Notes under the pieces: generated by a model
Seen by the model: only the letters and a program-made list of their open reading frames with translations
Database searches by the model: none
What the model was told of the DNA's origin: nothing
NCBI GenBank assembly: GCA_964514975.1
Contig: CAZESS010000028.1
Span: 1 to 19,436, forward strand
From: an uncultured Thermoplasmatales archaeon
Lineage (GTDB): Archaea > Thermoplasmatota > E2 > UBA202 > DSCA01
Reading direction: 5' to 3'
Length of the DNA: 19,436 bases
In this document: piece by piece, positions 1-19,436 of the stretch
Numbering within the stretch: the first letter of the stretch is position 1
Layout of the letters: every line of letters begins with the position of its first letter
Program-made: the position numbers and the translations under genes

Positions 1-3367
<3,367 letters not shown>

Positions 3368-3379
3368 CCGGTGCTGCAG

Positions 3380-3394
3380 AAAAACGTTCTTATA
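3380..3394 (+). promoter_or_regulatory. Putative BRE/TATA promoter of the larA-like gene
   Basis: AAAAACG-TTCTTATA ending about 21 nt before ATG 3416. No SD, so geometry fits a leaderless transcript. Confidence 0.5.
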
Positions 3395-3415
3395 GCCAGC
3401 CCGGCATACAAACCC

Positions 3416-4669
3416 ATGAAGGTCGACCTGCCCTATGGAAAAGGCTCGCTTGAGGCGGACATTCCCGACGGCAACCTCATAGACGTCGTGTATCCCAACG
3501 AGCTGGAGCCAGAAAGGCCGCCCGCCGAATACGTCAGGCATGCCCTGGGACATCCAATGGGCACACGGACCCTGAGCCAGCTGGCCGAGGCGGGCATGAC
3601 CGCGGCCATCGCCGTCGACGACAACACCCGTCCCTGTCCGACCTGGGAGATGCTGCCCCATGTCGTGGCGGAGCTCACCAGGCAGGGCGTGGACATGGAC
3701 GACATCACCGTCATCTTCGCGACGGGCACCCACCGCCCCGTCACCCATGAGGAGGCCAGGGAGCTGCTCGGCGCCGACTACGCCGACAGGCTCACCTACA
3801 CCAGCAACCGCTGCAAGCAGGACGACTTCACCTCGGTGGGAACCACCTCCCGCGGTACGCCGGTCCACGTCAACGACGCCTTTCTCGAGGCAGATCTCCA
3901 GATCCTGCTCGGCGACGTCGAAATACATTATTTTGCGGGCTACGGCGGCGGCCGGAAGAGCATCCTCCCCGGCATGTGCAGCTACGAGACCATCCAGGAC
4001 AACTACACCACCAACTTTTTCGATGTCAATTCAAGGCCGGGCAAGCTCGACGGCAACCCCATGTACGAAAACATGACCGAGGCCGCCCGCCTCACCCAGC
4101 CGGACTTCTGCCTCAACGTCGTCCAGAACCCACGGCATGAGCTCGTGGGCGCCTACGCCGGCGACTTCGACCTCGTGCTCCGCAAAGGAGCCGCCGACAT
4201 CGACCGCATGTTCAAGGTCGAGGTGCCCGAGCAGGCGGACGTGGTCGTCACCGCCGCCGACGGCGCACCCCACGACGTCAACCTCTACCAGGCATACAAG
4301 GCCATCCATCTCGCGCTCAACGTCGTCAAACCCGGCGGCGCCATCGTCCTCGCCGCCCGGTGCCCGGACGGCCACGGGTCGCAGCCCTACCATGACTGGA
4401 TGAAACGATATGACACCCGCGAGGAAATGCAGGAGCAACTCATGGAGGAGTTCGTGCCCGGCGGCCACAAGGCCTACTACCATATCAAGGCGCTGGAGCA
4501 GGCCGACTTTTACATCGTCTCAGACATGGACCACGACATGCTCCGCGACGTGTTCCGGATGCAGGTCTACAATGACATCAACGAGGCACTGCGGCAAGCA
4601 TTCGCCGACCAGGGAGACGATGCCTCCGTGCTTGCCATCCCCCGGGGCACGACCACGCTCCCCGATTAG
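3416..4669 (+). CDS. larA: LarA-family nickel-pincer (NPN)-dependent 2-hydroxyacid racemase/epimerase (DUF2088)
   Basis: Motifs DDNTRP, ATGTHR, HYFAGYGGGRKSILPG, NLYQAYKA and CPDGHG. Start MKVDLPYG is typical of the family. Substrate unknown. Confidence 0.85.
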   Translation: MKVDLPYGKGSLEADIPDGNLIDVVYPNELEPERPPAEYVRHALGHPMGTRTLSQLAEAGMTAAIAVDDNTRPCPTWEMLPHVVAELTRQGVDMDDITVIFATGTHRPVTHEEARELLGADYADRLTYTSNRCKQDDFTSVGTTSRGTPVHVNDAFLEADLQILLGDVEIHYFAGYGGGRKSILPGMCSYETIQDNYTTNFFDVNSRPGKLDGNPMYENMTEAARLTQPDFCLNVVQNPRHELVGAYAGDFDLVLRKGAADIDRMFKVEVPEQADVVVTAADGAPHDVNLYQAYKAIHLALNVVKPGGAIVLAARCPDGHGSQPYHDWMKRYDTREEMQEQLMEEFVPGGHKAYYHIKALEQADFYIVSDMDHDMLRDVFRMQVYNDINEALRQAFADQGDDASVLAIPRGTTTLPD

Positions 4670-4734
4670 CTGGCGCCGGTACAGTATCACGATATATACA
4701 TTTTGTGTAAATGATACCTGTTAAAGCTATTTTT

Positions 4735-4776
4735 AAAAAAGGTTTAAATTGCGGTGCGACGATATGTATCTGGAGG
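4735..4776 (+). promoter_or_regulatory. BRE/TATA promoter and Shine-Dalgarno of the response regulator
   Basis: AAAAAAGG-TTTAAA (4735-4748) in an AT-rich spacer. GGAGG at 4772-4776 before ATG 4780. Confidence 0.55.
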
Positions 4777-4779
4777 CAC

Positions 4780-5202
4780 ATGACGCAGCGGAAACATGCG
4801 CTCGTGGTCGACGACGACCCCGAGATACAGCGTCTCATCCGGAGCTATCTCCCCGGCTACTTCGATATCCATGCAGCATACATGGGTCAGGAAGCCGTGG
4901 AGCTGTACAAAGCGATGACAGAGCAGGGCCGGCGACCCGACGTCGTGGTCATGGACCTCAACCTTTCAGGGACGACAGACGAGGCGGCCATGATACGGCA
5001 AATGAACGGCGACGAGATGGACGGCGTCCAAACCGCGAAAAAAATACTGGAGCTGGACCCCGATGCCAACATCGTGGGCTTCACCGCCTTCGCCGACATT
5101 GAATGGGGAGACCGCCTCAGAAAAACCGGAGCCATACGGGTCTTCCCCCGGAATATAGGATTCGATACCTTCTCCCAAAAAATACAGCAGATCGTGGCCT
5201 AG
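4780..5202 (+). CDS. Stand-alone response regulator receiver (REC) domain protein
   Basis: LVVDDD, PDVVVMD (phosphoacceptor Asp), MDG and FTA. About 140 aa with no output domain. SD-supported start. Confidence 0.85.
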   Translation: MTQRKHALVVDDDPEIQRLIRSYLPGYFDIHAAYMGQEAVELYKAMTEQGRRPDVVVMDLNLSGTTDEAAMIRQMNGDEMDGVQTAKKILELDPDANIVGFTAFADIEWGDRLRKTGAIRVFPRNIGFDTFSQKIQQIVA

Positions 5203-5223
5203 CCCCGCCATCGTGGATGAACC

Positions 5224-7485
5224 TTACGGGGCGAAGCTGGCCGTCCATTCGGGGCGCGCCGGCGGACTGTCGAGCATGTCCATCCAGCTCTCATCGGTGA
5301 GCCTCGCAGCGACGGGCTGCTTGAACTCATAGTAGCTAAACACCGGCCCGGCACCGGCCATCACGGTGCCATCGGGCAGCATATATGCGACGATGACAAG
5401 GTCGGCGTAGCCGACCGCCTCCTCGAGACACTGGCCGGTGTTGCCATCGGTGTGCACGTCGGCCACCATTGGCAGGCGGCGTCCCTCCTCGTTGACGCCG
5501 TCCATCGTCCGGTTGAGCGAACGAACGAACGAGCCAAGGAACTGCTCATCCGCGCTGTCAAACAGGGTGCCCTCCAGCTCCTTCGCTGCCAGCTCAAACA
5601 GCCGGTCGAGCATCCCGTGCAGCGCGTCGAGCCGCTCGCTGCCGTTATCGTCGAGCACGCCAAAAGAGGCGAGACCCTGCCGGGTCATGTTCACCAGCGA
5701 CCGAAGCCGCATGTACAGCCGGGGCACCGGTTCAACATAGCCGGGCGCCTCCATAACCCCCGTCAGCACCGGGGTTGTGCTCTGCTTCGCATACAGGATG
5801 GTGTCATGCCGGAGCTGCGTCCACGAGGCCAGCGCTGCATTGAGCTGCTTGTCCCGCCATGCCTCCGTGGCCATAAACGAGGGGTAGCCCTCGCCGTAGC
5901 CGTCCAGCAGCGGCCGCAGCGCATACAGCCAGCTCCAGTACAGGTTGCGGTTCCACCCGGTAACGTTGAAGCCGTCGAACATGTCGCGGAGCATCCCGAG
6001 CTGCCCGTCGTAGCTGCCGTTCACGCCCGCATAGTCGGTATCGCCGTCATCGCGCAAAATGCTCTCCGCTCTGTCCGAGCCCAGCACCGCCATCACGTCC
6101 AGCCCGCGGGGGAAACACCGCGCCGGCCCGCCCATCGTCATCTCCACGGTGAACGGCCACATGCTGCTGTTATCCTCAATGCTGCCGTTGTACATGCCCA
6201 CCGCCGGGGAGACCAATTGCTGGAACATGTAGCTGTCCGGCACAAAGCGCTGCCCCATGAACCGGAGGCCGGCCGTCTTCGCGAGCACCTCGTCGAGCCG
6301 CTCAGCGGTAAACGGCGGCGCTATGCTACACTGGCCGGTTCCGCCATAGATGCGCGGGCCCGGCAACTGCGCCAGATGCCCCTTGAGCTCCTGGAGCCGT
6401 GTGACGTTGACCAGCAATGACGCGTTGAAGCTGCTGCCATAGGTCTCGTTGAGGCAGCCCAGATAGTCATGGGGCGTCAAATCATCGGCGGTGCCCACGA
6501 AAAACGAGGTAACGGCGTAGATGCGCTGCCAGACAGCCCATCCCGTCTCGCTACCTATCGATACCTGCGGCAATCCGGTGGCGATGAGCGCTGCCTGCAC
6601 CGTCGCAACCGTCGCATCTCGCTCCGACACCAGATAGGGCTGCGCCGGGCCATGCGGGGTGCCGCCCCTGAGCAAAAACGCCATCCTGCCGTACCACATC
6701 AGCGCGCGGAAATAGCGCTGCAGCGCAGGCGAGGACGTGTAATGTCCCCGGGGCACATACTGCGAGTAGTCCTCCCGGTAGCCAAAAATCTCGCTGTCAT
6801 GATAGCCGTCATGGGCAGCGATGTGCTCGAGCTCTCCGTCGACCATGTCCGCCACGCTCGCCGGTATCCCCCCGGCATCTCTGTCGAGCAGCCGGACGGC
6901 GACGGTGAAAAAGGCCAGGTTGCGCCGCGCCGCCTCCCGCAGCGTGGCGTTGCCAAAGCGTTCGTATTGCGCTCTCGCATGCTCGGCCATCGCCAGGCTG
7001 AGATTGGCGATGTCGTCATAGAACACCTGCTCCTCTATCCCTTTGAGCAACTGGCTGAACTGCACATGGTAGAGATGCAGCAGGGTGTCGCTCGTCACAA
7101 AAATCGGCAATCCCATCCGCTGCACCCGGCGATAGGAAACGCTGATGTCGCCCACGGCGCCATCGTCCACCACGACGAAGCCATTGCGCCGGAGCAACCC
7201 ACGCTGCTCTCCCGTGAGATGAAATGCCCCCTCGACCGTCTCGAGGTTTTCGATGTCAGCGAGGTCGAGCGGCAGCTCATAGGAGGGAGCGGAGGCGTTG
7301 ATGGTCGCACCCTCATTGCGGTACATGCTCGCCATCGCGGTCTGCGGGTCATCGCCCGCCGCAGCAGACATGGAGGGAATGCTGATAACCTGCACGTCTC
7401 GCTCCGCGGTCAGACAGCCGCTCAGCGCGCTGGCCATGAAGACCGCGACGATAAGCACCACCATTGGTTTTTTCATGTCTCTCAT
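5224..7485 (-). CDS. DUF3160 family secreted lipoprotein
   Basis: Signal peptide MKKPMVVLIVAVFMASA followed by lipobox LSGC. Family motifs DYSQYVPRGHYT, LRHDTILYAKQS, GYVEPVP, ADVHT, GPVFSYYEF and RLTDESW. Start could be 7485 or 7476. Confidence 0.85.
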   Translation of the reverse strand: MRDMKKPMVVLIVAVFMASALSGCLTAERDVQVISIPSMSAAAGDDPQTAMASMYRNEGATINASAPSYELPLDLADIENLETVEGAFHLTGEQRGLLRRNGFVVVDDGAVGDISVSYRRVQRMGLPIFVTSDTLLHLYHVQFSQLLKGIEEQVFYDDIANLSLAMAEHARAQYERFGNATLREAARRNLAFFTVAVRLLDRDAGGIPASVADMVDGELEHIAAHDGYHDSEIFGYREDYSQYVPRGHYTSSPALQRYFRALMWYGRMAFLLRGGTPHGPAQPYLVSERDATVATVQAALIATGLPQVSIGSETGWAVWQRIYAVTSFFVGTADDLTPHDYLGCLNETYGSSFNASLLVNVTRLQELKGHLAQLPGPRIYGGTGQCSIAPPFTAERLDEVLAKTAGLRFMGQRFVPDSYMFQQLVSPAVGMYNGSIEDNSSMWPFTVEMTMGGPARCFPRGLDVMAVLGSDRAESILRDDGDTDYAGVNGSYDGQLGMLRDMFDGFNVTGWNRNLYWSWLYALRPLLDGYGEGYPSFMATEAWRDKQLNAALASWTQLRHDTILYAKQSTTPVLTGVMEAPGYVEPVPRLYMRLRSLVNMTRQGLASFGVLDDNGSERLDALHGMLDRLFELAAKELEGTLFDSADEQFLGSFVRSLNRTMDGVNEEGRRLPMVADVHTDGNTGQCLEEAVGYADLVIVAYMLPDGTVMAGAGPVFSYYEFKQPVAARLTDESWMDMLDSPPARPEWTASFAP

Positions 7486-7509
7486 CTCCAGCTAGTTAAC
7501 CCGACGGGG

Positions 7510-7516
7510 ATATAAA
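7510..7516 (-). promoter_or_regulatory. Putative TATA box of the DUF3160 gene
   Basis: TTTATAT on the minus strand about 24 nt upstream of ATG 7485. Confidence 0.5.
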
Positions 7517-7547
7517 TGGCTATGGAGATTGTTCATCGTGTGGCGAA

Positions 7548-8063
7548 TCACCGGCTATAATGCTCCCGGGAGACCACGTCATCCAGGGGCTTCCGCCGTT
7601 TTTCCCCCGCCCTGTCGGCAGGATACCCGAGCGGCATCAGCGCCACCACCATGCAGTCATCGGGGACGTCGAGCGCCTCCCGCGCTTTATCCTGGTAAAA
7701 GGCGCCGATCCAGCAGGTGCCCAGCCCCTCCGCCGCGGCTGCGAGCGCGACATGTTCCATGGCGATGGCAACGTCGACATGCGCAGCCGGGACACCGCAG
7801 CTCATCACGTAATCTGTCTCGGTAGCGACGCCGGCGACGACCACGGGCGCCTCGCCGACGAAGCGCTGTCCCTTGGCGGCCCGCTGCAGGTGCTGCCTCT
7901 TTGCCGGGTCGGTCACGACGACGAACCGCCATTCCTGCCGGTTTTTCGCCGACGGGGCGAGCCGCACCGCCTCCAGGATGCGCTGCAGGATGTCCTCCCG
8001 CACCTTTTTGTCCCGGTAGCTTCGCACTGAGCGCCGCCGGCGGATGGCTTCCATGAGGTCCAT
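7548..8063 (-). CDS. Nitroreductase family flavoprotein
   Basis: RRSVRSY, APSAKNRQEW, GLGTCWIG and PLGYP. Start set at MDLMEAI (8063), giving 171 aa. Confidence 0.93.
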   Translation of the reverse strand: MDLMEAIRRRRSVRSYRDKKVREDILQRILEAVRLAPSAKNRQEWRFVVVTDPAKRQHLQRAAKGQRFVGEAPVVVAGVATETDYVMSCGVPAAHVDVAIAMEHVALAAAAEGLGTCWIGAFYQDKAREALDVPDDCMVVALMPLGYPADRAGEKRRKPLDDVVSREHYSR

Positions 8064-8083
8064 GTTTCCACATTGCCGCATGG

Positions 8084-8111
8084 TTTTTATGTCCATCGCT
8101 ATATTTTTAAA
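8084..8111. promoter_or_regulatory. Back-to-back TATA boxes for nitroreductase (-) and pcn (+)
   Basis: ATAAAAA on minus (8090-8084) and TTTTTAAA on plus (8104-8111), each about 20 nt from its ATG. Confidence 0.5.
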
Positions 8112-8131
8112 GCAGCGGCTCATTTATCACC

Positions 8132-8866
8132 ATGTTCAGGGTAACGATAAAAAGCGATTTTCTCCGGACCGTGGTCGACGCCACCGCCATCCTGGTGGAC
8201 GAGGTCAAGCTGCATTTTACGCCCGACGAGATGTACGCGCGCGCGGTTGACCCCGCCCATGTCGGCATGATCGATTTCAAGCTCACCAGGGACGCCTTCG
8301 AGGAATACGAGGTCGAGGAGGAACACGAGGTCGCCGTCGACCTGGAAAAGGTGAAGGGCATGCTCAAGCTCCCCGCCACCGAGGACGTCATCTGCCTGGA
8401 GCAGGAGGAAGAAGGACGCCTCGTCGTCCGCATCGGCAACCTCACCCGGCATATGACGCTGCTGGACACCGCCGAGATGAGCGACGCCAAGATACCGAGC
8501 CTCGACCTTGATACGGAGGTCGTCGTCAGCACCGACGAGGTCTACCGCGGCGTCCGCGCGTCGGAGGCCGTCTCCGACCACATTGCCCTTGCCGCATCCC
8601 CCGACGAGTTCGAGCTGTCGGCAGAGGGCGACACCGACACCGTCAACCTGGTCATCCCGAAAAGCCAGCTCGTGTCCCTTGAATGCGAGGAACAGGTGCG
8701 CAGCCTGTTCTCCCTCGACTACTTCAGCGACATGATAAAATCCGCGAAAAGCGACCAGGTAACCTTCAAGCTGGGCACCGACTACCCGGTCAAAATGGCC
8801 TTCAAGGTCGCCGACGGCAACGGCGACATCTCCTACCTGCTGGCCCCCCGGATAGAGTCCGAATAA
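8132..8866 (+). CDS. pcn: DNA polymerase sliding clamp PCNA
   Basis: 244 aa, acidic. RAVDPAHVGMI, FSLDYFSDMIK and C-terminal YLLAPRIE are characteristic of archaeal PCNA. Confidence 0.96.
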   Translation: MFRVTIKSDFLRTVVDATAILVDEVKLHFTPDEMYARAVDPAHVGMIDFKLTRDAFEEYEVEEEHEVAVDLEKVKGMLKLPATEDVICLEQEEEGRLVVRIGNLTRHMTLLDTAEMSDAKIPSLDLDTEVVVSTDEVYRGVRASEAVSDHIALAASPDEFELSAEGDTDTVNLVIPKSQLVSLECEEQVRSLFSLDYFSDMIKSAKSDQVTFKLGTDYPVKMAFKVADGNGDISYLLAPRIESE

Positions 8867-8878
8867 GCAGCGTGGCTC

Positions 8879-8893
8879 CAAAGGCTATTTTAA
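8879..8893 (+). promoter_or_regulatory. Putative BRE/TATA promoter of the box C/D sRNA
   Basis: CAAAGGC-TATTTTAA ending about 21 nt before the sRNA terminal stem at 8915. Confidence 0.55.
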
Positions 8894-8914
8894 CCACCCC
8901 TGCGATACAGCACT

Positions 8915-8972
8915 GCCACGATGATGAAGAACGCCAGCCGACGATGACGAAACGATGGGCGGGCTGAGTGGC
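8915..8972 (+). ncRNA. Archaeal box C/D 2'-O-methylation guide sRNA
   Basis: Terminal stem GCCAC (8915-8919)/GTGGC (8968-8972). Box C ATGATGA (8921-8927), D' CCGA (8938-8941), C' ATGACGA (8944-8950), box D CTGA (8964-8967). Guides of 10 and 13 nt, 58 nt in total. Intergenic, with own TATA upstream and a T-rich tract downstream. Confidence 0.88.
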
Positions 8973-8977
8973 TACCC

Positions 8978-8985
8978 TTTTATAT
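8978..8985 (+). promoter_or_regulatory. TATA box of the six-gene operon (may double as sRNA U-tract terminator)
   Basis: TTTTATAT ending about 21 nt before ATG 9007. No SD. Confidence 0.6.
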
Positions 8986-9006
8986 TTCCCGCCGTTGTCA
9001 CATCAC

Positions 9007-10434
9007 ATGGGATACGACACCGTCTACAGCGCCGGTGCCGGCCTCGACGACGACGTCATCAAGCGGCTCCATGTCATCATCCCGGATGGCGTGTCAACCC
9101 GGGAGGCCGACCGCGTCGTCTACGGCAAGGACTACTGGCCGATATCGCTGCGCTGGCTGCTCGACGGCCGGCTGCCCGCGCTCCCCGACGCCGTCATCTG
9201 GCCCGAAACCGCCGAGCAAATCGCCGGGGTCATGCGGCTGGCCAACAGGCATGGCTTCCCCGTGATACCCTACGGCGAGGGTTCCGGCGTCGTCGGCGGC
9301 GCCGTACCTGTGCAGGGCGGCGTGATGCTCGACATGCGCCGGATGCACGACATCCCGTCCATCGACGACCAGGGGCTCATGGCCAGGGTGCAGACCGGCA
9401 TCAACGGCATGACGCTGGAACGGGAGCTCAACCGCGCCGGCTACACCCTCGGGCACATCCCCCAGTCGCTGCACTGCTCGAGTCTGGGCGGCTGGATTGC
9501 CTGCCGCGCCGCCGGACAGTTCTCCACCAAATACGGCAAGATAGAGGACATGCTCATCGCGCTCGAGGCGGTGCTCCCCGACGGTACCGTCATCCGCTCC
9601 CGACCGGTGCCCCGCACCTCCACGGGCCCACGGGTCGAGCGGCTCATGCTCGGCAGCGAGGGCACCCTGGGCGTCGTCACCGAGGCAACGCTCAAGATAT
9701 GGCCATATCCGGAGCGCCGCGCATTGCACGCCTACACCTTCGACGACATCGCCGATGCATTGGAGGCGACCAGGCATATCATGCGGAAAAACGTCTACCC
9801 GGCGGTGATGCGCATCTACGACGAACACGAAACCCTGCGCCACTTCAACGTCAAGCATCGATGCATGCTCATCCTGATAATGGAGGGCGACCCTGACCTC
9901 CTCGACCTCGAGGAAGCCATCGCAGCCAAAATGTGCACACGCTTCAACGGCAATGACACGGGTACGGCGCCGGCGGAGCGATGGCTGGAGACCCGGTTCA
10001 CGGTTAAGGAGTCATCGGAGTTCACCCCCCGCGGCTTCATCTTCGACACCGTCGAGATATCCGCGGGATGGCGCAACGCATTGGAGACCTACCACGCAGT
10101 CATCGAGGCCATGCAGCAGATACCGGGCGTCGTCGTCGCCTCCGGGCATGCCTCCCATTTTTATCCGCAGGGCGTCTGCTTCTATTTCACCTTCGGCGGC
10201 CTGCCCCGCAAACAGACGCCCTACGAGTTCTACCGGGCCGTGTGGGATACCATCATGGCAGCCTGCCTCGAGCACGAGGGCTCCATCAGCCACCATCACG
10301 GCATCGGCATCATCAGGCAGCGCTGGCTCCCGGACGAGCTCGACGGCCGCCTGCACATGCTCCGCCGGATAAAGCACGCGCTCGACCCCAACCGGGTGAT
10401 GAACCCGGGTAAAATGGGAGGTGACGATGGCTAG
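9007..10434 (+). CDS. FAD-linked oxidase (VAO/PCMH family), alkyl-dihydroxyacetonephosphate synthase (AGPS)-like
   Basis: PYGEGSGVVGG, GHIPQSLHCSSLGGWIACRAAG..STKYGKIED, PRTSTGP..GSEGTLGVVTEAT, HFYPQGVCFYFTF, SISHHHGIG and LDPNRVMNPGK. The HHH triad and PRxSTGP match the AGPS branch; GlcD/D-LDH typically have GEHG. Confidence 0.8.
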   Translation: MGYDTVYSAGAGLDDDVIKRLHVIIPDGVSTREADRVVYGKDYWPISLRWLLDGRLPALPDAVIWPETAEQIAGVMRLANRHGFPVIPYGEGSGVVGGAVPVQGGVMLDMRRMHDIPSIDDQGLMARVQTGINGMTLERELNRAGYTLGHIPQSLHCSSLGGWIACRAAGQFSTKYGKIEDMLIALEAVLPDGTVIRSRPVPRTSTGPRVERLMLGSEGTLGVVTEATLKIWPYPERRALHAYTFDDIADALEATRHIMRKNVYPAVMRIYDEHETLRHFNVKHRCMLILIMEGDPDLLDLEEAIAAKMCTRFNGNDTGTAPAERWLETRFTVKESSEFTPRGFIFDTVEISAGWRNALETYHAVIEAMQQIPGVVVASGHASHFYPQGVCFYFTFGGLPRKQTPYEFYRAVWDTIMAACLEHEGSISHHHGIGIIRQRWLPDELDGRLHMLRRIKHALDPNRVMNPGKMGGDDG

Positions 10435-11611
10435 CATGCGGAAAAAATACGGCTGGGTCATGGACGCGATGTCCAACGCCGGCATGGCCACAAAGGCGGC
10501 CGCATTGAAACAGTTCCTCCGGGGCAAAAAACAGTACCTGCCACAAAAAAACACCAGCGCCGACCTCGACGAGGTCATCAAATGCGCGCTCTGCCCCAAC
10601 ATGTGCAAGTTCGACTGCCCCGTGCTCGCCGCGGCGCAAAACGACGCCACGTCGCCATCGGGCAAGGCACGCGTCGCCTATTTCCTGGAAACCGACCGCC
10701 TTGATACAGATGACGCGGTCGAGCTGATGTACGCCTGCTGCAACTGCGACGCCTGCCAGCAATGGTGCCCATTTGATTTCTCCGCCGGGGACATCCTCCG
10801 CGGCGTCCGCGCCGACCTCGCCGGGCAGCAGCGGGCGCCACCGGCGGCCATGGACCTGCACCGTCGCCTCCAGGAACAGCACGTGCTCCACGACCGACAG
10901 GTGCAGCCCACCGGTGCAACGCAGGGCGACGTCCTCTACTTCATGGGATGCGAGGTCGCCGGACGGCACCCCGCCATCGCCGTCGCCATGCAGGAGCTCC
11001 TCGACGACGGATACACGATGCTCCCCGAGGAATGGTGCTGCGGCGCCCCGCTCTACACCCTCGGGTTCGACGACACCTTCAAAGAGTTCGCCCGGCACAA
11101 CGCCGCTGCTATTCAAAAAAGCGGCTGCAGCACCCTGGTGTGCAGCTGCCCGACCTGCACCCACATGTTCCGGGATATCTATCCATCCATCGGCGTCGCC
11201 ATCGAGGCAGAAGTGCAGCACAGCACCGAGTACCTGCTCCGCCGCGCCAACGAGGGAGCACTCCCGCTCGCCCCGCTCGACCGTACGGCCGTCTACCATG
11301 ACCCCTGCACGCTCGCCCGCACGCTCGAGATAACAGCGGCACCACGGGAGCTCCTCCGCCGCGCTGGCGTAACCATCCGCGAGGCATACTACGCCGGCGC
11401 GGACACGGATTGCTGCGGACGCGGCGGCTCCCTGGGCACGATGCAGCCCGACCTCGCCGCGGCGATAACACGACGGCGCATCCAGGAGCTCCACCGGGCC
11501 AGCGAGACGATCATAACCGCCTGCCCCACCTGCAAAAGCGCCTTCACGGGCGAGAGCGCCCATGTGCAGGACATCACCGAGATACTCCGCGAGGCACGGG
11601 AGCGCATATGA
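10427..11611 (+). CDS. Fe-S oxidoreductase subunit with 2x[4Fe-4S] and two CCG domains (GlpC/GlcF/HdrD-like)
   Basis: CALCPNMCKFDCP, CCNCDACQQWCP, FMGC..WCCG..CPTC and YHDPC..DCCGRGG..TACPTC. SD GGAGGTGA at 10417-10424. Start 10427 or 10436. Confidence 0.85.
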   Translation: MASMRKKYGWVMDAMSNAGMATKAAALKQFLRGKKQYLPQKNTSADLDEVIKCALCPNMCKFDCPVLAAAQNDATSPSGKARVAYFLETDRLDTDDAVELMYACCNCDACQQWCPFDFSAGDILRGVRADLAGQQRAPPAAMDLHRRLQEQHVLHDRQVQPTGATQGDVLYFMGCEVAGRHPAIAVAMQELLDDGYTMLPEEWCCGAPLYTLGFDDTFKEFARHNAAAIQKSGCSTLVCSCPTCTHMFRDIYPSIGVAIEAEVQHSTEYLLRRANEGALPLAPLDRTAVYHDPCTLARTLEITAAPRELLRRAGVTIREAYYAGADTDCCGRGGSLGTMQPDLAAAITRRRIQELHRASETIITACPTCKSAFTGESAHVQDITEILREARERI

Positions 11612-13362
11612 ACGACCGGGCGCTCAGGAAAAAGGTCATGCGGGCGATCCGCCATATCCGGCCTGCCATAGAGGTGTCGGTCGACGACGGCATCATCTCA
11701 CTCGACGGCAACGCATCCTCATACAACGAATACCTCGAGGCAGGCAGAGCCGCGGGGCGCATCGCCGGGGTTGACGGCGTCGTCAACGACCTTTCATATC
11801 CCGGGAAACCCGAGCCATGCACGCCCGAGGGAAACGGCGAGACCGTCGCAACCGCGGACGTGGTCATCGTCGGCGGTGGGGTCACCGGCTGTATGATCGC
11901 CCGGGAGCTCTCCCGCTACGACCTCGACATCATCCTGGTTGAAAAAGAACCCGACGTCGCCTGTGGGGCCACCAAGGCCAACAACGCCATGGTGCACACG
12001 GGCATCGGCGAACCGACGGGCACACTCAAGCAGCAGCTCTGCATAGAGGGCCACCGGATGTACCCGCGTCTCTGCGAGGAGCTCGACGTGCCCTACCATC
12101 AATGCGGCATGTGGATCGTGCTCACCCCTGCATCCTTTACCGGCCTGCCCGTTCCCGCCTGGCTCGCCACCCGGATTGGCAGACACCTGGTTCCCCAGGT
12201 GCTCCTGCGGCGGGCAAAAAAGCTCGGGCTGCCCATGGAACAGGTGAGCGTCGAGGAAGTGAAGCGCAGGGAGCCCCACATCACCGATGACGTCACCGCC
12301 GCCGTTTTTTCGCCGACCTACGGCGTCACCTGTCCCTACCGGCTGACCATCGCCCTGGCCGAAAACGCCGCTGACAACGGCGTAGACATCATGCTCAACA
12401 CAGCGGTGACCGACATCGACATTGGCAACGGCCATGTCACCGGCGTCGTCACCACCAACGGGCGCATCAAAACCTCCTGGATAATCAATGCAGCAGGGCT
12501 CTATGCCGACCGGGTCGCCGAGATGGCCGGCGCCCGCGAATACACCATCCATCCAAAGCGGGGCGCCATCGCGCTGTTCGACAGCCGCCACAATGGCTAC
12601 GTCAACCACTGCATGAGCCTCCTGCGCTTTCCCCGCCGGGAGCACTACAAGGGAGGCGGCGTCATGATCACGGCGGACGGAAACATCCAGTGGGGGCCCA
12701 CCATGATGGAGACCCCCGATCGAGATGACACCGCCGTCACCGCCGACGACCTCGAAACGATATTTGGGAGATACCGGCCGTTGCTCCCCGACTTTCCAAC
12801 CCGGGACGTCATCACCTATTTCGCCGGATTGCGTGCATGCACGTTCACCGAGGACTTCGTCATCCGGCCCGCCCGCCACGTTGAAGGCTTCATCCACGTC
12901 GCCGGCATCCAGTCCCCCGGGCTGGCCGCCGCCCCCGCCGTCGCTGCACGAGCCATCAAAATGCTCAGAGAGCAGGGGCTTGCCCTGCCCGAAAAACCCG
13001 ATTTCGAGCCGCGCCGCCGTCGCCCGCCAGCATTCCACGAGAGCAGCAGCGAGGAACGACAGTGCCGCATCGAACGTGACAGCCGACATGGCCACGTGGT
13101 CTGCCGCTGCGAGCATGTCACCGAGGGCGACGTCATCGCAGCCATCCACCGGCCGGTTCCCGCCCGCACGGTCGACGCGGTCAAGCGGCGGACGCGCGCC
13201 GGGATGGGACGATGCCAGGGCGGCTTCTGCCTTCCAAGGATAGCGGCCATTATTGCCCGGGAGCACGACATCCCCCTCGAAGAAGTGAACAAAAACGGCG
13301 ACGGCTCCTATCTCTTCATAGGGCGGGCGAAAAGCCTGCTGGAGGCCGACCATGCAGGCTGA
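11608..13362 (+). CDS. glpA: FAD-dependent glycerol-3-phosphate dehydrogenase-like protein (GlpA/LhgO family) with N-terminal BON domain and C-terminal BFD-like [2Fe-2S] domain
   Basis: VIVGGGVTG, ATKANNAMVHTG, INAAGLYAD, GIQSPGL and CRCEHVTEG..RTRAGMGRCQGGFC. The first ~62 aa fit BON (IEVSVDDGIISLDG..AGVDGVVNDL). ATGA overlap with the upstream stop. Confidence 0.8.
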   Translation: MNDRALRKKVMRAIRHIRPAIEVSVDDGIISLDGNASSYNEYLEAGRAAGRIAGVDGVVNDLSYPGKPEPCTPEGNGETVATADVVIVGGGVTGCMIARELSRYDLDIILVEKEPDVACGATKANNAMVHTGIGEPTGTLKQQLCIEGHRMYPRLCEELDVPYHQCGMWIVLTPASFTGLPVPAWLATRIGRHLVPQVLLRRAKKLGLPMEQVSVEEVKRREPHITDDVTAAVFSPTYGVTCPYRLTIALAENAADNGVDIMLNTAVTDIDIGNGHVTGVVTTNGRIKTSWIINAAGLYADRVAEMAGAREYTIHPKRGAIALFDSRHNGYVNHCMSLLRFPRREHYKGGGVMITADGNIQWGPTMMETPDRDDTAVTADDLETIFGRYRPLLPDFPTRDVITYFAGLRACTFTEDFVIRPARHVEGFIHVAGIQSPGLAAAPAVAARAIKMLREQGLALPEKPDFEPRRRRPPAFHESSSEERQCRIERDSRHGHVVCRCEHVTEGDVIAAIHRPVPARTVDAVKRRTRAGMGRCQGGFCLPRIAAIIAREHDIPLEEVNKNGDGSYLFIGRAKSLLEADHAG

Positions 13363-14587
13363 CGTCGCGGTCATCGGCGGCGGCCCCGCCGGCCTCGCAG
13401 CCGCCCTGGAAGCAGCGGAGCACGCCGACACCGTTGTCCTGCTGGAGCGAGACAGAGAGCTCGGCGGCATCCTGCCCCAGTGCATCCACCACGGCTTCGG
13501 GAACTTCATCTTCGGCGAAAGGTGGACCGGGCCGGAATACGCGCAGCATTACATCGACCGCGTCCACGCATCAGCCATCGACGTGATGACCGACACCATG
13601 GTGCTTGACATAGCTACTGACAGGACGATCACCGCGGTCAACCCCGCCAGGGGCTTATTCACCGTCAAAGCCCAGAGCATCGTGCTCGCTATGGGCTGCC
13701 GGGAGCGCACCCGGAGTCAGATACGGCTCCCCGGGCCACGGCCTGCCGGCATCTACACCGCCGGGACGGCGCAGCGCCTCATCAACATCGAGGGCATGAT
13801 GCCCGGCCGCCGCGCGGTCATCGTCGGCTCCGGCGACGTCGGCCTCATCATGGCACGCCGCCTCACCTGGGAGGGCGCCACCGTTGAGGGCGTCTACGAG
13901 ATCATGCCCCATTCCGGCGGCCTGACACGCAACATTGTCCAGTGCCTCCACGACCATGACATCCCCCTGCACCTTGGCCACACCGTCACCGACATCGCTG
14001 GCACCAGGCGGGTGGAGGCCGTCACCGTCACCCGGGTCGACGGTGACATGCAGCCCCTGTCCGGCACCGAGCGTAAAATTCTCTGCGACACGCTCATCCT
14101 CGCCGTCGGCCTCATCCCCGAAAACGAGCTCTCCAGAGATGCAGGCATCAGCCTCGACCCGACAACGGGCGGCCCGGTCGTCGACCAGCACATGGAAACC
14201 ACGCAGCCCGGCATCTATGCCTGCGGCAACGTCGTCCACGTCCACGACGTCGTCGACGACGTCACCATCGCGGCGCAGACCGCCGGACGACATGCTGCCC
14301 GGGCAGCCGGCGACCGGCAGCCCGGCCATGCCGCACCGGTGCAGCCGGGCCGGAACGTCAGCTACGTCGTCCCCCAGCGCATCACCGCCGCCGACACCGA
14401 CGTCCGCTTCTACCTCCGGGTGCAACGGGAGCAGCACGACGCCGTGGTCACGGTTTACGGGGACGGCGACCTGCTCCACGAGCAGCGGGAGCGGGTCGTC
14501 CGGCCGCCCGAGATGGTCACGCTGACGATGCCCGCCGAAAAACTCCAGCATATCAAAAACATCAATGTCGAGGTGCACGATGGATAA
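13352..14587 (+). CDS. NAD(P)/FAD-dependent oxidoreductase (pyridine nucleotide-disulphide family), usual GlpA partner
   Basis: VIGGGPAGLAAA, GGILPQCIHHGFG, LAMGCRER, VGSGDVGLIMARR and GIYACGNVVHVHD. SD GGAGG. 11-nt overlap with the glpA-like gene. Confidence 0.88.
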   Translation: MQADVAVIGGGPAGLAAALEAAEHADTVVLLERDRELGGILPQCIHHGFGNFIFGERWTGPEYAQHYIDRVHASAIDVMTDTMVLDIATDRTITAVNPARGLFTVKAQSIVLAMGCRERTRSQIRLPGPRPAGIYTAGTAQRLINIEGMMPGRRAVIVGSGDVGLIMARRLTWEGATVEGVYEIMPHSGGLTRNIVQCLHDHDIPLHLGHTVTDIAGTRRVEAVTVTRVDGDMQPLSGTERKILCDTLILAVGLIPENELSRDAGISLDPTTGGPVVDQHMETTQPGIYACGNVVHVHDVVDDVTIAAQTAGRHAARAAGDRQPGHAAPVQPGRNVSYVVPQRITAADTDVRFYLRVQREQHDAVVTVYGDGDLLHEQRERVVRPPEMVTLTMPAEKLQHIKNINVEVHDG

Positions 14588-14936
14588 CGTCATCTGTATC
14601 GAATGCCCCCTGGGCTGCGAAATATCCGTCGAGCAGCGCAACGGCGAGCTATTCATCACGGGCAACGCCTGCCCCCGCGGCGAACGCTACGCCATGCAGG
14701 AGGCCACCGATTCCCGGCGGGTGCTCACCACCACCGTGTTCATCCAGGGCGCCATGCATCCCATGCTGCCCGTGAAAAGCGCCCGGCCGCTGCCCAAAGA
14801 CCGGATAGACGAATGTCTCCAAACGCTTGCGACCGTGTCCGTGACAGCGCCGGTGCAGTGCGGCGACAGCGTATGCAGCGACATCTGCGGCACCGGCATC
14901 GACATCGTCGCAACCCGGACCATGGAGGCACCATGA
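14580..14936 (+). CDS. DUF1667 family small Cys-rich (CxxCPxGC) metal/Fe-S protein
   Basis: CIECPLGC..GNACPRGERYA..RVLTTTV..LPVKS..GIDIVATR. SD GAGGTG. Overlaps both neighbours. Confidence 0.88.
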   Translation: MDNVICIECPLGCEISVEQRNGELFITGNACPRGERYAMQEATDSRRVLTTTVFIQGAMHPMLPVKSARPLPKDRIDECLQTLATVSVTAPVQCGDSVCSDICGTGIDIVATRTMEAP

Positions 14937-16498
14937 AACACGTCATGGCCATCGACGCCGGCACCACGGGCATCCGTGCCATCATCTTCAACCAGGAAAG
15001 CCAGGCGGTATCGCATGCCTACGAGACCATCACGCTGCGGCAGCCCCATCCGGGCTGGAGCGAGCAGGATCCCCGGGAGGTCTGGGAGACATGCCGGCGG
15101 GTCATGCACACCGCGCTCACCGACAGCGACCTGGCAGCAAGGGACATCGAAACCATCGGCGTGGCCACGCTCCGCTCGACCAACCTGCTGTGGCGCAGCG
15201 ACGGAACCCCGCTTTCCAATGTCATCACCTGGCATGACACCCGGACCGCCGGGCTATGCCGGGAGATGGACGGCCAAGCCACGATACGGGCCGCCCGGGG
15301 GCTGGGCCACGCCGCCAGAGCGCTCTCCCGCGTCTGGCCGGGGCTGCGCCGCGGCCGCACCGCCGGCCGGCTCATCACCGCCTCCCATCTCTCGTTCACG
15401 CCCGCATCGGCGCTGGCGCACACGGCATGGCTGCTCGACAACGTCAACGATGCGCGGTATCTCGCCCGGCGGGATGAGCTGCGCTGCGGCACCATGGACA
15501 CCTGGCTCCTCTGGAATCTCACCGCCGGCGAGACCTATGCGACGGACACGTCGAACGCAAGCGCCACCGGCATGTACGACCCCTACCGGCTGCAGTGGAA
15601 CTCGCTGTTCCTGGACACCTTCGACATCCCCGCGGCGGTGCTGCCCGAGGTCCGGGACACCGCCGACAGGTACGGCCATATCGACAGGGATATCCTGGGG
15701 CGGGAGATACCCATCACCGGGGTGGTCGCCGACCAGCAGGCGGCGCTCTTCGGCGAGGCATGCTTCAAGCCGGGCGAGGTGAAATGCACCAGCGGCACGG
15801 GAACCTTCATCGACATGAACGTCGGCGACTGCCCGGCTGCGTCGCTGCACCGGCTGGTGCCCATGATCGCCTGGAGCATCAATGGCAGGGCTACCTACAT
15901 GCTGGAGGGCATGATAAACACGAGCGGTGCAGCCGTCCAATGGCTCAGGGACAACCTGGGTGTCATCGACCATGTCGACCAGTCATGCCAGATGGCGCAG
16001 TGCGTCGACGACGCTGGAGACATCTATTTTGTGCCGGCCTTCACGGGTCTCTCCTCACCCTACTGGGACCCGCATGCATGCGGCGTCGTCGTGGGATTGC
16101 ATCGCTCCACGCAAAAGGAGCACATCGTCCGCGCCGTCCTGGAGGGCATCGTCTACCGGTGCCGGGACATCATGCTCTCGATGGAACGGGACGCCGGCCT
16201 GCCCGTCCGCTCCATCACGGCCGACGGTGGTGCCTCAAAAAACGATTTCCTCCTCCAGTTCATGGCCGACATGCTCGACGTCCGGGTTGAACGACCGGCG
16301 ATGCTCGACGGCACCGCGCTCGGCGCCGCCCACCTGGCAGGGCTGGCGGCCGACATATGGCAGCCTGACGAGCTCAGACTTCGTCATAGCACAGAGCAGG
16401 TCTTCGAGCCCTCAATGCCCCCGGAACGGCGGGAGCGCCTCTACCGTGGATGGCGCCGCGCCGTCGAAAAATCGTTCCGGTGGCGTCATTCGGCGTAG
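14933..16498 (+). CDS. FGGY-family glycerol kinase-like protein, GK5-like subtype
   Basis: AIDAGTTGIR, GWSEQDP, GTMDTWL, TDTSNASATG, ADQQAALFG, GTGTF, FVPAFTGL..PYWD and ADGGAS. SD GGAGG (14924-14928) and ATGA overlap. Extra basic/hydrophobic segment after WHDTR. Confidence 0.88.
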   Translation: MKHVMAIDAGTTGIRAIIFNQESQAVSHAYETITLRQPHPGWSEQDPREVWETCRRVMHTALTDSDLAARDIETIGVATLRSTNLLWRSDGTPLSNVITWHDTRTAGLCREMDGQATIRAARGLGHAARALSRVWPGLRRGRTAGRLITASHLSFTPASALAHTAWLLDNVNDARYLARRDELRCGTMDTWLLWNLTAGETYATDTSNASATGMYDPYRLQWNSLFLDTFDIPAAVLPEVRDTADRYGHIDRDILGREIPITGVVADQQAALFGEACFKPGEVKCTSGTGTFIDMNVGDCPAASLHRLVPMIAWSINGRATYMLEGMINTSGAAVQWLRDNLGVIDHVDQSCQMAQCVDDAGDIYFVPAFTGLSSPYWDPHACGVVVGLHRSTQKEHIVRAVLEGIVYRCRDIMLSMERDAGLPVRSITADGGASKNDFLLQFMADMLDVRVERPAMLDGTALGAAHLAGLAADIWQPDELRLRHSTEQVFEPSMPPERRERLYRGWRRAVEKSFRWRHSA

Positions 16499-19269
16499 AT
16501 GGCGGGGCGTCCAGGTATAGCGTGACGTTTTTTGCCGCCCGGGTCGGGCGCCTGCTCGTCGTCCGCCTCGTGGACATGCACCGAGGCGTTGAGATGCTGC
16601 TCCAAAAAATCCTGAGCGCCGTCGAGCGCTTTCTTCTCGTCCACCCGATGGTAGGTGGCGCACCGCCGGGCGTCCTCGACGACCGTTTTCGCATATTTCG
16701 GTACCCCTTTTCCATGCCGCTTTATCTCCGGGTCCTGCATCACCCGGCCCATCAGGCCGCCCATGCTGAGCTCGCCTTCATCGGCCAGCGCCATCGCCGT
16801 CTCGGCGACCTGCCATTTCCATGCCGGGGCCGTATAGATGTGGATGTCGGAGGCGTCGATGCCCGTCACCTCCAGGATTTCCTCGACGTCGGCCAGGGTG
16901 TCCCGCACGAGCTGCTCGCCCTGCAGCGCCGCATCGTCGATGTCGCCCGGTGCAGGGAACGACGCCGTTGAAACGAAGCCGTTGCCGCCGATGCTGTCCC
17001 ACATTTCCTCGGCGAGATGGGGGGTGAACGGTGCCATGAGCCGGATCCATTTGTGCAGCACCTGGCGGATGACCTCGCGGTTGGCGCCACCGCGCTTCCG
17101 GTACCACTGCACCGCGTTGTACAGGTCGTAAAAAATGATGTTGGCGGCCCGCCGCAGCTCATAGTTTTCCATGGCCTCCCGTGCCATGCCGACGTGCCTG
17201 TTCACGGTCGCTATAAGCCAGTTGTCTATGGCCTCCGGAGGGCAGTCGAGCTCGAGCAGCCGTTGGTGGAGCTCCCAGAGCCGATTGAGGCGCTGGCGGT
17301 AGCTATAGGCCAGGTCGCCGTCCCATTCGATGTCCACGTAGGGGGAGCCGATGTGCGCGTAGTAGAGCCGCATGGTGTCGACGCCGTAGCGCTCCGCCGC
17401 ATCGGGTATGGGCACGGCGCCTCCCTTTGACTTGGAGATTTTTTCGCCGCTCTGCTGGGTGATCCACCAGTTGACGAAGATGCCCCGGGGCCAGTGCTCC
17501 GGCTCCAGGATGGCGACGTGGTTCATGATGAACACGGGGAAATGGACGGTCTTGTGTTCCTTGCCGCCCAGGTTGATGTCGACGGGATACCAGGCGAGAA
17601 AGTCCTCCCGGACCCGGCGCCATGTCTCGTCGGCCGGATCGCCCGTGCCCAGGAACACGTAGTCAAAAAACTCGAGGGTGAGCTCCTCGGGGTCCAGCGT
17701 GCCGTCGTTGACATATTTGGAGACAACGTAGTAGGCGGGGTAGAGCGTCGAATCCGAGATGGGCTCGATGGTCCAGCTCTCCTTGAAGGGAAACGGGGTG
17801 CCCAGCCAGTCGCCCTTCCGGATGCAGGCCCGGTCGTCGAACCAGTCGAGCACCCCGGGCAGCTCCTCCCTGTATTCCGGGGGATGGATGTTCATGGTTG
17901 CCACGTGGTCTTTGCTCATCCTGGTCAGCTCCTCGTCGCTGTACCGGATGAACCACTGGTCGGGCACCCGCTTGATGATGACCCGTTCGCCGCAGCGGCA
18001 CACCACGGACTTCGAGAACTCCCGCATGATGGCGGCATGGCCCCGCTCCAGCAGGTCGTCTTTCACCGCGTTTTTTATCTCCGACACGGGAATGCCGGCG
18101 TAGCCGTCGCAGCGCTCGTTGAGCCTGCCCTTGTGGAACTCGGCCTTGTAGACCTGCTGCGTCGCCATTTCGAGCTTGTCGTGCTCGTCCTGCCGCTCGA
18201 TGTCCATCTCCTCGACGACGTCCCTGGCGGGTACCTCGTAGCCCTCCACCTCGATGATGACGACGGGCTCGATGTCCGGTGCGGCCTCCTGCAGAGCAAC
18301 GTAGTCGTAGGGGGCATGAGCGGGCACCGACATGACGATGCCCGTCGCTACCTCTGGATCGGCGAACGGCGCCGGCAGCACGGGCACCTCGCGGTCGACG
18401 AGCGGCACCCTGCATGTCCGGCCGACGAGCTCGCTGCCCTGTATGGTGTCGACCTGCTCAACTACTTTGCCGAGCTGGCTGGCGAGCTTGTGGTATCCCT
18501 GCTCTGAGAGCACCCATCGCTCGTCGTCCACCGAGGCGATGACATAGGTTATGTCGGGATGCACCCACATGTTGGTGACGCCGAAGATGGTCTCCGGGCG
18601 CAGGGTCGCCGCCGGCAAAACGAGGTCGTCCATTTGGAACCTGATGACGGTGAACTCGTTGATTTCGGCGTCGCCGCCCTCCGAGATGTCGGTTTCCGAG
18701 CGGTCGACGGCCACCGGCCCGCAGCCGGGGCAGAACGGCGCAAAATGTGGCTTCTGGGTGAGCAGTCCTGCATCCCGCAGCTTATGGAACTGCCAGGTGA
18801 TGAACCGCTTGTATCCCTCTGATACCGTGGTCATCAGGCGTGAGTAGTCTATGAGGAAGCCGAACCGTTTCCAGTAGTCGTCGACATATATTTCGCTGAA
18901 ATACCGGATGACCTCCTCGGGATCGTCCAGCCGCTCGATGACCTCCTCGGGGCATCCGTTGCTCCGCAGATAGGTGAGCATCGCTTCGTCGTTCCGGGCG
19001 ACCTTTTTGGCGAGGCTGACCGCCGGCAGTCCCGAGGCGTGAAAGCCCGCCGGGTAGCAGACCGCGTGCCCGGTCATCCGCTTGTAGCGGGCGATCGTGT
19101 CGGCATACGCGAACCCGCGCATGTGCCCGACGTGCAGAAACCCGGAGATGCCGGGGTAGGCGAAATGAATGAAAAACGGCTCGTCGCCGTCGTCGAGCGT
19201 TGCCTCATAGAGCTTTTCGTCGTACCACCGCTGCTGCCATTTTTCCTCGATGGCGGTGAAGTCTACCAT
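16486..19269 (-). CDS. leuS: Leucine--tRNA ligase, archaeal/eukaryotic type
   Basis: HIGH-like HVGH, KMSKS-like KISKS, CP1 editing motifs AATLRPET and GIVMSVPAHAPYD, EPISDSTLY, C-terminal AIPGRPAIY. Confidence 0.95.
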   Translation of the reverse strand: MVDFTAIEEKWQQRWYDEKLYEATLDDGDEPFFIHFAYPGISGFLHVGHMRGFAYADTIARYKRMTGHAVCYPAGFHASGLPAVSLAKKVARNDEAMLTYLRSNGCPEEVIERLDDPEEVIRYFSEIYVDDYWKRFGFLIDYSRLMTTVSEGYKRFITWQFHKLRDAGLLTQKPHFAPFCPGCGPVAVDRSETDISEGGDAEINEFTVIRFQMDDLVLPAATLRPETIFGVTNMWVHPDITYVIASVDDERWVLSEQGYHKLASQLGKVVEQVDTIQGSELVGRTCRVPLVDREVPVLPAPFADPEVATGIVMSVPAHAPYDYVALQEAAPDIEPVVIIEVEGYEVPARDVVEEMDIERQDEHDKLEMATQQVYKAEFHKGRLNERCDGYAGIPVSEIKNAVKDDLLERGHAAIMREFSKSVVCRCGERVIIKRVPDQWFIRYSDEELTRMSKDHVATMNIHPPEYREELPGVLDWFDDRACIRKGDWLGTPFPFKESWTIEPISDSTLYPAYYVVSKYVNDGTLDPEELTLEFFDYVFLGTGDPADETWRRVREDFLAWYPVDINLGGKEHKTVHFPVFIMNHVAILEPEHWPRGIFVNWWITQQSGEKISKSKGGAVPIPDAAERYGVDTMRLYYAHIGSPYVDIEWDGDLAYSYRQRLNRLWELHQRLLELDCPPEAIDNWLIATVNRHVGMAREAMENYELRRAANIIFYDLYNAVQWYRKRGGANREVIRQVLHKWIRLMAPFTPHLAEEMWDSIGGNGFVSTASFPAPGDIDDAALQGEQLVRDTLADVEEILEVTGIDASDIHIYTAPAWKWQVAETAMALADEGELSMGGLMGRVMQDPEIKRHGKGVPKYAKTVVEDARRCATYHRVDEKKALDGAQDFLEQHLNASVHVHEADDEQAPDPGGKKRHAIPGRPAIYAE

Positions 19270-19290
19270 TGGCAGGCATAACGGCCCTAT

Positions 19291-19298
19291 TTATATAA
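19291..19298 (-). promoter_or_regulatory. TATA box of leuS (palindromic TTATATAA, potentially bidirectional)
   Basis: TTATATAA about 21 nt upstream of ATG 19269, with no SD. Confidence 0.65.
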
Positions 19299-19309
19299 GG
19301 GTTATGACC

Positions 19310-19384
19310 CTGGCCGGAGGCACAGCGCAGTAGCTTGTAAAATCAAGTTTACAGGCCGTGCGACGGCCTGTCAACCCCCGCCAG
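19310..19384. other. Structured non-coding element (nested/alternative hairpins), unidentified
   Basis: Perfect 9-bp hairpin ACAGGCCGT-GCG-ACGGCCTGT (19351-19371). Overlapping alternative stem 19333-19356. Closing stem 19310-19320/19375-19384. Confidence 0.4.
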
Positions 19385-19436
19385 TAGTTCCGAATCCCAA
19401 AAAATGCCAAGGAAGCATGATTTTATAGAGAAGGAT

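Follow-up and report, generated by a model that had tools for sequence, protein, structure and literature searches.

Described systems closest to the locus

AGPS, the nearest solved relative of the first gene of the locus reported here, is a stand-alone enzyme. In lignin beta-aryl-ether cleavage (LigD/LigEF/LigG), a neighbouring alcohol is oxidised to a ketone, the adjacent C-O ether is activated and cleaved, and the reducing equivalents are recycled. AGMO requires O2 and tetrahydrobiopterin. It is called the only known alkylglycerol-degrading enzyme in the abstract of PMC7911779, and a preprint (10.1101/2025.09.10.675409) presents ACAD10 as the mammalian alkylglycerol kinase. The AGPS reaction is described as redox-neutral in PMC3509576, where roles in the Dictyostelium enzyme are reported for R352, Y508 and R447, the last of them important for catalysis; a role of AGPS His616/617 is given in PMC13019191. 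The titles of PDB entries name the AGPS mutants Arg419His and Tyr578Phe.

FngABC, an electron-bifurcating ferredoxin/NAD oxidoreductase acting on G3P, was described in 2026 and shown for P. furiosus, and the text of that work (PMC13689815) defines the FngB subunit and takes DUF1667 as the defining family of FngC. Many FngABC homologues are reported there to have sugar kinases adjacent and no glycerol-related neighbours. For GlpK, a specificity signature of five positions (R83, E84, W103, D245 and F270) is given in PMC3245297.

Layout and conservation of the operon

The window, i.e., the whole stretch of 19,436 nt that was analysed (contig CAZESS010000028.1 of assembly GCA_964514975.1, from an uncultured Thermoplasmatales archaeon), contains six overlapping genes, g1 to g6, on the + strand at 9007-16498, the block under study. 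With the starts as called, successive genes overlap by 14, 4, 11, 23 and 4 nt, the first of these lengths varying with the choice of start for g2, which is called at a GTG and has in-frame ATGs at 10427 and 10436. A TATA-like box, TTTATATT (8978-8985, + strand), read from the sequence, lies 22 nt 5' of the g1 ATG at 9007; this spacing fits a leaderless archaeal transcript, and the box is the probable promoter of the operon. The initial annotation had described six co-oriented, overlapping genes behind one TATA box and had assigned domains to each product; the ORF calls and our reading of the sequence agree with the former, and Pfam agrees with the latter. The operon joins an AGPS relative and its Fe-S partner to a second, modified glycerol kinase/glycerol-phosphate-oxidising set, and no description of this six-gene set was found in the searchable literature.

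Among 19 orthologous loci from related Thermoplasmatota, 12 are intact and seven reach a contig end. All six genes occur in the same order in 11 of the 12 intact loci, which indicates more than a chance association; the twelfth, from a different family within the class, has g1-g2-g3-g6, and the seven loci at contig ends are collinear as far as their sequence reaches. Many anaerobes, both archaeal and bacterial, carry the set. In a wider survey of 80 loci from Asgard archaea, Thermoproteota, Chloroflexota, Bacillota and others, g1 and g2 are adjacent in 78, and among the 64 loci with enough flank an FGGY kinase is nearby in 43 and g3 is near g1 in only 16. The initial annotation had staked its proposal on the six-gene association being conserved and had pointed to a possible similar neighbourhood in Archaeoglobus; the neighbourhood survey found the conservation, and a locus in an Archaeoglobales MAG (L101) reads g1-g2-...-GlpK-like.

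The neighbours of the set vary among the surveyed loci. A DAGK_cat/YegS-type lipid kinase replaces the FGGY kinase in three (L090, L068 and L073), and Asgard operons add an alpha/beta hydrolase 3' of the kinase. The kinases of the Asgard and Dehalococcoidia loci are XylB-like, outside the GK5 clade described below, and score highest, yet under cut-off, on the xylulokinase, AI-2 kinase and gluconokinase models. L103 and L110 have a class II aldolase immediately 5' of g1, and L103 shares with L102 a downstream SDR and ferredoxin-like protein. An MFS_2 sugar transporter is encoded in two loci (L083 and L085), and four loci have GntR/UTRA regulators.

These XylB-like kinases and sugar-related neighbours, together with the sugar kinases reported beside many FngABC-family members with no glycerol genes near (PMC13689815), favour a soluble polyol/ketose pathway. 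In such a pathway the kinase would act on a C4-C6 polyol or sugar, equivalent to glycerol carbon-extended at C1, FngABC would oxidise the phosphorylated polyol to the corresponding ketose phosphate, and g1/g2 would be an ordinary FAD/Fe-S dehydrogenase whose substrate is either this DHAP-like ketose phosphate or a hydroxy compound further along the pathway. We consider this explanation rather unlikely. The lipid-type kinases that take the place of the FGGY kinase in three loci speak against it, and no sugar transporter or aldolase was found next to the cluster, either in the window or in the 19 Thermoplasmatota loci, for which the search covered the window's own flanking genes.

The AGPS-like flavoprotein and its iron-sulfur partner

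The product of g1 (9007-10434, + strand) is a 475 aa FAD flavoprotein (Pfam FAD_binding_4, 133.7 bits; FAD-oxidase_C, 120.8 bits) with a VAO-type fold. Its best solved relatives in a phmmer search of the PDB are AGPS structures (2uuu, 2.5e-65; 4bby, 1.8e-58), with mouse LDHD at 3.5e-39, and Foldseek placed its predicted structure (pLDDT 73) closest to 4bby (1.7e-34, TMq 0.68), with a D-lactate dehydrogenase at 2.3e-25. Residues R269, Y393 and H429-431, which align with AGPS R419, Y578 and H615-617, are invariant across 13 diverse orthologues. The AGPS-specific HHH loop and Tyr stand where GlcD/LDHD enzymes have a His-His-Glu metal site, a site that the genome's own GlcD-type paralogue on contig C19 retains, and this argues against g1 serving as the dehydrogenase of a polyol pathway. 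The protein is thus AGPS-like and not merely GlcD-like, as had been proposed.

g1 also differs from AGPS. The two are ~27% identical, g1 is shorter at its N-terminus and lacks the N-terminal region of eukaryotic AGPS, and the position of Dictyostelium R447 is a Ser in the g1 family, in a weakly similar part of the alignment. In the genome g1 is accompanied by a kinase and a dehydrogenase instead of FAR or GNPAT, and its pairing with an Fe-S protein contrasts with AGPS, which acts alone and without net redox change. The near-constant presence of this partner points to a net electron flow that a true AGPS does not need, and g1 chemistry probably differs from that of AGPS. GlcD-type dehydrogenases normally have an Fe-S partner, which suits the polyol alternative.

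The partner, g2 (10421-11611, + strand), is a GlpC/HdrD-like protein with a 2x[4Fe-4S] region and two CCG stretches (Pfam CCG, 92.6 bits; Fer4_8 and Fer4_17). An N-terminal basic extension of ~45 aa is present in 14 of 15 archaeal rows of the alignment, missing from the Thermofilaceae locus (L096), and in none of three bacterial rows. In having a GlpA-type subunit and a GlpC-like subunit with 2x[4Fe-4S] and two CCG, the operon resembles GlpABC of E. coli and haloarchaea. However, it lacks GlpB, g2 scores far under the NCBIfam GlpC models (106.5 against a cut-off of 278), and FngB and FngC are present instead, as is the additional flavoprotein g1.

The BON-FngABC module

The next three genes match the published FngABC definition, as judged from their sequences. 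They encode an FngA/GlpA-type FAD and [2Fe-2S] glycerol-phosphate dehydrogenase subunit (g3, 11608-13362, + strand; Pfam DAO 234, Fer2_BFD 58.2 and BON 32.5 bits), an FngB-type pyridine-nucleotide-disulfide oxidoreductase, the FAD/NAD(P) subunit (g4, 13352-14587, + strand; Pyr_redox_2, 124.9 bits), and an FngC-type DUF1667 protein (g5, 14565-14936, + strand; 103.4 bits), in one operon with an FGGY kinase. Relative to the system of PMC13689815, g3 has an additional BON domain and an insert, the operon adds the AGPS-like flavoprotein and the CCG protein, and its kinase departs from canonical GlpK; that work appears not to mention an AGPS/CCG/BON variant, and its supplementary tables may list such contexts.

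The BON domain occupies residues 2-64 of g3, which has 81 additional N-terminal residues and an insert of ~15 aa when compared to the canonical FngA encoded on contig C12 of the same genome. Where g3 adjoins g1/g2, its tblastn match begins at or before residue 23, inside the BON segment, in 17 of 18 loci. In two bacterial loci (L068 and L073) CCG, BON and FngA form single in-frame fusion proteins (944 and 937 aa), which speaks for a single multi-subunit complex. Since BON lies between CCG and FngA in these fusions, it may serve in docking of the CCG protein and not as a membrane tag.

The GK5-like kinase

The last gene, g6 (14933-16498, + strand), encodes a 521 aa FGGY kinase (Pfam FGGY_N and FGGY_C) in which Ser occupies the E84 position and the Tyr of the Y135 position is lacking. 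Two of five glycerol-specifying residues are gone from its clade, in line with the loss of glycerol-capping residues noted initially. Across 45 FGGY kinases adjoining g1-g2 (from 42 loci), the E84 position is non-acidic in 41, E in three and a gap in one; R83 is kept in 44, W103 in 43, D245 in all 45 and F270 in 33. An enlarged kinase pocket would accommodate a longer polyol no less than a lipid.

In a FastTree phylogeny of 136 kinases, g6 falls in a non-E84 clade of 36 rows (SH-like support 96) with animal and spirochaete "glycerol kinase 5" (GK5), the name also carried by its nearest ESM Atlas clusters. No clade member has Glu at 84, and the segment after W103 is longer in many of them (56 or 66 versus 40 residues). 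The identity to GK5 is 35-38%, and the insert of g6 is 10 residues longer than that of the GK5 subclade. The GK5 literature searched, a set from which the original GK5 paper was absent, names no substrate. A survey that started from spirochaete-type GK5-like kinases covered 12 loci, and in six of them (L134-L139) the kinase is flanked by PlsC-type acyltransferases and accompanied by a HAD hydrolase. This is a glycerolipid context, and having PlsC beside relatives of g6 argues against a polyol substrate; the two acyltransferases suit plain G3P equally, and g1, g2 or g3 occurs in none of the 12.

The insert of g6, ~26 aa within residues ~116-150, is basic and helical, interrupts the PDB alignment and is conserved in 12 orthologues; the model (pLDDT 89.5) predicts helices at 116-134, 136-140 and 142-150. 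Of three basic amphipathic segments proposed at the outset, this one is strongly amphipathic (+7; muH 0.74, the maximum of the whole protein), while the g2 extension (+6, muH 0.34) and the g3 insert (+5, muH 0.45), although basic, have no clear amphipathic character.

Paralogues and lipid enzymes in the host genome

The same genome holds a canonical glpK-fngA-fngB-fngC set on C12, with the REWYDF signature and no BON, whose fngA-adjoining FngB paralogue is 45% identical to g4 and which includes a g5 paralogue. It also holds a canonical GlcD-type/CCG pair on C19 (motifs GHAGDGNLH and SGEHGIG). Given these copies, the set in the window is a diverged, specialised second copy.

This paralogy bears on a variant catabolism of free glycerol, for example under another regulatory regime, in which the kinase and FngABC would act on glycerol and G3P, and g1/g2, as a D-lactate, glycolate or other 2-hydroxyacid dehydrogenase sharing the electron-disposal module, might for instance dispose of methylglyoxal-derived D-lactate. 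GlcD-type proteins paired with CCG proteins are classical lactate/glycolate dehydrogenases, GlcD is the top NCBIfam match of g1 (under cut-off), a LarA-like racemase lies 4 kb upstream, and g6 passes the NCBIfam GlpK subfamily model (528.4 bits; cut-off 498). Yet g6 misses the GlpK equivalog cut-off (527 versus 590.35), 41 of 45 associated kinases have substitutions at two of the five specificity positions, AGPS is nearer to g1 than any lactate dehydrogenase, and both modules are already present in canonical form. We therefore hold this alternative to be improbable.

The AGPS homology of g1 would also suit biosynthesis of G3P-type ether lipids, in which acyl-DHAP exchanges its acyl group with a fatty or isoprenoid alcohol and a reversed FngA reduces the product; AGPS homologues serve as ether-lipid markers in surveys (PMC11868695, PMC13159169), and PcrB-type GGGP synthase was unmatched in five of five genomes from the window's genus. 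Sister genera, however, have the cluster and GGGPS together, so that no complementary pattern exists. No PlsC/GNPAT-type acyltransferase was matched in the host genome (98.9% complete), leaving no known source of acyl-DHAP, and no fatty acyl reductase is evident, the five NAD_binding_4 matches being weak and generic in a family that also matched all 14 control genomes. A kinase with a bifurcating oxidoreductase is, moreover, a catabolic layout. Biosynthesis is accordingly a very remote prospect.

A proposed route for C1-O-substituted glycerol

Our tentative preference, held at a little under even chances, is that the operon serves catabolism or salvage of a C1-O-substituted glycerol, by a route separate from the plain glycerol route of the same genome. 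Rather than free glycerol, the substrate is probably a substituted glycerol, which may be an ether or ester lipid. First, the GK5-like kinase, which retains the residues for the phosphorylated end and carbon backbone without the two that close the pocket, would phosphorylate the free primary hydroxyl. BON-FngABC would then turn the secondary alcohol into a DHAP-type ketone, passing electrons to NAD and ferredoxin as described for P. furiosus FngABC. The AGPS-like flavoprotein would bind the 1-O-substituted DHAP and remove or exchange the substituent via AGPS-type C1 carbanion/flavin-N5 chemistry, yielding DHAP or a closely related compound that central metabolism could use. The CCG protein would link the AGPS-like flavin electronically to FngA, the five redox proteins forming one complex.

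What was observed is which genes are present, how they are conserved and duplicated, their residue patterns, the fusion of g2 with g3 and the clade of the kinase; the substrate, the g1 chemistry and the direction in which electrons pass through g2 are inferred. In favour count the AGPS-like sequence, fold and Arg/Tyr/HHH residues of g1, the separate copies on C12 and C19, the loss of E84, the DAGK_cat swaps, the Asgard hydrolase, the PlsC context of GK5-like kinases, the CCG-BON-FngA fusions and the fit of g3-g5 to FngABC. Against it count the constant Fe-S partner, the Ser at R447 and missing N-terminal part of g1, the XylB-like kinases and aldolase, SDR, MFS_2 and GntR/UTRA neighbours suiting soluble polyols or sugars, the FngABC homologues beside sugar kinases (PMC13689815), the absence of g1-g3 from spirochaete-type GK5 loci and the rarity of g3 near g1. 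The host genome also yielded no acyl-CoA dehydrogenase, GDPD or PlsC-type match; lacking the first, released chains would not be beta-oxidisable by the usual route.

Ether-lipid salvage, as first proposed, is plausible from the sequences: the AGPS-like g1, the kinase residue loss, the conserved gene set and the Archaeoglobales locus stand, and the reverse, biosynthetic direction is weak given the unmatched acyltransferase. The AGPS catalytic residues, the lipid-kinase swaps and the acyltransferase contexts favour salvage, and the sugar-type neighbours, the Fe-S partner and the missing beta-oxidation weigh against a simple form of it, so that the first proposal is supported in part. Several C1-substituted glycerols or polyols would fit, ether and acyl lipids among them, with an alkyl or acyl chain the leading candidate.

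The proposed pathway would share the logic of LigD/LigEF/LigG with unrelated proteins, the lignin system having glutathione chemistry and an aromatic substrate. The operon's protein families are likewise unrelated to ACAD10 and AGMO, its FGGY kinase presumably not being of the ACAD10 type, and it encodes no oxygenase. If the salvage of C1-O-substituted glycerol is true, the first step, from alkylglycerol to alkyl-G3P, would be the reaction described for the ACAD10 kinase domain, and the net result, cleavage of the ether, would equal that described for AGMO.

Gene layout of the operon

The six ORFs at 9007-16498 of the window, whose G+C content is 63%, lie in one orientation on the forward strand, and with the starts chosen, neighbouring ORFs overlap by 4-23 nt, the size of the g1/g2 overlap varying with the choice among three possible g2 starts. 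Read from the sequence, a TTTATATT box stands 22 nt 5' of the first ATG, a spacing that would suit leaderless transcription of an archaeal operon. Among sequencing runs, no RNA run was listed as matching, and one DNA run containing 0.99 of the sequence words may be the source sample. The Pfam/NCBIfam domains are FAD_binding_4 and FAD-oxidase_C in g1, two CCG domains and a di-cluster ferredoxin motif in g2, BON, DAO, and BFD-[2Fe-2S] in g3, Pyr_redox_2 in g4, DUF1667 in g5, and FGGY_N and FGGY_C in g6. The ORFs and domains confirm the six-gene operon claimed in the initial annotation, and the association of its genes proved to be real and widespread in both related and distant loci.

Upstream of the operon are gyrA and genes for a LarA-like protein, a response regulator, a DUF3160 protein, a nitroreductase, and PCNA, and downstream is a convergent LeuRS gene; these flanking genes are housekeeping or unrelated, and the operon therefore stands alone. 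The LarA-like gene (lactate racemase family; 3371-4669, forward strand) lies 4 kb upstream of the cluster and is also found near the cluster in the related loci L033 and L034; DUF3160, nitroreductase, and PCNA genes intervene. The DUF3160 protein (5224-7485, reverse strand; 753 aa, 636.9 bits) belongs to a family of unassigned function, and the placement of its gene beside the nitroreductase and PCNA genes is conserved in same-genus loci.

Conservation of the gene set

A g1 orthologue with at least 55% identity was found in 20 of 40 related genomes (11 of 12 in the same family, 8 of 25 in the neighbouring family, and one of another family in the class), along with one fragment. Among the 19 g1 loci fetched from related genomes, 12 are untruncated by contig ends; 11 of these 12 keep the six-gene order of the window, and the remaining one reads g1-g2-g3-g6. 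Outside the class, g1 orthologues sharing over 50% identity are labelled as Theionarchaea, Promethearchaeota/Lokiarchaeota, Heimdall-, Hod-, and Hermodarchaeota, and Zixibacteria.

A pattern scan using one genome per species returned 549 loci encoding g1 relatives, of which the best 80 were analysed, a set that is non-independent (38 are Asgard) and sampled entirely via g1. In these best 80 of 549, g2 adjoins g1 in 78, and where enough flank was present, an FGGY kinase is found no more than 9 kb from g1 in 43 of 64 loci, g3 in 16, g4 in 15, and g5 in 13. The full or near-full six-gene set appears again, within the same best 80, in Njordarchaeota, Thermofilaceae, Thermoproteota, and Dehalococcoidia/Chloroflexia MAGs.

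The Asgard loci have an operon form of their own, present at L072:8319-15640 and in about 24-27 other Asgard loci, in which the order is a 494-aa protein, g1, g2, an XylB-like FGGY kinase, an alpha/beta hydrolase, and a MazG-like protein. The XylB-like kinase has Arg in the column of Y135. The 494-aa protein has no Pfam match and gave a weak ESM Atlas lead to the alpha-alpha toroids of prenyltransferases and terpene cyclases (score 0.90, low recognition).

We found the combination of operon parts in no paper within the literature searched, which covered archaeal AGPS (alkyl-DHAP synthase), Asgard ether lipids, DUF1667, and AGPS with glycerol kinase, and the accessible text of a survey of archaeal glycerol metabolism does not mention the cluster (PMC11962113). 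The parts themselves belong to known families.

Canonical paralogues in the same genome

The genome, which is 98.9% complete and is placed in uncultured Thermoplasmatota by the names of near-identical proteins, also encodes canonical counterparts of the operon's genes. A glpK-fngA-fngB-fngC operon lies on the minus strand of another contig (G000:C12:28945-33515, partly covered by locus L001), and its products are 43% identical to g6, 38% to g3, 45% to g4, and 39% to g5; its FngA has no BON domain. This is the organism's ordinary glycerol route. A third contig (G000:C19:1617-4101) encodes a flavoprotein of the canonical GlcD type, with the motifs GHAGDGNLH and SGEHGIG, and after it a CCG protein. 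The two share 29-30% identity with g1 and g2 and are probably the D-lactate/glycolate-type dehydrogenase of the organism. The organism is thus already equipped to oxidise plain glycerol and plain 2-hydroxyacids, which argues that the copies in the window serve another purpose.

Kinship of g1 with alkyl-DHAP synthase

The best solved relatives of g1 are the AGPS of Dictyostelium (2.5e-65) and guinea pig (1.8e-58), with mouse D-lactate dehydrogenase at 3.5e-39, and a profile of 13 diverse g1 orthologues raised the AGPS match to 3.9e-88. Foldseek with the g1 model, which is of moderate quality (pLDDT 73), likewise placed AGPS chains first (1.7e-34, TMq 0.68) and LDHD after them (2.3e-25). The protein has the VAO-type FAD_binding_4 and FAD-oxidase_C architecture with AGPS as its nearest characterised relative.

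R269, Y393, and H429-H431 of g1 are invariant in the 13 orthologues and were aligned by HMMER to AGPS R419/R352, Y578/Y508, and the HHH loop H615-617 (R419, Y578, and H615-617 in guinea-pig numbering, R352 and Y508 in Dictyostelium), the roles of these residues being drawn from portions of a review and an inhibitor paper and from PDB entry titles. The second catalytic arginine of the Dictyostelium enzyme, R447, aligns to a serine in the ESSEF segment of g1, within a weakly similar stretch. Among the features of AGPS are an N-terminal extension, a gating helix, and a C16-sized hydrophobic tunnel; the HMM alignment starts at residue 162 of the guinea-pig enzyme or 93 of the Dictyostelium one, so that g1 lacks an equivalent of the first 90-160 residues. 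Judged by this homology, g1 is an AGPS-family protein.

AGPS is a stand-alone enzyme that performs a redox-neutral acyl/alkyl exchange on DHAP, whereas the g1 family has a CCG Fe-S partner in those 78 of the best 80 loci and a gene context of kinase, dehydrogenase, and Fe-S protein, without FAR or GNPAT. Metagenome studies count AGPS homologues as ether-lipid synthesis markers, according to the accessible text of two of them (PMC11868695, PMC13159169), and synthesis across the 'lipid divide' was the reverse direction entertained in the initial annotation; for this operon we regard the biosynthetic version as very improbable. The g1-family context warns that many AGPS marker counts may be for another function, perhaps the reverse one.

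A candidate flavin/iron-sulfur assembly

The g2 protein has the two [4Fe-4S] and two CCG domains that make up the architecture of GlpC/HdrD, but it scores far under the NCBIfam cut-offs for GlpC (106.5 against 278 and 89.6 against 279.9). For g3-g5, the relevant comparison is FngABC, a heterotrimer of Pyrococcus furiosus whose purification was reported in October 2026 and which is described as coupling the oxidation of G3P and reduced ferredoxin to NAD+ reduction (PMC13689815). The accessible text of that paper defines FngA by DAO plus BFD (IPR006076 + IPR007419) and FngC by DUF1667, reports that many homologues have no glycerol-related genes nearby and that other polyols are their probable substrates, and mentions neither an AGPS-like or CCG partner nor a BON domain ('BON' occurs 0 times). 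The DAO and BFD-like [2Fe-2S] domains of FngA are both present in g3, and g4 (an FAD/NAD(P)-binding oxidoreductase) and g5 (DUF1667) are encoded beside it. At the level of domains, g3-g5 match FngABC, and the bifurcating reaction is predicted for them.

The BON domain of g3 (PF04972, residues 2-64; 32.5 bits against a gathering score of 27) is present in 17 of the 18 loci that have g3 next to g1/g2. At L068:11356-14190 and L073:5095-7908, the CCG protein, BON, and FngA parts are encoded in one continuous frame, giving proteins of 944 and 937 aa. With BON between the CCG and FngA parts in these fusions, present in those 17 loci, and absent from canonical FngA, we down-weighted its reading as a membrane tag and read it as a possible docking element for g2, not as proof of membrane binding. 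The two MAGs with fusions are labelled Solirubrobacterales and Methylocystaceae, and L068, L073, and a third locus, L090, also carry a GntR/UTRA regulator with a DAGK_cat/YegS kinase. A complex prediction of g3 with g2 (alignments A3 and A2, the former leaving out the row of locus L078, which has a stop codon in range) gave a score of 0.05 (mark 0.32), to which we attach weight neither way.

We take g1-g5 to be one putative flavin/Fe-S assembly. Through g2, electrons would either leave g1, should this act as a dehydrogenase that supplies the bifurcating module, or enter it, should g1 perform a reductive C-O cleavage that serves as a high-potential acceptor, on the analogy of Hdr-type enzymes.

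A GK5-like kinase

The g6 kinase passes the GlpK subfamily model NF000756 (528.4 bits against 498) and misses the equivalog TIGR01311 (527 against 590.35). Its alignment to solved glycerol kinases breaks at a segment 26 residues longer, and QRET is replaced by LRST, changes kept in 12 orthologues. In the g6 model (pLDDT 89.5), the insert is a predicted helical hairpin (residues 116-150); no other part of the protein has so high a hydrophobic moment, and the net charge of the insert is +7. At the positions of the GlpK specificity signature, given as R83, E84, Y135, D245, and F270 in the accessible text of PMC3245297, g6 has R, S, A (no Tyr), D, and F, against R, E, Y, D, and F in the canonical paralogue, the alignment at position 135 being less certain across kinase subfamilies. 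The same departure recurs in the 45 FGGY kinases beside g1-g2 (42 loci), where the E84 position holds S/A/G/Q/L/T in 41, Glu in three, and a gap in one, with R83 in 44 of 45, W103 in 43, D245 in all 45, and F270 in 33.

An exhaustive HMMER search gave 150 representatives, and the set aligning at Arg83 comprises 89 canonical kinases with Glu84 and 37 without it, many of the latter having 56 or 66 residues in the W103-to-W segment as opposed to 40. Source names for 10 of the non-Glu84 set include 'glycerol kinase 5-like [Styela clava]', 'putative glycerol kinase 5 [Phlebotomus argentipes]', and 'glycerol kinase 5 [Spirochaetota bacterium]', and ESM Atlas agrees on the name 'glycerol kinase 5' for g6 relatives. 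In a FastTree phylogeny of 136 rows, many of deviant composition and without bootstrap, g6, the kinases of loci L065, L078, L094, and L101, and the GK5 proteins form one 36-row clade (SH-like support 96); canonical kinases including the organism's own GlpK fall outside it, as do the XylB-like kinases of the Asgard and Dehalococcoidia loci. This tree places g6 in a GK5-like clade of FGGY kinases, apart from canonical GlpK.

Substrate of the pathway

The AGPS kinship of g1 and the opened kinase pocket of g6 point to a lipid-like C1-substituted glycerol. Also counted for such a substrate are the DAGK_cat/YegS lipid kinase that replaces the FGGY kinase in L090, L068, and L073, the alpha/beta hydrolase that follows the kinase in 24 Asgard loci, and the acyl-CoA-synthetase-type gene upstream in L104. 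From the kinase side, metagenome contigs searched with a spirochaete GK5-like protein yielded 12 loci, the six closest of which (L134-L139) encode, as far as the contigs reach, acyltransferase-HAD-kinase-acyltransferase or parts of it, with PlsC-type acyltransferases (PF01553) and the HAD hydrolase directly upstream of the kinase. Their gene content marks L134-L139 as a putative cassette for glycerolipid salvage or assembly, and this neighbourhood too was counted for the lipid-like substrate; g1, g2, and g3 are absent from all 12 loci, and two acyltransferases would equally suit plain G3P.

Against or neutral to a lipid are the class II aldolase, SDR, and ferredoxin-like genes of the Dehalococcoidia loci, the MFS_2 transporter of a Bacillota locus, and the GntR/UTRA regulators in four loci, and acyl-CoA dehydrogenase, GDPD, and PlsC-type acyltransferase all went unmatched in the operon's own genome. 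A pathway for a soluble polyol is a serious rival that we rate as rather unlikely. The ether-lipid salvage idea of the initial annotation survives best when generalised: a pathway handling C1-O-substituted glycerol is the most coherent single reading, held tentatively and at somewhat less than an even chance, with the ether lipid itself as one candidate.

Separately, PcrB/GGGP synthase (PF01884, TIGR01768) has no match in any of five genomes of the window's genus, its own included (88-99% complete), and is matched in all eight genomes of the family's other genera. In three sister genera (L131-L133), its gene lies 3' of a conserved 919-aa gene, and at G000:C23:21808-25582 the corresponding slot holds an unrelated ORF; the absence is therefore no assembly gap. 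The genome has a G1PDH-like gene and eight UbiA-type prenyltransferases. An idea linking the lipid backbone to methanogens was dropped, there being no McrA match in the genome.

Possible implications for ether-lipid breakdown

In its most specific form, which we put forward as speculative and doubtful, the five redox proteins would be an undescribed flavin/iron-sulfur supercomplex cleaving glycerol ether bonds without O2, served by a GK5-type kinase. The kinase would form 1-O-alkyl-G3P, BON-FngABC would oxidise this to alkyl-DHAP, and the AGPS-derived subunit would eject the alcohol by flavin-N5 chemistry, with the CCG wire tying this step to electron bifurcation.

We know of no established mechanism for anaerobic ether-lipid degradation. 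AGMO is given as the only known alkylglycerol-cleaving enzyme in the accessible text of PMC7911779, and the operon is a concrete, testable candidate for an O2-free counterpart. For the FngABC family, described in 2026, it adds a conserved five-subunit form in which an AGPS-family flavoprotein appears to be recruited via a CCG wire. The role of GK5 in systemic metabolism is called 'minimally characterised' in the accessible text of a 2026 paper, and g6 ties animal GK5 to prokaryotic relatives in lipid-related gene contexts. If the proposed cleavage is true, ether-lipid breakdown would have its first anaerobic route, one widespread among bacteria and among sediment archaea, Asgard included, and the substrate indicated for animal GK5 would be a lipid, not free glycerol.

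Follow-up and report, generated by a model that had tools for sequence, protein, structure and literature searches.

A glycerol kinase 5-type kinase in an archaeal operon with an AGPS-like flavoprotein and a BON-fused FngABC-type oxidoreductase

A six-gene operon ending in an FGGY kinase

The window analysed here is a 19,436-nucleotide stretch of DNA from an uncultured Thermoplasmatales archaeon, and it carries an operon of six genes that overlap one another by 4 to 23 nucleotides (Table 1). The gene for the CCG iron-sulfur protein overlaps the preceding flavoprotein gene by 14 nucleotides, the fngA ATG at 11608 overlaps the stop codon of the iron-sulfur gene as ATGA, and the kinase ATG forms the same ATGA overlap with the stop codon of the gene before it. 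The kinase reading frame proposed in a preliminary description of this DNA (14933..16498) is real, with an ATG at 14933 and a coding capacity of 521 amino acids up to its end at 16498. FngA (DAO plus BFD 2Fe-2S), FngB (a FAD/NAD flavoprotein) and FngC (DUF1667) are encoded together, and these are the components of the three-subunit FngABC set defined in PMC13689815. The BON domain of FngA recurs in 5 related loci. All NCBIfam matches of the CCG protein scored below their cut-offs.

Table 1. Genes of the operon and features of the kinase gene, in positions of the window
Feature	Position	Strand	Evidence or remark
AGPS/YgcU-like FAD flavoprotein, first operon gene	8968..10434	+	Pfam FAD_binding_4 and FAD-oxidase_C
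CCG/4Fe-4S iron-sulfur protein (GlpC/LdhH/TfrB-like)	10421..11611	+	Pfam CCG 1.6e-26, Fer4_8
FngA/GlpA-like FAD dehydrogenase with BFD [2Fe-2S] and N-terminal BON	11608..13362	+	Pfam DAO 8.2e-69, Fer2_BFD 1.3e-15, BON 1.4e-7
FngB-like pyridine-nucleotide-disulphide-type flavoprotein	13352..14587	+	Pfam Pyr_redox_2 5.6e-36
FngC-like DUF1667 protein	14565..14936	+	Pfam DUF1667 6.6e-30
GK5-type FGGY kinase, 521 aa	14933..16498	+	Pfam FGGY_N and FGGY_C; sixth and last operon gene
TLRSTN, kinase residues 79-84	15167..15184	+	opposite GlpK NQRETT; Arg83 kept, Glu84 to Ser
Basic helical insertion and remodelled Tyr135 segment, kinase residues 115-160	15275..15412	+	unalignable to solved GlpKs
Asp-Gln-Gln	15731..15739	+	E. 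coli Asp245 (catalytic base) and Gln246-247

The kinase belongs to the FGGY carbohydrate kinases (FGGY_N and FGGY_C matches of 4.8e-49 and 1.3e-40), and its AlphaFold2 model (mean pLDDT 93.3) has the two-domain actin-like ATPase fold of this family. Structure comparison with solved GlpKs, to which it is ~40% identical, gave TM values of 0.84-0.90, identifying a GlpK fold. Against the NCBIfam models, the protein passed the GlpK subfamily NF000756 (528.4 bits; cut-off 498) and scored below the cut-off of the glycerol kinase equivalog TIGR01311 (527 bits; cut-off 590.35). NCBI already labels its close homologues 'glycerol kinase 5'.

The best solved relatives of the first gene's flavoprotein are alkyl-DHAP synthases (AGPS; 2uuu, 224 bits; 4bby, 201 bits), with D-lactate dehydrogenase at 138 bits. 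When aligned to 4bby and 2uuu, the flavoprotein has equivalents of all five of Arg419, Tyr578 and His615-617 (guinea-pig numbering), and we take Arg419 and Tyr578 to be AGPS active-site residues. A docking paper (PMC13019191) places His616 and His617 in the active site as well. As E. coli YgcU, which is 32% identical to the flavoprotein, has the same motif residues, these five do not define AGPS activity. The N-terminal domain of AGPS is absent, the alignments beginning at residue 129 of 2uuu and residue 177 of 4bby, opposite residue 45-64 of the flavoprotein. This missing domain and the iron-sulfur partner suggest that the protein may carry out redox chemistry. In E. coli, ygcU is clustered with genes for transporters, Etf-like proteins and a kinase of the FGGY family. 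E. coli is not known to make ether lipids, and the likeness to YgcU counts against a substituted glycerol as the kinase substrate. E. coli YgcE was considered as a GK5-type kinase and rejected, being 22% identical.

Glycerol-site residues and a basic insertion

Positions 10, 83, 84, 103, 135, 188, 245 and 270 are numbered here as in E. coli GlpK. The specificity signature of GlpK has been described as Arg83, Glu84, Tyr135, Asp245 and Phe270 (Zhang et al. 2011, PMC3245297). The window kinase reads R-S-A-D-F against R-E-Y-D-F in GlpK, keeping three of these five residues and losing two. In alignments with the GlpKs of S. aureus and E. coli, TLRSTN replaces NQRETT, with Ser in place of Glu84, and Asp10, Arg83 and Asp245-Gln-Gln are retained, as stated earlier; Trp103 and Phe270 are retained as well. 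Tyr135 is indeed absent, as the preliminary description had it, but the pairing of FTPA with PYFS given there was out of register by one residue: in both HMMER and MAFFT alignments, Pro157-Ala158-Ser159 of the kinase lies opposite Pro-Tyr-Phe of GlpK, so that Tyr135 is replaced by Ala. To these we add a third loss that was missing from the earlier list, Arg188 to Ala.

These losses are not due to chance, as all 79 canonical GlpK representatives have Glu84, Tyr135 and Arg188, and across the insertion-bearing sequences Glu84 and Arg188 are replaced in 35 of 35 and Tyr135 is retained in few at most. The positions that split GK5-type from canonical sequences are E84, T128, G129, Y135, F136, K140, R188 and T289, six of the eight falling at E84 or in the 128-140 segment around the glycerol site. 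Across 108 family members there is no or almost no variation at Asp10, Arg83, Asp245 and the GTG motifs. Given that Arg83, Asp245, the apolar pair Trp103 and Phe270 and the ATP site are retained, we consider that 14933..16498 is best explained as encoding a GK5-subfamily FGGY kinase that is capable of catalysis. Within the family, position 84 is occupied by S, A, N or T and position 135 by A, Q, V or N; as these residues vary, no new specific contact is evident, which counts against a substituted glycerol as the substrate.

The Arg-rich amphipathic segment at 15275-15412 that had been noted previously also stands, since residues 117-156 align to none of the solved GlpKs. The segment corresponding to E. 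coli 110-135 is 51 residues long in the window kinase versus 23-28 in nearly all canonical GlpKs, with an insertion of 26 residues, and 8 of the 31 residues at 116-146 are arginine. AlphaFold2 predicts helices at 116-134, 136-140 and 142-150 (pLDDT 79-89), with hydrophobic moments of 0.63-0.74 for the two longer helices and 0.84 for the five-residue helix, and the mean net charge of the insertion in 91 homologues is +7.9. This insert in the kinase and the BON domain in the dehydrogenase are additions without counterpart in the canonical paralogues, and together they point to a probable association of the encoded enzymes with the membrane.

Relationship to eukaryotic GK5 and distribution of the cassette

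Four animal GK5 sequences were compared with the window kinase and its relatives: those of a beetle (Leptinotarsa XP_023029275), a tunicate (Styela XP_039262763), a spider (Nephila GFT92162) and a sandfly (Phlebotomus XP_059621178). The window clade and eukaryotic GK5 formed one group in three trees, supporting the earlier proposal that the kinase is GK5-like rather than GlpK-like, and the clade lay apart from E. coli GlpK and from the canonical GlpK of the same genome. Support for this group was 99 in FastTree (SH-like), 95 in IQ-TREE under LG+C20 and 96.5 in a 34-row LG+G4 tree (both SH-aLRT); the latter two were built without columns 84 and 188 and without the insertion, position 135 included. 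In an AU test (34 rows, LG+G4), the rival grouping of the window clade with canonical GlpK had a log-likelihood 30.4 lower at p 0.082, so this rival tree is not formally rejected. The defining changes of the GK5-like subfamily, an insertion at 110-135 and replacement of Glu84, Tyr135 and Arg188, are all present in the window kinase. Among the motifs previously listed as common to GK5 and the window kinase, NASxTGxYDP[FY] is present in both, and the match at LPxVRDT and GTGTFxDxNxG is only loose. A Eubacterium limosum 'GlpK' in which Ala replaces Glu84 and Val replaces Tyr135 belongs to the nearest insertion-free group.

The full cassette was found in six of nine fetched Thermoplasmatota loci, a seventh having FngABC and the kinase only. 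One genome has the cassette with a kinase that is only 31% identical, yet retains Ser84, Ala188 and a 51-residue basic insert. In a sample of 201 genomes, an orthologue of the AGPS-like flavoprotein was present in 13, the next-best match dropping to 33% identity, and it occurred in all 11 genomes with a close kinase homologue (at least 49% identity). The genome from which the window derives also contains a complete canonical GlpK-FngA-FngB-FngC operon with neither BON domain nor insertion, so the cassette is a diverged parallel set. This genome, which is 98.9% complete, yielded no MIP/GlpF channel, a result that counts in favour of a substituted-glycerol substrate. In five sampled genomes (94-99% complete), no GlpK-family kinase or FngA was found outside the cassette, which could simply be the glycerol route there.

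When genome contigs were scanned with a profile of the clade alignment, almost all matches were canonical GlpKs, and 1 of 80 loci was GK5-type. None of 18 Actinomycetota genomes carrying a GK5-type kinase had a match to the AGPS-like protein at E 1e-70 or better, and we therefore rejected a universal link between GK5 and AGPS. The GK5-type kinase genes of these 18 genomes and of 25 spirochaete genomes do not adjoin FngABC. Both results count against a substituted-glycerol substrate. In other phyla, GK5-type kinase genes lie near those for acyl-CoA dehydrogenases, a FasR-like regulator and alpha/beta hydrolases and not near sugar genes. Among the lineages sampled, the AGPS-like/FngABC context is confined to archaea, and it is this genomic context of a GK5-type kinase that is new here. 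As hoped for in the preliminary description, the operon does give a clue to the kinase substrate, through the AGPS/YgcU-like flavoprotein and the BON-fused FngABC-type glycerol-3-phosphate oxidoreductase.

Candidate substrates and comparison with known systems

We propose, with a probability of roughly 0.4, that the window kinase phosphorylates a 1-O-substituted glycerol. Starting from the observed fold, residue changes, clade and conserved operon, we infer a substrate, an order of steps and a membrane association in which the kinase would catalyse the first step of a six-gene pathway associated with the membrane. The retained Arg83 and Asp245 would hold and activate the hydroxyl that is to be phosphorylated, with Trp103 and Phe270 serving as an apolar clamp. 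The lost Glu84 and Tyr135 would correspond to the grip on glycerol's other end, the loss of Arg188 would go with theirs, and the basic amphipathic helical insertion would have been gained next to these residues. Loss of the Glu84 and Tyr135 equivalents is evident from the alignments, and it could, as the preliminary description suggested, open the site for a C1-linked chain. As the phosphorylation end is retained, the distal grip is lost and the insertion is present, the substrate would most likely be a glycerol substituted on the distal oxygen, candidates being mono-alkyl and mono-acyl glycerols and comparable compounds derived from lipids. The product of the kinase would be a 1-O-substituted glycerol 3-phosphate, which the BON-fused FngABC-type oxidoreductase would convert to 1-O-substituted DHAP, the substrate class of the AGPS-like flavoprotein. 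A 1-O-substituted substrate also fits with the observation that 32% of FngABC sets lie away from glycerol genes (PMC13689815).

A more specific and doubtful extension of this proposal is that the cassette serves oxygen-independent salvage or cleavage of glyceryl ether or ester lipids. In such a pathway a monoalkyl- or monoacyl-glycerol would be phosphorylated by the kinase at the membrane and then oxidised by BON-FngABC to alkyl- or acyl-DHAP, and the AGPS-like enzyme would release the chain by reverse AGPS chemistry; by homology, the substrates of animal GK5 would then be 1-O-substituted glycerols rather than glycerol. Assignment of the animal alkylglycerol kinase to ACAD10 (preprint 10.1101/2025.09.10.675409) counts against a substituted-glycerol substrate, as it means that animals do not need GK5 for alkylglycerol phosphorylation, and it weakens the idea that GK5 is the missing animal alkylglycerol kinase.

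A strong rival, though one we rate as somewhat unlikely, is that the kinase is an ordinary ATP:glycerol 3-phosphotransferase isozyme that feeds the adjoining FngABC, the GK5-type changes altering affinity, regulation or quaternary structure and not the substrate. Databases name animal GK5 a glycerol kinase, which favours such an isozyme over a substituted-glycerol kinase. Similarly, the GlpK fold and sequence identity, the NF000756 score, the retention of Arg83, Trp103, Asp245 and Phe270, the five genomes in which no second GlpK-family kinase was found, and the position of the kinase directly after FngABC, as in characterised glycerol operons (PMC13689815), are all consistent with glycerol as the substrate. 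However, three residues that are invariant in canonical GlpKs have been lost, two of them published specificity determinants, the TIGR01311 score is too low, and a canonical GlpK-FngABC operon is already present in the genome. The cassette also invariably includes the AGPS-like and CCG genes and the BON domain, none of which is needed for a route from glycerol.

It is unlikely that the substrate is a soluble glycerol-like compound (a diol, C4 polyol, glyceryl ether or glycoside), with the FngABC paralogue oxidising its phosphate ester, the AGPS/YgcU-like and CCG proteins performing a second redox step and no lipid involved. Many FngABC sets do lie beside sugar or polyol kinases, with eight sets in Eubacterium limosum (PMC13689815), the E. 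limosum 'GlpK' of the nearest insertion-less group has itself lost Glu84 and Tyr135, and the AGPS-like protein, with its iron-sulfur partner, resembles the YgcU of a kinase, Etf-like and transporter cluster. However, Pfam searches found no transporter, isomerase or aldolase gene in the window's operon, a membrane is indicated by both the BON domain and the basic amphipathic insertion, and the neighbours in other phyla are not sugar genes. A non-catalytic or regulatory GlpK-like protein is highly improbable: animal GK5 has been described as a regulator of SREBP processing and cholesterol synthesis (PMC6385389), but the catalytic residues and GTG motifs are conserved across the family and translation of the gene is coupled to that of metabolic enzymes.

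In animals, GK5 has been connected with the control of skin lipids and cholesterol, with hair loss and with resistance to drugs, yet its substrate is poorly defined, and 'minimally characterized' is how a preprint of 2026 still describes it. A prokaryotic operon of the GK5 subfamily, with partner enzymes of C1-substituted glycerol or DHAP phosphates, offers a concrete hypothesis for that substrate. If a lipid substrate is correct, the operon would be a first means of recycling glyceryl ether lipids in sediments without oxygen. Alkylglycerol monooxygenase requires oxygen. It is the only enzyme named for alkylglycerol breakdown in the abstract of one review (PMC7911779). If a lipid substrate is wrong, the kinase would still be a natural GlpK variant working without two 'invariant' glycerol-binding residues.

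Compared with known systems, the cassette has the DAO plus BFD, Pyr_redox_2 and DUF1667 subunits of FngABC adjoining a kinase (PMC13689815), and it differs in the N-terminal BON domain of FngA and in the CCG and AGPS-like genes that precede the set. The flavoprotein resembles AGPS (2uuu, 4bby) as its best solved relative, with the Arg419, Tyr578 and His-His-His equivalents kept, but the first 130-175 residues of solved AGPS have no counterpart in it, and its partner is an iron-sulfur protein; the uncharacterised E. coli YgcU is as close to it as true AGPS. The kinase domain of ACAD10, a 1-O-alkylglycerol kinase that is reported to co-occur with AGPS (10.1101/2025.09.10.675409), catalyses the reaction proposed here from an unrelated, protein-kinase-like fold. 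With canonical GlpK (E. coli b3926, T. kodakarensis 6k78 and the second copy in the same genome), the window kinase shares the fold, the ATP site, Asp245, Arg83, Trp103 and Phe270, 40-45% identity and the placement beside FngABC, but it lacks Glu84, Tyr135 and Arg188, carries the 26-residue insertion and scores under the TIGR01311 cut-off. Metazoan GK5 has an insertion at the same site (a segment of 41 residues), Ala, Gly or Cys in place of Glu84, and neither Tyr135 nor Arg188; it is only 32-36% identical to the window kinase, whose segment is 10 residues longer and far more basic (+7.9 versus +4.7 net charge) and whose gene is prokaryotic and lies within an operon.

Active site and insertion of the window kinase

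We took the ATG at 14933 as the start of the GK5-type FGGY kinase gene (the window kinase), where it forms an ATGA overlap with the stop codon of the preceding gene; an upstream ATG of the long open reading frame was rejected. The 521-aa product contains FGGY_N and FGGY_C domains (Pfam), passed the NCBIfam GlpK subfamily model (528 bits; cut-off 498) and missed the GlpK equivalog model (527 bits; cut-off 590), with every NCBIfam match divided in two by an unaligned stretch. Its AlphaFold2 model, built from an input alignment of 108 sequences, had a mean pLDDT of 93.3 and, outside the insertion, TM-scores of 0.84-0.90 against GlpK structures.

We aligned the window kinase with E. coli GlpK, whose numbering is used here, and with GlpKs of solved structure. 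The preliminary description had reported TLRSTN in place of NQRETT, loss of Tyr135 and retention of Asp10, Arg83 and Asp245-Gln-Gln, and all three observations were reproduced. TLRSTN opposite NQRETT makes Glu84 a serine, and Pro-Ala-Ser opposite Pro-Tyr-Phe makes Tyr135 an alanine. Trp103 and Phe270 are likewise retained, and Arg188 is replaced by alanine, a change absent from the earlier list. We take Glu84 and Tyr135 to hold the end of glycerol distant from the phosphorylated hydroxyl. GlpK specificity is described as set by Arg83, Glu84, Tyr135, Asp245 and Phe270 (PMC3245297), and a paper on Plasmodium glycerol kinase gives the same contacts. Judged by alignment, the window kinase retains the catalytic end of this set, with Glu84 and Tyr135 gone.

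Our survey set of 143 sequences comprised 128 cluster representatives (kept from the 150 best after removing 22 outside 470-620 aa), 11 named close homologues and 4 references. Glu84, Tyr135 and Arg188 were all invariant in the canonical sequences (79/79); Glu84 and Arg188 were both replaced in the insertion-bearing sequences (35/35), at most a few of which retained Tyr135. The positions separating the two groups were E84, T128, G129, Y135, F136, K140, R188 and T289.

Between positions 110 and 135 the window kinase has 51 residues, compared with ~25 in canonical GlpK. The insertion was modelled as three helices (116-134, 136-140 and 142-150; pLDDT 79-89), with hydrophobic moments of 0.63 and 0.74 for the two longer helices and 0.84 for the five-residue one. 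The mean net charge of this segment is +7.9 across 91 homologues with a long insertion, and its Arg-richness is the GC-rich genome's version of a conserved basic character.

Relation to GK5

GK5 sequences from Leptinotarsa, Styela, Nephila and Phlebotomus, together with an ichthyosporean (Chromosphaera) relative, carry an insertion at the same site (segment of 41 residues), have Glu84 replaced by Ala, Gly or Cys, lack Tyr135 and Arg188, and have the motif NASxTGxYDP[FY] in common with the window kinase. All insertion-bearing sequences formed one 36-row clade in FastTree (101 rows; support 99). After removal of the insertion columns and of site columns 84 and 188 outside it, a 34-row clade persisted in IQ-TREE (LG+C20, 61 rows; support 95), uniting the window's group with 16 rows that are largely eukaryotic (eukaryotic part, support 99); support for the GK5-type clade was 96.5 in a 34-row LG+G4 tree. 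Forcing the window's group with canonical GlpK cost 30.4 log-likelihood units with an AU p of 0.082, so this rival tree is not formally rejected. Supports of 95-99 favour the proposed kinship with GK5, and we place the window kinase in the GK5 subfamily as one of its prokaryotic members. The resemblance is already in databases, as 'glycerol kinase 5' is the NCBI and UniRef name for close homologues. Of the preliminary description as a whole, the sequence observation stood and the interpretation is supported in part.

Two GlpK-like proteins without the insertion, P0125 and P0128 (one from Eubacterium limosum), have Glu84 replaced by Ala, Tyr135 by Val and Arg188 by Val, and may be further non-glycerol kinases; their group is sister to the GK5-type clade in FastTree, with an unresolved position in IQ-TREE. 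P0123 (596 aa; JGI 'putative glycerol kinase 5') is GK5-type with an acidic low-complexity N-terminal extension of ~75 residues. A 2026 preprint, in which Gk5 is called 'minimally characterized', describes a mouse lipid QTL hotspot that includes it.

Composition and conservation of the cassette

The six cassette genes overlap by 4 to 23 nt, the kinase being last. The first product looked like a GlcD in the Pfam and NCBIfam matches, but among solved structures alkyl-DHAP synthases are its best relatives (224 and 201 bits; D-lactate dehydrogenase, 138); many homologues carry the alkyl-DHAP synthase name in JGI annotation, and the equivalents of Arg419, Tyr578 and His615-617 (guinea-pig AGPS numbering) are conserved in alignment to solved AGPS. 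Of these, Arg419, Tyr578 and His615 are presumably active-site residues. His616/617 are described as such in PMC13019191. One paper remarked with surprise that archaeal MAGs hold Agps homologues. The second product is a CCG/4Fe-4S protein. The three genes preceding the kinase encode a DAO + BFD flavoprotein, a Pyr_redox_2 flavoprotein and a DUF1667 protein, which is the FngABC subunit set. The window, which comes from a Thermoplasmatota archaeon, also encodes PCNA, archaeal-type LeuRS and gyrase, and the closest homologues are labelled with the same taxon; PCNA adjoins the cassette in a second locus (L116) too.

Features of the window and of the canonical operon in the same genome
Feature	Location	Strand	Remarks
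gyrB (partial) + gyrA	window 1-3367		upstream of operon
LarA-family nickel-pincer racemase homologue	window 3371-4669	+	best match malate racemase LarAH6 model (438 bits, under cut-off 500)
Large DUF3160 protein, 753 aa	window 5224-7485	-	Pfam 5e-191; no NCBIfam match
PCNA gene	window 8132-8866		directly precedes operon
N-terminal BON domain fused to FngA-like dehydrogenase	window 11608-11800		putative lipid- or membrane-binding module
Canonical operon, window's genome (G000)	contig C12, L125:5937-10537	-	GlpK-FngA-FngB-FngC complete

The full cassette was present in 6/9 Thermoplasmatota loci examined, a seventh having FngABC and kinase only; other neighbours were found at 2/9, one of these two being from Actinomycetota. 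Among 201 sampled genomes of the phylum, 11 had a GK5-type kinase (at least 49% identity), all 11 with an AGPS-like orthologue, which occurred in 13 genomes and was well separated from the next match (33% identity). The cassette is complete in G110, one of the two extra genomes; its kinase, at only 31% identity, nonetheless keeps Ser84, Ala188 and a basic 51-residue insert. BON-FngA orthologues were found in 13 sampled genomes, and BON was seen again on FngA in 5 related loci. As the sampled genomes are related and not independent, these co-occurrence counts overstate the case. The window's genome also has its own canonical operon, with a GlpK carrying NQRET and AYFS and no insertion, an FngA without BON and a DUF1667 FngC; an MIP/GlpF channel was not found in this genome. 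The cassette is a conserved, uncharacterised operon; literature searches on GK5, DUF1667, alkylglycerol kinase and archaeal AGPS, supplements excluded, yielded no paper that connects AGPS-like or FngABC genes with kinases of the GK5 type.

Candidate substrates and known systems

In the mechanism we propose, the kinase would no longer grip the distal hydroxyl of glycerol, the BON-FngABC dehydrogenase would yield a DHAP derivative, and the AGPS-like enzyme would act as its relatives do, on 1-O-substituted DHAP. Taken together, these features fit a 1-O-substituted glycerol as the kinase substrate, a tentative reading to which we assign a probability of roughly 0.4. Together with the basic amphipathic insertion of the kinase, the BON domain suggests that the cassette chemistry takes place at a membrane. 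The substrate is open to direct testing.

Several results count the other way. In five sampled genomes the cassette kinase and FngA were the only GlpK-family kinase and FngA found, and the cassette could be the glycerol route of those genomes. We rate a plain glycerol kinase only a little less probable than the substituted-glycerol reading.

GK5-type kinases occurred in 18/301 sampled Actinomycetota genomes; AGPS-like matches of E 1e-70 or lower were absent from all 18 and present in 52 other genomes of that search (8 unpublished included). The kinase neighbours there were varied: acyl-CoA dehydrogenases (one AidB-like), a FasR-like regulator, RNase D and proteases. At loci L146, L148 and L150 the next gene downstream, co-oriented with the kinase, encodes an AidB-like acyl-CoA dehydrogenase, and FasR-like TetR regulators lie nearby at L145 and L147. 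A GK5-type kinase of the 41-residue kind, with Gly84, was found in 25/301 Spirochaetota genomes, with a baeRF12/Host_attach gene on one side and, past one small gene, a Hydrolase_4-type alpha/beta hydrolase (3/3 annotated loci); FngABC was not beside it in the annotated loci. Spirochaetota genomes with this kinase (L182-L189) have a GC content of 38-47% and sizes of 3.7-4.8 Mb.

Comparison with known systems also counts the other way. The animal 1-O-alkylglycerol kinase has been assigned to ACAD10 (preprint 10.1101/2025.09.10.675409). The cassette's AGPS-like protein has no AGPS N-terminal domain and resembles AGPS no more closely than it does the uncharacterised YgcU of E. coli (32% identity, motifs shared). 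A third and less likely reading is a soluble glycerol-like substrate, the AGPS/YgcU-like protein having a redox role. The uncharacterised ygc cluster of E. coli K-12 (L159, 2892657-2903374) encodes YgcU, the FGGY kinase YgcE, Etf-like proteins, a ferredoxin-like protein, an SDR and two transporters, and is possibly a distant analogue of the archaeal cassette.
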